Shown piece after piece: positions 1-64,000 of a DNA stretch of 64,000 nt. A program made the position numbers and the translations under genes. Every line of letters starts with the position of its first letter. Position 1 is the stretch's first letter. Source of the stretch: Candidatus Altimarinota bacterium (GTDB taxonomy: Bacteria; Patescibacteriota; Gracilibacteria; CAIRYL01; GCA-016699755). The notes under the pieces are model-generated. The model did not search any database. It was not told where the DNA came from and was given only the letters and a program-made list of their open reading frames with translations. Location: assembly GCA_963664295.1 (NCBI GenBank), contig OY760935.1, positions 64,001 through 128,000 of the forward strand, in the 5' to 3' direction.

Positions 1-2561
1 GTGATATTTGCTAGTGAGGCAAAAAATGCATAGGAATTTTTTATTGGTAAAAATACTTTACGCAAAACTTCTTCCACGCCTTTTTCGGAAAACCTAAGGT
101 CATCTGCTTTCATTAAAGTTGAGCTCATAAGATAAAATCTCATAGCATCAGCTCCGTATTTATTAAAAATAAGCTCTGGTTCTGGGTAATTTTTCTTTGA
201 TTTACTCATTTTGTGTCCATCTTCTGCCAGCACAATTCCGCTAACTACACAGTTTTTGAAAGATTCTGTGCCAAAAAGACCATTAGCAAGAATGTGGAGC
301 GTGTAAAACCAGCCACGTGTTTGGTCTAAGCTTTCGGAAATAAAGTCTGCTGGAAATTCATGTTCAAATTTTTCTTTATTTTCGAATGGATAATGTCTTT
401 CTGCGTATGGCATTGAACCAGACTCAAACCAGCAATCCAAAACATCAGGCACACGACGCATAACACCGCCACATTTACATTGAATTTCAACTTCATCTAT
501 ATATGGTCTGTGTAGATCAATTTCACCATTGTCATTTGTTGGAACAGAGTCAAAAGAAAACGTATTTATTACTCCTGTTTCTGTTGGTAAGTCAAATATT
601 TCTTCAGGTCCAAGATTAAGAAAATATTTATTAACCATTCTTACTGTCACACCATGTCCAATAATAAGAATATTTTTATTTCTATACTTTTGGTATAGCT
701 CTTTTATTAAGTCTTTTACTCTTTTTTCTACGTCTTGTTTACTTTCTCCGTTGTGCGGGTTTGTGTAAAATCTTTCATGATTATTTTTAAATTGACCTAG
801 CCAATCATCAATTGATTTATTTTCCATATCGCCTGCATCTATTTCACGCACACGATCATCGAAAACAACTTTTACATCTTTGCTAAATCCTTTTAAAAAT
901 TCTTCGGTTGTTTCACGAGTTCTTTGGAGAGGAGAAGCAATAATTAAGTCTATTTCAGTGTTTTTTATTGATTCACCTGCTTGACGAGCTTGCTCTTTCC
1001 CTTTTTCTGTTAAGCCAACATTAGAGTCAATTGCAGAAGAAACAATATTTTTTATATTATGTTCACCTTCGCCATGACGCATAACCATAATTTTGTTTTT
1101 TTTGACGCCTCTGTCGGAAAGTTCACGCACTGAGCCAATTACTTCTTTTTCTTCACAGGCATCACATTTCCAAACAGGTATTGGTGCGCCCCAGAACCTA
1201 TTGCGAGAGATTGACCAATCTTTTGCATTTTCTAGCCATTTTCCAAAGCGACCGTCTTTGATATGTTCTGGTACCCAGTGAATTTTTTGATTTGTTTTCA
1301 AAACATTGTTTTTGAACTCATTTACTGCAACAAAAAATGAAGAAGTTGAGTAATTAAGCAACTTACTATCACATCTCCAGCAGTGTGGATATGAGTGACG
1401 ATAGCTTTGAGCTTCAAAAACAAGCCCTTTTTCTTTTAAATGGTTTATTACATCTTTGTTTGAATTACTTGCCTCTTTTCCTTGTAAAAATTCTGGTGCT
1501 TCGTTTGTGAATATGCCGTCAATTCCTAATGGCTGAAAGAAAGGAGCGCCTTCTTTTTGACCTAATTGAAGATCATCATCACCAAAAGCAGGAGCAATAT
1601 GCACAACGCCAGTTCCATCTTCTGTGGAAACAAAGTCAGCGCTCACTACCTCATATTTTTTACCTTCTTTGTCTTTTGCGCACTCAAAAAGCGGAATATA
1701 TTTTTTACCAACCAGATCAGAGCCTTTTATTTTTTCAATAATTTCTGGCTCTTCCCCGAGTATTTTTTCAAATTTATTTATTAAATCTTTTGCAAGTATC
1801 ACATTGCCTTTTGAAGTTTTAATTTTTACATAATCAATATCTGCACCAACAGCCAAGAGGATGTTAGAAGGAAGAGTCCAAGGAGTAGTAGTCCAAGCGA
1901 GTATATAATTTCCTGGTTCATCAGCAAGCTCAAACATAGATGTCACAGAAACATCGTCTATGTCTTTATAGCCAAGAGTGACTTCAAAATTGGATAAAGT
2001 AGTCGCGCAACGTGGGCAGATATGCATTGATTTATGTCCTTCATAAATTAAGTCTTTTTCCCAGAGCGTATTAAAAACCCACAAAATAGACTCCATATAA
2101 TTAGGATCCATTGTTTTGTAGTCGTTTTTAAAATCAACCCATCTTCCCATTCTTTCAACTGTTTTTTCCCATTCTTGGGTATAACGAAGAACAATGCCTC
2201 GACAACTTTCGCAAAAGTTTTTAACGCCATATTTTTCAATATCTTGCCTGCCAGATAAGTCTAATTCTTTCTCCATTTCGTATTCCACAGGCAGGCCATG
2301 GCAATCCCAACCAAACCTGCGAGATATATAGTGCCCTTTCATGGTTTGGTAACGAGGAATGACATCTTTTGTGGTACCAGCAAGAATATGCCCATAATGA
2401 GGCAAACCAGTTGCAAAAGGAGGTCCGTCATAAAAAGTAAAAGCAGGGGAATTTTCCCTTATTTCAAGAGATTTTTTAAACATCTCTGTTTTTCGCCAAT
2501 AAGCTAAAACTTCTTCTTCTAACTCAGAGAACGACTTTTTTAGTAGGTCGGTATTAAACAT
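1..2561 (-). CDS. ileS: Isoleucyl-tRNA synthetase, type 2, with inserted histidine-phosphatase domain; 3' end runs off the window
   Basis: Manual translation from ATG at 2561: MFNTDLLKKSF...FYDGPPFATGLPHYGH...GWDCHGLPVE...WTTTPWTLPSN...RFWGAPIP...DCWFESGSMP...DGHKMSKS. Absent from the ORF track because it is open at the window edge. Confidence 0.97.
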   Translation of the reverse strand, partial: MFNTDLLKKSFSELEEEVLAYWRKTEMFKKSLEIRENSPAFTFYDGPPFATGLPHYGHILAGTTKDVIPRYQTMKGHYISRRFGWDCHGLPVEYEMEKELDLSGRQDIEKYGVKNFCESCRGIVLRYTQEWEKTVERMGRWVDFKNDYKTMDPNYMESILWVFNTLWEKDLIYEGHKSMHICPRCATTLSNFEVTLGYKDIDDVSVTSMFELADEPGNYILAWTTTPWTLPSNILLAVGADIDYVKIKTSKGNVILAKDLINKFEKILGEEPEIIEKIKGSDLVGKKYIPLFECAKDKEGKKYEVVSADFVSTEDGTGVVHIAPAFGDDDLQLGQKEGAPFFQPLGIDGIFTNEAPEFLQGKEASNSNKDVINHLKEKGLVFEAQSYRHSYPHCWRCDSKLLNYSTSSFFVAVNEFKNNVLKTNQKIHWVPEHIKDGRFGKWLENAKDWSISRNRFWGAPIPVWKCDACEEKEVIGSVRELSDRGVKKNKIMVMRHGEGEHNIKNIVSSAIDSNVGLTEKGKEQARQAGESIKNTEIDLIIASPLQRTRETTEEFLKGFSKDVKVVFDDRVREIDAGDMENKSIDDWLGQFKNNHERFYTNPHNGESKQDVEKRVKDLIKELYQKYRNKNILIIGHGVTVRMVNKYFLNLGPEEIFDLPTETGVINTFSFDSVPTNDNGEIDLHRPYIDEVEIQCKCGGVMRRVPDVLDCWFESGSMPYAERHYPFENKEKFEHEFPADFISESLDQTRGWFYTLHILANGLFGTESFKNCVVSGIVLAEDGHKMSKSKKNYPEPELIFNKYGADAMRFYLMSSTLMKADDLRFSEKGVEEVLRKVFLPIKNSYAFFASLANI

Positions 2562-2601
2562 TTCAAAGCCTAAAAAACATCAGGAATATTATCACAATAA
2601 T

Positions 2602-2630
2602 TTGCAAAAACAAACTGCAAATGCTAGAAT
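2602..2630 (+). promoter_or_regulatory. Sigma70-type promoter for the 2655 gene and ddl
   Basis: TTGCAA-17 bp-TAGAAT with TG extended -10. Confidence 0.6.
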
Positions 2631-2654
2631 TTTTGCGATTTAATTGGCTTATAA

Positions 2655-4103
2655 ATGCAGTTTTCATATATCGCCTTAAGTCCAGAATATCAGCGACTAA
2701 CAGGTGTTATTACAGCGGAAAATGAAGAAGAAGCACGCAAAAAACTCCATGCAATGGGCTTAAGTGTTATTTCTATTAGTGAACATAAAGGAGATGAAGC
2801 GCCAAAAGAAACTGAAACAAAACAAAAAACACAAGTACCCACTCAAGTAGGAGTTAAGAATTTTTATTTCAAAGTTGTTAATTCCAAAGGACAAACAGTT
2901 GATGGAACAATAGAATCCACCGATCGAAAAACAGCTTATAAAAGACTAGTTGGAGAATATAATTTTAATGTTCTTGTCTTGTGTGATGCTTCTTTGCCTA
3001 TTGAAGAAAGAGAAGAAAAAGGCAAGGAAGGACTAGAGGAGTTAGCAAAAGAAGTCAATAAAGAACTAGGCATAACAACAGAATCGAAAAAAACAAAAAA
3101 ACAACAAGAAAATGAGCAATTAGGTGAAAATAATGATAACACAAGACAAAGAGAAGAATTGATGCAAGAGGTCGATGAAGTCGCTAAGCTTGCCGATGAT
3201 ATTTTAGAAAAATATGAAAATCAGCTTGCTGGTGATGAAATAAAAGAAATAAAAGACAAAAAAGACGCTTTAATGCGCATGAGATTAAGCAATAACCTGC
3301 CTTATATTCGAAATCTTACAGAGGAACTTTTCTTAGCAGTAGAAGAAATTCTTAGTAAATATGCTCAGGCCGAAGATGCACAAGAGCAAATTGTTGATCT
3401 TCAGGAGGATTTATTAAAAAAATCAGAAAAATTAACCGAAGAACAACAAGGTGAGGAAAAATATAAGTCAGCAATAGCATTCAAAGGCACATTAGATAGC
3501 ATTAGGAGAATAGCTGATCGCATGGTGGATATCATCAAAAGCGATGAAGTAAAAAAAGATGAAATGGAAGTTGTGCTTGGAGGAAAGCCAAAAAGAATAT
3601 TGATTATTCAGTTTCTTAAAAAGTTCTTCTTTCATTTAAAAGGCTATATAACATCAAAAAGCCTTATTCGTAAAAAAGTACATAAACAAAAAATTATTGA
3701 TATCTGGGAAGAATTAAAAGTTGACTGGAAAGAAAGAGAAGCACAAAAAGAATTGGCTGAAATAGAAAAAAAAGACAAAGAATTACTCAAAAGAGCAGAA
3801 GGAAAGTCATTATCTTTTTGCGACGAAGCCAAGCTTTTTGTTGGTTGGCTACTTTCTTTTTATATTATTTATTTTTTTATAGCTTATTATATCACTTTGA
3901 AGTGGGGACCTTCTTCGCCACTTTTTGATTTTGTTAGCAAAAGCATGGAAACAAGCTTTTTACCAATTATTATTGGGGTTTTATTTATTGTCTTTTTTGG
4001 TTTATCCATAAAAACCAATTTTGCCAGATATAGTTTTTTAAAATCATTGTTGATATTTATTTCAACAATTTTCGTTTTAGTTCTCTTTTTGTTTAATTTT
4101 TAA
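2655..4103 (+). CDS. Membrane protein with two PilC/GspF-like N-terminal motifs, a coiled-coil middle and C-terminal TM helices
   Basis: FSYIAL...TGVITAENEEEARKKLHAMGLSVISI and FYFKVVNSKGQTVDGTIESTDRKTAYKRL resemble the PilC N-terminus; about 3 hydrophobic segments at the C-terminus. Confidence 0.6.
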   Translation: MQFSYIALSPEYQRLTGVITAENEEEARKKLHAMGLSVISISEHKGDEAPKETETKQKTQVPTQVGVKNFYFKVVNSKGQTVDGTIESTDRKTAYKRLVGEYNFNVLVLCDASLPIEEREEKGKEGLEELAKEVNKELGITTESKKTKKQQENEQLGENNDNTRQREELMQEVDEVAKLADDILEKYENQLAGDEIKEIKDKKDALMRMRLSNNLPYIRNLTEELFLAVEEILSKYAQAEDAQEQIVDLQEDLLKKSEKLTEEQQGEEKYKSAIAFKGTLDSIRRIADRMVDIIKSDEVKKDEMEVVLGGKPKRILIIQFLKKFFFHLKGYITSKSLIRKKVHKQKIIDIWEELKVDWKEREAQKELAEIEKKDKELLKRAEGKSLSFCDEAKLFVGWLLSFYIIYFFIAYYITLKWGPSSPLFDFVSKSMETSFLPIIIGVLFIVFFGLSIKTNFARYSFLKSLLIFISTIFVLVLFLFNF

Positions 4104-4110
4104 AATTAGT

Positions 4111-5181
4111 ATGAGTGAAAAAATTCGTGTTGCTCTTTTAAAAGGAGGTAAATCAAGAGAAAGAGATGTGTCTTTGGTTAGTGGCCAAGGAGTTCTTGAT
4201 GCGCTCAATAAAAATGGCAAGTTTGAAGTTTTTGTATATGATCCAAAAACAGATTTACAAAATTTTGTACGCGATGCAGAATCTAAAAAATTTGAAGTTG
4301 TTTTTCCAATGTTGCACGGAAAATATGGAGAAGATGGCTCTATACAAGGTCTTTGCGAGCTTGTGGATATGCCTTATGTAGGTAGCGGAATTCGTGCAAG
4401 TGCTAATGGAATGGACAAAATAACCACTAAAGATATTTTTAGATCGGTGGGCATTCCTGTTGCTGATGATATTTATATTGTCCGTCGCTATGAAGGACAC
4501 TATTTTGTAAAGAAAAATATTACAAGTTCACCACAAGATCTAGAACATAGACACATGGCACGTAAAGCAGAAAAAGGTATTTTTTGGCAAGACTTAGAAG
4601 AATCAGAAGACCAGCTTTTTGAAGAAGTTTTAGAAACAATAAATTCATCTAGTTTAAATTTTCCAGTTGTAATAAAACCCGCATCAGAAGGTTCTAGTTT
4701 TGGTGTTTCTTTAGCAAAAAATGAAGAAGAGTTAAAAAAAGGCATAAAAAAAGCCCTGGATATAGACTACAAAATAATTGTGGAAAAATTTTTAAAAGGA
4801 AAAGAAGTGACAGTAGGTGTTATTGGAACAGATAAATTACAAGTTTTTGAGCCAACAGAAATTATTGCAGAAAAAGGGGAGTTTTATGATTATGAATCTA
4901 AATATAGCGAAGGTGGAAGCACACACATAATTCCAGCAAGAATTTCCGAAGCACAAACAACAATGGCGAAAAAATATGGTATTGATGCGCACAAAGCAGT
5001 TGGCTGTAAACACTTAAGTAGAACAGATATGTTTATAACCGATCAAGGCATTTTTGTCACAGAAATCAACACAATACCAGGATTTACACCAACATCATTA
5101 CTACCAGAAGCAGCTCAACATGCAGGCATAAGTTATGAAAAACTTTGTGAGCAATTAGTTATGTGGGCATTAGAGGAATAA
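4111..5181 (+). CDS. ddl: D-alanine--D-alanine ligase
   Basis: GGKSRERDVSLVSG, LHGKYGEDGSIQG, KPASEGSSFGV, FYDYESKY, EINTIPGFTPTSLLP motifs. Confidence 0.97.
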   Translation: MSEKIRVALLKGGKSRERDVSLVSGQGVLDALNKNGKFEVFVYDPKTDLQNFVRDAESKKFEVVFPMLHGKYGEDGSIQGLCELVDMPYVGSGIRASANGMDKITTKDIFRSVGIPVADDIYIVRRYEGHYFVKKNITSSPQDLEHRHMARKAEKGIFWQDLEESEDQLFEEVLETINSSSLNFPVVIKPASEGSSFGVSLAKNEEELKKGIKKALDIDYKIIVEKFLKGKEVTVGVIGTDKLQVFEPTEIIAEKGEFYDYESKYSEGGSTHIIPARISEAQTTMAKKYGIDAHKAVGCKHLSRTDMFITDQGIFVTEINTIPGFTPTSLLPEAAQHAGISYEKLCEQLVMWALEE

Positions 5182-6046
5182 TTTCACCAAATTCGTTAAT
5201 AATTTGCACCTCAGGCTTAAGAATAATGTTGAATTTTTTATAAACTCGGTTAATCACCTCTTGTGCAAGCTCAATTACATCTTTTTGAGTTGCTTTGCCA
5301 TTATTAATAATAAAATTAGCGTGTTTTTTGCTCACTTCAGCATCACCAACAGAAAGACCTTTGCATCCAGCCTCTTCAATTAATTGGCCAGCAGATTGAT
5401 TTGTAGGATTTTTGAAAAAACTACCCGCAGAAAAACCTTTTGGTTGTTTTTCATGTCTTTTTTTTAAGTTTGCAATGATTTTTTCTTGAATTTTTTGAGG
5501 ATTATTTTTGATAGAAACTTTAAAAACAGCAGAAATAATAATTAAATTCTTATTTTGTTTTAACTTAGAAGAACGATAATCAAATTCAAGCCACTCATTG
5601 GAGCATTCGTTAATTTCACCAGTTTTTAAGTCACAAACTTTTGCACTTATTAAATGGTCAGAAATAGAAGTTTTTGTGCCAGCATTGCCATAAATAGCAC
5701 CACCAATAGTGCCCGGCCAAGTAAAATCCGAGAAATTATAACCATGTTTGGCGCAATCAGAAATAAAATTATTCATTAAGACTCCGGAGTCAGTCTTAAT
5801 CAAGCCGTTTTCAAAGTTAATTTTATTGTTTTTTATTTTAATTATAGTACCTTGAAAGCCTTTATTAGAAAAAAGTATATTTGTTCCACCACCAAGAATG
5901 AAAAAAGGTTTTTTATTAATTTTTAGGAATTCATTAATATTATCAGAGGAATTAAAGGTGACAATTTTATTAGCATTACCTCCAATGCGAAAGCTTGTTA
6001 AATCAGCCAAAGATACATTTTTTTTAATTTGCACAACAAAAATCAT
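5159..6046 (-). CDS. murB: UDP-N-acetylenolpyruvoylglucosamine reductase
   Basis: TSFRIGG, GGGTNIL, PGTIGGAIYGNAG, FDYRSS, SAGSFFKNP, KHANFIIN, LKPEV; exact start uncertain. Confidence 0.96.
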   Translation of the reverse strand: MIFVVQIKKNVSLADLTSFRIGGNANKIVTFNSSDNINEFLKINKKPFFILGGGTNILFSNKGFQGTIIKIKNNKINFENGLIKTDSGVLMNNFISDCAKHGYNFSDFTWPGTIGGAIYGNAGTKTSISDHLISAKVCDLKTGEINECSNEWLEFDYRSSKLKQNKNLIIISAVFKVSIKNNPQKIQEKIIANLKKRHEKQPKGFSAGSFFKNPTNQSAGQLIEEAGCKGLSVGDAEVSKKHANFIINNGKATQKDVIELAQEVINRVYKKFNIILKPEVQIINEFGEIIPLMPT

Positions 6047-6112
6047 GCCACGGCAAAAAAACTATTGCAATTTTTTATAATCTTTGGGAAAATCTTTTGG
6101 CAATTATATTGC

Positions 6113-6189
6113 GGAGCGGTAGTTCAGTTGGTTAGAACGCTGCCCTGTCACGGCAGAGGTCGCGGGTTCGAGTCCCGTCCGTTCCGCCA
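6113..6189 (+). tRNA. tRNA-Asp(GTC)
   Basis: Cloverleaf GGAGCGG...CCGTTCC-G-CCA, anticodon loop CT-GTC-AC, GGTTCGAGTCC T arm. Confidence 0.97.
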
Positions 6190-6199
6190 GAGATTGTTT

Positions 6200-6224
6200 A
6201 AATGGCTTTATAAAGCCATTTTTT
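6200..6224 (+). terminator. Intrinsic terminator after tRNA-Asp
   Basis: Palindrome AAATGGCTTTA-TAAAGCCATTT followed by T run. Confidence 0.65.
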
Positions 6225-6375
6225 GTATATTTATATTTTTTAAACGAAAATTATTGATTTTTATATATTATTTTACCTGTAAAAATTATACCAATTAATT
6301 ATTGACAAATAAGTGAATATAAGCTTATATTATAAACCTTATTTCGATTTTTGTTTTCTTTTAATAAACTTGCTT

Positions 6376-8481
6376 ATGTCAAAAGCTGAAGGATACGATT
6401 TCTTTTTTCGCAGACATCAGGCTACAGCTGGCACACAAGAAGGAAAACTTAATGAAATGGTTGGGGACATTGATAATAAAATGGGGGCTTTAGTTGAGGT
6501 ATCTACTAGAACATTAGAACAAAGGTCTGGCATGCAAACATTGTCTGTGCCACAAGATAGCTCTACTTTTGAAGCTATTGAGAGTTTAAGAGATGACTTC
6601 AGGGCTGTTGCTGTCAAAAATAGTCAAACAGGACAAATTACCAATGAGCATTTAAGTGGTATTAATGATGGAATTCAACAAACCGGATTAGCAATACAGA
6701 ATGGTTTTGAATCCATGGGAATTAAGCTAGATGGTTTATCAGGTGTTATTTCAGCGGAAAGTCAATCAACAAGGGATGCTATTGTTGATGTTTCTAGATT
6801 TACCACTGCTGCGATTGGCACAGGATTTATGCATATGGGCAACCAATTAGATCAATTAAGTGGCTCAATAGCAAATGAGGGTAAAATGAACCGTAAAACA
6901 CAAGTTGAATGCACAAAAGCAATTGGAAATGTTTTACACAGAGGCTTTAATGATATAGGGATGAATATCTCGAGGGTTGATACTAGGCTATCAAAAATGA
7001 CAACAGTTTTTGTTGAAGGATTGAAAGCAGTTGATGCTAGCACTAGAGAAGGCTTTATTAAAACTAATGAAAATTTACAGTTAATTGCAGAACAAATTGA
7101 TCAAATTTCTTTTGACGGTGAAGAGACAAGGGAGACTATTAGAAATGCTGCAGAATATACATCGGAAGTATTTTTAAGAGGATTATCTGTTGTAGGTGAA
7201 AAAATTGATTATGGTAATTATTTAGATGAATTAGCTTTACAAGAAGCAAAAAGAACAAATGCATTTTTAAGATTTATTGGCAACGAAGCTTTAGCAACCA
7301 ATGAAAACATTGCTAGGCAAATTATGAGCTCTAGTCTTCAGCATGCAGAACTTCTCGACGCCTTAGGGCTTTATGATAAAAAATCAGAACTAAGACATCA
7401 AGAATTAATTCAAGAGCTTATCAGGACGCAAAATGTGTTAGTAGGAATTAGTGATAGTGTGAGGTTTGAATTAAGGCAAAATCACCAATCTCTTCTTAAT
7501 GAACTTTCTACTAAAGAAAGATGGTATTTTAACAAATTTCAAGCTGCAGAAAGAGAGAGAAAAATTGGCAATCTTGATAGAGCTATTCAGATTTATGAGG
7601 CTATTGTTCAGCCAGAAGAATGTCCGCAACATTATTCTTCACTTATTGCTCTTGTAGAATGTTATTTACAAAAAGGTGACTATGAAAAAGCTCTTGTTTA
7701 TGCAAAAAGTGCACAAGCGCAATCACCAAATAATGATTTACGAGAATACGCAGAAATAGCTGAGGTAGGCATTATGTATCAAACCGCAGAAGATACAGAT
7801 GAGCAAGATAAATACAGAAAGATGTTAGATTATTTTCATAATACTGGTGATATAAAAAATTTTTCACAAATAAAAAAACTATATTATTTTGCTTGCTTGT
7901 ATAAATCCGGCAAGAAAGAAGAGGCCATAGAAGGTTTATCAGCATTAGTTCAATTAGAACGCGGAGCAGTTTTAGAAATGAGAAATATTTTATTATTTGA
8001 AGATTTTTTCCAGGGTGATCATTTAATTTTTTTACAGCAGAATATTTTAGAAAATGACACTTCTCTTCCTGGTAGTGTTTATTTTTATGTAATGAATGAA
8101 TTTATTGCCGTAGATGATATTAATAATGCTCGTTTGGCTCTTCAGAAAGGCATTAAATATCACCCTGCTGAATTTATGGAAAAAATCATTTTTAAGCACC
8201 CATTTGTTATAAAATATTTACTTCAAGATTTACACCGTTTTGTGAGTGAAAATCTTGAAAGTGATTATATGGCTTTTGATTTGGTAGCTTATTATTATTT
8301 GGTAAAAAAATTAGGTATTACCGCACCTGCTATGTTAAAAAACAGATTAGTTTTAAAATTAAAAAATTTAAGATTGCTCACAGAAGAGGAATTACTTAGT
8401 TTATCCTTTATTTTGAAAGAAGATTTTGAGGATTTTATTGAGTTGTATAAAAAAATTAAACCGATTTTTGGTAAATTATGA
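6376..8481 (+). CDS. Hypothetical protein with amphipathic helical-repeat N-half and TPR-like C-half
   Basis: Long ORF; ATG at 6376 preferred over GTG at 6313; TPR-like GNLDRAIQIYE...LVECYLQKGDYEKALVYAKSA; TTGACA..TATATT promoter at 6302-6331. Confidence 0.7.
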   Translation: MSKAEGYDFFFRRHQATAGTQEGKLNEMVGDIDNKMGALVEVSTRTLEQRSGMQTLSVPQDSSTFEAIESLRDDFRAVAVKNSQTGQITNEHLSGINDGIQQTGLAIQNGFESMGIKLDGLSGVISAESQSTRDAIVDVSRFTTAAIGTGFMHMGNQLDQLSGSIANEGKMNRKTQVECTKAIGNVLHRGFNDIGMNISRVDTRLSKMTTVFVEGLKAVDASTREGFIKTNENLQLIAEQIDQISFDGEETRETIRNAAEYTSEVFLRGLSVVGEKIDYGNYLDELALQEAKRTNAFLRFIGNEALATNENIARQIMSSSLQHAELLDALGLYDKKSELRHQELIQELIRTQNVLVGISDSVRFELRQNHQSLLNELSTKERWYFNKFQAAERERKIGNLDRAIQIYEAIVQPEECPQHYSSLIALVECYLQKGDYEKALVYAKSAQAQSPNNDLREYAEIAEVGIMYQTAEDTDEQDKYRKMLDYFHNTGDIKNFSQIKKLYYFACLYKSGKKEEAIEGLSALVQLERGAVLEMRNILLFEDFFQGDHLIFLQQNILENDTSLPGSVYFYVMNEFIAVDDINNARLALQKGIKYHPAEFMEKIIFKHPFVIKYLLQDLHRFVSENLESDYMAFDLVAYYYLVKKLGITAPAMLKNRLVLKLKNLRLLTEEELLSLSFILKEDFEDFIELYKKIKPIFGKL

Positions 8482-10277
8482 AAAATTTTGAAATTCAACA
8501 ATTTAACGCTGGCAAACTACCCGAAGACAAATTAGCATTGCGCTTCACGCTTACTGGTAAAGGAGATGATGGCAATAATTTTGATATGGTAGGCGTTGAA
8601 GGTAAATTGATAAAAAATGGCAACATATCACTGCCAGATACAACTTTTGCTTCTTCTTTTGTGGCAGGTGTGATGTCAGATAGTCTTATAGTCCCAGTTG
8701 ATTCCCTTGATCCATCATTGGAAATAGCTCTTGCTGTTGAGGGTGTTGCAGAAGAGATTAGGTTAAAAATTGGCGACTTAATAAATGAACATTTACCAGA
8801 AGAAAAAATTGATACTTCAGAACAAGAATTCAGCAAAATTAAATGTGTTAGTGATTTTATTACTGAAATTCGCAGACTAGAAAAAGGCATATTAGCCTTA
8901 AGGCAAGGTATTCAGTTAAAACAAAAAATTATGGATCTTGTTTTGTTGCTAGAGAGCTTACAAGAAAAGAAAAATCAAATAGATCAAATGCACAATACAA
9001 CAAAAGGGTATGATATTTTTGATCAATATGCATGTAAAATTGGACCAGATTTTACAGTAGAAATTGAAGGCTGTGAGACTCTCATAAGAGAAATAATTAG
9101 TAAATTTGATGCTGAATCATTAGATAAGTTAAAAACAGAATATGAAAGCAGGCAAAATGAGCTAAGAAACGCGGAAGCTCAAAAAGATGAATTAGTATCT
9201 TCAATTGCTATTTTGGCCGATAAGCTTAAAGAAGTAGGAGGGGAAAATATAGGCCTAGGTGAAAGGGCGGCAAACATGGAAAGACAATTGGCGCTTATAA
9301 ACTCTGAAAAGAGAACAGCATTAAATGGTAATGTTTTTTCTGAAGAAGATTATGTTGATTTTGAAAAAATAAAAATATTGACACCTGAAATTGCTAGAAA
9401 GTTATCAAATTGGAAAGGAGGAGCTCTTTTTCTTGATACTGTAGAAGATTTATCACCCGAAGCTGGAAGATATCTTTTTCAATTTCAAGGCGATATTTAT
9501 TTAAATGGATTAAGAAAAATTGTCCCAGAAGCTTTAGAATATTTTTATTTATTTTCTGGAAAATTATATCTCAATGGATTAGATGATCTTGATCCCAAAA
9601 GTGCATATTTTCTTTTTAATAATGAAAATTGTTATACAATAGAGCTAAATGAGATTGAGACACTATCACCTGAAACTGCTCATCAAATGAGTGCACACCA
9701 GCGATCTGTTAGTCTTTTAGGGTTAAAAAAAGTTGATAAAAATCTTGCTGCTCAATTTTGTTCTAAAGGAAGAAGTTTAAGCATTATTTTCAGTAAGGGG
9801 GTTAAAATTTTTGATGATGCATTTAAGTATCTTAAACAAGTGAAATACTACAAAATAGAAGAAGCTTTTTATGTGACCAGAAAAGCAAAAATAAGAAAAA
9901 TAGAAAGAGAAAAAGAGATGGAGAAAGAGAGAAAGAAAAAAATAGAGGAAGCAAGAGGAAGAGATAGAGAAAGAGCAAAAGAAAAAGCAAGAGAAAGAGA
10001 AAAAATAAGGACTGAAATGAGAGCGGAGATGGAAAAATACCCAGAACTTGAATCATGTTTTGAGAAAATTGATTACCGATGGTTATTTAATGAAAAAATA
10101 ATAAAAATTAAAATCTTCAAAAATAAAAAAATGATTTTGATAAATACTGTTAGTATAATTTTTTATTTTTGCGATGGAAAAAAAGAAATATTTAAGTGGA
10201 AAGGGATATCTTTTTCAGCCTTAAAGAAAGAATTAAATCATTTTACTTCTAAAGTCTTTAGAGGCCGACACAGCTAA
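8478..10277 (+). CDS. Hypothetical protein with coiled coil, LRR-like repeats and charged C-terminal helix
   Basis: ATGA overlap with the upstream gene; about 22-aa repeats of the form LxLxxLxxLxPExAxxL; E/K/R-rich stretch. Confidence 0.7.
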   Translation: MKNFEIQQFNAGKLPEDKLALRFTLTGKGDDGNNFDMVGVEGKLIKNGNISLPDTTFASSFVAGVMSDSLIVPVDSLDPSLEIALAVEGVAEEIRLKIGDLINEHLPEEKIDTSEQEFSKIKCVSDFITEIRRLEKGILALRQGIQLKQKIMDLVLLLESLQEKKNQIDQMHNTTKGYDIFDQYACKIGPDFTVEIEGCETLIREIISKFDAESLDKLKTEYESRQNELRNAEAQKDELVSSIAILADKLKEVGGENIGLGERAANMERQLALINSEKRTALNGNVFSEEDYVDFEKIKILTPEIARKLSNWKGGALFLDTVEDLSPEAGRYLFQFQGDIYLNGLRKIVPEALEYFYLFSGKLYLNGLDDLDPKSAYFLFNNENCYTIELNEIETLSPETAHQMSAHQRSVSLLGLKKVDKNLAAQFCSKGRSLSIIFSKGVKIFDDAFKYLKQVKYYKIEEAFYVTRKAKIRKIEREKEMEKERKKKIEEARGRDRERAKEKAREREKIRTEMRAEMEKYPELESCFEKIDYRWLFNEKIIKIKIFKNKKMILINTVSIIFYFCDGKKEIFKWKGISFSALKKELNHFTSKVFRGRHS

Positions 10278-10340
10278 GACACTCTCGAGAAAATAAAATT
10301 AAAGTTTTTCTACATAAAACCTCCGTATTAAATCTACTGT

Positions 10341-10390
10341 GTTCCGCCATTGAAAATGTTCTCGTGCAAAGCACGAGGTTGTTTTCAATG
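10341..10390 (+). repeat. tRNA-Asp 3'-end remnant (GTTCCGCCA) plus trailer hairpin; candidate attR
   Basis: 9 nt identical to 6181-6189, followed by hairpin CATTGAAAA..CTCGTGC-AAA-GCACGAG..TTTTCAATG that is homologous to the trailer after the last tRNA-Ala 3' repeat. Confidence 0.55.
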
Positions 10391-10543
10391 ATAGACAGGT
10401 GAGAGCATCTTATTTTCCTAAGTTCAAATTTGTGCAATATTTTTTGATAATTGTTAAAATAAGTTGTAAGTGTTATGCTTTCCTTAAAGAGGAAGTGGGA
10501 AATTTAAAAAAAATTTAAAATTTCTTTAATTGATTACTGAAAA

Positions 10544-12205
10544 ATGCCTCCTATTCAAAAACAGTGCAAGATTACCGGTCAAAATTTTTCTGTTTCAGAA
10601 GAAGAAATGGCCCTTTTGGCTAAAATGAACCTGCCTTTGCCAGAAATTTGTTATAACGAGCGCTTTAAAAGGCTTTTTATGATTCGTAATGTTCGCAATT
10701 TATATAAAAGAAAATGTGATAGAACCGGGAAGAGTGTTATTGCTATGTATTCGGAAAATGTGCCTTTTCCTGTTTATGATCGTGATGAATGGTGGAAAGA
10801 TGATTGGAATCCGCCTTTTGCAGATTTTGACTTTAATCGACCATTTTTTACACAAATAATTGAACTTCGCAATAAAGTTCCGCGTGCTAATTTGTTTAAT
10901 AAAATGTCTTTTAATTCTGACTATTGTAATGTTAGTCAGGGCTTAAAAGATAGCTATCTTACTTTTGTTTCTTTTGATAGCAAAAATTTGCTTTATTGCC
11001 AAAGAGTTGTTTTTTCAGAGGACTTAGTAGATTGTTTTTATTGCACTAGGGTTCAGAGGTCTTATGAATGTATTTATTGTTTTGATTGTTTTAATGTGCG
11101 CTATTCGGTTAATGTGCGTAATTCTAGTGATTCAGCTTTTTTATATGATTGTGTTGGTTGTAGAAATTGTTTTATGTGCACCAATCTACGCAAAAAGGAA
11201 TATTATATTTTAAATCAGCCTCATTCCAAAGAAGAATATGAAAGAAAAATGAGTCAGGTTAACTTTGGTTCTTATGCTACGGTTGAAGCCCTAAAAAAAC
11301 ATTTTAATGATTTCAGGCAGCAAAATGCTATTTATCAAGCTGTTAAGCTTGAGCAAACTGAAAATTGTACTGGTAATCGTCTTCGTCAATGTAAAGACTT
11401 AAAAAATTGTTTTGAGGCGGAAATAGCTCGCGATTGCTTTAATTGTATTGGTTTCGCCGAAGCTAAAGACACTCTTGATTCTGTTGAGTTTGGAGGTCTC
11501 AATAATGAATCCGAACTTGGTTATGGATTACAAGAATGTCTCAATTATTATAATTTTCGTTTTTGTAGTTTTTGTTATGGCAAAGCTAGCTTAACTTATT
11601 GCGATGAATGCCATAATTGCATAGATTGTTTTGCTTGTGTAGGATTAAAAAATGCTCAATATTGCATTTTTAACAAACAATATCCTAAAGAAGAATATGA
11701 ACAGTTAGTGCCTAAAATAATAGAACATATGCAAAAAACTGGTGAGTGGGGACAATTTTTTCCATATGAATATTCTCCTTTTGCTTATAATGAAGCGGAA
11801 ATTAATGAATATTCTCCTTTGACCCGTGATGAAGCTTTAATGTATGGTTTTAGATGGAACGATCGAGTAGCCCAAGAAGAGGGTCAAGCGATTAGTTTCT
11901 TGGATGTTCCTGATAATATTAAAAATACTGAGAAAGAAATTATTGAAAAAGTCTTTATTTGTGACATTAGTGGCAAGAAATTTAAAATTACTCCTCAGGA
12001 ATTAGTTTTTTATAAGCAACAAAAAATTCCTTTGCCTCGTCGTCATCCAAATCAAAGACACAAAGATCGCCTAAAAGAGCGCTTGCCAAGAATGCTTTTT
12101 TCTCGTAATTGCATGAAATGTGGTGTTGCTATTAGAACGCCTTATGCCCAAAATCGTTCTGAAATTGTTTATTGTCAGGATTGTTATTTAAAAACAGTTT
12201 ATTAA
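10544..12205 (+). CDS. CPR-type cysteine-rich protein of unknown function (CxxC repeats, terminal zinc-ribbon-like motifs)
   Basis: RNVRNLYKRKCD, WWKDDW, DFDFNRPFF, many CxxC, YCIFNKQY..EEYE...IIEHMQKTGEWG.FFP, VYCQDCY. Confidence 0.85.
   Translation: MPPIQKQCKITGQNFSVSEEEMALLAKMNLPLPEICYNERFKRLFMIRNVRNLYKRKCDRTGKSVIAMYSENVPFPVYDRDEWWKDDWNPPFADFDFNRPFFTQIIELRNKVPRANLFNKMSFNSDYCNVSQGLKDSYLTFVSFDSKNLLYCQRVVFSEDLVDCFYCTRVQRSYECIYCFDCFNVRYSVNVRNSSDSAFLYDCVGCRNCFMCTNLRKKEYYILNQPHSKEEYERKMSQVNFGSYATVEALKKHFNDFRQQNAIYQAVKLEQTENCTGNRLRQCKDLKNCFEAEIARDCFNCIGFAEAKDTLDSVEFGGLNNESELGYGLQECLNYYNFRFCSFCYGKASLTYCDECHNCIDCFACVGLKNAQYCIFNKQYPKEEYEQLVPKIIEHMQKTGEWGQFFPYEYSPFAYNEAEINEYSPLTRDEALMYGFRWNDRVAQEEGQAISFLDVPDNIKNTEKEIIEKVFICDISGKKFKITPQELVFYKQQKIPLPRRHPNQRHKDRLKERLPRMLFSRNCMKCGVAIRTPYAQNRSEIVYCQDCYLKTVY
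11687..11751 (+). repeat. Inverted repeat, left arm (pairs with 14933-14997)
   Basis: 64/65 identity with the reverse complement of 14933-14997, including a 47-bp perfect run (11705-11751). Confidence 0.9.
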
Positions 12206-12283
12206 AATTATTTTTTTATTGTTGTTTTATTGATAAGCTTTTCAGGCTTTACAAAAGCATATTATTATTTAATAATATGAAAG

Positions 12284-14476
12284 ATGAAATCTTTTTTAAT
12301 TAAAGTACCTCAAAATAATCAAAAGACAGCTAAGTCTTTTTATCAATTATTACATGCGCTTTATGAAACTCTTTCAGAAGCGCAGATTAGTTTTGAAATT
12401 TTTGTTCATCAGCAACATATAAATTTTTGTTTTACTTGCAAGGAAGATCGTTCGGCTCTTGTTTCGGGTCAGATATATGCTATTTTTCCTGAAGCGGAAA
12501 TAGTTGAAATTGAAGATCCTGCAAAGTCTTTTAAGAATAATTTTGTTGGAGGAGAAGTTTTTTTAAAAAGAAAAGATTTGTTTTCAATAAAAACTTTTGA
12601 AAATTTTGAAGGTGATTCATTGGCTGGAGTTTTATCTGTTTTTTCAAAAGCGAAAATAGATGAAAACATACTTTTCCAAATAGTAATGCGCCCAAAAAAA
12701 GACACGGCCATGTTGCATTTTAAAAGAAATTGGAGTAGAAGATTTGAAAACATTCGTCATGTTTTTAGATTTAAATATTATTTTAAAAAAGGGGATTTTA
12801 AAAAGCAATTTAATGACGCTTTTTTAAAAAAGTCAGAAGAAAATCTTTTTGATGTAAATATTCGTTTTTTGGTTAATTCATCTCAAAAAGATACTATTTT
12901 TAACGCTATTAAAAACAGTATTTATCAATTTAATACAATAGACTTAAATGGTTTTGAGGTTGGCAAAAAAACCACTGAATTATTTTTTAAGCAGGTTGAA
13001 ACCAGGAAATTGTCTAGACCTTTCTCTTTATCACAAATAGAGCTATCAACCATTTTTCATTTGCCAAATGAGAAGGAGGTGCCAAACATAGTTTACGTTT
13101 TAAGTAAAAAATCTGAACCACCATCATCTTTACCGATAAATCAAAAAAATTCTAATATTTCTTTTTTTGGAACAACTAATTTTCATAATTCTTTTGTTCC
13201 TTTTGGGATTTTGTCTGAAGACAGAAGAAGACATATGTATTGTGTGGGAAAGAGTGGCAGTGGAAAAAGTAAACTTTTGGAGCTTTTGATTGCTAATGAT
13301 TTAAAAAATGGCAGAGGAATTGGAGTTTTAGATCCTCATGGTGATTTAGTGGACAATGTTTTAAGAATGGTGCCCAAAGAAAGAATTAAAGATGTTGTTA
13401 TTTTTGATCCTGCAGATGAACAGTTTCCAATTGCTTTTAATCCTTTAGAAAAAGTACCTTCTGCCTTAAAAATAAGAGTTACTATTGGTATTTTAGAGAT
13501 TTTTAAAAAACTTTTTGGTACTAACTGGAGTGAAAGATTAGAGCATGTTTTAAGATATACAATTTTAGCCCTCTTAGATTCTCCAAACACCACGGTTCTT
13601 TCGATTTTAAAAATGCTGTCTGATAAAAATTATCGTCAATATATAGTTAAAAATATTAAGGATGATGTAGTTAAAAATTTTTGGGTAAATGAGTTTGCAA
13701 GTTGGAGTGAAAAATTTGACTCTGAAGCTATTACGCCTCTTTTGAATAAAGTTGGTCAGTTTGTAGCGACAAACATGGTTCGCAATATTGTTGGTCAACC
13801 TAAAAACAAAGTTGATTTTAGAAAAATAATGGATGAAGGAAAAATTCTTTTAATGAAGGTTTCAAAAGGCATGTTAGGAGAGGAAAACGCCTCTCTTTTA
13901 GGTGCTATGGCTATTACTAAAATATATCAAGCGGCTATGAGCAGGGCTAATATTAAAGAAGAAGACAGGCGAGATTTTTATTTTTATGTAGATGAATTTC
14001 ATAATTTTGCCACTAATACTTTTGATGAAATTTTAAGTGAAGCTCGTAAATATCGCTTAAATCTTTCTTTGGCTCATCAATACATGGGACAACTTTCGCC
14101 AAAAATAAGAACAACTATTTTTGGAAATGTTGGTTCATTGGTTTCATTTAGGGTTGGATCAGAAGATGCAGGTATTTTGGCGCAAGAATATGCACCGATT
14201 TTTTCAACCCATGATTTAATAAATTTAGGAATTAGAGAATTTTATTGTAAAATATCCGCTAACGGAGAAGTAAGCCAAGCTTTTTCCGGTAGAACATTAG
14301 ATTTAAATTTTCCAAAAGAAGATTTCACTAAAGACTGTATTGAATTTTCCAGAAAAAATTATTGTCAGCCGATAGAAAAAGTGCGTAAGGCAATTTCTGC
14401 TTGGGAAGAAGGAAAAACGGAAGAAGCAAAAGATTCAAGTCTTGAGGGAGTCAGCTTTGAAGAACCAATAGTTTAA
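12284..14476 (+). CDS. VirD4/TraD-like (type IV coupling protein / DUF87) P-loop ATPase
   Basis: DRRRHMYCVGKSGSGKS Walker A, LDPHGDL, FYFYVDEFHNF Walker B, LSEARKYRL.L.LAHQY. Confidence 0.9.
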   Translation: MKSFLIKVPQNNQKTAKSFYQLLHALYETLSEAQISFEIFVHQQHINFCFTCKEDRSALVSGQIYAIFPEAEIVEIEDPAKSFKNNFVGGEVFLKRKDLFSIKTFENFEGDSLAGVLSVFSKAKIDENILFQIVMRPKKDTAMLHFKRNWSRRFENIRHVFRFKYYFKKGDFKKQFNDAFLKKSEENLFDVNIRFLVNSSQKDTIFNAIKNSIYQFNTIDLNGFEVGKKTTELFFKQVETRKLSRPFSLSQIELSTIFHLPNEKEVPNIVYVLSKKSEPPSSLPINQKNSNISFFGTTNFHNSFVPFGILSEDRRRHMYCVGKSGSGKSKLLELLIANDLKNGRGIGVLDPHGDLVDNVLRMVPKERIKDVVIFDPADEQFPIAFNPLEKVPSALKIRVTIGILEIFKKLFGTNWSERLEHVLRYTILALLDSPNTTVLSILKMLSDKNYRQYIVKNIKDDVVKNFWVNEFASWSEKFDSEAITPLLNKVGQFVATNMVRNIVGQPKNKVDFRKIMDEGKILLMKVSKGMLGEENASLLGAMAITKIYQAAMSRANIKEEDRRDFYFYVDEFHNFATNTFDEILSEARKYRLNLSLAHQYMGQLSPKIRTTIFGNVGSLVSFRVGSEDAGILAQEYAPIFSTHDLINLGIREFYCKISANGEVSQAFSGRTLDLNFPKEDFTKDCIEFSRKNYCQPIEKVRKAISAWEEGKTEEAKDSSLEGVSFEEPIV

Positions 14477-16143
14477 TGTATTTTTTTTAGATAACATTCT
14501 TCGCAAAGCACTTTTTCTGCTCTATCTGGAGAATAAGTGGTTTGGATTTTTTTATTGCAACTAAAACAATTTCTTTCCCAGAGTTTTTGAGGATTTCTTT
14601 TTTCAATTCTTTCTTTATTTCTAATATCAGGGTGAAGTCTAGGAATTGGTAAATTCATTTTTCTATAAAAAGCCAGTTCTGATTTTTGAATTTTATATGG
14701 TCTATTAGTTTTTGCGCATTTAATATTCCAATTTAATACATCGTCAGGTATATCATTTATATTTTCTGGTAGCATGTTAGCGGGAATGATTTTTCCTACC
14801 TTAGGAATTGGGTCTTTTTCCTCTTTCCATTTCCAGTTCATTGAAATTATGCCTTCTTTTGTTGATGGGAAATGGTTTTGTGCAATTGTTTCATTGTAGG
14901 CAAATGGCGAGAGAGAAATAGGAAAAAACTCCCCCCACTCACCAGTTTTTTGCATATGTTCTATTATTTTAGGCACTAATTGTTCATATTCTTCTTTGGA
15001 ATATTGTTTATTAAATATGCAGTATTTTTGTTTTTTTAGTCCTATGCAAGCAAAGCAATTATCAATATACATACTTGTCATACAATAAAAACTATTATTG
15101 CCGGACATATTTTCTGAAAAATGAGTTCCATTACACCAAATAGAACTGCCTGTTTCATAGCAATTTTCTTGGTCGTCTATATCAGAGCAATCATGACAAT
15201 TAATTGCATTTTTTGAATTAGTCACAAAGCGACAATCTTCTGAATTAAAAACAAAAAAGCATTGATTTAAATTTTTGCTATTAAAAAGATAATCACCAAG
15301 GCAATCTTCTGAATGAATATTTACATTTTCTCTGTGATAATTTTCTAATTTAAATTTTTTAAATATTTTCCAGAGCTCATCTTTGTTTTTTTTGAGTAAG
15401 TTATTTTTTTCTGCAAAAAAATCTTTTTCAGAATATTGCTGATTTAGTATATTGAATTTTTTATTTCTAAGATTGGTACACAAAAAACAATTATTGCAGG
15501 ATTGTAAATCAAAGCAAAAATCAATATCACTACATGATTTGCAGTTTTGACAAAAAGTTGAGTTATAAATATTTTCTGAGTCCATACATTCATAACACAG
15601 TTCTGATTTGTATAAATTATAGCAATCGACACAATCTTTTGAGTTAGATAATCGTGTGCTATAAAGACAATCTTCAATATTAAGAGAAGCAATTATTAAA
15701 TAAGAATTTTTTGTAGCATCACAATTGATGCAATAGTCGCTATTTTCACTATTAACAACGATATTTGACCATCTTGGTACTTTTTTTTGAAGCTCATTAA
15801 ATTGCTCAAAAAAACCTCTTTTAAAGTCAAAATCTTGTCCGAAATCTTTTGTATCCCACTTATCACTCCACCAGCAATCCTGACAATAAACAGGAAAATT
15901 AGCATTTTTATGACAAACAGATATTATATCTTTATTACATAAATCGCATTTTCTTTTGTATAATTTTCTTTCGTTTCTAAAAGCTAATCTTCTTTGCTTG
16001 CGACAGTTAGAGCAGAGTTTTGGAGCTGGAATTTGATATACTTTATCGTTAAAAATAGGCGAAATTTTATAGTAAAAATCTAAGTCACTATCTAATATTT
16101 GAAAGTTTGCTCCACATTGTAAACAGATTTTATTTTCAGGCAA
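14473..16143 (-). CDS. CPR-type cysteine-rich protein, paralogue of 10544..12205
   Basis: Same motif series (RNERKLYKRKCD, WWSDKW, DFDFKRGFF, IIEHMQKTGEWGEFFP, VLCEECY); TTG start. Confidence 0.85.
   Translation of the reverse strand: MPENKICLQCGANFQILDSDLDFYYKISPIFNDKVYQIPAPKLCSNCRKQRRLAFRNERKLYKRKCDLCNKDIISVCHKNANFPVYCQDCWWSDKWDTKDFGQDFDFKRGFFEQFNELQKKVPRWSNIVVNSENSDYCINCDATKNSYLIIASLNIEDCLYSTRLSNSKDCVDCYNLYKSELCYECMDSENIYNSTFCQNCKSCSDIDFCFDLQSCNNCFLCTNLRNKKFNILNQQYSEKDFFAEKNNLLKKNKDELWKIFKKFKLENYHRENVNIHSEDCLGDYLFNSKNLNQCFFVFNSEDCRFVTNSKNAINCHDCSDIDDQENCYETGSSIWCNGTHFSENMSGNNSFYCMTSMYIDNCFACIGLKKQKYCIFNKQYSKEEYEQLVPKIIEHMQKTGEWGEFFPISLSPFAYNETIAQNHFPSTKEGIISMNWKWKEEKDPIPKVGKIIPANMLPENINDIPDDVLNWNIKCAKTNRPYKIQKSELAFYRKMNLPIPRLHPDIRNKERIEKRNPQKLWERNCFSCNKKIQTTYSPDRAEKVLCEECYLKKIH
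14933..14997 (-). repeat. Inverted repeat, right arm (pairs with 11687-11751)
   Basis: Reverse complement matches 11687-11751 with one mismatch. Confidence 0.9.
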
Positions 16144-16407
16144 TTGACAGGATGTGATGTTAATTTAATTTTATAATTATTTAGCTTTAAAGTCAATTAT
16201 CAGGCGTATTTACGATGTTCTATTTATTCTTATCAAATTTTTAATCCTGTTATTTTGCAAATTCGACCTCCAAATTAGGTTTTTATTTCATATTTTTTTC
16301 ATTATATGTCTATATAATGAATTTATATTTTTACTTGACAAAAAATTTTTTTATTGAGATATTAGCTACCTTTGCATTGTATTATTTTATTTTTTACAAA
16401 TAAATTT

Positions 16408-17709
16408 ATGAATAAATTAAATCAACCATCCTCTGATAAATTAAATCAATATCCTAACCATGAAGACCTTAAAGAAACTGATCCTGAAGTTGCTGAATTA
16501 GTTCAGGAGGAGGTTGAAAGAGTGAGAGATGGTATTCAGTTAATACCATCTGAGAATTTTGCTAGTAAAGCTGTTTTAGAGGTTGTTGGCTCAGTTTTAA
16601 ACACTAAATATTCTGAAGGTTATCCAGGGGCAAGATATTATGAAGGCAATACCACCGTTGATAAGCTTGAAACACTGGCCATAGAAAGAGCAAAGGCTTT
16701 ATTTGGTGCTGAGCATGCTAATGTGCAGTTATTGTCTGGTGGTCCTGCTAATATGGCAGCTTATGAAGCTATTTTAGGGCCAGAAGATAAAGTAATGTCT
16801 ATGAATTTGGCACAAGGAGGTCATTTAACGCATGGTGCACCTGTTAATTTTTCCGGTAAAAAATATAATTTTACGCATTACAGTGTTGATCCAGATACAC
16901 ACTTAATTGATTATGATTCTTTGCTAAAAGAGGCACGAGAAATAAAACCAAAGCTTATTGTTACTGGTGCTACTGCTTATCCGCGTATAATTGATTTCAA
17001 TAAATTTAAAGAAGTGGCTGATGAGGTGGGTGCAATGTTGCTTGTTGATATGTCTCATATTACAGGTTTGGTTGTTGGCGGTGTTCATCCTGACCCTGTT
17101 CCTTTGAGTGATGTTGTCACTTCTACAACTCATAAAACCTTGCGTGGACCAAGAGGAGCAATGATTTTATCAAAAGCTGAATATGCTAAAGCTATTGATA
17201 AAGCAGTTTTTCCAGCTATTCAGGCTGGTCCGCATGAAAACACTATTGCTGCAAAGGCAGTTGCTTTTCATGAAGCATCTAGGCCTGATTTTAAAGAATA
17301 TGCTCAGCAAATTGTAAAAAATGCTAAGGTGCTTTCAGAAGAATTATTAAGTTTGGGATACGATTTAGTTAGCGGAGGAACAGATAATCATTTGATGATC
17401 ATTGATTTACGTAAAAATGGTATAACAGGAAAGGTGGGAGCAAAAAGACTTGATGATGCTGGTATTTGTACTAATAAAAATTTGGTTCCATATGACGAAA
17501 AAAGTCCATTTGTTACTAGCGGTATTCGCATTGGCACACCTGCTATGACAACTCGTGGTTTAAAAGAAAACGACATGGTGCTTATTGCAAGATGGATAGA
17601 TCAAGTGCTACGTAATGTTGATGACGAAAAAAATATTCAAAGAGTTAAGGCTGAAATCGCAGAATTTCTTTCTCAATTTCCATTGTATTTATTTTTAGAT
17701 GCTAAATAA
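16408..17709 (+). CDS. glyA: Serine hydroxymethyltransferase
   Basis: LIPSENF, KYSEGYPGARYYEG, GGHLTHG, STTHKTLRGPRG (PLP lysine), GGTDNHL, SGIRIGTPA; ATG at 16408 chosen. Confidence 0.97.
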   Translation: MNKLNQPSSDKLNQYPNHEDLKETDPEVAELVQEEVERVRDGIQLIPSENFASKAVLEVVGSVLNTKYSEGYPGARYYEGNTTVDKLETLAIERAKALFGAEHANVQLLSGGPANMAAYEAILGPEDKVMSMNLAQGGHLTHGAPVNFSGKKYNFTHYSVDPDTHLIDYDSLLKEAREIKPKLIVTGATAYPRIIDFNKFKEVADEVGAMLLVDMSHITGLVVGGVHPDPVPLSDVVTSTTHKTLRGPRGAMILSKAEYAKAIDKAVFPAIQAGPHENTIAAKAVAFHEASRPDFKEYAQQIVKNAKVLSEELLSLGYDLVSGGTDNHLMIIDLRKNGITGKVGAKRLDDAGICTNKNLVPYDEKSPFVTSGIRIGTPAMTTRGLKENDMVLIARWIDQVLRNVDDEKNIQRVKAEIAEFLSQFPLYLFLDAK

Positions 17710-17717
17710 TTAAGTAG

Positions 17718-18530
17718 ATGAAGCACTTTTTGAAAAAAATATCTAATGCAGAGCTTTATGCAATTGTTGATTTATTTTCAGAACCAGAAAAGGTGATAAT
17801 TTTTTCTCTGCTTGAGAAAAAAGGAATATTTGAAAATCAAAATCCTAATATTTGGATATTTGGTTTTGATGAAAAAAAAATAGAAAGCATTTTAATTATT
17901 TTCAATAAAAATGCTTTTTTATTGGGAAATAATTTTTTGCAAATAAATAAGCTTCCAAATGACCTAAGAGATAAAATAAAAAAATGCACAATTTTGGGTG
18001 AAGAAAATGTTCTTCAGGCTTTTTTTGGAAAAAATAAAACTCATTTTTTAATGAAGAAAGATTTTGCTTTTTTAGAAAAAAAGATAGATAAAATTGAGAA
18101 AAATAATGATTATGAATTAGTTGTGAATAGTAATAGTAAAGAAAATCGTATTGCTTATGCTCAAATGAAGAGAGATTTTATTTTCGAAGAAACAAAAAAG
18201 AACTTGTCTTGGGAAAGTTTATTATTTTCTGACAAAGAATACTTAAACGTTTCTCCTTTTTTATTAAAAAAAGGAGATGAAATTATTGGTATGGTTTCTG
18301 CAAATTTTATCTCCAAAGAGTTTGCGATGATTAATCTTATGTATATTAAGCCGGAATATAGAAAACAGGGGCTAGGAAAATACTTATTATTAAATTATAT
18401 TAATTATTTGCACAAGAAATCCAAAAAAATATGTTTATTTTATTCGCCAGACAATATTTCTGCAAAATTTTTATACAAAAATATTGGTTTTATTAAAAAT
18501 TGTAGCTGGATTATGGCAATACCTCTTTAG
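17718..18530 (+). CDS. GNAT family N-acetyltransferase
   Basis: C-terminal MYIKPEYRKQGLGKYLL and NISAKFLYKNIGF motifs. Confidence 0.85.
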   Translation: MKHFLKKISNAELYAIVDLFSEPEKVIIFSLLEKKGIFENQNPNIWIFGFDEKKIESILIIFNKNAFLLGNNFLQINKLPNDLRDKIKKCTILGEENVLQAFFGKNKTHFLMKKDFAFLEKKIDKIEKNNDYELVVNSNSKENRIAYAQMKRDFIFEETKKNLSWESLLFSDKEYLNVSPFLLKKGDEIIGMVSANFISKEFAMINLMYIKPEYRKQGLGKYLLLNYINYLHKKSKKICLFYSPDNISAKFLYKNIGFIKNCSWIMAIPL

Positions 18531-18547
18531 TTTTATAGATAATTTAT

Positions 18548-20578
18548 ATGAATAAAAAAGATTTACCACCTGTGAGAAGTCCAGAAGAGGCCAAACAATT
18601 AGCAGGAAATTATCCTGAAAAAGCCCATCATTTGGCCTATTCACTAAAAACACTTAGAGAAAGTCAGCAGCATATTAAGCCATACACTGCTGATGTTTGC
18701 GGAAAAACATTTCTTGTTATGCCGAATGTTTTTGCTCCTACTTATTTTATGGATACACCATTTTTTGCTGAAAATTTACCCATTCAAGAAGGAGAGTCTT
18801 TTTTGGAAATAGGCTCAGGAACAGGAGTTGTTTCAATCATGGCTGCTTTAAAAGGCGCTGGAGAGGTCTATGCATTAGATATAAATCCGTCCGCAGTAGA
18901 AAATACTAGACGAAATATTTTTAGATTTGGATTAGACAATAAAATGATGGCTTTGCAGAGCGATGTTTATGATTCATTACCACCAGGTAAAAAATTTGAT
19001 ACTATTTTTTGGAATGTGCCATTTGGTGTTGTTGATGAAGAATTATCTGATCTTGAAAAAGCAGTATTTGATCAGGGCTATGAATCAGTTAGAAGGTTTA
19101 TTGTCGAAGCTAAAGATAGACTAAAAGAAGGAGGAAGGTTGCTTTTGGGCTTTTCTACAGATGAAGGCAGGTTTGAACTAATAGAAAAGTTTGCCAAAGA
19201 AGGAGGATTAGAAATTAAGCTTTTAGAAGAAAAAGCAATTATTAACAGGGGACATGCAATTAAGTTTGAAATTTTTGAAATGAAACCTAAGACTGGAAAT
19301 AAAAGAGATATAGAAGTATCTGATAAAAAAGAAGTAGATGAAAAAAATTCAGCTCAAGATATTAAATTTGAAGTTCCTTTTAATTGGGAGCCAGATTTTT
19401 TAGATTTTTTAGAAACCCATAAAGACAAAGTACATTCTGTTTACGGATCTTTACCCGGTGAAGCGACTGGTAGACCAATACCTCATTCATCTTCGGTTAA
19501 TAAAAGCGCAATAACAACTAAGTATTTTGCAGAAGTTGTTGATAGATTAAAAAAATTAGGAATAGACTTTAACTTAGTAATGAATGCAACATGTAATGCA
19601 AATACTCATCATACCAATGAAGGTAAAAAAAGAATTAAAGAAAAAGTGGAAAGAATTAGTGATATAGGAATAAACACTGTCACTGTTGCTAATTTTGACC
19701 TAGCAAGGAGGATTAGTGATATAAATTCAGAAATTAGAATTATGTTGTCTATTATTTTTAATATTACACAATTAGACCAAATAAGATATGCTCGCAGGCA
19801 AGATTTTAATTTGCAAGGCGTGTTAGTTGGTAAAGGTTTGAATAGAAATTTGCCATTATTAAAAAGGTTTTTAGATAGAACAAAAGATCTTGATGCAATT
19901 GCAATTGCTAATGATTTTTGTCCTTCTGCAAATTGTCCAGAGCGCATAACAGATCATAACAACTCATGTGCTCATAAAAATATGCCCATGAGTCCTGAGT
20001 ATGGCGAACAATATTATGTATCTCCTAGTACTAATTGTAGAGCTATGACTTTGCAAGATCCTGCTTATTTTTTAAGAGCTCCTGTTATAAATCCTAATGA
20101 TTTAGCTGTTTATGCTGATGCAGGTGTTAAAACATTAAAACTAACAGACAGAATTATGCCTTCAAAAAAATTGATGGAGATTTGTGATGCATATTTTGGG
20201 GGTGAATATGACGGCAATCTTTTTGATCTTTTTAGTTATACTGGACATTTTGACAACACACATTTGCCACAAAGACGATTAAGCAAAGAGGAGGTCAGGA
20301 AAATTGTTCAAGGTGGTTATCAAAATTTAGCTAGTCATAGAAATTTATTTCGTTTAAATCCTTTTCTTAGCGCGCGTGCTCTTTCTGAAAGTGGCTTTAT
20401 GAAACCTTTTGAAAAAGGGGCTTGTGATCATGATTGTTATCATGAAGAAGTAGCGCCTAGTGGTTGTCAACATTGCGATAATTATGCAGATAGATTTCTT
20501 GAAATTGATGAAGAATTAAAAGACATTGTGTTGCACAACATTAAAACCTTGCAAGCAGTTTCAAAACAAGAGATTTAG
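18548..20578 (+). CDS. Fusion of class I SAM methyltransferase (HemK/PrmC-like) and U32-family Fe-S protein
   Basis: N-half LEIGSGTG, DINPSAV, SDVY, FDTIFWNVPF; C-half FNW..VYGS..GR, NATC, NDFC...C..H...CAH, C, INPNDL..Y...G...LKLTDR, CxxxC...CxxC. Confidence 0.8.
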   Translation: MNKKDLPPVRSPEEAKQLAGNYPEKAHHLAYSLKTLRESQQHIKPYTADVCGKTFLVMPNVFAPTYFMDTPFFAENLPIQEGESFLEIGSGTGVVSIMAALKGAGEVYALDINPSAVENTRRNIFRFGLDNKMMALQSDVYDSLPPGKKFDTIFWNVPFGVVDEELSDLEKAVFDQGYESVRRFIVEAKDRLKEGGRLLLGFSTDEGRFELIEKFAKEGGLEIKLLEEKAIINRGHAIKFEIFEMKPKTGNKRDIEVSDKKEVDEKNSAQDIKFEVPFNWEPDFLDFLETHKDKVHSVYGSLPGEATGRPIPHSSSVNKSAITTKYFAEVVDRLKKLGIDFNLVMNATCNANTHHTNEGKKRIKEKVERISDIGINTVTVANFDLARRISDINSEIRIMLSIIFNITQLDQIRYARRQDFNLQGVLVGKGLNRNLPLLKRFLDRTKDLDAIAIANDFCPSANCPERITDHNNSCAHKNMPMSPEYGEQYYVSPSTNCRAMTLQDPAYFLRAPVINPNDLAVYADAGVKTLKLTDRIMPSKKLMEICDAYFGGEYDGNLFDLFSYTGHFDNTHLPQRRLSKEEVRKIVQGGYQNLASHRNLFRLNPFLSARALSESGFMKPFEKGACDHDCYHEEVAPSGCQHCDNYADRFLEIDEELKDIVLHNIKTLQAVSKQEI

Positions 20579-20587
20579 CTTCTTTTA

Positions 20588-21220
20588 ATGCTCGAAAAAT
20601 ATAGTCATTATTTTTTTGACTTAGATGGCGTGTTGATTGACACAGTTGATTATTATGCTAGGACTTTTAGACAAATGGCCATTAACCTTGGTGCAAATTC
20701 AGTGCCAGATTATGATTATTTTAGAAAAAACATAGGTCTTCAAATTGAAGAATTATTATGTCCGATTGTTCCAAAAAATAGACACCCTGAAATATTACCA
20801 ATGTTTTGTGAAGTTAATACTGAGTTTCACGATGTTTCTAGTTTTCAGGAAGTTGAGGGAGCAACAGAACTTTTAAAGAAATTAAAATTTATTGGCAAAA
20901 AAATTGCAATAATTACTTCAAAAACCAAAATAGGAGTTGATTTAGTTTTAAATCATTTTGCATGGAAAGATTTAATTGATTTTTCTGTGACAGCTGATGA
21001 TGTTAATATTTTTAAGCCTGATCCAGAAGGTGTTTTAAAAACCATTAAACACTTTAAAATTTTTACTAGTAATTGTGTTTTTATTGGTGACTCAGAACAT
21101 GACGCTCTTGCTGCAAAAAATGCAAATATTGACTTTTTAGGCGTTTTAACAGGTTGTTCTTCGGAAAAAGACTGGGAAGAATTACAAGTAAAATTTATTA
21201 GCTCAATTAAATCTTTATAA
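20588..21220 (+). CDS. HAD-superfamily hydrolase (phosphatase)
   Basis: FDLDGVLIDT, ITSK, KPDPEG, FIGDSEHD. Confidence 0.92.
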   Translation: MLEKYSHYFFDLDGVLIDTVDYYARTFRQMAINLGANSVPDYDYFRKNIGLQIEELLCPIVPKNRHPEILPMFCEVNTEFHDVSSFQEVEGATELLKKLKFIGKKIAIITSKTKIGVDLVLNHFAWKDLIDFSVTADDVNIFKPDPEGVLKTIKHFKIFTSNCVFIGDSEHDALAAKNANIDFLGVLTGCSSEKDWEELQVKFISSIKSL

Positions 21221-21296
21221 ATAAGTTTATTTTTTTATTGATTTTACTTACAAACTTATTAAATAATTTAATTATATGTTTTTATTGTGATAAAAA

Positions 21297-23513
21297 ATGA
21301 AAAAATCTTTTTTGTATATTTTATTTACTTTTTTTGCCTTGTTTTTGCAAGGCAATACTGCAAAAGCTACTTCAATGATCCCAGATGATTTTAATCCTGG
21401 CGATTTAGTCACTATTACTGGATCTGGATTTGCTAGTAAAACAAATGGTAATATTTGTTTTAATGATGATTTACATTGTTTGCCTGATTCTTTAATAAAA
21501 ACTTGGACCGATAGTAAAATACAATTTACTGTGCCTTCAACTTACGATCTTTCAAATAAGGGCAAGATTATTGTTTATGCAGAAGTTGAATTCAAAAATT
21601 GCCCTAAGTATAGCTATGTGGAAGAGCATTGCTATTGGGATAGCAATATTATGAATGTAGCAGAGTTTAATTACAGGTTTTATCCCTACATTAGTCGTAT
21701 TAATGATCAGGAAGAAACTGTTGATGAGGACAGCACGCTCATTGGTGCTAAATCTGGCGATACTATAATCATTGAGGGTGAAGCTTTTGGTGATTCTGGT
21801 AAAGTTTTTTTTGTTGGTGATAGCGAAAAAAAAGTTCAATGGAAAACTTGGTCAGATACTGCTGTGACTGTGGTTGTACCTGACTTAAAAAATTGCAAAA
21901 GAATAGAAATAGAAAGCTCAAACGGACTAACTCATAAAATTGATTTTGAAATATTTGAAAATTTTTCCAGTGATGATTATTCCGGTTTGCAAAATTATTT
22001 AATTAACGCAAAAATTCCTGAAATGTGGGAAAATATTAGCTCAAATGAGGAAATTATTGTTGCTGTTATTGATGATGGTGTTTATTACAACCACCCTGAT
22101 TTGGCAGATAAAATGTGGAAAAATGAAGAAGAAATATTAGGAAATGGCCTTGATGATGATAATAATGGCTATATTGACGATAAGTATGGTTGGAATTTTT
22201 TTGATGAAAATAATATTATTGAAGTTCAAGGTTCACATGGCACTACAGTAGCTGGTATTATTGCTGCAAATAGAAATAATGAAATTGGTATTGCAGGCAT
22301 TGCGGATAATGTAAAAATAATGCCCATTATTGTTTGTGATGAAGAAGCTTGTTCCAATCAAGCTGTTGTTGATGCTATTTTTTATGCTGTTGATAATGGA
22401 GCAAGGGTGATCAACATCAGCCTAGGGGATAATATTATTTCTAATTTTTCAGAAATTTATAATTATCCTGTGCAATATGCATGGGAGCATAATGTAATTT
22501 TGGTTGTTTCTGCTGGCAATGGAGATTTACTCGAACAAGGCATAAACACAAGTGAATATCCTGTCTCACTTGTTTGTAATGAAAGTACACAAAACATGAT
22601 AATTGGCGTGGGTGCAAGCGCAAGTGACAATCAAAGTCGCACTGATTGGACTAACTATGGCGACTGTGTGGATATATATGCCCAAGGTGAAGGCATTGTT
22701 TCTACTACTGTTGGTGATTTTTTCTATGATATTCAAGATGGAACTTCGTTCTCTGCTCCTATTGTTAGCGGAGTTATTGCCTCTGTTTTATCTGCTTATC
22801 CAAAAATGACAAATGAACAAATATGGGATTATTTAGTAAATAGTACTGATACGCAAATACTGGATGCAGAAAAATTATTATTAGAAATTAAAAGAAGCTA
22901 TAAAGCTTTAGAAGAAAATACTGATAATAATTTAGAGGATAACAAAACAGAAGAGAGTGAAGATAGTGAATTAAGCTTTTCTGATGTTCACAAAAGCCAT
23001 AAAAATCAAGTAGCAATTAAATACATGAAGAAGCAGGGGATTATCAATGGTTATTCAGATGGCATTTTTAGGCCTAATAATTTTGTAAATAGGGCAGAAT
23101 TATTAAAATTAATAATAGAAGCTAAGTTGAACAATTTTAATAAAGACGAATACAATGAAGCTTGTTTTTCTGATATTGAAAAGGGGGATTGGTACACAGC
23201 TTATGTTTGTTATGCCAAAGAAAAAGAGTGGGTTAATGGTTATGCAGATGGCACTTTTAGGCCAAATCAAACAGTTTCTAAAGCAGAAGCCGTAAAAATT
23301 ATCTTAGTTGCTTATGGATTTGCTGTTTCAGAAGAAGCAAGTAAAACTAGCTTTGAAGATGTTGAAATTAATGATTGGTACGCAGTTTATTTAGAAAAAG
23401 CAAATGATTATGATTTTTTGGAAACAAAAACAGGTAAATATAATCCCAATAATGGCATGACAAGGGCGAATGTTAGTCAGGTGATTTATAATGTTTTGGT
23501 ATTTATGGAGTAA
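21297..23513 (+). CDS. Secreted S8 (subtilisin) serine peptidase with IPT/TIG-like N-terminus and three SLH domains
   Basis: Signal peptide; triad motifs VAVIDDG, HGTTVAG, GTSFSAP; GYSDGIFRPNNFVNRAE-type SLH repeats. Confidence 0.92.
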   Translation: MKKSFLYILFTFFALFLQGNTAKATSMIPDDFNPGDLVTITGSGFASKTNGNICFNDDLHCLPDSLIKTWTDSKIQFTVPSTYDLSNKGKIIVYAEVEFKNCPKYSYVEEHCYWDSNIMNVAEFNYRFYPYISRINDQEETVDEDSTLIGAKSGDTIIIEGEAFGDSGKVFFVGDSEKKVQWKTWSDTAVTVVVPDLKNCKRIEIESSNGLTHKIDFEIFENFSSDDYSGLQNYLINAKIPEMWENISSNEEIIVAVIDDGVYYNHPDLADKMWKNEEEILGNGLDDDNNGYIDDKYGWNFFDENNIIEVQGSHGTTVAGIIAANRNNEIGIAGIADNVKIMPIIVCDEEACSNQAVVDAIFYAVDNGARVINISLGDNIISNFSEIYNYPVQYAWEHNVILVVSAGNGDLLEQGINTSEYPVSLVCNESTQNMIIGVGASASDNQSRTDWTNYGDCVDIYAQGEGIVSTTVGDFFYDIQDGTSFSAPIVSGVIASVLSAYPKMTNEQIWDYLVNSTDTQILDAEKLLLEIKRSYKALEENTDNNLEDNKTEESEDSELSFSDVHKSHKNQVAIKYMKKQGIINGYSDGIFRPNNFVNRAELLKLIIEAKLNNFNKDEYNEACFSDIEKGDWYTAYVCYAKEKEWVNGYADGTFRPNQTVSKAEAVKIILVAYGFAVSEEASKTSFEDVEINDWYAVYLEKANDYDFLETKTGKYNPNNGMTRANVSQVIYNVLVFME

Positions 23514-23529
23514 TTTTAGGTACTAGAAG

Positions 23530-23554
23530 CAGGACGATGATGTGCATCGTCCTG
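23530..23554. terminator. Hairpin between convergent genes
   Basis: CAGGACGATG-ATGTG-CATCGTCCTG perfect 10-bp stem. Confidence 0.55.
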
Positions 23555-23630
23555 ATTGTTTGATGTGGTTATGTCGATTGCTTACGCAATGGCACAATTA
23601 CACATTTTCGTCCTGCTTCCGATCCCTATA

Positions 23631-24779
23631 TTAGGGCAAGGTGTATATTGCAACCCTTCCCTGGATGTAACTTTTTTTGTCAAAGTTTCCAGGGCTGGTG
23701 GTGATGATGCTCTTGCTGTCACTGTCAATGGTCCATCCCCAGTGTTCTCCGGGGGGAGTGTCGCTCGGAAGAGGCAGGCGGCTTTTTTGCCAATCGCCAT
23801 TCTTCCTCTCGAAGAACCAGAGTTCCCCCTTGTAGCCATCGGCGTTGTAGGCGCCGACAATGAGATTGTCACCACTGTCTTCCAGGGTGACCAAGCTGTC
23901 CATGTTGACCAGCGGGTAGGTGTTGTTGTCTTCGTGAATCCAGACAACATTACTGCCACCGACAGCAATGTAGCTGTCGCAAATGGCTGATTTTTCCCCA
24001 AAGTTTTTTGCGTATTTGGGGAGGTCTACATCTTTAACGATGACCCAGTTTGTGCCCCGTCTTTTTGCGATGCGCATGCCTTTGAGGTCATCGAAACCCA
24101 TGCCACCAACCAGGGTATCTCCCTTGATGTCAGGCATGGCGTCGATGGCGACTTCTTGTTCGAGAACAATCGCCTCAGCTTCGATCCGGAACACGTGAAC
24201 CTTGGTTCCGGAGGTGGTTACCAGTCGATTGTTATCGACCTCCATCCAGTTGCCGATGCCGTAACGTGTGTTTTTTTTGTTGACGAGTTTCTGGAAAAAC
24301 TCCCAGCCACCGGCGACAGTCTGGGTGAATACGTAGATGGCCCCGGCCTTTTCGTTTTCATGCGGGGCTCCTACGAAAATGAAAGTTTTGCCAGCTACGC
24401 GGGCGATTTCTGTCTCAGCGCCGTAACAGACGGCGCTTGTGTCTAAGCCGTTGATGATGAGTTGAGCCGTTTCTACCCAGTGGCCATTTTGATGGGTGAA
24501 AACCCAAGCGCTGTCGTTTTGCGCGCTAACAACGGCAAGGTCGCCGTCGATGACGGCACTGCAACAACCCGTGCCAGGTTCAAGGCCCTTGGGTCTAATC
24601 AAAACAGGCTGACCGAACTTGCTCGAAACTTCCTTTGCCAAATTGGCCTTTTCGATTTTCCATGGCGTTTTCCGTTGCCACAGATGTGACCCATGAATGG
24701 GTTTTTTTGCCGTGGGCGTACAGGCTGTAAGCCCAACGATTGCCACTGCGACCATTGCCAAAACGATTGTTCTCTTCAT
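23631..24779 (-). CDS. Lipoprotein with FG-GAP-like beta-propeller repeats, in a GC-rich segment
   Basis: MKRTIVLAMVAVAIVGLTAC lipobox after an AGGAG RBS; VGAPHENEKAGAIYVF and VGAYNADGYKGELWFF repeats. Confidence 0.8.
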   Translation of the reverse strand: MKRTIVLAMVAVAIVGLTACTPTAKKPIHGSHLWQRKTPWKIEKANLAKEVSSKFGQPVLIRPKGLEPGTGCCSAVIDGDLAVVSAQNDSAWVFTHQNGHWVETAQLIINGLDTSAVCYGAETEIARVAGKTFIFVGAPHENEKAGAIYVFTQTVAGGWEFFQKLVNKKNTRYGIGNWMEVDNNRLVTTSGTKVHVFRIEAEAIVLEQEVAIDAMPDIKGDTLVGGMGFDDLKGMRIAKRRGTNWVIVKDVDLPKYAKNFGEKSAICDSYIAVGGSNVVWIHEDNNTYPLVNMDSLVTLEDSGDNLIVGAYNADGYKGELWFFERKNGDWQKSRLPLPSDTPPGEHWGWTIDSDSKSIITTSPGNFDKKSYIQGRVAIYTLP

Positions 24780-24991
24780 TTGTTGCTTCTCCTGTGTTGG
24801 TTTTGTGTGTTGAATTTTGTGAAATGGTTTTTTGTAGCGCTTTTCTCCTGTTTTAGGGTAAATTGTTGTAGGCAGGACGTCTGCTCTTGTTAAAAGATAC
24901 AACGCAAACTTACGTTTGGTTTGCATTAAGCGCAGAACACTGCCTACTATTCCAATGATTTCAAAGATCGCACAATAAAGTATTGTTGAGC

Positions 24992-25020
24992 ATTTTATAA
25001 TAAAATATTTATTTTGTCAA
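24992..25020 (-). promoter_or_regulatory. Sigma70 promoter for the lipoprotein gene
   Basis: TTGACA-17 bp-TAAAAT on the minus strand; boxA-like GATCTTTGAAA at 24969-24959. Confidence 0.65.
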
Positions 25021-25085
25021 TAGTAAATAATCTTTACAAAAATATTTTTTTGTTTTAAAAAGAGAGACAAAAATTTATTTATTTT

Positions 25086-25694
25086 ATGTCCCCTGATAAT
25101 TTTTCTTGTTGTGAATTTAAACGCCAAGTTCAATTTGATTTAGAAAATGGCACACAAATCAAACAAAGTACACCAGAGCTAAATGATGCTTACGGTATAG
25201 CCATTGAAATATATCAATTGGCACAAGAAACAAAAGAAAATGTGCATGAAAAAATTCGTTATTTTTCAATTAAAATTGGTCATGTCGATCATAATGGTAT
25301 TCGCAGTTGTTTGGTTTCTGTTTTGCAAGAAGCTTTAAGTGGAAGTGAAAATTGCGAAAGTGTAAACAATAAAATACCGGAAGTTATCACTTGTATCACA
25401 CCTGGCAATGCTGTTGTTAACATTTTTGGCGAAACTGGAGTTAGAAGGTCGGTTTTGGTGACAGATGATTTTATTAAAGAACAAGAAATAATGGGCAGAT
25501 ATCGTTATTTACATGAATCAAGACGAATACTAGAGAAAGAACTCGGTGCTCCTTTGAAAAAATTTATAAATAATAAATGGCTTCGTAAAGCTTTTTATGC
25601 TGTTTTGTGTAGCTTACAACTAAAACATAAAGATTCTATCAAAGAAACCGCTTTTTATTTACGAGAAGCAGGAGAGTGGAATATTGTTGCTTAA
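25086..25694 (+). CDS. Hypothetical protein
   Basis: 202-aa ORF filling the intergenic space; no motif recognised. Confidence 0.6.
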   Translation: MSPDNFSCCEFKRQVQFDLENGTQIKQSTPELNDAYGIAIEIYQLAQETKENVHEKIRYFSIKIGHVDHNGIRSCLVSVLQEALSGSENCESVNNKIPEVITCITPGNAVVNIFGETGVRRSVLVTDDFIKEQEIMGRYRYLHESRRILEKELGAPLKKFINNKWLRKAFYAVLCSLQLKHKDSIKETAFYLREAGEWNIVA

Positions 25695-25737
25695 ATTATT
25701 TGACTTTAAAAAATAATTCTGTTAAAAATAAATCAGC

Positions 25738-25797
25738 ATGAAATTAATTATTAAAACTTTGGCTCGTCGTCGAACTCTCAAAATTCTTTGGGGGTAA
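25738..25797 (+). CDS. Arg-rich leader peptide MKLIIKTLARRRTLKILWG
   Basis: 19 codons with CGT-CGT-CGA at 25765-25773, directly upstream of argG and overlapping attenuator stems. Confidence 0.75.
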   Translation: MKLIIKTLARRRTLKILWG

Positions 25798-25857
25798 TAA
25801 TTTCATGTAATTAAAATTGTTGTTTACTCCTAAAGAGTTTTCCTTGGGAGTTTTTTT
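25774..25857 (+). promoter_or_regulatory. Transcription attenuator (1:2 protector, 2:3 antiterminator, 3:4 terminator)
   Basis: 1:2 = 25774-82/25787-95; 2:3 = 25781-97/25824-40 (17 bp, 3 G-U); 3:4 = 25826-33/25844-51 plus T6. Confidence 0.78.
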
Positions 25858-25970
25858 GATTTTGTTTAAAAAATATGAATAAAAAAATAATTTACAAATT
25901 GCGCGCCCTTTGGCGCTAAAAAAATAAATTCAAAATTAATTTAACTATTTTTAATTTTTTTAAAAAAACT

Positions 25971-27221
25971 ATGGAACAAAATACGAATTACAAAAAAATT
26001 GCTTCTCATGAAGCAAAAAAAGGCGAATTTAAAAAATGTCTTTTGCTTTATTCGGGAGGATTGGATACATCTGTGATGTTGAAATGGATACAAGAGCAAT
26101 ACGAATGCGAGCTTTATGCTCTTACTATTGATATTGGTCAATTGCACGAAGATTTGGAAGAAATCAAAGAAAAAGCTATAAAATTAGGAGCAAAAAAAGC
26201 TTTTGTTATTGACGCAAAAGAGCAATTTGCAGATGAAATTTTGTCAAAAGCAATAAAAGCAAATGCAGACTATGAAGGTGGTTATCCGCTTTCCACTCCT
26301 CTGGGCAGAGTTATTCTTTCGCAAATTGCTGTAGAAATTGCTCAAAAAGAAGGAATTGAGGTTATTGCTCATGGCTCAACTGGCAAAGGTAATGATCAAG
26401 TCAGATTTGAAAATTACATCACAACTCTTGATCCAAATTTAAAAATAATCGCGCCAGTACGTGAATGGGGAATTGGCAGAGATGAAGAAATTGAATATGC
26501 AAAAAAGCACAATATTCCAATCAAACAAACCGCAGAAACGCCATATTCTTATGATGATAATATGTGGGGTTCTACTGGCGAAGGTGGCGAAATTGAAGAT
26601 CCAAAACTAATTCCACCTTTGGAAAATATTTTGCAAGTTTGCACCTTACCAGAAAATGCACCAAATGAAAGTGAAATTATAGAAATTGAATTTCAAAAAG
26701 GCGTGCCAGTAGCTTTTGGTGGACAAAAAATGTCATTAAAAAATATTGTTAATCAGGTAAATAAGGCTGGTGCAAAGCATGGCGTTGGCATTACTCATTT
26801 AATCGAAGACAGGCTAATCGGCATGAAAGTTAGGGGAGTGTATGAAGCACCTGGTGCTGAAATTCTCATTAAAGCTCATTATAATTTGGAAAAAATTGTA
26901 AACACCAAAGATGCCAATATGCTCAAAAAAGAATTAGATGTGAAATGGTCTGATTTTTGTTATTCTGCAAAATGGTTTGAGCCAGCCCTGCAGGCAATTC
27001 ATGCTTTTCAGGACAAAATTAACGAAAGAGTTGATGGCAAAGTAAAGGTAAAATTATATAAAGGAGTAGCAACTGTGGTTGCCGTTGAATCTCCTTATTC
27101 ATTGTTCAATGCGGATTTGGCAACTTTTAATAAAAATTCTGCTTTTAATCAAAATGCTTCAGCCGGATTTATTGAGCTTTATAATCTTGCTCAAAAAACA
27201 TATTATAATGCAGGAAAATGA
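25971..27221 (+). CDS. argG: Argininosuccinate synthase
   Basis: LLYSGGLDTSV, HGSTGKGNDQVRFE, YSYDDNMWG, RGVYEAPG. Confidence 0.97.
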   Translation: MEQNTNYKKIASHEAKKGEFKKCLLLYSGGLDTSVMLKWIQEQYECELYALTIDIGQLHEDLEEIKEKAIKLGAKKAFVIDAKEQFADEILSKAIKANADYEGGYPLSTPLGRVILSQIAVEIAQKEGIEVIAHGSTGKGNDQVRFENYITTLDPNLKIIAPVREWGIGRDEEIEYAKKHNIPIKQTAETPYSYDDNMWGSTGEGGEIEDPKLIPPLENILQVCTLPENAPNESEIIEIEFQKGVPVAFGGQKMSLKNIVNQVNKAGAKHGVGITHLIEDRLIGMKVRGVYEAPGAEILIKAHYNLEKIVNTKDANMLKKELDVKWSDFCYSAKWFEPALQAIHAFQDKINERVDGKVKVKLYKGVATVVAVESPYSLFNADLATFNKNSAFNQNASAGFIELYNLAQKTYYNAGK

Positions 27222-28408
27222 ATAAACTTTGGCACATTGGTGGCGAAAAGAGTGATGATTTTGTAGACACTTTTACTGTTGGTGATGATTATTTGCTCGA
27301 TCAGGTTTTACTTTCTTATGACGTGCAAGCTTCTAAGGTACATGCAAAAATGCTTTTAAAAATGGGTACAATTAACAAAAAAGAGCATGAAGATTTACAA
27401 AAAGGTTTAGATGAAATTTTAGCTCTGCATAAGAAAGGGGAGTTTAAAATACTTCCCGAACAGGAAGATTGTCACACTGCAATTGAGCAATATTTAACAG
27501 AAAAGTGCCCAGAAGCAGGTAAAAAAATTCACACATTCAGAAGTAGAAATGACCAGGTATTAACTGCATTAAGGCTATATATGAAACATGAATTTGCCCA
27601 AATTCAAAAATTAGTGATGAATTTAATTAAGTCATTACAAAAAAAGGCAAAAAAATCTGAAAAAATTCCTATGCCTGGCTATACACATTATCAAAAAGCA
27701 ATGCCAACTGATTGTGGTACATGGTTTTTGAGTTTTGCCGATGCACTAGAGGATAATTTAAGTTTTTTGCAATCTTTGAAAAAAACAATAAACCAAAATC
27801 CGCTTGGTAGTGGAGCGGGTTTTGGTTTTCAAAATTTTAAAATTGATCGTGAGTTAACCGCCAAGGAAATGGGTTTTGCAAAAGTACAAAAAAATCCTCT
27901 TTATTGCGGTTTTTCCAGAGGATATTTTGAGTATTTGTTTTTGAATAATTTGGCACAAATTGTGATTGTTTTTTCTCGTTTTGCCAGTGATTTATTGCTT
28001 TTTTCCACGCAGGAGTTTGATTTTGTAAAATTGCCGAATAGTTTTGTGACAGGATCTTCAATCATGCCACAAAAGAAAAACCCAGATACAATTGAGATTT
28101 TACAAGGAAAAATAAGTTCTTTTTTGGCAAAAAAACAAGAAATAGAAGGAATTATTTTAAAATTATCCAGCGGATATCACAGGGAATATCAATTAATTAA
28201 AAAACCTTTTTTTGAAGGCATAAAAATAATCAAAGATTGTATTCAAATTGTGCAAATTGCTGTTGAAGAACTTGAATTTAAAGAAAATAATTTACAACAA
28301 GCAATGTCTGATGATCTTTTTGCAACAGAAAAAGTTTATGAATTAGTTAAAAAAGGCATGAGTTTTCGTGATGCTTATAAAAAAGTAAAAAAAGAATTAG
28401 GTTTTTAA
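27218..28408 (+). CDS. argH: Argininosuccinate lyase
   Basis: EDCHTAIE, RSRNDQV, MPGYTHYQKA, GSSIMPQKKNPD, FRDAY; ATGA overlap with argG. Confidence 0.96.
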   Translation: MNKLWHIGGEKSDDFVDTFTVGDDYLLDQVLLSYDVQASKVHAKMLLKMGTINKKEHEDLQKGLDEILALHKKGEFKILPEQEDCHTAIEQYLTEKCPEAGKKIHTFRSRNDQVLTALRLYMKHEFAQIQKLVMNLIKSLQKKAKKSEKIPMPGYTHYQKAMPTDCGTWFLSFADALEDNLSFLQSLKKTINQNPLGSGAGFGFQNFKIDRELTAKEMGFAKVQKNPLYCGFSRGYFEYLFLNNLAQIVIVFSRFASDLLLFSTQEFDFVKLPNSFVTGSSIMPQKKNPDTIEILQGKISSFLAKKQEIEGIILKLSSGYHREYQLIKKPFFEGIKIIKDCIQIVQIAVEELEFKENNLQQAMSDDLFATEKVYELVKKGMSFRDAYKKVKKELGF

Positions 28409-29157
28409 ATCCCAAAAAACCTTTCTGCTGTTTTAGTTGTTGTTTCCGCAATTTCTTTGAGCGAAAGGTTTTTTAGTTCAGCAATTTTATTCGCAATTTC
28501 CAAAGTATAAGCAGGTTCACACCTTTGTCCACGATGTTTTTGTGGAGCAAGAAAAGGGCAATCTGTTTCCAGCATGATTTTTTCCAAAGGAATATTTTTT
28601 ACTACCTCTTGCACCTCTTTTGCATTTGGAAAAGTGACAATGCCAGTAAAAGAAATTAATCCCCCCATTTCAATAACTTGGTTTGCAAAATCAAGATTTT
28701 CACTAAAACAATGCACAACAAAAGGAAAGTCATGATTTTTGCGTAAAAATTCCAGAGCTTCGTCATGTGCATTGCGAAGATGAACCACAACTGGCTTATT
28801 TACATTTTTTGCAAGATTTATTTGCTTCAAAAAAGATTCTTCTTGTTTTTTTCTGCTAGGATTTTCTTTGCGAAAAAAATCCAAACCAGTTTCGCCAATC
28901 CCCACTACCTTAGGGTGTTTTGCAAGTTCTTCAATTACTTCAAAATCTTTAAATTCATCATCTGGATGAATGCCTACAGTTGCAAAAACATTTTCAAATT
29001 GTTCAGCTATTTGTACTGCTTTTTTTGCTCTTTTTGCATTGCAACCAATGTTAATTATTTTATTTACCCCTTCTTTTTTTGCATTTTTTATTACTTCTCC
29101 TAAGTCACTTTTAAACTGAGGAAAATCAAGGTGAGCGTGTGTGTCTATTATTTTCAT
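28405..29157 (-). CDS. tatD: TatD family deoxyribonuclease
   Basis: IDTHAHL, GIHP, GIGETGLDF, VVHCFS, LETDCPFLAP; ATG at 29157 overlaps the upstream stop. Confidence 0.93.
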   Translation of the reverse strand: MKIIDTHAHLDFPQFKSDLGEVIKNAKKEGVNKIINIGCNAKRAKKAVQIAEQFENVFATVGIHPDDEFKDFEVIEELAKHPKVVGIGETGLDFFRKENPSRKKQEESFLKQINLAKNVNKPVVVHLRNAHDEALEFLRKNHDFPFVVHCFSENLDFANQVIEMGGLISFTGIVTFPNAKEVQEVVKNIPLEKIMLETDCPFLAPQKHRGQRCEPAYTLEIANKIAELKNLSLKEIAETTTKTAERFFGI

Positions 29158-29738
29158 TTTTTTCTTGGTAATTTTTTTAAATTTTGCCACCAGTCGTTGT
29201 ATGATTTTTCTTCTATTGCCTTGAAAAAATCTTTTCCTGTTTTGGTTTGAATATAAGGTTTTATGTTATCTAACCAGTTTTTTTTACCCTTAAAGCCTTG
29301 TTCCAAAAATTCTTTTGACTGCAGGGCTAGCTCAAGAAGGTCAGCATCACGAGCACATTTGCCCTCAATTGTTTTTTGTTCTTCGTATTCCACATAAGCT
29401 TGTTTGAATTTTTTTGCTATTTTTTCTGGCAACCTTTCACATTGATCAAAAAAAGCTCTTTTTTCTGCGTCACCAATATCAAAATAACGATTCATTATCC
29501 TGTGATGATCGCCAATTCTCGCTTCGCCATTGTCGTGAATTAGCGTAATAAAAGCCGAATGTTCACCATTGCCACCTTCCATTTCGGCAAGTACATAAGC
29601 CAGTTCTGATGCGCGAAAAACATGTTCACCAACTGTGTCCGGGCGCAAGATGCCAGCAACTAATGAGCCAGAACGAGGCATTTTTTTAAGAACAGAAAGT
29701 TCAAAAAAGAAATCAGCTATTTCATTAAAATTTTTCAT
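29154..29738 (-). CDS. HD-domain phosphohydrolase (YfbR/HDDC2-like)
   Basis: LKKMPRSG, TVGEHVFR, LIHDNGEARIGD, DADLLE; ATG at 29738. Confidence 0.88.
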   Translation of the reverse strand: MKNFNEIADFFFELSVLKKMPRSGSLVAGILRPDTVGEHVFRASELAYVLAEMEGGNGEHSAFITLIHDNGEARIGDHHRIMNRYFDIGDAEKRAFFDQCERLPEKIAKKFKQAYVEYEEQKTIEGKCARDADLLELALQSKEFLEQGFKGKKNWLDNIKPYIQTKTGKDFFKAIEEKSYNDWWQNLKKLPRKK

Positions 29739-29810
29739 AGTTTTGTTGACAAAAGCATTGTTAATAAAGATAATAATAAACCATAATTTATATTTTGTAT
29801 TTTTGATTAT

Positions 29811-30140
29811 ATGCCTAGTTCGCTTGAAGCAAAAGAAAAAGTTAAAGAAAACACGATTGCAGAGATAGTTAAGACATTTAAAGAAAAAATTTGCAAAACA
29901 ATGGACGAATATTATGATGCAAAAAGTGATCATTATTCCATAACTCTTATTAAAGATGCTTTTATTCAAATAAAAATAAAATTTATCTTAGTTCAACTTG
30001 ATAGCGCATTAAAAAATGCGATTGATTTTAATAAAGAAAGAGCTTCGCAAACAAAAAAAGAGGTTTTTGAGTTTGCAAGAGGTCAATTGTTAAGAATTGA
30101 TGATGATTTTTTTGATTCAATAAGCGGTAATTCTGAATAA
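29811..30140 (+). CDS. Small hypothetical protein
   Basis: 109-aa ORF preceded by TTGACA-17-GATAAT (29746-29774). Confidence 0.55.
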   Translation: MPSSLEAKEKVKENTIAEIVKTFKEKICKTMDEYYDAKSDHYSITLIKDAFIQIKIKFILVQLDSALKNAIDFNKERASQTKKEVFEFARGQLLRIDDDFFDSISGNSE

Positions 30141-30193
30141 ATTATTGACAAAACTCTTATTTTTATTAAAATAAATTCCTTTTTTGGATAATT

Positions 30194-30367
30194 ATGAGAA
30201 ATTTTGGCAAAGGAAGATTTGGAGATATGGAAGGGCTTGTTTCAGCTTGCAGTTCAGAAAAAATTGATAAAATAAGAAATGAACACACAAAAAAAGATGA
30301 TCAGCCTGAAATTTTGACAGATGATATAGGTAAAAAAACTTTTAAAATCTTAGAAACAGAAGAGTAA
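30194..30367 (+). CDS. Small hypothetical protein (57 aa, below the ORF track cutoff)
   Basis: MRNFGKGRFGDMEGLVSACSS...LETEE; preceded by TTGACA-16-TAAAAT (30145-30172). Confidence 0.45.
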   Translation: MRNFGKGRFGDMEGLVSACSSEKIDKIRNEHTKKDDQPEILTDDIGKKTFKILETEE

Positions 30368-30426
30368 GTAATTTTCGATTTGTTTGACTTTTGTAGTAAA
30401 AATTATAAAGATTAAATTAGCCATTT

Positions 30427-30648
30427 ATGGAAAAGGATAAAAAATATCCAAACCAGCTTTCAGAAAAACCAGAGAATAAAAATTCTGGAGAAAACTCTGT
30501 TAGACACAATAGAATAGCAGAAAGAATGAAAAGTTATCAAAAAGGTCTGCGTACTGTTTTAGATGGACTAGAAAAAGCAATGCCTCTTCCAGCGCCAATA
30601 GAAGTTTTTAAAGACGAACAAGAAGGCAAAAAAAATAACGAAAGCTAA
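30427..30648 (+). CDS. Small hypothetical protein
   Basis: 73-aa hydrophilic ORF preceded by TTGACT at 30384. Confidence 0.5.
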   Translation: MEKDKKYPNQLSEKPENKNSGENSVRHNRIAERMKSYQKGLRTVLDGLEKAMPLPAPIEVFKDEQEGKKNNES

Positions 30649-31913
30649 TTTTCAATAATTTTTCTTAATTTTTCTTCTTTATCCGCAAAAGGACCAATAA
30701 CAGCAAGAGCTAATTTTTGAGGATTAAAAAGTTTTTTGCTTAAATTATTTATATCACTAAGACTAATTTCATTAATTTCTTTGAAAATTTGATCAAGTGA
30801 TTTTGCTTTATTGGTAAGAATTATTTGTGTGCTCAAAAAGCTCGCAATTTCCTCAGAATCTTCCATTTTTAGAGTCAATTTGCCAGTTAGAAAACTTTTT
30901 GCTCTTTTTAATTCTTTTTCAGTAAATCCTTTTTCTGTGGCTTTTTCATACTCTGTTTTTATTGCCTCTATTGCACTCTCAAAACGCATTAAGTCAACAC
31001 CAGCATGAGTTGAGATAACGCCAGTGTCTGCAAAATGATCAGTAGAAGTAGAAATTGAATAGCAAAGACCTCTTTTTTCACGAATTTCTGAAAACATGCG
31101 TGAGCTCATATTGCCACCCATAATTACTGCCATAATACGGGCAATAAAATCTTCATCAGAACCAAAAGGCACCCCAGGATAACCCATAACCAAGTGACCT
31201 TGTTCAGTTTTTTTATCTTTTAGAGAGAATTTTTGCTGATTTATATTTTTTATAAGTCCATTATGTTTGCGAGCAGGTTTATCAGACTTGAAATTGAAAT
31301 ATTCATTTATTTTTTTTATGCCTTCTTCTTTAGTAATATTGCCAGCAACAATAATTAAGGTATTACTTGCTGTATAACAATCATTTTTGTAGTTTACAAA
31401 ATCTTCTCTATTAAATCTTTTTATGTTTTCTTTTGTGCCAATTTGATCCCAACCAAGAGGCTGGTCGCCAAAGAGAAGGTGTTCAAAATCCCAACCAATT
31501 TGATAAATTGGAGTATCTTGATAAAGATTGTATTCTTCTAGGATAACACCTCGTTCTTTTTCAATTTCATTTTGCTCCAGCTTAGCACTTAAAAGCATAT
31601 CCGAAAGCACAGAAAAAGCAGTATCTATGCTATTTTTTGCAGTTTTTACATAATAACCAGTATATTCTTTGCCAGTAAAAGCATTAAAATCACCACCAAC
31701 AGAATCAATAGCAGAAGCAACCTCGCGGGCATTTTTGTAGTGCTCACCACCCTTAAAAAACATATGCTCAAGAAAATGGGAAATACCTCTTTCTTGTTCA
31801 GTTTCATAGCGACTTCCAGCACCAATTAAAACAAGAGTAGTCACAGCCTCTGTGCCCTTAAGAGGATGCACAATAGCGCGTAAATTATTATCGAGAATTT
31901 CAGGTTTTATCAT
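30645..31913 (-). CDS. M16 family (pitrilysin-like) zinc peptidase
   Basis: GSRYE...GISHFLEHMFFKG, NAFT, ERGVILEE, SSRMFSEIREKRGLCY. Confidence 0.94.
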   Translation of the reverse strand: MIKPEILDNNLRAIVHPLKGTEAVTTLVLIGAGSRYETEQERGISHFLEHMFFKGGEHYKNAREVASAIDSVGGDFNAFTGKEYTGYYVKTAKNSIDTAFSVLSDMLLSAKLEQNEIEKERGVILEEYNLYQDTPIYQIGWDFEHLLFGDQPLGWDQIGTKENIKRFNREDFVNYKNDCYTASNTLIIVAGNITKEEGIKKINEYFNFKSDKPARKHNGLIKNINQQKFSLKDKKTEQGHLVMGYPGVPFGSDEDFIARIMAVIMGGNMSSRMFSEIREKRGLCYSISTSTDHFADTGVISTHAGVDLMRFESAIEAIKTEYEKATEKGFTEKELKRAKSFLTGKLTLKMEDSEEIASFLSTQIILTNKAKSLDQIFKEINEISLSDINNLSKKLFNPQKLALAVIGPFADKEEKLRKIIEN

Positions 31914-32031
31914 GACCCAGATTTTTACACAAAAATTCAATAAAGTCACTTAAACTTTTAGAAAAATAAATAAAAAACTTGACATTTAAGATTAAGAAAG
32001 GGAAAATAGGCAAGCTTTTTATTTTAGAAAT

Positions 32032-32304
32032 ATGGCACATAAGAAAGCAGGTGGATCCACCAAGAACGGCCGCGATTCCAATTCCAAGCGCCTTGGAATG
32101 AAATTATACGCAGGTCAAGCAGTAAAATCAGGCAATATTATCGTAAGACAAAGAGGAACAAAGTTTTTTCCAGGCAAAAACACACGCCTAGGAAAAGATT
32201 ATACAATCTTTGCCACTGCTGATGGAGTTATAAATTTTTCAGAAAAAAGATTAAAAAAATTTAATTCTCAAATTCACAGAGATATTTTTATCAATGTAGA
32301 GTAA
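32032..32304 (+). CDS. rpmA: 50S ribosomal protein L27
   Basis: [22 protein letters not shown]...IIVRQRGT. Confidence 0.98.
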
Positions 32305-32313
32305 TTTAAATTA

Positions 32314-32967
32314 ATGAAAAAAATATTTTTTGTCACAATAGTAAGCTTATCCATGTTGGTTGGGCTTATTTTTATAATTACTGCCAGTAAACACAGAGAC
32401 CCAAATCTTGCTGTAGTGTCAGTAATTACAGAAACAGAGGCAGGATTTGATTTTCAAAAATATTTCACAGATCCATTGTCTGAAGGAAAAACAGAAGCAA
32501 ACATACGCAGAGGAAAAGGGTTTTTTATCAATAAAGATGGATTAGTGCTTACAAATGCTCATGTGGTTTTTGGAGGCGACAAAATACAGGTAAAAATAAA
32601 TAATTCTCAATATTATCCAGCAGAATTAGTAAAAGTTGATCATGAAAAAGACTTAGCCTTTATTAAAATAGATTCAAAATATAGAACACCATATTTAAAA
32701 ATAGCCCAGCAGGAAGTTTTGGAAAATGAAGAAATATATACAATAGATCAAAGTGGAAAAATTTTAAAAACCAATAAAGACATAGAAATAGGCACAAAAA
32801 GTTTTCAAAATACAGTTTTTACAGATTTGCAATTTGATATAGGAGACTCTGGTATGCCGATTTTTAATAATCAAAAAAAAGTGGTTGCCATTAACATGGG
32901 AATTACTAGGGGATTAGGGCATAGCATTGCAACACCAATTAGCAATTTAAGTATTGACGAAAAATAG
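32314..32967 (+). CDS. Trypsin-like (S1C/HtrA-type) serine protease, membrane-anchored, no PDZ
   Basis: N-terminal TM, GKGFFI..LTNAHVV, DLAFIKI, GDSGMP. Confidence 0.85.
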   Translation: MKKIFFVTIVSLSMLVGLIFIITASKHRDPNLAVVSVITETEAGFDFQKYFTDPLSEGKTEANIRRGKGFFINKDGLVLTNAHVVFGGDKIQVKINNSQYYPAELVKVDHEKDLAFIKIDSKYRTPYLKIAQQEVLENEEIYTIDQSGKILKTNKDIEIGTKSFQNTVFTDLQFDIGDSGMPIFNNQKKVVAINMGITRGLGHSIATPISNLSIDEK

Positions 32968-32992
32968 CTTGTTCGAGATAATAAGCCACGCT

Positions 32993-33465
32993 TTTGAGAT
33001 GGTGGAATTGGTAGACGCGAAAAAGCTTAAGCGGGCCAAGTGGCTAAGCAAAAACCACAGAAAGAAAAAATAGCGAATAAAATCCTAGATTAGAATTAAA
33101 ATAAATGTACGGGCGGGTGGTGGAATTGGTAGACGCGAAAAAGCTTAAGCGGGCCAAGTGGCTAAGCAAAAACCACAGAAAGAAAAAATAGCGAATAAAA
33201 TCCTAGATTAGAATTAAAATAAATGTACGGGCGGGTGGCGGAATTGGTAGACGCGAAAAAGCTTAAGCGGGCCAAGTGGCTAAGTAAAAACCACAGAAAG
33301 AAAAAATCGTGAATAAAATCCTAGATTAGAATTAAAATAAATGTACGGGCGGGTGGCGGAATTGGTAGACGCGAAAAAGCTTAAGCGGGCCAAGTGGCTA
33401 AGTAAAAACCACAGAAAGAAAAAATCGTGAATAAAAATCCCAGTTAAAAATAAAGTTAACAATAC
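32993..33465 (+). repeat. Four tandem 118-119 bp units, each starting with the 5' 27 nt of tRNA-Leu
   Basis: Units start at 32993 (degenerate 5' end), 33111, 33229 and 33347 with GGGCGGGTGGYGGAATTGGTAGACGCG. Confidence 0.95.
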
Positions 33466-33554
<89 letters not shown>

Positions 33555-33556
33555 TT

Positions 33557-33911
33557 TTTATCGGGGGCTTGCGTCGCCCCCCTCAGTGGCAAAGCCACTG
33601 AGCCTCCCCCCTCTCGCTCACTTCATTCGCCTTTGGCGAATTATGTTCGCTATTTTTTTAGCAAAAATTATGACCCAGAGTGGAGCAAGCTAGAGTAAAT
33701 ATGGCACGATTTATCGGGGGCTTGCGTCGCCCCCCTCAGTGGCAAAGCCACTGAGCCTCCCCCCTCTCGCTCACTTCATTCGCCTTTGGCGAATTATGTT
33801 CGCTATTTTTTTAGCAAAAATTATGACCCAGAGTGGAGCAAGCTAGAGTAAATATGGCACGATTTATCGGGGGCTTGCGTCGCCCCCCTCAGTGGCAAAG
33901 CCACTGAGCCT
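33557..33911 (+). repeat. 153-bp tandem repeat (2 full copies plus 1 partial) of REP-like multi-hairpin units
   Basis: Starts at 33557, 33710 and 33863; hairpins GGGGGC/GCCCCC, CTCAGTGGC-AAA-GCCACTGAG, TTCGCC-TTT-GGCGAA. Confidence 0.95.
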
Positions 33912-33953
33912 TCTTCTTGCTTCGCTACATTTTACTGTTGGCGTTAAATCAAC

Positions 33954-36197
33954 TTATTGCTCTAGATAATCTAATAAGTGCTCTGTGGCAATTATTTTTC
34001 TTATAGTATCCATTGCTTCTTGAGGTTTATTTTTTAGAAAAGCAACTTTTGTGATTAACGTATTTAGAATTTCTTTTTCTATGTAGCCCAAAGTGCGATC
34101 ATGTGTTTCAGGGGTTTTTGGTGAAGTGCTAATTTTACATACTGCTAATCCAGCGTCGTCATCAAATGGTCTGAGTTTTTCAATAAGTTTTTCCACAATT
34201 TCTTTTGAGCTATAGTCTTCATTTTCTTGTCCTGGATGACCAACAATTGTTTTTAGGTGTTCTAATACGCCTTCTGGCGGATATGATCGTAAAGTGCAAA
34301 ATCCATCAGTATAACTAAGCATTATGTCACCTGGTTTTACTAACCTTATAATGCTATTTTTAAAATGATAAGGATTTGGAACTGGAGGTGGCATTTTTCT
34401 ATGATCTTGTTCATCACTTCTAAGATTAAGATAATTCATATTATTTTGAGTGTCATCATCATTATCAGTCAGTAGACATGGTGCTGGTTGTGAGTTACAA
34501 GACATAAAAGCCATTTGATGTTTTTCTTTTTTTGCTAATTGAGTATGCGGATTAACGCCAGATATAGGCGGAAAGACAAATATAGGGCTAAATGTGGTTT
34601 TTTGTTCATCTTCTTCTATTGATTTGGTAATACGATGGTAATATAGTTTTGCACTTTTATAAAAATCTTGAAATTGATTATAGAATTGATTACCAAAGAC
34701 TATTTTGGCAAGTTCTTTTATGATTTCACTTTCTTCTTTTACAGTATCCATATTCTTCAGAAAACTATTTGGATCAAAAGGTAATAAATTTTGCTCTTTT
34801 TTAAGCATGCTTATGAGGAAATATAAGCCTTTATCTTGAACAATATCTCTGTCTTTGACAGACTCTTCTACATCAGAAGTTAAATCTTTGCCACTCATTA
34901 TTTCTTCGCAAATATCAACAGCGACATCATGACCATGTCTTATCTCCATTGTGTCACCACCACTTACTCCAGGAAGGTCTCCAAGAGTAGTCATGACTAT
35001 TCTTTTGCTTGGATCTTTTATACAAGGCACATTTGCGCTAAAAACCCAATCACCACTTGTGCTTTTGTTTCGCCTGTAAAAACTCCATTCATCTTGACGA
35101 CCTGAATTGTCGAGTGGGCGATAAGTTACTTCTCTTTCTTTTGTATCTATTTTCTCTTTCTTTCTTATTCTTTCTTCCTCTTCGGCAATTTTTTTGCCAA
35201 AAAAAGCAGTAGAATAATTTTCTGGCACCTCTTTTTCTTCAAGTTTTCCCTCTTGTAGCATTGCAAATTTTTCTTGTGTTTTTTTTTCTAATTCTTCGGG
35301 CGAAAGGGGAGTATATGCTTGCGCTGAATTTTTTTCCAATTCTTCTTGTCTGAATACAACAAATTTTAAAAAATTTATCATACTTTGAGCATTGTTTATT
35401 TCAAGGTTTTCTATTTTTTTATAAAATACTTCTAAGGTGCTGTTTTTTGTTTTTTTGCTTAAAGTTGGTAAAGTTGTACCACTTGGATTTGATTGAGCAG
35501 GTAAACATTTAGATTTTATAAAATTTGCTAAGTTTTCTGGCAAATGTTCATCTAGTATTTGTTTAATTAGTTCTATTGCGTCTCCGAGTGTTAGATTTTC
35601 AATTATCTCATTTGTTTTGTCATCTATTTTATCAACAGGAGCTTGTGGTTCTTCTTCGACTTGAGCAATTTGTTCTTTTTTTGATTTATCGTCTGTTTGT
35701 TCAGCTGTTTCATTAACTACTTTATTAACTGAGTTGGCAACTCCTGCTCTTGTTTTTTTTATTTCTTCTATCGCGTTCATAAATTCTGCACGACCTTTTT
35801 CTATTGCTTTTTTGAGTATTGGATCTAGTTTTTCTCTTATTAAAAGTTGTTTTATAATGGCTAAGTGTGTTTTTAGTAGAGGTTTTAATGGCGGTTTTGG
35901 TTTTGTATCTTGTGTTGTTGCGGTTGGATTTGCTATGGTTTTCACAGGTTGTTCAGTGATGTCTTTTTGTTTTGCTTTTTCCTGGTTGTCCGCCTTCTCA
36001 ACTACATTATTAACCCCTGCTTTTATTCTTTTCATTTCTTCTATTGCACTCATAAACTCTGCATGACCTGTGTCAATAGCACTTTTTAACATTGGGTCTA
36101 AGCCATCTCTTTCCAAAAGTTGCTTTGTGACAGCTAAATGTGCTTTCAAAAGAGTTTTGAGTGCCGGACGAGCTTGTTTTTTATTTGGATTGCTCAT
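33954..36197 (-). CDS. Protein with two N-terminal helical repeats and a divergent SpoIIE/PP2C-like phosphatase domain
   Basis: SGDW, LGDLPGVSG, LVKPGDIMLSYTDGF and DDDAGLAVCKI follow the RsbU/SpoIIE motif order. Confidence 0.65.
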   Translation of the reverse strand: MSNPNKKQARPALKTLLKAHLAVTKQLLERDGLDPMLKSAIDTGHAEFMSAIEEMKRIKAGVNNVVEKADNQEKAKQKDITEQPVKTIANPTATTQDTKPKPPLKPLLKTHLAIIKQLLIREKLDPILKKAIEKGRAEFMNAIEEIKKTRAGVANSVNKVVNETAEQTDDKSKKEQIAQVEEEPQAPVDKIDDKTNEIIENLTLGDAIELIKQILDEHLPENLANFIKSKCLPAQSNPSGTTLPTLSKKTKNSTLEVFYKKIENLEINNAQSMINFLKFVVFRQEELEKNSAQAYTPLSPEELEKKTQEKFAMLQEGKLEEKEVPENYSTAFFGKKIAEEEERIRKKEKIDTKEREVTYRPLDNSGRQDEWSFYRRNKSTSGDWVFSANVPCIKDPSKRIVMTTLGDLPGVSGGDTMEIRHGHDVAVDICEEIMSGKDLTSDVEESVKDRDIVQDKGLYFLISMLKKEQNLLPFDPNSFLKNMDTVKEESEIIKELAKIVFGNQFYNQFQDFYKSAKLYYHRITKSIEEDEQKTTFSPIFVFPPISGVNPHTQLAKKEKHQMAFMSCNSQPAPCLLTDNDDDTQNNMNYLNLRSDEQDHRKMPPPVPNPYHFKNSIIRLVKPGDIMLSYTDGFCTLRSYPPEGVLEHLKTIVGHPGQENEDYSSKEIVEKLIEKLRPFDDDAGLAVCKISTSPKTPETHDRTLGYIEKEILNTLITKVAFLKNKPQEAMDTIRKIIATEHLLDYLEQ

Positions 36198-36895
36198 TTT
36201 TTATTAAGAGCTCTGAATAGTAATCACTAAGTAGTGCTTTAGTTTCACTGCTTAGCTCATTTTTTTCTATAATTTCACCTAAAGCCAATAGGTATTTTTT
36301 CATAAGTACACTAGTAGGACTTTGTTCAGCTTGCTCATCAATTTGTTCTTCGCTTAATTCAATAAGTAGATTGTTTATTTTTTCTACTTCACCCACTGCG
36401 CTGGAACCATCTGAGTCATTTACTGAGCAGTTTATTAAAAAAGACTTATCGGCTTGTTCAGTGATACTCACTTCTGTTTTTATATTATTTAAACTTTCTG
36501 TTGCATGTGTCATTTTTTTTGTCATATAAACTATTATTTCGCCATACAGCATATCTCCAATAGTGTCTAAAATTTTTCTCGTTTTTTCATCAAGATCTTT
36601 TTTTAGAATTAGTTTTTTAGTGTCTCTTATGAGATCAGCAATTTGATGCATAATAGGCGGTAATTCTGCTCTTGTTTCAATATTTTTAGGCCTGGGTTCG
36701 CCATTTGCTTGTTCAACTACATTATTAACCCCTGCTTTTATTCTTTTCATTTCTTCTATTGCACTCATAAACTCTGCATGACCTGTGTCAATAGCACTTT
36801 TTAACATTGGGTCTAAGCCATCTCTTTCCAAAAGTTGCTTTGTGACAGCTAAATGTGCTTTCAAAAGAGTTTTGAGTGCCGGACGAGCTTGTTTT
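35998..36895 (-). repeat. 183-bp identical direct repeat (35998-36180 and 36713-36895) encoding the N-termini of two adjacent genes
   Basis: Base-by-base identity; encodes KQARPALKTLL...GVNNVVE. Confidence 0.95.
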
Positions 36896-36912
36896 CTGTT
36901 TGGATTATCCAT
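36181..36912 (-). CDS. Hypothetical protein sharing its N-terminal ~61 aa with the downstream gene
   Basis: 243-aa ORF, overlaps the next gene by 17 bp. Confidence 0.7.
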   Translation of the reverse strand: MDNPNRKQARPALKTLLKAHLAVTKQLLERDGLDPMLKSAIDTGHAEFMSAIEEMKRIKAGVNNVVEQANGEPRPKNIETRAELPPIMHQIADLIRDTKKLILKKDLDEKTRKILDTIGDMLYGEIIVYMTKKMTHATESLNNIKTEVSITEQADKSFLINCSVNDSDGSSAVGEVEKINNLLIELSEEQIDEQAEQSPTSVLMKKYLLALGEIIEKNELSSETKALLSDYYSELLIKNEQSK

Positions 36913-37054
36913 TTTGTATTATTGTATTAAAATTAAGTTATTCATATTATTATAAACTTTTTTTGTTATAAAGTCAAAATGTAGATATTTATTATCTTCA
37001 CTAATTTATTTTTATAAAAAAAATTGCTATATTGAAAATAATTATTGTTTAACA

Positions 37055-38188
37055 GTGAAAAAAACAGAAAATCATAATCAAATTAAGGATATTCAAAAGT
37101 ATTTTTTAATTGGAGTGCTTTTAATTTCGCTTTTTTTATTATTTTCTTTTATTAAAGAATTTTTTGGTACTTTGCTAGTTGCAGCTACTACTGTGACAGC
37201 AATTTATCCTGTTCATAAGTTTTTATCGAAAAAAATTAAAATTAAGCCCACTTTTTCTGCTTTATTAAGCCTGTTTTTATTAGTGGTAATTATTCTTATT
37301 CCTTTGACTATGTTTTTGGCCTCAGTAGTTAATCAGGCTTCTGATGCTTATTATTCTGTTAGTGTAAAAATTAACAACTTAATTGATGCTGATTTTGATC
37401 AATTTGCCTTACTGGAGAGTGTAAATCATTGGCTTTTTAATACATTTGGTGTGACAGAGATTTCTATGGATGATATTTTTGCAACTATTAGCGATTTTAT
37501 TGGGTCTGTGAGTAGTTTTTTGATTAAAAATGCTGGCAATGTTTTAAAGCAATTTTCTTTTTTTCTTTTACACATAATTATTTTTCTTTTGGCTTTGTTT
37601 TATTTTATTCGTGATGGAGATAAGATTATTAAATACACTCGTTCTTTAATTCCTTTGTCTGATAATTATAAAAATGAACTTTTTAGTAAAATGTATCAAC
37701 TGATGCATTCAATTGTTTTTGGTCTTTTTGGCGCGGCTGTGGTCCAAGGATTTTTGGTTGGATTAGGACTTTCCCTGGTTGGCGTGCATAATGCGGCTTT
37801 TTGGGGTGCAGTTGCAGCGATTATGTCACCTATTCCTTATATTGGCACTGCGGTTATTTGGGTTCCGGTTGTGCTTTCTTTGTTTATTGAGGGCAGAATT
37901 GGTGCTGGCTTGTTTCTTTTGCCCTGGTGTATGGTGATTGTGGGTTTTTCTGATAATGTTATTAAGCCTTATATTATTGGCTCTGCTGCTACTTTACATC
38001 CTTTTGCTGTTATGTTGGTGATTTTGGGTGGTACTTTTGCTTTTGGCTTTAAGGGGCTTATTTTTGGCCCTTTTATTCTTGCTATCACACTTGCTTTTTT
38101 ACATATTTATCAGTTGGAATATAGCGATGTTTTAATTAAAAAAAAGGCAATAAAAAAAGTTAGAAAATTAAATAAAACTAAAAAATAA
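37055..38188 (+). CDS. AI-2E family transporter
   Basis: Multiple TMs, FYFIRDG, IPYIGT..IWVP, DNVIKP.IIG...LHP...GG..AFG..GLIFGP. Confidence 0.92.
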   Translation: MKKTENHNQIKDIQKYFLIGVLLISLFLLFSFIKEFFGTLLVAATTVTAIYPVHKFLSKKIKIKPTFSALLSLFLLVVIILIPLTMFLASVVNQASDAYYSVSVKINNLIDADFDQFALLESVNHWLFNTFGVTEISMDDIFATISDFIGSVSSFLIKNAGNVLKQFSFFLLHIIIFLLALFYFIRDGDKIIKYTRSLIPLSDNYKNELFSKMYQLMHSIVFGLFGAAVVQGFLVGLGLSLVGVHNAAFWGAVAAIMSPIPYIGTAVIWVPVVLSLFIEGRIGAGLFLLPWCMVIVGFSDNVIKPYIIGSAATLHPFAVMLVILGGTFAFGFKGLIFGPFILAITLAFLHIYQLEYSDVLIKKKAIKKVRKLNKTKK

Positions 38189-38268
38189 TTAAATTTATTG
38201 TGTGAAAAGTTTAATTACAATATTAAGTAAGAATTATTGCTTGATGTTGTTTTTTGTAGCACAAAGCG

Positions 38269-38321
38269 AAAATGCTTCCCCATTAGTGCCGCCAAGCAAA
38301 AAATATTCGGAGAAACATTTT
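38269..38321 (-). ncRNA. Candidate small RNA hairpin with UUGGCG loop
   Basis: 13-bp stem that pairs fully only on the minus strand (2 G-U); minus-strand TTTACT-18-TAAAAT promoter with TG extension (38357-38328) puts the predicted start at the stem base. Confidence 0.55.
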
Positions 38322-38401
38322 CATTTTATTTTATCATAAAATTTTATAAGAAGTAAAGTGTTTTTTCCTATTATTTTTATATATAAAAAACAGATTTACT
38401 C

Positions 38402-38430
38402 TTGACAAATATTCTTTTTTATTATACAAT
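38402..38430 (+). promoter_or_regulatory. Sigma70 promoter for the PrsW-family gene leader
   Basis: TTGACA-17 bp-TACAAT. Confidence 0.75.
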
Positions 38431-38460
38431 ATATAACGAAGATAACAAAAAAATATGTTA

Positions 38461-38518
38461 AAAATGCTTTCTCCCTTAAACAGTGCCGCCAAGCAAATAT
38501 TCGGAGAGACATTTTTTT
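38461..38518 (+). promoter_or_regulatory. Leader hairpin with CGCCAA loop and U-tract, paralogous to 38269-38321
   Basis: AAAATG(C)TTTCTCC/GGAGAGACATTTT stem, inner TGC-CGCCAA-GCA, T7 run; lies inside possible uORF 38455-38538. Confidence 0.55.
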
Positions 38519-38694
38519 ATAATTTAACCCCATTTTAAACAAAAATTAAAATTCGGAAATTAAAAGTAAGTATTAATTTAGGCTGAAAAAGTAGTTTTTA
38601 CTCATTTTTTATTTAGTAAAAACAATCTAATCGGTTTTTAAAGAGCTTGCTTTACACAGAAGTCTTGGTGGCAAAAAATTTAACCCAAAAAAAA

Positions 38695-39342
38695 ATGACC
38701 GCCAAGCTTTTTTTAGTGATTATCGGACTTCTTCCGTTCTATATCCTGATCTTAAAAACCATTGAAAGTAAATCAGGATCTTCTTTCAAGCAACTGAGTA
38801 AGTTTTTTTACTGTGGAATTTTTGTCACGGTGCCGTTTACGATTTTTTATAAATTAGGGCTTAATGCTGGGATAATGCATACTTATTTTGGTGTGCTGGG
38901 GACTATTTTTTTGCTGGCATTGCTTGAAGAATTTTTGAAGTTTTATATTTTTTACTATTTAAATGACAAGGAGCATTCGCGACTTTATTTCTACCTTGTG
39001 CTTGCTTTGGGTTTTGCTTATGCAGAGAATGTGTTTTATTTTTTGGAGTCTTATGATTATTTTTTCTATAACTTAGTTGGTCTTTTTGCTGTGTTTTTTA
39101 GACTTATTCTTGGCAGTTTTGCGCATGCTACTTTTACTGCAATTCATGGACTTATTTTTAGTTTTAAGGTTAGAAGCTATTTGGGTCTTATTTTAGCCAC
39201 TTCTGTGCATTTTATTTTTAATTTTTTCTGCTCAGAAGGATTGGCAATGTTTTTACCTTTGCTTTTGTTGATGAACACTTTATTGATTATTAAATTATTG
39301 AAATATTCAAAATTAAGGAAAATTTGTTTTGTTGAACATTAA
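38695..39342 (+). CDS. PrsW family intramembrane glutamic/metallo-protease
   Basis: LLEEFLK, LGFAYAEN, FR, AHATFT and SVHFIFN motifs in a multi-TM protein; ATG at 38695 preferred over TTG at 38647. Confidence 0.85.
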   Translation: MTAKLFLVIIGLLPFYILILKTIESKSGSSFKQLSKFFYCGIFVTVPFTIFYKLGLNAGIMHTYFGVLGTIFLLALLEEFLKFYIFYYLNDKEHSRLYFYLVLALGFAYAENVFYFLESYDYFFYNLVGLFAVFFRLILGSFAHATFTAIHGLIFSFKVRSYLGLILATSVHFIFNFFCSEGLAMFLPLLLLMNTLLIIKLLKYSKLRKICFVEH

Positions 39343-39358
39343 AATTGGCTGATTATTC

Positions 39359-39387
39359 TTGATTTTTCTGCTTTTTTTTGTTAAAAT
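39359..39387 (+). promoter_or_regulatory. Sigma70 promoter for the giant gene
   Basis: TTGATT-17-TAAAAT with TG extension. Confidence 0.6.
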
Positions 39388-39423
39388 ATTTAGATAAAAA
39401 TTGCTAGCAAGAATTAAATTTCA

Positions 39424-42400
39424 ATGAAAAACAAAAAACAAAAAACAAAAAAAAATGGATTTTTTTCTAATTTAGGCACTAAATTTATTGTTTTAGCTTT
39501 TGTTTTTCAATGTATTTTTCCTTCTTCAGCAATTGCAGAAAAAGTTGTTGATGATTTTTCAGAAACAGCAAAAACAACAGAGCAGGATTTTGAGGTAGCG
39601 ACAGAGGATGAGGTAAATATAACAGAAGAAACAGTAAACACAGAGGAAAATTCAGCAGAAAACCAAGAAATACTAGAGAATGAAGAGGTGGAAGAAGTAG
39701 GAACTCAACAAGAATTAGAGAAATTAGAGCCAGAAGAAACAAAAGAAAATGAACTTGAGATAGAAATTAAAGATGCAGTAGTAGCTCCGGAAGAAATTAA
39801 AGAAGAAGTAAAAGAAGAAAGTAATCAAGAAGAAAATTTAAATAATCAAGAAGACCAATTTTTAAAAGAAAATACTGCAAATCAACAAAAAGCTTCCTTG
39901 TTGGACAGTATTTTTCCTGAAGAAGAAGATGAGCCCAAAGAGGAGTTTTCAGAGTTTGGAGACGAAGAAGAGAATGATAAAAACAAAGAAAATAGTAATA
40001 ATGTTGATGAAGAAACAGTAAGTACTCCAGAAATTGAAGCATTAGCAAATGTGCAACCTGATTTGAAAAAAAATAGCAAAGAAGAAAGGAAAGAAGCAAT
40101 GGAAGATAAAATTGTCGAAAAATTAATAGAAAGAGAATTTACAGAAAAAGACTTGCTAATATCAGCAAAAGAAAATGGCATTGAAAGTATTAAAAATGAA
40201 AATCCTGAAAAAGCTCCTGAGCTTATTGAGGAATTAAAAGAAGAAGGTGTTATTGCTACAATTATTGACAATAACGGCATAGAAAGAGAATTAAATTCTG
40301 AATTAAAAATAAAAGAAGAAAAAAATCATTTTAATACTAAAAATACTGCTTATGAAACAGAAATACCATTAGAAGCAAGTGATTTAATGGTTATTGCAGA
40401 AGATGAAGAGCTTGCAGGAAAGTTAATTGACTCAAAAGAAAAAAAAGTTATTCAGCAAGATTTTACTCCTGAGACAAGAGAGGAAATACGCTATTTGATG
40501 CGAGATGTTAATAAATCTAATGCTATTCAAGATGGTAATAAAGTTTTGTATCAAGATATTTGGGAAGAATCTGATTTATTGGTAACTACTTTAAATCAAG
40601 GAATAAAAGAAGATATTATTTTAAAAAACTCTAATGCACCATTAGAATTTGATTATGTGATTGAAACTGTTGGCTTAGAGCTTGTTGTTAAGGGGGATGG
40701 TGGACTTTCTTTTGTGGACAGAAAAGGGCAAGAAAAATTTTACACTCCACCGCCAAATATAACTGATGTTAATGGGTTTAAATCTTCTAATAGTATTCGT
40801 TATGAGTTGGGCTGGGGACAGCAGAGACCTCAAACCTCAGAAGAAAATACAGAAGAAACTCAAGAAGAAGTAGTTCCAGCAGAAATTGAAACACCAACAG
40901 AAGAAAACCCAGTTGAACAAGTAGAACAAGAAACTCAAGAAGAGCAAGTAGAACAAGAGGAGGTAATTAGTGGCGAAGAAGAATTTTTTGCTCCAGAACC
41001 TAAAGATCCAGAAACTTCTCAAGCCTCAGAAGAAAATACAGAAGAAACTCAAGAAGAAGTAGTTCCAGCAGAAACTGAAACACCAACAGAAGAAACCCTA
41101 GTTGAACAAGTAGAACAAGAAACTCAAGAAGAGCAAGTAGAACAAGAGGAGGTAATTAGTGGCGAAGAAGAATTTTTTGCTCCAGAACCTAAAGATCCAG
41201 AAACTTCTCAAACCTCAGAAGAAAATACAGAAGAAACTCAAGAAGAAGTAGTTCCAGCAGAAATTGAAACACCAACAGAAGAAAACCCAGTTGAACAAGT
41301 AGAACAAGAGGCAACTCCTGAAAGCGAACAAGTAGAACAAGAGGCAACTCCTGAAAGCGAACAAGTAGAACAAGAGGCTCAAGAAGAAGATATTGCTGAA
41401 GAAATTGTTTCTTTTGGTGATTTTTTTGTTCCTGAAAAAAGAAAGGCACATTTCGCATCTTATTCTGAAGGGATAGTAAGAATGAAAAAACAAATTTTTG
41501 ATCCTGAAAATTATGAAAAAATAATTAAAAAAACTTACGAAAGTGTTCAGGAGGAAGTGAGAAATTTTTCTCTTATTAGAAATGAGCACTTATTTGCATC
41601 AAGTGAACAAGATGCAGACTTGTTTGATTTTTTGGTCGCAGAAGCAGGCGCAGAAATATCAGAGGAAGAAATGCTTCAAGCGGAGTCTGCCGAAACAACA
41701 GAAGAGCAAGCAGGGGAGTCTGTGGATACAACTACTGAAACAACAGAGGTATTTATTGAAGAAGATTTTACAGTAGAAGTAGAAGAAGTTTTAGATGATA
41801 CCGCAGAAACAGAATTAGAAGGCAATAATCAAGAAAATAATGATGAAAACTTATTATCACAAGATGAGAATATTGATAGTACCAATTTAAATGATGGGCA
41901 AAATAATGAACAAGATTTATCGTTAGAACAAGAAGGTCAAGCTGAACAAGATGAAGATAATCAGGGAAATGTTCAAGAAAGCAATCTTGATAATCAGGAT
42001 ATTATTCCTGAGCAAGAACAAGTTGAGGAAGTTGATAGTCAGGAAGACGATTTTGATCAAGAAGAAGAAAGCGCGGAAACAGACTTATCTGATCAAGATG
42101 ATGCTAACAGTCAAACAGGTGAAGAAATTGTGAGCGATACTTTGGAAAATTTAGAAACAGAAGAGCAAATAAGTACAGAAGAAACAACACAAGAAGAAGC
42201 AAATGAAACAGAGCAAGAAAATATACAAGATTTTAACGAAGAAGAAGAAAACACTAATCAAACTGAAGATCAATTGCAAAGTGCTCAAGAAGATCAAATT
42301 TCTTCAGCAGAGGAAGAATTTTTTGCTCCTGAGGTGTCAGTGCAAGATTCTAATTTTGATATAAGAAAATTTGAAATCGAACAATTTAAAAATTCATATG

Positions 42401-45400
42401 AAGATTATCAAGAAATAGAAACCCAAAATGGTATTTTGCGCAGATATAAAATAAAATTAAAAATAGAAACAAAAAAAGAAATAGAGCAAGATCAAAATGC
42501 AGTGACATTAAAAAATGGACTTACATTGAGTTATCCTCTTGATGTTGATCCAACTTTTTATGTTGTTACATTTGATTCAATAGAAAAAGAGACTATTGCA
42601 ATGGGACAAGCTTCAATTTATGCTAATTTATATAATGATAATAAAGATTACTGGAACTTAAAATCACCTTCTAGGGTTTTTAAAGACAGTGCTGGTCATT
42701 TTTTTGTTGTTGATCAGCAAAATCATAGAGTAAAAATATGGAATAGTGAGCCTACATCTTATAATGACAAACCAGACATTATTTTAGGTCAATTTGATGA
42801 ATATGCAACTAGTAGTACAAGTGTTACTGCTGGTAGTTTTTATCAGCCTTATGGTATTGCTAGTGATGGAACTAGATTGGCTATTACTGATAATGGTCGT
42901 CATCGTGTTTTAATTTGGAATACTTTTCCAACTGAAAACAATCAAGATGCTGATTTGGTAATTGGACAAACTAGTTTAACTGCTTCTGGGTCAAACAATG
43001 GTGGTCGTGACGCAGGCTCTCTTTATTATCCTTCGGGAGTTTTTATGACTAATAATAAATTATTAGTTGCTGACACCAATAATCATCGTGTTTTAATTTG
43101 GAACACTTTTCCAACTGAAAATAACCAAGATGCTGATATAGTTCTTGGTCAGCCTGATTTTACTGGTGGATCTGCTAACAATGGTGGTCGTGACGCAGGC
43201 TCTCTTTATTATCCTAATGGTGTTTGGACAGATGAAACCAAATTGATGATTGCTGATTATTATAATCATCGTGTTTTAATTTGGAATACTTTTCCAACTG
43301 AAAATAATCAGGACTCTGATGTAGTTATTGGTCAAACTGATTTTACATCTAGCTCTTCATCAAGTGCTGTTAATGGTCTTTATAGGCCAAGATGTGTTTA
43401 TTTTGATGGATCAAAATTATTTATAACCAGTACAAGTGCGCATAAAGTTTTTATATATAATAGCATACCTAGTGCAAATGGAGTGTCAGCAGACATTACT
43501 GTTGGAACAGGTAGTGCTAGTGCGACTCAAGATCGATTAAATAACCCTGGAGGAGTTTTTTCTGATGGCACTAAGCTTTTTGTTGCTGATACCAACAATC
43601 ATCGTATTATGGTTTGGAACTCAATTCCAACCACAGACAGTGAAAATGCTGACTTGGTAATTGGTCAAACTGATTTTACTTCCAATATCACAAGCTTACC
43701 AATGGACGGAAGTGAACTTAGTAGTCCAGGTTATGTTTTTAAAGACATTAATGGTCGTGTTTTTGTGGCAGACACAAGTAATAACCGTGTTCTTATTTGG
43801 GATCAACAACCCACTGACTTTAATGTTCCTGCTGATGTAGTTGTTGGTCAAAGTAATATGACTTCCAACAGTTATTCTTGTTCTAGTACTAGACTCAGAT
43901 ATCCTCAAGAAGTTTACAGTGATGGCACTAAGCTTTTTGTTCTTGATACAGACAACAATCGTATTCTTATTTGGAACTCAATCCCAACTAGCAATGGTCA
44001 AGCTGCTGATGTGGTTGTTGGTCAGGATGATTTTACTACTAACAGTGTAAATGCTGGAGAAGGATGGTCATCAAATAATAAAGGTTTTAACGAGCCTTAT
44101 GGTTTTGCTGTTCATGATGGAAAATTGTTAGTTGCTGATAAAGAAAACCACAGGGTTCTTGTGTGGAACTCAATCCCAACAAGCAATGGTCAAGTTGCTG
44201 ATTTAGTAATAGGTCAGGACGATTTTGGATACAATAAATCAAATCGTTTTAGCAGTTTAACAACAGCTCCAGGTCATGTTTTTAAAGATGTTAATGGTCA
44301 TTTTTATTTAGCTGACAGTAGTTATAATAGAGTTTTAATTTGGTTTACTGAACCTTTGAACGACACCACTGTTCCTGATCTTGTTCTCGGTCAACCTAAT
44401 TTTATTGAAACTACTGGTAATAATGGTGGTTATTCAAAAGGCCTTAGTGATCCTTATGCTGTTTATAATGATGGAGTGAGACTTTTTGTTGCAGATACTG
44501 GCAATAATAGGGTTTTAATTTGGAACTCAATGCCAACTGAAAATCATCAGGCACCTGATCTTGTTCTTGGTCAGCCAGATATGACCACTAATTCAGCAAA
44601 TTATGGTGGAATAAGCGCAAGTACTTTTTATCGTCCTACAGGTGTTTATAGTGATGGAAATAAAGTTTATGTTTATGATCGTGTAAATAATAGGGTTTTA
44701 ATTTGGAATTCAATCCCAACTAGCAATGGTCAAGCTGCTGATCTTGTCTTAGGTCAAAACGATATGACTTGTACTACCAACAATAATAATGGTAGCTGTT
44801 CAGGTGGTAGCGTTGCTGATAATAATTTTTATTTTTATACAAATAATAACACTCATCAACCTATTGCTGGTGATGATACTTATTTTTATGTTTCTGACAC
44901 ATATAATCATCGTGTTTTAGTTTGGAATAAGGCTAATATTACAACAAATATGCAATCTGCGGATTTTGTTGTTGGTCAAGATGATTTTACAAGTTCATCT
45001 TATGTTCAAAATAATAAAAATGGTTTATATAGACCAAATGCTTTGGCTGTAAGTGATAGTAAATTATTTATAGCATGTGATGACGGAACTTTAAGAATTT
45101 ATAATCCAAAACCAACCACAAATACCAAGGTGGCAAATGTTATTGCTACTAATGGTTTTTATACTGTTTTTGCTAATAATCAAAAATTATATTTACCAGG
45201 TGCGCGCAAAGTTTGGAGCACAATACCAACTATTGACACAAGTGTGCATTCTTTTAGTTATTATTTTTCAAAGGCACCTAATGCTATCACTGCAAATGCT
45301 TTTGACACACCTTATAGTGTTGATGTTAGCTCTGACGGGAAAATGATGGTTGCTGATTATGAAAATAGTCGTGTTTTGATTTGGAATCAAATTCCAAATG

Positions 45401-48400
45401 ATAATACTACCTCTGCTGATGTTGTGGTTGGTCAGATGTTTTTTGATAAAAAAACCACTGGTTCTGATGCTGATAGCTTAAATAAGCCAGTTGACGCCTT
45501 TACTGATGATGAACGTTTTTATGTTGTTGATCGTAATAATGGACGAGTTCTTATTTGGAACCAAGTTCCAGAAGAAAATAATGCATCCGCTGATTTTGTT
45601 GTAGGTCAACCAGATTTGATTACCACGGGGCATAATACAGGAGGAATTGGTGAAAATTCTTTATATAATCCTGCTGGAGCTTTTTCTGATGGCGAAACTA
45701 TGTTTATTGCTGATCAGTCAAACCATAGAATACTTGTTAAGCCTATAGACTTTATTGCTGATTATCAAATATCAGCTGATATGGTAATAGGTCAGCCAAG
45801 TTATTACACAAATGATATAGATCATGTTGAAATTCAAAATTTATATCAACCAACTAGTGTATTTAAAGACAGTGTAGGAAGATTTTATGTTGTTGACACT
45901 AAATTTAACAGAATAAAAATTTGGAACACAGAGCCAGCAGATAACTCAGTAGAACCTGATTTAGTATTAGGTCAGTTGTATCATTATCGCACAACAGAAA
46001 ATGATGGAGGAGCTGGCATTGGAACAATGAATCAGCCATTTGATGCTTATAGTGATGGCGACAGGCTTGTTGTTTCTGATGGAAACAATAATCGTGTTCT
46101 TATTTGGAATGAATTTCCAACAAATGAAGACAAAAATCCTGACTTAGTCCTTGGTCAAACAGATTTTAGTGGTACTTATGGCAATATGGCAACTACTATT
46201 ACTAATAAAGGATTAAATGCCCCGAGAGGTGTTTTGATTGTAAATGGAAAATTGGTTGTTGCTGACTCAAGCAATAATCGTGTTTTGATTTGGAATGAAT
46301 TTCCAACAGAAACCGGTCAGCCTGCTGATGTTATTCTTGGTCAGCCAGAGATTGGCGTAGTTACTGCTAATAATGGTGGCATAAGTGCAAGTTCGATGAA
46401 TGGACCTACAGGTCTTTGGAGTGATGGCACCAAGTTGTTCGTTGCTGATATGGGCAATAATCGTGTTCTTGTTTGGAATGAATTTCCAACAGAAATTGGT
46501 GAACCAGCTGATTATGTAATTGGTCAGGCTGATTTTGTTTCTAATGTTTCTAGTAATTCTGCTAGTGGTCTTGCTAATCCTTATGATATTGAGAGTGATG
46601 GCACTAGATTGTTTATTTCACTTCGACCTTATAATGTTATTTTTGTTTATAATACAATTCCAACAGCAACTGGTGCTACTGCTGATTATGTGATTGGACA
46701 ATCAGGATTTGGCTCTAATTCAAGTACTCTTGATGCAAGTCATTTGTATTATCCAAATGAATTTTTTGTTGATAGCAGTAAAGTTTATGTTGCAGATAAT
46801 TATCATCATCGTATTATGATTTGGAATAGTATTCCAACTACTAGCGGAGTGAGTGCAGATAAGGTTATAGGGCCTGATGATTTTACTAGTACAGCAGAAA
46901 ATGTAAGAGATGGTATTGGGCTTAGGGATCCTTATGATGTCCATGTAGACCTAAATGGAAAAATGTTTGTTGTTGATAATAACAACAACCGTGTGCTTAT
47001 TTGGAATTCTGTGCCAACTGACAATAAAACGCCTGCTGATGTTGTGCTGGGGCAATCTAACATGAGCACCAATGGTTATGCCAGTGGCTCAACAGGATTG
47101 CGTAATCCTCAAAGTGTTTATAGTGATGGAACTAAGTTGTTTGTCGCTGATTATGGCAATAACCGTGTTTTAATTTGGAACTCAATACCAACTAGCAATG
47201 GTCAAAGTGCTGATGTAGTTGTTGGTCAAACTAATTTTACCAACACTGGAGGATCAGATAGTTATACAACCGATAGTGATAAACTTACTCGCCCAACAGC
47301 AGTACAGGTTTATAATGGTAAATTATTAGTTGCCGACAAAGAAAGCCAGCGCGTTCTTATTTGGAATTCAATACCAACTACAAATGGTCAAGATGCTGAT
47401 GTTGTAATAGGTCAGCCAAATATGACTGTGAAAGAATATAATTTTCCAGAAACATATCATACGAGTGGCGATGAGCTTAGTGATCTAACAAAAGACTCTA
47501 GCGGAAAATATTACTTTTTAGATAGAGGTTATAATCGTGTTTTGATTTTTAATTCAAAGCCAAGTTCGCGAAATCAAGTGCCCGATGTTGTTGTAGGTCA
47601 GCCTAATAAGTACTTAATTCATGCAAACTCAGGAGGATCACTTACTGCCTCAACATTGAAATTACCTTGTGGTTTGGCAGTTTATGGTACGAAATTAATA
47701 GTTGCTGATTCAGACAATAATCGTGTTTTGATTTGGAACACAATTCCAACTACAGATGGTCAATCCGCAGATGTTGTGCTTGGACAAGCAAGTTTTACAT
47801 CAAGTAGTTCAAATTATGGTGGTCGTTCGGCTTCTAGTTTAGCTAATCCTAAAGATGTGGCTGTGACAGCTGATGGCAAGTTGCTTGTTGCTGATCAAGG
47901 CAATCATCGTGTTTTGATTTGGAACACTATTCCAACAGCAAATAATGCCTCTGCAGATGTGGTTATGGGGCAATCAGACTTTACAAGCAATACAACAAAC
48001 GGGTCGGACTTAATTCATTTATATGTTCCTAGATCAATTACTATAGAAGGGGACGAAATTTTAGTTGCAGGAAATAAATCAATGATTTGGAGTTCTTTAC
48101 CAACAACTAATGGTGAATCAGCTTATTATTATGGAGGAAATTATGATAAATTATTAGTAAAGGGTGATTGGCTTTATTATACTTATAACAATATCTATAA
48201 AACTGCTTGGCCATTGGGTGCAAGTCCAAGTTGGGAGCTCGTTGGTTCAGCCTATACTGACAACATGGAAGATCTTGGTGATGGTGATTATTTCTATACT
48301 TTTAGTGATTACTGGGAAGAATGGGAAATCCCTTGCGATGCTTGTGAAGATAATTATAGTACGGATATTACTTGGGGTTATCATAAAGAGAAACGAGATG

Positions 48401-51400
48401 ACACTCTTTATAACCCAGAAGACCTTTATGTAGATGGTAATGGCAAGTTATATATTGTTGATAGTCTTAATTATCGCATATTAGTTTATAATTCCATTCC
48501 TACTAGTAATGGTGCTAGTGCTGATTTAGTTTTTGGTGATAGTAATTATACATTGACACCAAAAGCAGTTTTTGCGAGAGATGATGGCAGAGTGTATGTT
48601 TCTGATAATTACGACAGAATACAATATTGGGATAGTGTATCTAGTGTTTTGGATATGCCAGATAAAACTTTTGGCCAAAGAGAATTAAACGGAAAAGAAG
48701 GTACTGATACAGGGCCCCATACGCTAACAGGGGCTATCTATGGCATTTATGGTGATGACAACGGTCTTTATGTTGCTGATAAAGATGATAATCGTGTTTT
48801 AATATTCAAGCATTCAGGAGCGCCTTCAGTTAATAACTTAATGCAATATGAAAATAATGGCACAACAGAAATACCAACAGGTGAGTCAACATATAGCGGA
48901 GAAACAAATAATATAGTTATTAAGGCTGACTTAAACAATCCTCTTAATGAAATTGATCAATCGCAAGTAAAAATGTTTGTGGAAGTTCAGAGATTAGAAG
49001 ATGATTTTGTTAGCTCTGGTTCCGAAATATATGATATTGCTCTGATGGCTAATGACCCTGAAAATGGCAACAAAGTGACCAGCGGAACAGGCATATATCA
49101 AAGCACTTGGTCTGCATTAGGGGATTATAGCTCAACTGCTTATGAGTCTGTAATCAATATTACTGATTTGGATAAAAGGCTTTATAAATGGCGAGCAATA
49201 GCATATAACGGTAGTCAATATTCATATTGGCAAAGAAAAGGTTCTTGTCAGAGTTTTGTTATTGCTTCTGCAACTGCTCCAGTTTTTGTTTCTGCGGATC
49301 AGTTCAAGACAGACGCAGTGACTAATATTCCAAACACAGAATATACAAATGAAACAGCAGTAAGACTAAAAGCATCTGGTACTGACGCGGACTCAGATTC
49401 ATCATTAATATTTTATTTTGAGTTAAGAAAAAATACTGATTCTTTCAGCTCTCCCGCTATTCCAAATATGTGTGATGCTTGTCCAAGTGGAACAGGTTTT
49501 GATAATTGTGCATCAAAAATTTGGTATGTGACATTAGATGAAGGGGATTATACAACTACTCCAGGAGAAGGCATTGTTCATATTCTTGGACTTAGTAATG
49601 ACGAATATAAATGGCAAGTAAATGTTTCAGATGGAGGTAATTTTGCTGGCTGGGAAGCCTACAACACAACTACTCCTAATTTTGAAGTAGATTATTTAGT
49701 GCCAGTGTTTACAATCACAGATGATGTTCATGCAACTTGGAACACAACAGACACAATTGCTGTCTCTGTTGTTGACCAAGGCCCATCAGACATAGATGAA
49801 ACATATTGGACATATTCAGAAGATGAATTCTGTAATTCAGAAGATGTGTTTGCTAATACAGGAACCAGTGTTGATGTTGCTGATTATCAGAAATATGTTT
49901 GCTTTAAATCATTTGATAACGCGGGTAATTTTGCTTACTCATCAGTAATTGGTCCTTTGAAATGGGACATTACAGGTCCAACTTTTACAATCACAGATGA
50001 TATAAATTCAACTTGGAATACTTCTGATACAGTTGAAGTTAGTGTTGCTGATCCAAACACACCATTTGGCCCTGATGGTTCGGGCATAGGAGCAACAACG
50101 AATTGGGGATTTTCTTCTAATGCAATTTGTAATGCAAGTGATAATTATGGCAATAGTGGTACTTCAACTGGCGCAATAACAACTGACCACACAGATTATG
50201 TTTGTTTTACCAATACGGATCAACTTGGAAACATTGGTTATTCTGAAGCAATAGGACCATTAAGAGTAGGAACAGAAAAGCCAACTTTTACTATTACAGA
50301 TGGAGTGAGTCATTTTTGGAATACAGAAGACACAATTGCAGTTAATGTCACTGCTTCAGTAGGTGGCGACCCAGGCACAACTTATTGGGGATTTTCATCA
50401 GATCCTGGCTGTGATGACACAGACACTTATCCAAACACTGGTAGCTCTTTACTTGTTAATTCAGGTCCACACACAGATTATATTTGTTTTACTAATACAG
50501 ATACACTTGCTCGTACAGGTTATTCTGCTCCGATTGGTCCTTTAAAATGGGATACTGCAAAGCCGGTAGTGACTTCTTTAAGTGTTAGCCCAAGCTCTGT
50601 TAACCCAGGTGGCATAGGTAATATTACTACTGATGTTTCGGATGCTGATTCAGGAATTAATACATGTAAAGCATGGCTTTCTGATTTTCCTGGTTTACCA
50701 GCATTATTGCTTCATTCTAACAATGATAATGCCTCTACCACCTTTAATGATTCTTCAGAAAATGACTATACACTTAATTTACATGGCAACATAAAACATT
50801 CTATTTTACAGAAAAAATTTGGTAAAAGCTCAATCTTTTTTGATGGTAATTCATACTTAAGTATTGATAATAATGATGAGTGGGATTTTGGAACAAACGA
50901 TTTTACAATTGATTTTTGGATTTACCCGCAATCAAATGGAGCATCAGAACATAATGGTATACTTTCTAGTATAGACACTAGTAATCAAGGTTGGTCTTTT
51001 GAGCTAGATGATTCTGAGAATATAAGATTTTTTGCTAGAGATAGCGGAGGAACAATGTTTATAACACTAGAAGGTTCAACATCGCTAAGCTTAAACACTT
51101 GGCATCATGTTGCCTTAATTAGAAATGGTGATGATTTTAACTTATATGTAAATGGACAAAGTGTTGATTCTGATACAAAAATAAACGCAATTGACAATTT
51201 AGATAATGAACTTTGGATTGGAAAAAGAAATAATTATCACAATTTTAGTGGTTATCTTGATGAAATACGCGTAATAAAAGGAGTTGCTCGCTGGACAGAA
51301 AATTTTTCTGGTAATTTACCAAGCACAATTCATGCAGATGAAATATTTTTAGCTAATCTTGGCACTGATTGTGATGGCCCTGCTAGTTTTCCAACAGAAA

Positions 51401-53628
51401 TTGGTGATTACTACTTAATAGTACGTCCTGAAGATGTTGCAGGAAATGGACACATAGAAACAATTTCTGTTTCTGTAAGCCTTAATTCTAATCCTGCTCC
51501 GCCAACTTCATTGCAAGTTGAAGACCAAGGCGGAGAATCTGTTCCTGTTTCATCATTAACTCCAAGTTTTACAGCAGTGTTTAATGATAATGGTGGTGAT
51601 ACAACAAGTAATTATCGCATTCAAGTTGATGATAATAGCGACTTTTCAAGCCCTGTTTGGGATAGTGGCGCTGATACTGCCACAGCAATTACAACTTGTG
51701 CTGATTTACAAAATATCAACAATGATTTAACAGCAGATTATTATTTAGCAAATAATATCGATTGTGCAGATACTAGCTCTTGGAATAGTAATTCAGGATT
51801 TTTACCAATTGGTACACAATCAACTCCGTTTACAGGCACTTTTGATGGTCAAGGCTATGAAATACAAAATTTATTTATAGATAGAAGTGCAAGTAATAAT
51901 ATTGCTGTGTTTAGCTATATTGATAGCGCGAGAATATCGAATTTGTCTCTCACAAGCTTAGATATAACAGGCAATAACACAACAGCTGGATTAGTTGCCA
52001 ACATGAATAATTCTATTATTAGTGATTGCTCATCAGCAGGTTCAATTACAGGTAATGACACAGTTGGTGGCTTAATTGGTATTACAACAGGTGTTTCAAA
52101 AATATTAAAATCATTTGCCAATACAACATTAAATGCACATGACACAGCTGGCGGATTAGTGGGAAATAATAATGCAAAAATATTAAAATCATACGCCACA
52201 GGCTCAATCACAGCCAATGACAATGTAGGTGGTTTAGTAGGTGAAAGCAGTGGTGAAGGCAGGATCTTTTATTCCTATTCCGAAGCTACAATAAACGCTA
52301 ATTCCAATGTAGGTGGTTTAGCAGGATACAATCATACAGATAGCGAAATAGTAGATTCATACTCAAAAAGCAACATCACAGCCACCAGTTATGCTGGCGG
52401 AATAATAGGCAAAAATGAAAATGGCAGAATAAGCAGATCTTATGCCTCTGGTTCAATGTCAGGGTCTAATTTAAGTGGATTAGTAGCAAATAGTTTATTT
52501 ACAGAAATTTATGATTCTTATTGGGACACAGAAACAAGTGGACAAGCAAGTAATTCAAGTGGCGGAGATGGAAAAACAACAACGCAAATGTATCAACAAG
52601 CCACTTTTACAAATTGGGATTTTGCAGATACATGGACAATAAACGAAGGACTCGGTTATCCATATTTAAAATGGCAAGACGAAACAGGTGGCTTTAGTGG
52701 TACAGCAGGTACAAGAACTTCAGAAATAACTTATTCAGGACCAGATCTTGAAGATGGCACAACTTATTACTATCGTGTTAAGTTTTATGACCAGACAGGC
52801 GCAGAAGGTGATTGGAGCACAGAAACAGCAAGTTTTGATGTAGGTTTTGATTTTGATTCACTTTATAAACGCCAAGGAAATCATCAATTAACAGAAAAAA
52901 ACGCATTAACTGAAGAAGATATTAAAGTAGAACTAAAAACAGCCTATGGCGATCCAGCAGAAGCAGGAGATGGCGTAATAGATTTTCAAATAATTCAAAC
53001 ACCACAAAGCCCAGCAAGTGAAGGGTATGAATTACAAATGGGCACATCTGGACAAAATCCAACAGTAATTGACCCAAGTCACATTACAGTTGAAACAGAT
53101 GCAGAAGGAAAAGCCAGTGTAAAACTAAAAATGGGCGATAGAGCAGGAGATTATTTAATTAGATCAAAATATAATGACGGAACAAAAGATATTATTCAAG
53201 AATTCACAATAACTCAGCCAGAAAATTTTGAGCTCAATATGGACGCAACCAATATGAGTATGGCAAATGACTCATATAAACAATTAAGTGAATCAACTGT
53301 AAATATAACAACACAAACAAACGCTTCTAGCTATAAAGTATTAGTTCGACCAACAACTTGGCTCGAAAATCAATCAGCAACACACACTATTCAAAATTGG
53401 GACTCAGGCTCAAGCACAGGATTTGGTTGGAAAATAGACACAGATCCAACATTAAGTAGCTTTGAAGAACCACCTGCCTATACAGAAGTATATCATTGTC
53501 AAAGTACTGATAATTGTCAGGAATTAAAAAATATAACAATAGACCTAGGAACAGCAACAGATTTCAGCATACCAGCAGGTATATACACAGATGTTTTAGA
53601 TGTAAAAATAGAAGAAGTGCAATATTAA
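39424..53628 (+). CDS. Giant (4734 aa) secreted surface protein: acidic regions, tandem NHL beta-propeller repeats, Ig/FN3-like, LamG-like and GLUG-like domains
   Basis: Signal peptide (..PSSAIA); dozens of P.GV.SDG.KLFVAD..N.RVLIWN.IPT..GQ.AD.V.GQ.DF repeats (~42600-48810); WHHVALIR..FSGYLDEIRV; VGGLVG repeats. Confidence 0.9.
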   Translation: MKNKKQKTKKNGFFSNLGTKFIVLAFVFQCIFPSSAIAEKVVDDFSETAKTTEQDFEVATEDEVNITEETVNTEENSAENQEILENEEVEEVGTQQELEKLEPEETKENELEIEIKDAVVAPEEIKEEVKEESNQEENLNNQEDQFLKENTANQQKASLLDSIFPEEEDEPKEEFSEFGDEEENDKNKENSNNVDEETVSTPEIEALANVQPDLKKNSKEERKEAMEDKIVEKLIEREFTEKDLLISAKENGIESIKNENPEKAPELIEELKEEGVIATIIDNNGIERELNSELKIKEEKNHFNTKNTAYETEIPLEASDLMVIAEDEELAGKLIDSKEKKVIQQDFTPETREEIRYLMRDVNKSNAIQDGNKVLYQDIWEESDLLVTTLNQGIKEDIILKNSNAPLEFDYVIETVGLELVVKGDGGLSFVDRKGQEKFYTPPPNITDVNGFKSSNSIRYELGWGQQRPQTSEENTEETQEEVVPAEIETPTEENPVEQVEQETQEEQVEQEEVISGEEEFFAPEPKDPETSQASEENTEETQEEVVPAETETPTEETLVEQVEQETQEEQVEQEEVISGEEEFFAPEPKDPETSQTSEENTEETQEEVVPAEIETPTEENPVEQVEQEATPESEQVEQEATPESEQVEQEAQEEDIAEEIVSFGDFFVPEKRKAHFASYSEGIVRMKKQIFDPENYEKIIKKTYESVQEEVRNFSLIRNEHLFASSEQDADLFDFLVAEAGAEISEEEMLQAESAETTEEQAGESVDTTTETTEVFIEEDFTVEVEEVLDDTAETELEGNNQENNDENLLSQDENIDSTNLNDGQNNEQDLSLEQEGQAEQDEDNQGNVQESNLDNQDIIPEQEQVEEVDSQEDDFDQEEESAETDLSDQDDANSQTGEEIVSDTLENLETEEQISTEETTQEEANETEQENIQDFNEEEENTNQTEDQLQSAQEDQISSAEEEFFAPEVSVQDSNFDIRKFEIEQFKNSYEDYQEIETQNGILRRYKIKLKIETKKEIEQDQNAVTLKNGLTLSYPLDVDPTFYVVTFDSIEKETIAMGQASIYANLYNDNKDYWNLKSPSRVFKDSAGHFFVVDQQNHRVKIWNSEPTSYNDKPDIILGQFDEYATSSTSVTAGSFYQPYGIASDGTRLAITDNGRHRVLIWNTFPTENNQDADLVIGQTSLTASGSNNGGRDAGSLYYPSGVFMTNNKLLVADTNNHRVLIWNTFPTENNQDADIVLGQPDFTGGSANNGGRDAGSLYYPNGVWTDETKLMIADYYNHRVLIWNTFPTENNQDSDVVIGQTDFTSSSSSSAVNGLYRPRCVYFDGSKLFITSTSAHKVFIYNSIPSANGVSADITVGTGSASATQDRLNNPGGVFSDGTKLFVADTNNHRIMVWNSIPTTDSENADLVIGQTDFTSNITSLPMDGSELSSPGYVFKDINGRVFVADTSNNRVLIWDQQPTDFNVPADVVVGQSNMTSNSYSCSSTRLRYPQEVYSDGTKLFVLDTDNNRILIWNSIPTSNGQAADVVVGQDDFTTNSVNAGEGWSSNNKGFNEPYGFAVHDGKLLVADKENHRVLVWNSIPTSNGQVADLVIGQDDFGYNKSNRFSSLTTAPGHVFKDVNGHFYLADSSYNRVLIWFTEPLNDTTVPDLVLGQPNFIETTGNNGGYSKGLSDPYAVYNDGVRLFVADTGNNRVLIWNSMPTENHQAPDLVLGQPDMTTNSANYGGISASTFYRPTGVYSDGNKVYVYDRVNNRVLIWNSIPTSNGQAADLVLGQNDMTCTTNNNNGSCSGGSVADNNFYFYTNNNTHQPIAGDDTYFYVSDTYNHRVLVWNKANITTNMQSADFVVGQDDFTSSSYVQNNKNGLYRPNALAVSDSKLFIACDDGTLRIYNPKPTTNTKVANVIATNGFYTVFANNQKLYLPGARKVWSTIPTIDTSVHSFSYYFSKAPNAITANAFDTPYSVDVSSDGKMMVADYENSRVLIWNQIPNDNTTSADVVVGQMFFDKKTTGSDADSLNKPVDAFTDDERFYVVDRNNGRVLIWNQVPEENNASADFVVGQPDLITTGHNTGGIGENSLYNPAGAFSDGETMFIADQSNHRILVKPIDFIADYQISADMVIGQPSYYTNDIDHVEIQNLYQPTSVFKDSVGRFYVVDTKFNRIKIWNTEPADNSVEPDLVLGQLYHYRTTENDGGAGIGTMNQPFDAYSDGDRLVVSDGNNNRVLIWNEFPTNEDKNPDLVLGQTDFSGTYGNMATTITNKGLNAPRGVLIVNGKLVVADSSNNRVLIWNEFPTETGQPADVILGQPEIGVVTANNGGISASSMNGPTGLWSDGTKLFVADMGNNRVLVWNEFPTEIGEPADYVIGQADFVSNVSSNSASGLANPYDIESDGTRLFISLRPYNVIFVYNTIPTATGATADYVIGQSGFGSNSSTLDASHLYYPNEFFVDSSKVYVADNYHHRIMIWNSIPTTSGVSADKVIGPDDFTSTAENVRDGIGLRDPYDVHVDLNGKMFVVDNNNNRVLIWNSVPTDNKTPADVVLGQSNMSTNGYASGSTGLRNPQSVYSDGTKLFVADYGNNRVLIWNSIPTSNGQSADVVVGQTNFTNTGGSDSYTTDSDKLTRPTAVQVYNGKLLVADKESQRVLIWNSIPTTNGQDADVVIGQPNMTVKEYNFPETYHTSGDELSDLTKDSSGKYYFLDRGYNRVLIFNSKPSSRNQVPDVVVGQPNKYLIHANSGGSLTASTLKLPCGLAVYGTKLIVADSDNNRVLIWNTIPTTDGQSADVVLGQASFTSSSSNYGGRSASSLANPKDVAVTADGKLLVADQGNHRVLIWNTIPTANNASADVVMGQSDFTSNTTNGSDLIHLYVPRSITIEGDEILVAGNKSMIWSSLPTTNGESAYYYGGNYDKLLVKGDWLYYTYNNIYKTAWPLGASPSWELVGSAYTDNMEDLGDGDYFYTFSDYWEEWEIPCDACEDNYSTDITWGYHKEKRDDTLYNPEDLYVDGNGKLYIVDSLNYRILVYNSIPTSNGASADLVFGDSNYTLTPKAVFARDDGRVYVSDNYDRIQYWDSVSSVLDMPDKTFGQRELNGKEGTDTGPHTLTGAIYGIYGDDNGLYVADKDDNRVLIFKHSGAPSVNNLMQYENNGTTEIPTGESTYSGETNNIVIKADLNNPLNEIDQSQVKMFVEVQRLEDDFVSSGSEIYDIALMANDPENGNKVTSGTGIYQSTWSALGDYSSTAYESVINITDLDKRLYKWRAIAYNGSQYSYWQRKGSCQSFVIASATAPVFVSADQFKTDAVTNIPNTEYTNETAVRLKASGTDADSDSSLIFYFELRKNTDSFSSPAIPNMCDACPSGTGFDNCASKIWYVTLDEGDYTTTPGEGIVHILGLSNDEYKWQVNVSDGGNFAGWEAYNTTTPNFEVDYLVPVFTITDDVHATWNTTDTIAVSVVDQGPSDIDETYWTYSEDEFCNSEDVFANTGTSVDVADYQKYVCFKSFDNAGNFAYSSVIGPLKWDITGPTFTITDDINSTWNTSDTVEVSVADPNTPFGPDGSGIGATTNWGFSSNAICNASDNYGNSGTSTGAITTDHTDYVCFTNTDQLGNIGYSEAIGPLRVGTEKPTFTITDGVSHFWNTEDTIAVNVTASVGGDPGTTYWGFSSDPGCDDTDTYPNTGSSLLVNSGPHTDYICFTNTDTLARTGYSAPIGPLKWDTAKPVVTSLSVSPSSVNPGGIGNITTDVSDADSGINTCKAWLSDFPGLPALLLHSNNDNASTTFNDSSENDYTLNLHGNIKHSILQKKFGKSSIFFDGNSYLSIDNNDEWDFGTNDFTIDFWIYPQSNGASEHNGILSSIDTSNQGWSFELDDSENIRFFARDSGGTMFITLEGSTSLSLNTWHHVALIRNGDDFNLYVNGQSVDSDTKINAIDNLDNELWIGKRNNYHNFSGYLDEIRVIKGVARWTENFSGNLPSTIHADEIFLANLGTDCDGPASFPTEIGDYYLIVRPEDVAGNGHIETISVSVSLNSNPAPPTSLQVEDQGGESVPVSSLTPSFTAVFNDNGGDTTSNYRIQVDDNSDFSSPVWDSGADTATAITTCADLQNINNDLTADYYLANNIDCADTSSWNSNSGFLPIGTQSTPFTGTFDGQGYEIQNLFIDRSASNNIAVFSYIDSARISNLSLTSLDITGNNTTAGLVANMNNSIISDCSSAGSITGNDTVGGLIGITTGVSKILKSFANTTLNAHDTAGGLVGNNNAKILKSYATGSITANDNVGGLVGESSGEGRIFYSYSEATINANSNVGGLAGYNHTDSEIVDSYSKSNITATSYAGGIIGKNENGRISRSYASGSMSGSNLSGLVANSLFTEIYDSYWDTETSGQASNSSGGDGKTTTQMYQQATFTNWDFADTWTINEGLGYPYLKWQDETGGFSGTAGTRTSEITYSGPDLEDGTTYYYRVKFYDQTGAEGDWSTETASFDVGFDFDSLYKRQGNHQLTEKNALTEEDIKVELKTAYGDPAEAGDGVIDFQIIQTPQSPASEGYELQMGTSGQNPTVIDPSHITVETDAEGKASVKLKMGDRAGDYLIRSKYNDGTKDIIQEFTITQPENFELNMDATNMSMANDSYKQLSESTVNITTQTNASSYKVLVRPTTWLENQSATHTIQNWDSGSSTGFGWKIDTDPTLSSFEEPPAYTEVYHCQSTDNCQELKNITIDLGTATDFSIPAGIYTDVLDVKIEEVQY
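40835..41378 (+). repeat. Intragenic in-frame tandem repeats: 189 bp x about 2.5, then 33 bp x about 2.6
   Basis: CCTCAGAAGAAAATACAGAAG at 40835, 41024 and 41213; EQVEQEATPES repeats from about 41293. Confidence 0.9.
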
Positions 53629-53663
53629 ATAAGCTTGCTAGCAATTTTTATCATAAGCAAGAC

Positions 53664-53689
53664 AAAAGAGAGCCAAAAAGCTCTTTTTT
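53664..53689 (+). terminator. Intrinsic terminator after the giant gene
   Basis: AAAAGAGAGC-CAAAAA-GCTCTTTTTT. Confidence 0.65.
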
Positions 53690-53792
53690 GCTATAATAAA
53701 AACATTATTGTATAAAAAATTTATACAATAAATACTAGAAAACCCTTGACAAATAATTATATTAAAGTAAAATGCTTTCCTTTTTAAAAAAT

Positions 53793-54137
53793 ATGAAGAA
53801 AATAGACGCAAAATTTCTTTTAAACCCAGGAGAAAATCAACAACAAATTTTAACCACAGTAGTTGACACAGATTCATGTAATAGCAAAGTTGTTTCAGCA
53901 GACCTAGAGACCGGTGATTTAAAAACCACTCCAGGAACCTGTCCTATGCTTGCAGAAGAAAATGGAGCTATGGGTGATACTTGTGGCTTAACTAATGCTA
54001 TTAATCAATTTCTTAATACAAGCGAAACTGATGATTTAAGCGCAAGACTCGCAATGGTAAGAGAGGAGAAATTTTTAAATTGTCCCTTGTTTGCAACCTT
54101 GGAAATCATAGAACAAGTAAAAAAGATTAATATTTAA
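53793..54137 (+). CDS. Small hypothetical protein with four cysteines
   Basis: ORF preceded by TTGACA-16-TAAAAT (53746-53773), which favours ATG at 53793. Confidence 0.55.
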   Translation: MKKIDAKFLLNPGENQQQILTTVVDTDSCNSKVVSADLETGDLKTTPGTCPMLAEENGAMGDTCGLTNAINQFLNTSETDDLSARLAMVREEKFLNCPLFATLEIIEQVKKINI

Positions 54138-54799
54138 TGCACAAAGGATATTGCCATACCATCAAAGCCATTACCACTTGCGTTGGTAATAATTGTTGAA
54201 GAAATCCCTTTTTGTTCTGAAAGCATTTTATTAAAAGCTTGAACTCCCAAAACTTTTTCATCAGCAGATTGCTTGTCAAGTACCTTACCATTTCTAATAA
54301 CATTATCCGATACAATCAAAGCTCCAGATCTTGAATGCTGAAGTGCCCATTTAAAATATTTTATATAGGATGGCTTATGTGCATCCATAAAAAACATATC
54401 AAAAGACCCTATTTTTTCTTGGTCTAATTTTGATAATACCTCCAAAGCTTCACCAATTTTTATTTCAACCTTATCTTCTAATTTTGCATTTTTAATATTT
54501 TTTTGAGCAATTTCAGCATATTTAGGGTCAATTTCTATTGTAGTTACTTTTCCGTCTTTAGGAAGAGCTCTTGCAAGCCAAATTGTGCTATATCCACCTA
54601 ATGTACCAATTTCAAGAATTTTTTTTGCATTACATAAATAAGCTAATATTTGAAGAAATTTTCCTTGATTAGGAAAAATGCTATGTTGTGGCATATTTGC
54701 CCTATCTAAAGACTTAACTGTAGAGTGTAAGACTTTATCTTCTGGAGCTAATAGATCAGCAATATAACTATCGATTTTTTTGAATAATTGATTATTCAT
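54134..54799 (-). CDS. O-methyltransferase (catechol/caffeoyl-CoA OMT family, Methyltransf_3)
   Basis: QGKFL, ILEIGTLGGYSTIWLA, FDMFFMDAHK..Y, GALIVSDNV, FDG. Confidence 0.92.
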   Translation of the reverse strand: MNNQLFKKIDSYIADLLAPEDKVLHSTVKSLDRANMPQHSIFPNQGKFLQILAYLCNAKKILEIGTLGGYSTIWLARALPKDGKVTTIEIDPKYAEIAQKNIKNAKLEDKVEIKIGEALEVLSKLDQEKIGSFDMFFMDAHKPSYIKYFKWALQHSRSGALIVSDNVIRNGKVLDKQSADEKVLGVQAFNKMLSEQKGISSTIITNASGNGFDGMAISFVH

Positions 54800-54959
54800 T
54801 TAGTTTAAAATTCTTAATTTGATTATATCAAAACATAAAAAATAACATATTGAATTCGCCTTGAGCCTTTTTGACCTCTTAATTGTCAACGGGGTCATTG
54901 GTTCGCATAAGTTTTCATAATTAAAACAACCTCATTCCTACGGCATGAGAACATTTTAA

Positions 54960-55306
54960 TGGTGGAGCATATCGGACTCGCCCTCCGCTCCAAGTTTTCG
55001 TTTATAACGAAAAGCTTTCCACTTCGGGACACCGTTGACTCTTGATTATATGGGGTCATCGATTCGAGCTCAAATAAGCCTAATTAAAAAAATAACATGC
55101 TTTTAGCATGTTCTTTTTTTAATGGTGGAGCATATCGGACTCGCCCTCCGCTCCAAGTTTTCGTTTATAACGAAAAGCTTTCCACTTCGGGACACCGTTG
55201 ACTCTTGATTATATGGGGTCATCGATTCGAGCTCAAATAAGCCTAATTAAAAAAATAACATGCTTTTAGCATGTTCTTTTTTTAATGGTGGAGCATATCG
55301 GACTCG
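54960..55306 (-). repeat. Two tandem 163-bp units downstream of tRNA-Ala, each ending in the 21-nt tRNA 3' end
   Basis: TGGTGGAGCATATCGGACTCG at 54960, 55123 and 55286; intervening sequences identical. Confidence 0.95.
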
Positions 55307-55362
55307 AACCGATGACCCCCTGCTTGCAAAGCAGGTGCTCTAGCCAGCTGAGCTAATGCCCC
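55286..55362 (-). tRNA. tRNA-Ala(TGC)
   Basis: GGGGCAT...ATGCTCC-A-CCA with G3-U70, anticodon loop TT-TGC-AA. Confidence 0.97.
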
Positions 55363-55409
55363 ACATTTATTGCTAGACTTGAAACATTTTATACAAATTT
55401 TTTCTTAAA

Positions 55410-55652
55410 TCAAGGAAAAATTCTCCCCAAAGTTGCCTGCATAACGCCAGAAATTTGACCAGTAACACTCAAAAGCACAATTACAAACAAAATCATAGCA
55501 ATCAAGACCACAGCAGTATAAGACCCTCCCATACCAAGAAAGCGCTCTGCCCAGCCCCATTTTCCAGTAAATTCAATAATCTGTTTGCGCCATTTAATCA
55601 TCAAAAAAGTCAATCCACCACTAGCCAATAGCCAAATAACCTTACTAAACAT
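55410..55652 (-). CDS. Small two-TM membrane protein
   Basis: Two hydrophobic helices around GKWGWAERFLGMGGSY. Confidence 0.65.
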   Translation of the reverse strand: MFSKVIWLLASGGLTFLMIKWRKQIIEFTGKWGWAERFLGMGGSYTAVVLIAMILFVIVLLSVTGQISGVMQATLGRIFP

Positions 55653-55816
55653 AGAAAAAATAAATTATTTCCATTATTTTGACACATTTTGTGTTGGCTT
55701 ACAAATCACTTTCCAAAGTTTAGAAAATATGGCAAAGATACACTACAAATCTTGCTTTTTTGGCTATTTTATGAGACAATATTATGAATTATTTTCGCCA
55801 AGCTTAAAACAAAAAA

Positions 55817-58273
55817 ATGAAAACAATAATCAAAAAAACGGCTTTAATGTTTATATTATCACTATTTTTTGTTCCGCAATCACTTGCAAACAGCACTATT
55901 AATGTAAAAGTTAATGATACTATTGCAGGTTATGCGACTGTTTTGAAAACTTCTTATACAGAGCCGGACAAAGAAGTGATTTTTAGAATTACAAAGCCAG
56001 ACAACAGTGTTGTGGAAATTCAGGCTATGACCAATGAAATTGGTGTTGCTGAAGTTGATTTCACTAGTTTTCACACTAGAAAATCAGGTCAGTATGAAGT
56101 TGTTGCTTTTTTAGCAAATGAAAGCGATTATAATGCGCCAGTGAGCACTTTTGAAGTTTTTTCTGGTGATTTATCGCACACTACTTCTTCTGTTTATGTA
56201 GATCCACCTTCAATTTCTGCTGATGGTGTTGAAAAAGCTTTAATTAAAGTTTCCTTGCGTGATAAATATAATAATCCAGTTGAAAAACATAATTTAATGC
56301 TTGTTTCTTCTCGTCCTGGTGATGAAATTATTGAAGTAGATAATAAAAAAGCTGATAAGAATGGCAATGTTTATTTTCAAATTTCCTCAAAAGAAGCTGG
56401 TATTTCATATATTACTGTTTTGGATCAAATTACTGGTCAGGTTTTAGAAGATCGTGAAAAAATTGTTTTTTATGAACCAGATAATAACTATGGACAAGGT
56501 GGTAATTGGTTTGAAGCTAATATTTTTGGAGGTATTGACTCAGATGAGGGTAATGGCGATATAAGTGCCAATATAACTGATAGTGATGAGCTTTTTGGCC
56601 CTATTGACCATTTTGAAATTGATTTTCCAAACAAAGTGGAAGTTGGTAGTGATCAAAATTTTCTTACTATTATTGCTAAAGATAGTGATGGCAATGTTGT
56701 AAAGAGCTACACAGGAACAATAATTATCTCTACTCCTAATGATGAGAATGCAATTTTGCCTGGTGATGGCAGATATACCTATCAAGCTCGCGATCAAGGG
56801 GAAAGAACTTTTGATCTTGCTCTGATTTTTTCAAAATCCGGCAGGCAAATGATAGAGGTTTATGATTTTGATCCTGATACTGGAGAGATTTCTGAATTGA
56901 TTAAGGGTGAAAAAATTGTAGAAGTGACAGATGAAACAACAGGTCCTGTCACAAATCCAGATCCTTCAACAGAATTAGTAATTAAAAAGCCAGCAGATGG
57001 CTCTAGGTCTAACAGTTCTACGGTTGTTGTAGTGGGAAAAGGTAGGGCAAATACAAATTTAAAAATATTTATAGATGATGTAAAAGTTGCTGATGTAGAG
57101 GTTGATGCTGATGGTCTTTTTACAAAAGAGGTAAAAAATGTTAGCGATGGTCATCATTTAATTTTTGTAAAAGAAGCAGAAGGGTCACAGGAATCTTCTG
57201 CATCAATTGATTTTGAAGTTGATACAACTCCGCCATCATTAGATGAGCTTATTATTAAACCAGAGGGTGGTATAGAAGTTGATCAAGTTTTTGATATTGA
57301 GGTTTATTCTAGTCCAGATTTACCAAAAGTTGAATTTCAAGCAGGGGCAGTGCGCGAGACTTTAATAGAAGATGAAACAGAAAAAGGAAAATACACACTC
57401 AGAATTCCAGCACCAGCAGACCCAGGCGAATATCCAATCACAATTACATTAGTTGATGATCTTCAAAACACAGGTAAATATACAAATTCAGGTATACTTT
57501 CGGTTTTGCCAGCAGAAAATAAAACTCCAATTACAATAATTGGTTTCGAGGTTGCAGAAATAGGTGAAGATAGGGTGAAATTAAGCTGGGAAAGAATAGA
57601 AAATCTCACAGAAAATGCGCTTCAGCTTCAATTAAGTTATGGTACAAATAAATTTTATTTAAAAGATACAAAAACAATTGCCTTAGATTTAACAGAAACA
57701 GAAGTAAAATCTCTTGATGTAGATACAAACTACTTTTTCATGCTTTCTGTTCTAGATTCTTTTGGTGAAACTTTGTCAGAAAGCGGAATAATAAACGCAA
57801 AAACAACAGATGATGGACTTATTACCAATCCAGAGCCTCTTCATCCTTCAGCAAATGAACTTGTTGCTACTCCAGGCAATGGTCAGGTTTTTTTGCGCTG
57901 GACAAACACAAGTCCAAGTTTTTATGAATTAAAAGTTAACATTAACAATACTCCTTATTTTGAAACATTAAATTTTTCAGGAACTACAAGTAGTGCCAAT
58001 ATAACTAATTTAATAAATGGTCAAAAATATGTATTCACCATTAAGGCAAAAGACAGCACAGGTTCTTATTTAGACACAGAATATCCAATTGCAACAGCAA
58101 CTCCAGAATGGGATGGCACAGCACCACAAAACAATAACCCAATTATTCAAAACTACAATCCTCCACAAAATCAAGACACAGGACCACTTTCTGAAAAAAT
58201 TATATTTTCTTCAATATTAATTATTATTGCTGGTTTTTTATTTAGAAAAGCTTTTCTTATATATAAAAATTAA
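55817..58273 (+). CDS. Surface protein with Ig-like (invasin/Big) and FN3 domains and a C-terminal membrane anchor
   Basis: Signal peptide, ISADG...V.LRDKYNNPV, VDTTPP, FN3-like L.W...Y.F.I.A, C-terminal DTGP plus TM plus basic tail. Confidence 0.8.
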   Translation: MKTIIKKTALMFILSLFFVPQSLANSTINVKVNDTIAGYATVLKTSYTEPDKEVIFRITKPDNSVVEIQAMTNEIGVAEVDFTSFHTRKSGQYEVVAFLANESDYNAPVSTFEVFSGDLSHTTSSVYVDPPSISADGVEKALIKVSLRDKYNNPVEKHNLMLVSSRPGDEIIEVDNKKADKNGNVYFQISSKEAGISYITVLDQITGQVLEDREKIVFYEPDNNYGQGGNWFEANIFGGIDSDEGNGDISANITDSDELFGPIDHFEIDFPNKVEVGSDQNFLTIIAKDSDGNVVKSYTGTIIISTPNDENAILPGDGRYTYQARDQGERTFDLALIFSKSGRQMIEVYDFDPDTGEISELIKGEKIVEVTDETTGPVTNPDPSTELVIKKPADGSRSNSSTVVVVGKGRANTNLKIFIDDVKVADVEVDADGLFTKEVKNVSDGHHLIFVKEAEGSQESSASIDFEVDTTPPSLDELIIKPEGGIEVDQVFDIEVYSSPDLPKVEFQAGAVRETLIEDETEKGKYTLRIPAPADPGEYPITITLVDDLQNTGKYTNSGILSVLPAENKTPITIIGFEVAEIGEDRVKLSWERIENLTENALQLQLSYGTNKFYLKDTKTIALDLTETEVKSLDVDTNYFFMLSVLDSFGETLSESGIINAKTTDDGLITNPEPLHPSANELVATPGNGQVFLRWTNTSPSFYELKVNINNTPYFETLNFSGTTSSANITNLINGQKYVFTIKAKDSTGSYLDTEYPIATATPEWDGTAPQNNNPIIQNYNPPQNQDTGPLSEKIIFSSILIIIAGFLFRKAFLIYKN

Positions 58274-59586
58274 TGTCATTTAAAAAATGTTGTAAAAATG
58301 GCGTTACCTTGATGATAACGGCCTCAACAATTGAATTACTTGGTTGGGGCTTTTCTGATTGTTTTTTTTCTATTTTTGCTAATAATCTTCTTAATAATTT
58401 TTTTTATGTAGGAGTTCTTTATTCAGCTATTGCTACTGTTAATTTAATTTTTACTGTAGTTACTAGCAAAATGCTTTCAGAAATTTCTGCGCGCATGATG
58501 GCAGTTTTAGCCAGACTTCTTTACACAGTATGTGTGTTAATGTATTTTTTTGCCGGATTTTTTTATTCCATTATCCCTTTGTTTTTTGCTGTTTTGTTTA
58601 ATGGTATTGGTAGAGCAATGCGCAATACATCAGAGCAAGATTTTCTTATAGAACATTCTAATAATAAAAATGCTTCAACAATAATGGGCACTAATTTTGC
58701 TCTCAAAAACACAGCTTGGTATGCCTCCATGGCAATTAGTGGTTTTATTTTAATTTGGTTGGCAAATTTACTTGGAAAAACACCAGAAAATACAATTCAT
58801 TACCTTTTTCTTTTAGTTTTACCCTGTTTTGCAATAGAGGTCTTTTTACTTAAAAAAATTCACATTAAAAAAAGAATTTTTAATTTGTTTAATTTTAAAA
58901 AAGCAATTTTTGATAGCCATATTTTTACTAATTTTTTCAAAGGCACAAAAAATCTTCACCCTGTTTTAATTTTTGGGATTAGTTTAATTTTTATGCTGAG
59001 AGTATTACGAGATATGATTTTGCTTTTTGTTCCTTTATTGGCGATTAAGCTTAATTTAGAATTTTGGCAAATAGGCATACTTATTGGCTTGTTGCATGTT
59101 CCTTTTTTGTTTTCTTTTTTGTTTTCTTTTGTTGCCGATAAGGTAGATAGATTAAATTTAATTATTTTTGGACTATTATTTTCTCTTTTTCCGCTTGTGT
59201 TTTTGTCAAAAACATCTGCTCCTTTAATGATTGGTGCATTGTCTTCATTAATTTCTTTTTCGGTCGCCATTATACAACCTGCTGACTTAGGTATTATTGC
59301 GTCTTTGGCAGAAAAAAAAGATAGAGCTCATATTGCAGGATTGGAATTGTTTTTGGGACAAGCAGGGATTATTTTTGGTTCTATCGTTCTTGGCTTTGTT
59401 GCCGAGCAGTTTAGCTTGCAAACAGTGTTTTTAATTATGGCAGTAATTTCTTTTATTTTTGCCTTAATAGCAATTAAAATTAAAATACAAATTAATTGTC
59501 AAAACATCGGAAATAAACATAATAAAGTTAGCACAGAAATAACTCATCACCACATTGTTCATCATGCTTACCATGCAAATAAATAA
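58273..59586 (+). CDS. MFS transporter
   Basis: About 12 hydrophobic segments, ADKVDR motif-A-like, GFVAEQFS; His-rich tail. Confidence 0.8.
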   Translation: MSFKKCCKNGVTLMITASTIELLGWGFSDCFFSIFANNLLNNFFYVGVLYSAIATVNLIFTVVTSKMLSEISARMMAVLARLLYTVCVLMYFFAGFFYSIIPLFFAVLFNGIGRAMRNTSEQDFLIEHSNNKNASTIMGTNFALKNTAWYASMAISGFILIWLANLLGKTPENTIHYLFLLVLPCFAIEVFLLKKIHIKKRIFNLFNFKKAIFDSHIFTNFFKGTKNLHPVLIFGISLIFMLRVLRDMILLFVPLLAIKLNLEFWQIGILIGLLHVPFLFSFLFSFVADKVDRLNLIIFGLLFSLFPLVFLSKTSAPLMIGALSSLISFSVAIIQPADLGIIASLAEKKDRAHIAGLELFLGQAGIIFGSIVLGFVAEQFSLQTVFLIMAVISFIFALIAIKIKIQINCQNIGNKHNKVSTEITHHHIVHHAYHANK

Positions 59587-60610
59587 AATAATCACCATTG
59601 GCTCACTTACTTTTGATATTTTTGTCCGCCCATTAAGACAAGAAATAGTTCGCAGAGTCTCAGAAACAGACATAAAAGAGTCTATTTGTTTTCCTTTTGG
59701 GGAAAAAATAAGAGTAAAAAATGTTCATGAGTGTTTTGGAGGCGGAGCAGCCAACACAGGTATAGGATTTAGCAGATTAGGCATACAAACAAGCTGTATC
59801 GGTGCAATAGGTAATGACGAATGGGGACAATTAATAATCAACAACCTAAAAAAAGAAAAAATAAACACAGATCATATCCAAAAAGCCAAAGAGCAAACAG
59901 GTTTTTCCGTTATTTTGAATTCTTTTGAGGGTGATCGTACAGTTTTGGCTTATTCAGGCGCAAATCACGCTTTTGAAAAAATAGAACAAAAAATATTAGA
60001 AAATGCAGAAGGAATTCACCTTTGCCACCTTTCTGGCAAAGGAAAAAAGGTTTTTGAGGCAATAAAAAAACATTTTGAAAAAAATCCACAAAAATTTCTT
60101 TCCTGGAACCCAGGCAAAGAACAGCTGGAAAAAGGTCTAGATTATTTCAAAAGTTTTTTACCAGTTGTAGATATTCTTTTTCTCAATCGCGAGGAAGCAG
60201 AGGAATTATCAGGCTTAAAATCAAAAAGAGGATCAAAATTTGGTAAAAATATCTATGATTTATCAAAAATATTTAAGAAATTTTATCAAAAAGGATTTAA
60301 AAATATTCTAGTAATAACCGACGGACAAAGAGGAGCACAATGCTCTGATAGTAAAAGTATATATTTTTGTCCAATTGAAAACAGTAAGCCACGTGTTGAC
60401 ACTCTTGGTGCTGGTGATGCCTTTTGTAGTGGTTTTTCCTCTGCGTATATCAAAGCCAATGATTTGCCAATTTGTTTAAAATATGGCACTATTAACTCAG
60501 CAAGCGTGGTTTCTGAATTTGGAGCCCAAAAAGGCTTGCTTAAAAAACAAAAATTGGGTACAATAAGTGCCTTTAAGAAATTAAAAACCGAAAAAATAAT
60601 TTTAAAATAA
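59573..60610 (+). CDS. PfkB family carbohydrate kinase
   Basis: GGGAANTGIG..RLG, ITDGQRGA, VDTLGAGDAFCSG. Confidence 0.93.
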   Translation: MQINKIITIGSLTFDIFVRPLRQEIVRRVSETDIKESICFPFGEKIRVKNVHECFGGGAANTGIGFSRLGIQTSCIGAIGNDEWGQLIINNLKKEKINTDHIQKAKEQTGFSVILNSFEGDRTVLAYSGANHAFEKIEQKILENAEGIHLCHLSGKGKKVFEAIKKHFEKNPQKFLSWNPGKEQLEKGLDYFKSFLPVVDILFLNREEAEELSGLKSKRGSKFGKNIYDLSKIFKKFYQKGFKNILVITDGQRGAQCSDSKSIYFCPIENSKPRVDTLGAGDAFCSGFSSAYIKANDLPICLKYGTINSASVVSEFGAQKGLLKKQKLGTISAFKKLKTEKIILK

Positions 60611-60631
60611 ACTAATTTAACCACAAACAAA

Positions 60632-61207
60632 ATGTCAGATATGTCAAAAATTGCACTAATTAGAGAAATGTTAGATAGTGCAGAAAAATCAATCAGGAGC
60701 GCAAGAAGAATGCTTGCGGATTCTTTTGGAGAAACTGCAACAGACGAAATATTAATGGCTCATAAAACTCAAGGTTTAGCACCTCCGCACACAGAAGAGG
60801 AGGGGAGAATTATTGAGGGTATTTTTGATGGCGAAAAAATGCTTGATCAAGATGCAAATCATTATCCTGTTCCTGCAAATTATGCTTCAAAATCAAAATT
60901 AGTTGTTGGTGACAAATTAAAATTAACAATTACCGACAATGGTAAATTTATTTTTAAACAAATTGGGCCTGCTGAGAGAAAGTCTTTTGTTGGTCCTTTA
61001 ACTTATGAAGATGGTCAATATAAGGTTCTCGCTGATGGTAAAGCATATAAGGTTCTTTTAGCTTCTGTCACTTTTTTTAGAGCAGAAGTTGGAGACGAGG
61101 TCACTATTTTAGTGCCTGCTGAAGGAGAAGTGGAATGGGCTGCCATTGAAGCTGTTTTGCCTAAAGTTGAAGACAAAAACGGCATTAAAGCTGATTTTGA
61201 TCTCTAA
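60632..61207 (+). CDS. Conserved hypothetical protein (CPR-type)
   Basis: IIEGIFDG..M...YPVPANYASKSKLV.GD.LKLTI motif, recalled from CPR genomes; function unknown. Confidence 0.7.
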   Translation: MSDMSKIALIREMLDSAEKSIRSARRMLADSFGETATDEILMAHKTQGLAPPHTEEEGRIIEGIFDGEKMLDQDANHYPVPANYASKSKLVVGDKLKLTITDNGKFIFKQIGPAERKSFVGPLTYEDGQYKVLADGKAYKVLLASVTFFRAEVGDEVTILVPAEGEVEWAAIEAVLPKVEDKNGIKADFDL

Positions 61208-61272
61208 AATAAAAATAGATTGACTTTTGAGTGAAAAAAAAGCACCCTTAGTCACTCGTATTAAAAACAAAA

Positions 61273-64000
61273 ATGAATCGTTTATTTGAATTTTTCGTTA
61301 ATCGCTGGAGGGTAACTTACTTACTCATAATATCCTCAATTATATTCGGCGCTGTTTCTCTTGCGGATTTACCACAAGAATCTGAACCAGAAGTAGAAAT
61401 TCCTATGGCTGTTGTCACAGTTTCTTATCCTGGTGCTGCGCCTTCGGATATGGAAAATTTAGTCACTCGCAAAGTAGAAGATAAAATAGACACATTAGAT
61501 AATATTGAAGAGATTACCTCTAATACAAGACTGGGTCTTACTAACATTACAGTAGAGTTTGAGGCAGACGCTGACATAGACGAAAGTATTCGTGACCTAA
61601 AAGATAAAATGGACGAAGTAAAAGCTGATTTACCTGATAATGCAGAAGATCCTGTAGTGATGGAGATAAGAATGTCAGACTCTGCGATTATTACTTTTTC
61701 ATTAGCAGGAAAAGGTATCTCAGAAGAAAGACTATCAGACTTTGCTGAAGACATTGAAACTAATCTTGAGCGTATTAGTGGTGTCTCAAAGGTGGAATTA
61801 TTAGGTCAGAGAGATAAAGAAATACAAGTTTTATTAGATCGCCAGAAGATAGAGTCTTTGGGATTATCAGCTGGTCAAATAGTACAAAAAATTCAAACTG
61901 CCCATCTTGATTTTCCAATAGGTGAGGCAATAATAGATGGTATCAACATATCATTAAGACTTGATGGAGAGTTTGAAGGGGCAGAAGATTTAAAAAAATT
62001 ACCTTTAATAACAACAGAACAAGGCACAGTTTTTTTGGAAGATGTGGCATCAATAAAAGAAACAAGAGAAAAAGAAACATCAATATCCATGCTTGCTCTT
62101 AATAATCAAGAAGCTGAAAAAACAATTTCTTTACAGGTTTTTAAGAAAACCGGAGGAAATATTATTGATATTACAGATAACGCAAAAGCAGAAATAGAAA
62201 GAATGAAAAAAGAAGAAGAGTTGCCAAGCTCTTTAGAGGTTGAGGTTTCCAATGATAACTCAAAATTTATTAGAGATGATTTAGATAGACTTGTTAATAA
62301 CGCTTTTCAGACCATTATTATAGTCACTCTTTTTATTTGGCTAGCAATGGGCTGGCGCGAAGCTATTATTGCAGGTTTAACCATACCGTTAACTTTTTTA
62401 TTAACCTTTTTTGTTTTAAGTCTTCTTGATCAAACTCTAAATTCAATGACCTTATTTGCCCTAGTTCTTTCTTTGGGTCTTATTGTTGATAACACAATTG
62501 TAATTACAGAAGGTATTTTTGATAATTTGCGTATCAAAAAATTGCCAGCAAAAGAGGCAGCATTAAATTCTGCTAGAACTTTTTGGTCGCCAATCACAAG
62601 TGGCACATTAACAACAGTGTCCGCTTTTGTGCCAATGCTTTTAGTGTCAGGTATTTTAGGCGAATATCTTAGTATTATTCCAATTACAGTTGGCTCAACC
62701 CTTATGTGGTCTTTGGTTGTTGCTTTGTTTTTTGTTCCTACTGTGGCAACAAGTATATTCAAAAACCTTAAAACACATTCTTTTAAAGAAGCATTTTTTA
62801 TTCATAAATTAAAAGAAATTTTAAGAAAAATATTAAACACACTACTTAAACATAAATGGAAAAGAAGATCGCTGTATTTAACCATGGCTAGCTTATTGGC
62901 AGGAGTTTTTGCCCTTGTTGGGGCTGGGCTTGTCTTGCCAGATATGTTTCCTTCTTATGATGCTGATTATTTTAATATTAATATTGAAATGCCCCCGGGT
63001 ACAAAATTAGAAAGAACCTATGAAGAAGCTTTGCAAGTTGAAGAAATTGTTAAAGATACTCCTTATTTAGATAATTATTTTTTTGCCATTGGCGCAGGAG
63101 CAATAGCTTCTACAGACATGATGAGCGCAGGTGGTTCATCAAGCGCAAATGAAGCCTCTTTTACGGTGAATTTAATACCAGCAAAAGAAAGAGACACAGC
63201 ATCATACGAAATAGCAAATCAAATTCGCGAACAAATTCAAGAAATCAAAACACCAGGCAAGATTACCCTTGAAGAGCTTCAGGCAGGTCCTCCGTCTGGA
63301 AAAGATGTGGAAGTGAGAATTTTTGGTGATAACTTAGAAGAAATGGAGGTTTTTGCAAAAAAAGTCAAAAAAGAACTAGAAAACACAGAAGGAGCCATTG
63401 AGGTTGAAGATGATATTTCTCTTTCTTCTGGCGAATTTGTATTTAGTTTTAATAGAGAAAGAATGGATTATTTTGGACTAAGTGCCTCAGATGTTGCAAA
63501 TGAAATACGCACCGCAGTATTTGGCACAGAAGCCGCAGACATAGCCCGTGGTGACGATGATATTAAAATCAATGTTTCTGTTGATTGGCAAAATAAAGAT
63601 GAAATTCCTACAACAATAGAAGAAATTGAAAATCTTAAGCTAATAACACCAAAAGGTGAAAAAATTAGCATTGGTGATATTGCAGATATTAGCATTGAAC
63701 AAGGATTTTCTGTAATACGTCGCCAAGATAAAAAGAAAATTGTGCGTATTCAGTCCGATATTAAAGTTGGTGAAAATGCAACAGTAGTCTTAGGTAGACT
63801 TGAAAAAAGAGTTAAGGAAAATTTAATAGTGCCAAATGATATGGAAATTGAATACGGTGGTTCAACAGAAGATATAGACGAATCTTTTGGTGATCTTTTT
63901 AATTCCATGATTGTTGCTGTGATTTTAATAGCTTTTATACTTATCTTACAATTTCAATCTTTTAGTCAGCCATTTATTATTTTATTTGCTCTACCTTTAT
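61273..64000 (+). CDS. RND (AcrB/AcrD/AcrF family) efflux permease; 3' end runs off the window
   Basis: Manual translation MNRLFEFFVNRWR...LPQESEPEVEIP...SYPGAAPSDME, LGLIVDNTIVITE, TLTTVSAFVPM, LILQFQSFSQPFII. Confidence 0.93.
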   Translation, partial: MNRLFEFFVNRWRVTYLLIISSIIFGAVSLADLPQESEPEVEIPMAVVTVSYPGAAPSDMENLVTRKVEDKIDTLDNIEEITSNTRLGLTNITVEFEADADIDESIRDLKDKMDEVKADLPDNAEDPVVMEIRMSDSAIITFSLAGKGISEERLSDFAEDIETNLERISGVSKVELLGQRDKEIQVLLDRQKIESLGLSAGQIVQKIQTAHLDFPIGEAIIDGINISLRLDGEFEGAEDLKKLPLITTEQGTVFLEDVASIKETREKETSISMLALNNQEAEKTISLQVFKKTGGNIIDITDNAKAEIERMKKEEELPSSLEVEVSNDNSKFIRDDLDRLVNNAFQTIIIVTLFIWLAMGWREAIIAGLTIPLTFLLTFFVLSLLDQTLNSMTLFALVLSLGLIVDNTIVITEGIFDNLRIKKLPAKEAALNSARTFWSPITSGTLTTVSAFVPMLLVSGILGEYLSIIPITVGSTLMWSLVVALFFVPTVATSIFKNLKTHSFKEAFFIHKLKEILRKILNTLLKHKWKRRSLYLTMASLLAGVFALVGAGLVLPDMFPSYDADYFNINIEMPPGTKLERTYEEALQVEEIVKDTPYLDNYFFAIGAGAIASTDMMSAGGSSSANEASFTVNLIPAKERDTASYEIANQIREQIQEIKTPGKITLEELQAGPPSGKDVEVRIFGDNLEEMEVFAKKVKKELENTEGAIEVEDDISLSSGEFVFSFNRERMDYFGLSASDVANEIRTAVFGTEAADIARGDDDIKINVSVDWQNKDEIPTTIEEIENLKLITPKGEKISIGDIADISIEQGFSVIRRQDKKKIVRIQSDIKVGENATVVLGRLEKRVKENLIVPNDMEIEYGGSTEDIDESFGDLFNSMIVAVILIAFILILQFQSFSQPFIILFALPL

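Follow-up and report, generated by a model that had tools for sequence, protein, structure and literature searches.

Genes and leader elements at the argG-argH locus

The window, by which we mean the whole 64,000-nucleotide stretch of DNA that was analysed, belongs to a genome (G000) that consists of a single 1.215-Mb contig of 33.5% GC, is scored 100% complete and uses genetic code 11; the class to which it belongs includes TGA-recoded genomes. On its forward strand the window carries argG, encoding an argininosuccinate synthase of 416 aa (25971-27221; TIGR00032, 454.6 bits against a cut-off of 268.2), and argH, encoding an argininosuccinate lyase of 396 aa (27218-28408; TIGR00838, 324.7 bits against a cut-off of 279.5), which overlaps the argG stop. 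The nearest named argG proteins are 68-75% identical and bear the labels Peregrinibacteria, Peribacteria, Gracilibacteria or Patescibacteria; a CPR bacterium of the Gracilibacteria class is therefore the likely host. Upstream of argG, on the same strand, lies a leader uORF of 19 codons, MKLIIKTLARRRTLKILWG (25738-25797), with uORFs at the homologous position in relatives, and its codons 10-12, CGT CGT CGA (25765-25773), specify three successive arginines that we refer to as control codons. A -35-like hexamer, TTGACT (25700-25705), stands 38 nt 5' of the leader start codon and is followed by a weak -10-like match (25724-25729), the promoter matching 9 of 12 consensus positions; transcription probably starts at ~25735-37, which would make the uORF near-leaderless. 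Three alternative helices and a tract of six U residues (25852-25857) follow. These elements had been picked out in a first-pass annotation made from the letters alone, and its coordinates for TTGACT, the uORF and the arginine codons, as well as its helices and T6 tract, were reproduced here. It had also pointed to the use of CGN codons where AGA appeared to dominate. AGA is indeed the commonest arginine codon genome-wide (44%), but CGT (20%) and CGC (16%) are not rare, so that the choice of CGT-CGT-CGA by itself, at one locus, is not striking.

Several features of the locus could also fit a non-regulatory arrangement, in which the hairpin before argG terminates transcription of an upstream gene and the uORF is a chance occurrence or a relic. 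A same-strand ORF of 202 aa, with no NCBIfam or Pfam match (25086-25694), lies directly 5' of the leader promoter and stops 5 nt before TTGACT, and a promoter scan of the window returned 2 sites where 4.5 were expected by chance, so that the TTGACT match alone is not above chance. Against this, the same scan found no further promoter-like site between the terminator and argG, the leader of the window holds a complete set of switching helices, and, as described below, the arrangement recurs in relatives behind genes that point the other way.

No Rfam leader family matched the locus at the gathering or relevant sub-gathering score, the best being VrrA at 25.4 bits against 50. A T-box riboswitch was rejected as a candidate, as the argG locus had no match to RF00230 (Stem I specifier loop, T-box bulge). 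Elsewhere in the window, a 676-aa ORF (18548-20578, forward strand) has an N-terminal HemK-like methyltransferase domain, with ~440 C-terminal residues left uncovered by the best matches shown.

Mutually exclusive helices and a modelled switch

Helix 1:2, a putative protector or pause hairpin, pairs segment 1 (25774-25782) with positions 25787-25795 in 9 bp, 3 of them G-U (-7.7 kcal/mol). The latter arm lies inside segment 2 (25781-25797), whose 3' end is the uORF stop codon and which pairs with segment 3 (25824-25840) through 17 contiguous bp, again with 3 G-U, to give the predicted antiterminator 2:3 (-18.7 kcal/mol including 4 more pairs). The predicted intrinsic terminator 3:4 uses positions 25826-25833 of segment 3 as its 5' arm, paired with segment 4 (25844-25851) in 8 bp plus 2 (-9.6 kcal/mol) just before the U6 tract. 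Since helix 2:3 shares nucleotides with both 1:2 and 3:4, it is mutually exclusive with both. The leader fold beats 200/200 dinucleotide shuffles (z -4.66). The terminator is modest, and with its 10-nt loop it was missed by a simple terminator scan with a loop limit of 3-8.

We modelled the effect of a translating ribosome by removing the bases that it covers and folding the remaining RNA at equilibrium. With the footprint set to +13 and the A site on Arg10, 11 or 12, P(terminator) was 0.00 and P(antiterminator) 1.00, while P(terminator) reached 0.92 at codon 14 and stayed at ~1.0 from there to the stop; over footprints of +9 to +15 the flip remained within codons 13-15, always past the arginine run. 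The first-pass annotation had proposed that a ribosome stalled at the arginine codons allows the antiterminator and that translation to the stop allows termination, and the constrained fold bears this out within the model, the terminator being absent with the ribosome on the arginine codons and formed once it has passed codons 13-15. As modelled, the spacing in the window is such that a stall at the control codons would free segment 2 and onward movement would block it.

Without a ribosome the outcome differs: at equilibrium the untranslated window RNA favours the antiterminator (P 0.83-0.87, against 0.13-0.17 for the terminator), so that default termination would need kinetic trapping by helix 1:2. 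Folding of successively longer prefixes formed 1:2 first, with P 0.94 or more until 25835, when segment 3 is nearly complete, and the path barrier out of 1:2 is estimated at 18 kcal/mol.

The leader recurs across the class

Among 401 genomes of the class, argG was present in 86, and 80 usable operon-head leaders were obtained; those unused came from G278 and G273, where contigs were short or cut, from L012, L259 and L262, where the flank was short, and from L268, which had no start. An ATG or GTG uORF with Arg-Arg-Arg at codons 6-21 was found in 31/80 of these leaders, a number that, like all counts and permutations given here, overstates independence because the genomes are kin. In 50 rounds of dinucleotide shuffling the same test gave a mean of 0.8 and a maximum of 3, which excludes chance for the leader; the reverse strand gave 1/80, and of 129 upstream regions taken as controls within these loci 2.3% were positive. 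For a run of only two arginines the corresponding values were 56/80 leaders, 11.7 in shuffles and 15.5% of control regions. When the triple-residue test was applied to other amino acids, serine (7/80) and leucine (6/80) came next highest.

The full architecture, that is a uORF with at least Arg-Arg and a terminator 30-70 nt 3' of the arginine run, was present at 43/80 operon heads and in 3/129 controls, and it is spread over 14 of the 20 families of the class. Of the three positive controls, one duplicates an argG leader, and the other two are leaders that lie one or two genes 5' of argG on the same strand. Absence of the uORF or the arginine run from homologous loci would have counted against the first-pass reading; instead, the arginine run, its frame, its spacing and the helices all recur. 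The upstream gene is on the opposite strand in 19 of the 43 loci, so that the terminator there is not that gene's. The reading of the window hairpin as an upstream gene's terminator behind an accidental or relic uORF is highly improbable.

The leader keeps to the operon head whether the first gene is argG, argF or an unannotated gene (L236 has argG-argS), and at 6 loci it goes with a distant argG protein of 29-38% identity. The full architecture is missing at 37/80 heads, including 11/11 of family f18 and 3/3 of f8. The f18 loci L225, L228, L230, L231, L240, L241 and L244 have a divergent argG of 35-37% identity, as do L246, L249, L250 and L261 of the same family. Outside this set, argG loci of other Patescibacteria and of varied labels (L042-L110) showed no enrichment, with Arg-Arg-Arg uORFs in 2/65 and the full architecture in 5/65. 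In these loci and in L161-L220, argG often adjoins pyrD, pyrF, pyrE and an amidohydrolase gene.

Some leaders are repeated. Two complete attenuators stand in tandem in L253, L278, L037 and L038; a second Arg uORF was observed in L221, L233, L235, L243, L291, L155 and L156, and in several tandem leaders the second start codon falls ~10-15 nt past the first U-tract.

A number of neighbouring genes drew our attention in passing. In Peribacteria-type loci, the argF/argG operon that follows the Arg leader begins with a member of a 375-aa family without Pfam or NCBIfam match (L280:4778-5902 and its 12-member cluster), a candidate arginine or citrulline enzyme. Proteins of 140-155 aa without a Pfam match are encoded just 5' of argG or argF at L279:2799-3260, L288:3129-3548 and L283:3762-4193, the one in L279 directly beneath an Arg leader. 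Finally, L008, L009 and L012 share a conserved ORF of 11-12 codons (MITFRFYYQKR-like) between argF and argG, ~90 nt 5' of argG, in one family.

The arginine run in frame and the spacing of the promoter

Several observations suggest that the run is read as codons. Out of 39 Arg-Arg-Arg triplets located in any frame, 32 had an in-frame start 4-20 codons 5' with no intervening stop, as against 7/78 in the other-frame control. The first arginine is codon 10 or 11 in 19/24 cases with a unique start; because our picking of starts favoured codon 10, positional evidence was taken from these cases only. The codons of the run are mostly CGC or CGT (120/151), and three TGA-recoded genomes (L256, L258, L260) have AGA/AGG runs instead, a switch from CGN to AGR that keeps the run and so indicates conservation of arginine, not of an RNA motif. 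By inspection, the peptides vary outside the run both in sequence and in length (~12-27 aa), and the control codons thus appear to have been kept in frame while the remaining peptide drifted. The tRNA-Arg anticodons of G000 are GCG, TCG, TCT and CCT, with ACG absent; CGY-rich control codons would be decoded mainly by tRNA-Arg(GCG).

The same data bear on whether the nascent peptide itself could be the sensor, stalling in response to a ligand in the manner of the fungal arginine attenuator peptide, SpeFL, TnaC or an Arg-X-Arg macrolide-type motif. The run is tightly fixed relative to the start (codon 10-11), as arrest motifs are, and Arg-Arg-Arg is compatible with the Arg-Leu-Arg-like motif of antibiotic leaders in the available part of one survey (PMC8632094). 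Yet a promoter-fixed leaderless start would explain the fixed distance too, the peptides drift everywhere but in the run, the downstream genes are specifically arginine genes, and the geometry predicts that a stall turns biosynthesis on, which suits starvation. We regard an arrest peptide as very unlikely.

The spacing of the promoter supports translation from close to the RNA's 5' end. In the set of 53 leaders described below, TTGAC lies 34-40 nt 5' of the leader start in 28, whereas only 12 of 685 other ATG or GTG triplets in the same regions are so placed; from this spacing in relatives, near-leaderless initiation is predicted.

Antiterminator pairing in relatives

The helices were examined in 53 leaders that have an arginine run and a suitably spaced terminator, assembled out of the class loci plus 11 of a set of 160 loci, with identical leaders entered once. 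As the stems diverge, MAFFT alignments of the leaders misregister the terminators, and alignment-free swap and shuffle tests were used, with terminators picked without reference to segment 2. Segment 2 pairs with the 5' arm of its own terminator at a mean of -10.1 kcal/mol, as compared to -5.6 with the arms of other loci; the own arm beats the row median in 51/53 leaders, a result reached in 0/10000 permutations of the swap test among these kin genomes. Control pairings gave -5.7 (composition-matched shuffles), -6.2 (reversed) and -5.8 kcal/mol (3' arm). By this test the arms of the antiterminator appear to co-vary across leaders. Overlapping 1:2, 2:3 and 3:4 sets occur in 41/53 leaders, with 33 distinct cores, some of them nested. 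The swap signal is weaker for 1:2, where the own partner beats the median in 31/53. Of the two signs that the first-pass annotation had proposed to look for, conserved arginine runs were found and the arms co-vary in the swap test, whereas covariation counted on an alignment was not significant: with 6 leaders only, it yielded 1 compensatory pair, a count that 79/500 shuffles reach.

Only 27/53 leaders switch in the fixed-footprint equilibrium model, and some leaders have no called terminator. Both points would suit post-transcriptional control, in which refolding driven by a stall at the Arg codons alters argG initiation or mRNA decay and the hairpin with its U-tract is secondary. Precedents come from the portions available of reports on speF orf34 (PMC6386406) and rbfL (PMC13009471), both of which sense arginine through uORF codons. 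What speaks against it is the placement of the structures: the hairpins of the window stop 113 nt 5' of the argG start and leave it uncovered, a hairpin with a U-tract follows the arginine run by 30-70 nt in 43/80 leaders, and the 5' arm of that hairpin co-varies with segment 2. Moreover, Rho was not found in G000. Taken together, these data make a post-transcriptional mode unlikely. Rho-dependent control of the speF orf34 type was likewise rejected, Rho not having been found in G000 and an intrinsic terminator being present.

Proposed mechanism

The element has, as judged from its sequence, the features of a classical attenuator: tandem codons for the end product, mutually exclusive helices and a predicted terminator before the first structural gene. 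We consider it very likely that the argG-argH leader is a ribosome-coupled transcription attenuator of the classical type that senses charged tRNA-Arg. The promoter at TTGACT would start the RNA just 5' of the AUG, where a ribosome would initiate and remain coupled to RNA polymerase. When Arg-tRNA is low, this ribosome would stall with Arg10-12 in the A site and cover segment 1, segment 2 would then be free to pair with segment 3, and, with no terminator formed, polymerase would read through into argG-argH. With ample arginine, the ribosome would pass codons 13-15 and cover segment 2, so that 3:4 could form and transcription would end near 25857. That arginine codons can serve in such a leader is indicated by the accessible part of a study of the Salmonella his leader, where introduced Arg codons de-attenuate it when slow (PMC4046918).

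Host context and other amino-acid leaders

Such an attenuator would replace ArgR. A search of G000, whose single contig is scored 100% complete, for both ArgR domains found no ArgR, and across the class just 1/401 genomes gave a match above the cut-off; an ArgR/AhrC regulon was rejected on these grounds. The only carbamoyltransferase in G000 is pyrB, carA is present, and neither argF nor an arginine deiminase-family gene was found in this genome. On this gene set the substrate of argGH would be citrulline, which G000 may possibly import.

Two other leaders of G000 are of interest in their own right. A pair of short ORFs, each with its own hairpin and U-tract 3' of it, lies upstream of hisG-hisI (G000:C1:413847-413560, reverse strand; L300). 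The first, MKLVKTNKARHQF, begins 38 nt past TTGACA and has an N-terminus that resembles that of the arg leader; the second reads MSFWQFLNLWHHRNLGESREWFFDH. This region is a candidate tandem His attenuator. A hisG match was present in 61 genomes, and no His leader was conserved directly before the gene in the best 30 loci, so the his leader of G000 is unsupported by conservation. Directly before thrS (G000:C1:498636-498822, forward strand; L332:337-523) lies a T-box-like leader whose specifier position holds an ACC triplet; it scores 56.7 bits (cut-off 93; E 4e-11) and is the only T-box-like match in the genome.

Relation to known leaders

Classical leader-peptide transcription attenuators are exemplified by trpL, leuL, thrL and pheL of E. 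coli and Salmonella, and for arg genes ArgR/AhrC repression and T-box control are known. The hisL mechanism is, in the part of the paper available, of the same leader-peptide type (PMC4046918). With these systems the present leader shares a short uORF with tandem end-product codons, the 1:2/2:3/3:4 arrangement, an intrinsic terminator and predicted read-through upon stalling. It differs in its control residue, arginine, in its targets (argG-argH here, argF and argS in relatives), in its CPR-type host, in its near-leaderless start, in the tandem attenuators of some relatives and in matching no Rfam leader family. A similar layout is that of ilvL/ilvBNC of Corynebacterium, for which the accessible portion of the report describes a start codon 1 nt from the transcription start, a 15-codon peptide and a three-hairpin attenuator, although that leader senses branched-chain amino acids and belongs to Actinobacteria (PMC11857589).

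Other leaders sense arginine or touch the same pathway by different means. According to the part of the speF orf34/speFL report available (PMC6386406), the Salmonella leader likewise combines consecutive Arg uORF codons, ribosome pausing and alternative RNA folding, which renders downstream expression arginine-dependent, but its target is ornithine decarboxylase, it works by Rho-dependent termination, RBS occlusion and RNase G, its peptide has a conserved core, and that portion reports no intrinsic terminator. The S. aureus rbfL uORF also senses arginine limitation through Arg codons, in this case rare AGA/AGG; a ribosome that pauses there obstructs the RBS of rbf and so turns translation off, and the target is a biofilm regulator (PMC13009471, in the part available). 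In E. coli, a small ORF at argF, named argL, influences argF expression and concerns the same target pathway; it overlaps the argF start, and the available part of the source describes no attenuation (10.1101/511675).

The first-pass annotation had known of no characterised classical Arg-codon attenuator, nor of one in CPR bacteria, and this agrees with the full-text literature that we searched, which yielded none for arginine synthesis and none for Patescibacteria, though an earlier prediction may exist. None is described in the portions found of the surveys searched: in PMC2965389 the word arginine is absent from the text, and two argG terminators appear in the supplement, where they are not annotated as attenuators; PMC4833913 gave no match in text or supplements; the available parts of the PMC8632094 survey and its supplement held none; and arginine is absent from the accessible main text of PMC11109978. 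A comparative survey from 2010 (PMID 20198868) could contain an arg prediction. What is new here is likely the arginine specificity and the CPR-type host of a classical attenuator design already known.

Implications

Arginine synthesis is a textbook case of repressor control, not attenuation. The conserved Arg-codon attenuator suggests that this lineage, where no ArgR was found, likely relies on a classical ribosome sensor. For uncultured CPR bacteria, a regulatory mechanism as concrete as this is rare. The element is ~160 nt long, and dozens of natural variants provide compensatory mutants. More broadly, and on balance probably, arginine attenuation has taken the place of ArgR throughout this class of CPR bacteria, Gracilibacteria-type and inclusive of TGA-recoded members, through near-leaderless and sometimes tandem leaders that stand at the operon head whatever the lead gene or argG clade. 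If so, arginine synthesis would join the repertoire of classical attenuators, and CPR cells would possess amino-acid sensing together with tight coupling of transcription to translation. The implication would be that these cells make and ration arginine from citrulline and initiate translation on near-leaderless RNAs, with transcription and translation coupled.

Follow-up and report, generated by a model that had tools for sequence, protein, structure and literature searches.

A conserved, apparently undescribed hairpin RNA family at prsW leaders of Patescibacteria, predicted to act as an antisense sRNA

Introduction

What would two copies of one hairpin, associated with divergent promoters, do in front of a protease gene? 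The question is raised by a 64-kb stretch of DNA (the window; positions are counted from its first letter, position 1) from a Candidatus Altimarinota bacterium whose genome (the source genome, G000) is a single 1.22-Mb contig; other G numbers denote genomes of relatives. The window holds a ribosomal protein gene and tRNAs, and its intergenic region 38189-38694 has an AI-2E transporter gene on one side and a gene for a PrsW-family protease on the other. Bacillus PrsW cleaves an anti-sigma factor. Named homologs of the AI-2E transporter are mostly from Peregrinibacteria, Gracilibacteria and other Patescibacteria. The original prediction, made from this stretch, held that a minus-strand RNA from the first hairpin controls the prsW leader, which carries the second, by pairing of complementary loops. 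Here, we characterize the two hairpins, their relatives in other genomes and their possible targets.

Results

Both hairpins were found as predicted, as direct repeats at 38269-38321 (copy 1) and 38461-38518 (copy 2) that have AGTGCCGCCAAGCAAA and AATATTCGGAGA in common, and the 1.22-Mb genome holds no copies beyond these two (blastn, E 4e-8; nhmmer). Short-read contigs, possibly from the source sample itself, contain the stretch without change, and the contig of a related strain reaches just part of copy 1. A peptide common to both copies was considered and rejected, since a 5-nt indel breaks the frame. Copy 1 folds well on the minus strand only (-16.4 kcal/mol, z -3.39, 0 of 200 shuffles as good), its plus strand giving -6.1 kcal/mol and a z of -0.36. 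For copy 2, the proposed preference for the plus strand holds by z-score (-2.67 vs. -1.69 on the minus strand) but not by energy (-13.0 kcal/mol on the plus and -14.0 on the minus strand). The proposed hexaloops likewise stand in part: the plus-strand CGCCAA is fully open, but RNAfold closes the minus-strand loop with a U.G pair, leaving a UGGC tetraloop. The predicted sRNA promoter on the minus strand (TTTACT-18-TAAAAT with a TG extension, 38328-38357, ending at 38328) and the predicted prsW promoter on the plus strand (TTGACA-17-TACAAT, 38402-38430, start about 38437) are both present, as is the T7 tract at the end of copy 2 (38512-38518). In relatives, too, the leader hairpin is preceded by promoter-like sites on the sense strand. 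A duplex of the copy-1 RNA with copy 2 is predicted at -69.9 kcal/mol. At the sequence level, therefore, the locus has divergent promoters and a candidate sRNA complementary to a 5′ UTR.

Repeats of other kinds occur in the window and beyond. About four tandem 118-nt units (32968-33600), each with the 5′ part of the adjacent tRNA, precede its intact gene (33466-33551), and a ~153-nt unit is repeated 3′ of that gene. At 54950-55362, tandem 163-nt units carry the 3′ end and trailer of a minus-strand tRNA (55289-55362). Many intergenic regions of the source genome (e.g., G000:C1, 233344-234401, 268340-269990, and 657474-658741) contain copies of a highly abundant modular repeat whose ends read TGTCATT/AATGACA and whose units resemble hairpins; we would liken it to REP clusters.

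Homologs of the hairpin were sought in several ways. A sequence-only model built from the two copies gave 10 weak matches in 149 other genomes of the class; one, in G021, was real, with a hairpin like that of the source genome, a complementary arm (see below) and a gene start reading ATG GCC GCC AAG CTT. A three-sequence PrsW protein profile matched in 11 of 401 genomes. Three of these were ordinary long PrsW genes without the motif. The other eight make up a short subfamily; the hairpin is present in the leader of seven of them, including that of the source genome. A structure model (R2) gave 22 matches in 150 genomes: eight training sequences, five new real hairpins absent from the training set (a second G053 copy, G084, G064, G111, and G137) and nine that were dropped. 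These nine weak matches, and one to a refined model (R3), are plain terminator hairpins without the loop and the promoter. Downstream of the G137 hairpin, a further divergent PrsW-subfamily gene came to light (L134:1632-2279); its catalytic motifs are apparently partly missing (EEHIR, YTD), and its leader keeps the sRNA hairpin. G036 has a stand-alone hairpin gene elsewhere, and its prsW retains the start site and the AUG-enclosing stem described below; the stand-alone copies in G053 and G036 bear the antisense promoter. Together, these searches yielded a family of 14 hairpins in 12 genomes from six families of one class of Patescibacteria, which are ultra-small bacteria, with an invariant UGGCGGC loop.

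R3 found nothing real in 80 further genomes of the class and had no match in 149 genomes across the phylum. Since none of seven genomes of the source genome's own family gave a real match, the distribution of the hairpin is narrow and patchy. A plain DNA search of 40 relatives returned AT-rich noise only, and exact 12-mer matches in G001 and G005 were rejected as they lie in coding sequence. Pattern scans gave five genome-contig and two viral matches, which are chance-like, and none in metagenomes; two stricter viral patterns gave none, and the two PrsW loci from a metagenome protein scan were ordinary and without the motif. No hairpin was found in the regions downstream of 29 AI-2E homologs, so the element tracks prsW and not AI-2E. 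At the gathering score, Rfam 15 matched only tRNAs in the window and 15 related loci, the sub-threshold matches being to unrelated miRNA and snoRNA models. 6S RNA was considered and rejected; it was not found in the genome, and its architecture does not fit. No published description of this RNA was found in the part of the openly accessible literature that was searched, though large RNA-motif surveys could hold one. The hairpins form a real and conserved family of probable sRNAs, apparently undescribed, with what would be antisense control of a known type in a new form.

Which strand is conserved as RNA can be judged from the family. On the UGGCGGC strand, 12 of the 14 hairpins have an extended -10 box at a distance of 39-47 nt from the loop, as against 0.5% of draws at random intergenic positions of the source genome; the exceptions are copy 2, which has no antisense box, and G137, with a weak non-extended one. 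In the lower stem, five of 12 pairs show double-sided change and 89.7% of cells are paired, values that 0 of 500 shuffles reached. Because the structure of the model guided the alignment and the sequences share ancestry, this result is supportive and not a probability. Across 13 sequences, the lower-stem cells of this strand comprise 107 Watson-Crick, 33 G-U, three A-C and 13 other combinations. The A-C cells are confined to two leader copies, copy 2 and that of G053, and these are the ones for which a stand-alone duplicate exists. Promoter, fold and the G-U/A-C pattern together indicate that the conserved entity is a hairpin RNA of the antisense strand, usually overlapping the prsW leader. 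Because the better fold, the covarying stem and the extended -10 box all belong to the UGGCGGC strand, copy 1 likely encodes a ~60-nt minus-strand hairpin sRNA (38262-38322) with the apical seed GCUUGGCGGC and a U-rich end. The core of the original prediction, a putative copy-1 sRNA that pairs with copy 2 in the prsW leader, has thereby gained strong comparative support from the conserved antisense promoter, the strand-specific G-U pairs, the covarying stem and the kept linkage to prsW. We regard it as quite probable that the sRNA is transcribed and acts by pairing.

Most relatives have one hairpin, which is antisense to and overlaps the prsW leader, so that overlap of the two putative transcripts is predicted at their leader copies. 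In the source genome, the promoter-bearing copy lies ~190 nt upstream of the leader copy, and the antisense promoter is found at copy 1 only. The claim that the antisense RNA arose by duplication rather than overlap is accordingly right for the source genome, but overlap is usual in relatives, and duplication beside the target is particular to this genome. We infer from these arrangements that the hairpin was duplicated and that copy 2 then lost its antisense promoter. Three genomes of family f24 (G084, G064, and G111) retain the hairpin and both promoters, and the prsW-subfamily gene is gone from the locus. In two of these, G064 and G111 (L124 and L125; G084 is L123), the sense transcript may be non-coding or may serve the next sense gene, which we take to be an rlmN-like gene.

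The product of prsW (38695-39342, plus strand) is a 215-aa PrsW-family intramembrane metalloprotease (PF13367) of the short subfamily, with EExxK, EN and His residues conserved. A homolog with 71% identity, also of 215 aa, begins MTAKLF, which places the start at the ATG at 38695. Among 13 aligned subfamily proteins that are not of the f24 type, K4 is invariant and 10 begin M-x-A-K-L, an N-terminus that the retrieval query itself had and thus favoured. The original prediction also mentioned the giant surface protein whose gene (39424-53628) comes after prsW; we saw no link of the RNA to it, as that gene has its own promoter-like site (39359-39387) and relatives have other downstream neighbors. 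The protein itself, of 4,734 aa, contains NHL, laminin G, GLUG and Ig-like domains.

A feature unseen in the original prediction is a copy of the loop word at the start of prsW (38697-38707), with its complement 22-32 nt upstream (38663-38673). This arm, TCTTGGTGGCA, complements both the copy-2 loop and prsW codons 2-5, and equivalent arms are found in G021 and G093. The start site, ATGACCGCCAAGC (38695-38707), places the sRNA seed match on codons that are rare for a genome of 33% GC (joint probability 0.0003-0.0006 given the residues) and forms the 3′ side of a predicted stem (38658-38711) that encloses the AUG, with predicted core pair probabilities near 1. Among 967 start regions, that of prsW ranks third for pairing with either loop strand. 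Opening it was computed to cost 10.9 kcal/mol in the free leader and 2.2 with the arm and loop held out; occlusion of the start is, however, only in the top 8% among 323 sampled ORFs. SD-like motifs precede 2% of the 967 called ORFs (≥90 aa) in the source genome and are thus scarcely used, so start accessibility should matter. Pairing of the leader loop with the arm reaches -18 to -20 kcal/mol in the source genome, G021 and G093, with at most 1 of 300 shuffles as good (-18.4 kcal/mol and 1 of 300 in the source genome). Over eight loci, a loop complement near the start is predicted to pair strongly in these three, weakly in G028 (25 of 300 shuffles as good) and as the start stem only in G036, and is absent in three, namely the f24 leaders tested (G075, G041, and G053). 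Being weak in G028 and absent in f24, the arm does not point to a family-wide switch. Between copy 2 and the arm, a long leader hairpin is predicted (38563-38653, pair probabilities mostly >0.9). An upstream ORF of 24 codons, possibly for a leader peptide, starts from an ATG in the copy-2 stem (38464-38538; alternative ATG at 38455). With its end at 38538, it stops 157 nt short of the prsW ATG, so no leader peptide lies beside the start codon. ORFs of this length from the stem ATG are also found in G021 and G093, with unrelated peptides, and any ORF spanning the loop occurs in four of 11 leaders.

Sites for the seed were also found at other genes. The 9-mer CCGCCAAGC has 13 sites in the source genome: two in the hairpins, five antisense to ORFs, two inside ORFs and four near a start. 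Of the six matches that are neither in hairpins nor antisense, four thus fall 4-15 nt past an ATG, and none of the five antisense-oriented matches is near a start. The genes concerned are prsW, one for a HisKA/HATPase kinase, one for an uncharacterized protein of 115 aa, and a 28-aa ORF that has a consensus promoter to itself. Three of these sites were in the counted gene list, where permuted 9-mers gave a mean of 0.023 near-start matches and 0 of 300 reached three. The near-start sites lie in two reading frames, which points to RNA and not protein. In ten other genomes, early-coding sites of this type are not enriched. The unannotated 28-aa ORF (L194:1222-1308; G000:C1:376721) has a TTGACA-17-TACAAT promoter much like that of prsW and a 13-nt match to the seed region; it may encode a small protein or serve as a second sponge. 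Of the seed duplexes predicted in the source genome, the strongest (-29.2 kcal/mol) falls within a gene (G000:C1:755131) that presumably is recA-like.

In f24 genomes, the seed and loop are one base shorter and prsW lacks the start site. A site variant that matches this seed stands immediately before the AUG of a DHH/DHHA1 phosphoesterase gene in seven of seven f24 genomes examined, which are kin and count as one origin, and the DHH site is absent in three of three genomes without the sRNA; in one f24 genome, G102, which is 74% complete, the sRNA gene was not found. Across five f24 genomes, five of 18 fetched non-hairpin exact matches stand directly before an ATG. The coding region of the DHH gene carries a 19-nt match in G137, a 14-nt one in G093 and a 10-nt one in G021, and the site is absent in the source genome, G028 and G036. 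The DHH/DHHA1 phosphoesterases (L169-L172, L189-L193) have low-complexity C-terminal tails of 170-400 residues, four f24 members ending in DIERALGGL. A link to c-di-AMP was considered and is unsupported, as DAC was found in one of five genomes. Judging by these sites, a small number of additional mRNAs are likely repressed through this seed, at three further starts in the source genome and at the DHH phosphoesterase of relatives.

Discussion

Taken as a whole, the data make it likely that a ~60-nt, Hfq-independent hairpin sRNA from copy 1 represses translation, copy 2 being its near-complete complement in the predicted prsW leader. Neither Hfq (PF17209) nor Rho was found in the complete source genome. 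Repression would result from pairing of the sRNA loop with GCCGCCAAGC-type sites, and prsW itself is probably repressed in this way. How prsW would be turned on is a matter of modeling, and we hold activation by a pseudoknot with slightly less than even confidence. When the sRNA is missing, the copy-2 loop, transcribed first, would capture the arm at 38663-38673, leaving the A-rich, SD-less AUG open so that PrsW is made. When the sRNA is present, a loop-loop kiss on copy 2 would extend to a long duplex, and the freed arm would pair with prsW codons 2-5 and enclose the AUG in an off state; the sRNA may also bind these codons directly. By means of the same seed, it would repress the histidine kinase, the 115-aa protein and the 28-aa ORF in the source genome and the DHH/DHHA1 phosphoesterase in relatives, with the prsW leader titrating the sRNA. 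Copy 2 could also terminate transcripts at its T7. Ancestrally, the sRNA gene would have overlapped the leader, from which it was duplicated out in the source genome. Translation initiation activated by a pseudoknot is described as rare (PMC11295053); here, it would act on an ordinary chromosomal enzyme.

Other readings of these observations can be weighed against this one. It is possible, if rather doubtful, that the sRNA is real and represses by covering starts but that there is no pseudoknot switch, the arm being a static brake and copy 2 mainly a sponge or a terminated decoy RNA. The absence of the arm in f24 and its weakness in G028 fit such a reading, as do the three genomes in which hairpin and sense promoter persist without prsW, and the T7 end and gained plus-strand pairing of copy 2. 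In the source genome, G021 and G093, however, the arm fits both the loop and the start, it differs from the source genome to the other two by a compensatory U-A/A-U change in the loop-arm pairing, and all three have the 24-codon ORF from the stem ATG.

A role for the motif at the level of protein binding is unlikely. GCCGCCA(A)GC would then be a site for an RNA-binding translational repressor or a DNA operator-binding factor, with the hairpins as decoys or operators. The promoter and stable fold on the strand complementary to the sites speak against it, as do the antisense promoter of the stand-alone G053 and G036 copies, the lineage-specific matches of 13-19 nt and the want of any start near the five antisense-oriented matches of the source genome, even though copies of the motif near promoters and start codons share one orientation and its f24 form, TAGCCGCCAGCTA, is partly palindromic. 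It is very improbable that a terminator-like hairpin was merely duplicated locally and neutrally, without any regulatory pairing. The genome does have many local duplications of 80-400 nt, mostly at tRNA genes and repeat elements, and the hairpins have U-runs on both strands in a genome where Rho was not found; yet across six families the UGGCGGC loop is invariant, the promoter keeps its distance and the hairpin stays linked to one PrsW subfamily and to start-codon matching sites, and the ordinary terminators matched by the model have neither loop nor promoter. Conservation thus largely refutes neutral duplication.

The system has likenesses to several known ones. In ColIb-P9, the leader loop of repZ and the kissing antisense RNA Inc compete, the loop pairing close to a start that is masked (PMC4705826), and a UUGGCG target loop is named in a reference title cited there. 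Features in common, by prediction in the present case, are a ~60-nt single-hairpin antisense RNA with GGCG/CGCC loop contacts (PMC4705826; PMC10724649), a stem that masks the start codon, and a loop in the leader that competes with the antisense RNA for pairing near the start; a short upstream ORF (here in three genomes) is a further one. IncK RNAI measures 60-61 nt, and its top and interior loops are critical (PMC10724649). Here, in contrast, the RNA is chromosomal, its target is a protease and not a replication initiator, the sRNA carries UUGGCG and the leader loop CGCC, a mirrored polarity, there is no SD, the upstream ORF stops short of the prsW start, trans targets are predicted and the sRNA gene lies outside the leader in some genomes. 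Where IncI and IncB elements sit on a plasmid upstream of an initiator, these hairpins lie in a single-contig 1.22-Mb genome upstream of a PF13367 gene. Since no plasmid sequence gave a match covering the hairpins and Rfam gave none, the likeness to plasmid loops is probably convergent.

With timP/TimR, a Salmonella type I toxin-antitoxin system, the locus shares, by prediction, a divergent chromosomal sRNA and a leader pseudoknot that activates translation and is disrupted by the sRNA (PMC11295053). It differs in that the target is a 215-aa PrsW-family protease where timP encodes a toxin of 38 aa, that the loop of the pseudoknot would itself be the sRNA's binding site and TimR binds elsewhere than in the pseudoknot, and that several targets are predicted; the target is no small hydrophobic toxin, as its ORF encodes the 215-aa protease and the sequence of the upstream peptide is not conserved. 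Lacking plasmid, initiator and toxin, and with mirrored polarity and a leader peptide that stops short of the start, the source-genome system is a member of neither the ColIb-P9 nor the timP/TimR class. The predicted loop-loop kiss from CCG/GGC, the YUNR-type loop and the bulges in the stems, through which pairing could propagate, recall CopA/CopT of R1, in which the YUNR loop is on the target CopT (PMC10798244) and not, as here, on the putative sRNA; we found no leader peptide translationally coupled to the gene. Repression within a five-codon window is established for Hfq-dependent seed sRNAs, which likewise pair by a short seed with several mRNAs, either in the first five codons or right in front of them (PMC7769764). 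Unlike in those sRNAs, no Hfq was found here and SD use is almost nil, the seed is in a hairpin loop and one target is also a near-full-length complement.

The literature searched yielded no account of regulation by base-pairing sRNAs in Patescibacteria, and the family offers a testable sRNA case in genomes without Hfq and nearly without SD sequences. It is possible, at somewhat less than even odds, that these bacteria have a chaperone-free, SD-independent sRNA regulon in which a mirrored ColIb-P9 switch gates a protease, and which has moved from cis to trans at least three times independently (in the source genome, G053 and G036), gaining phosphoesterase and histidine kinase targets as seed and sites co-varied. 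The genomes would also provide living intermediates for how cis-antisense RNAs become trans regulators, in a series of overlap only, duplication beside the target, duplication elsewhere, full relocation, and retention after loss of the original target gene.
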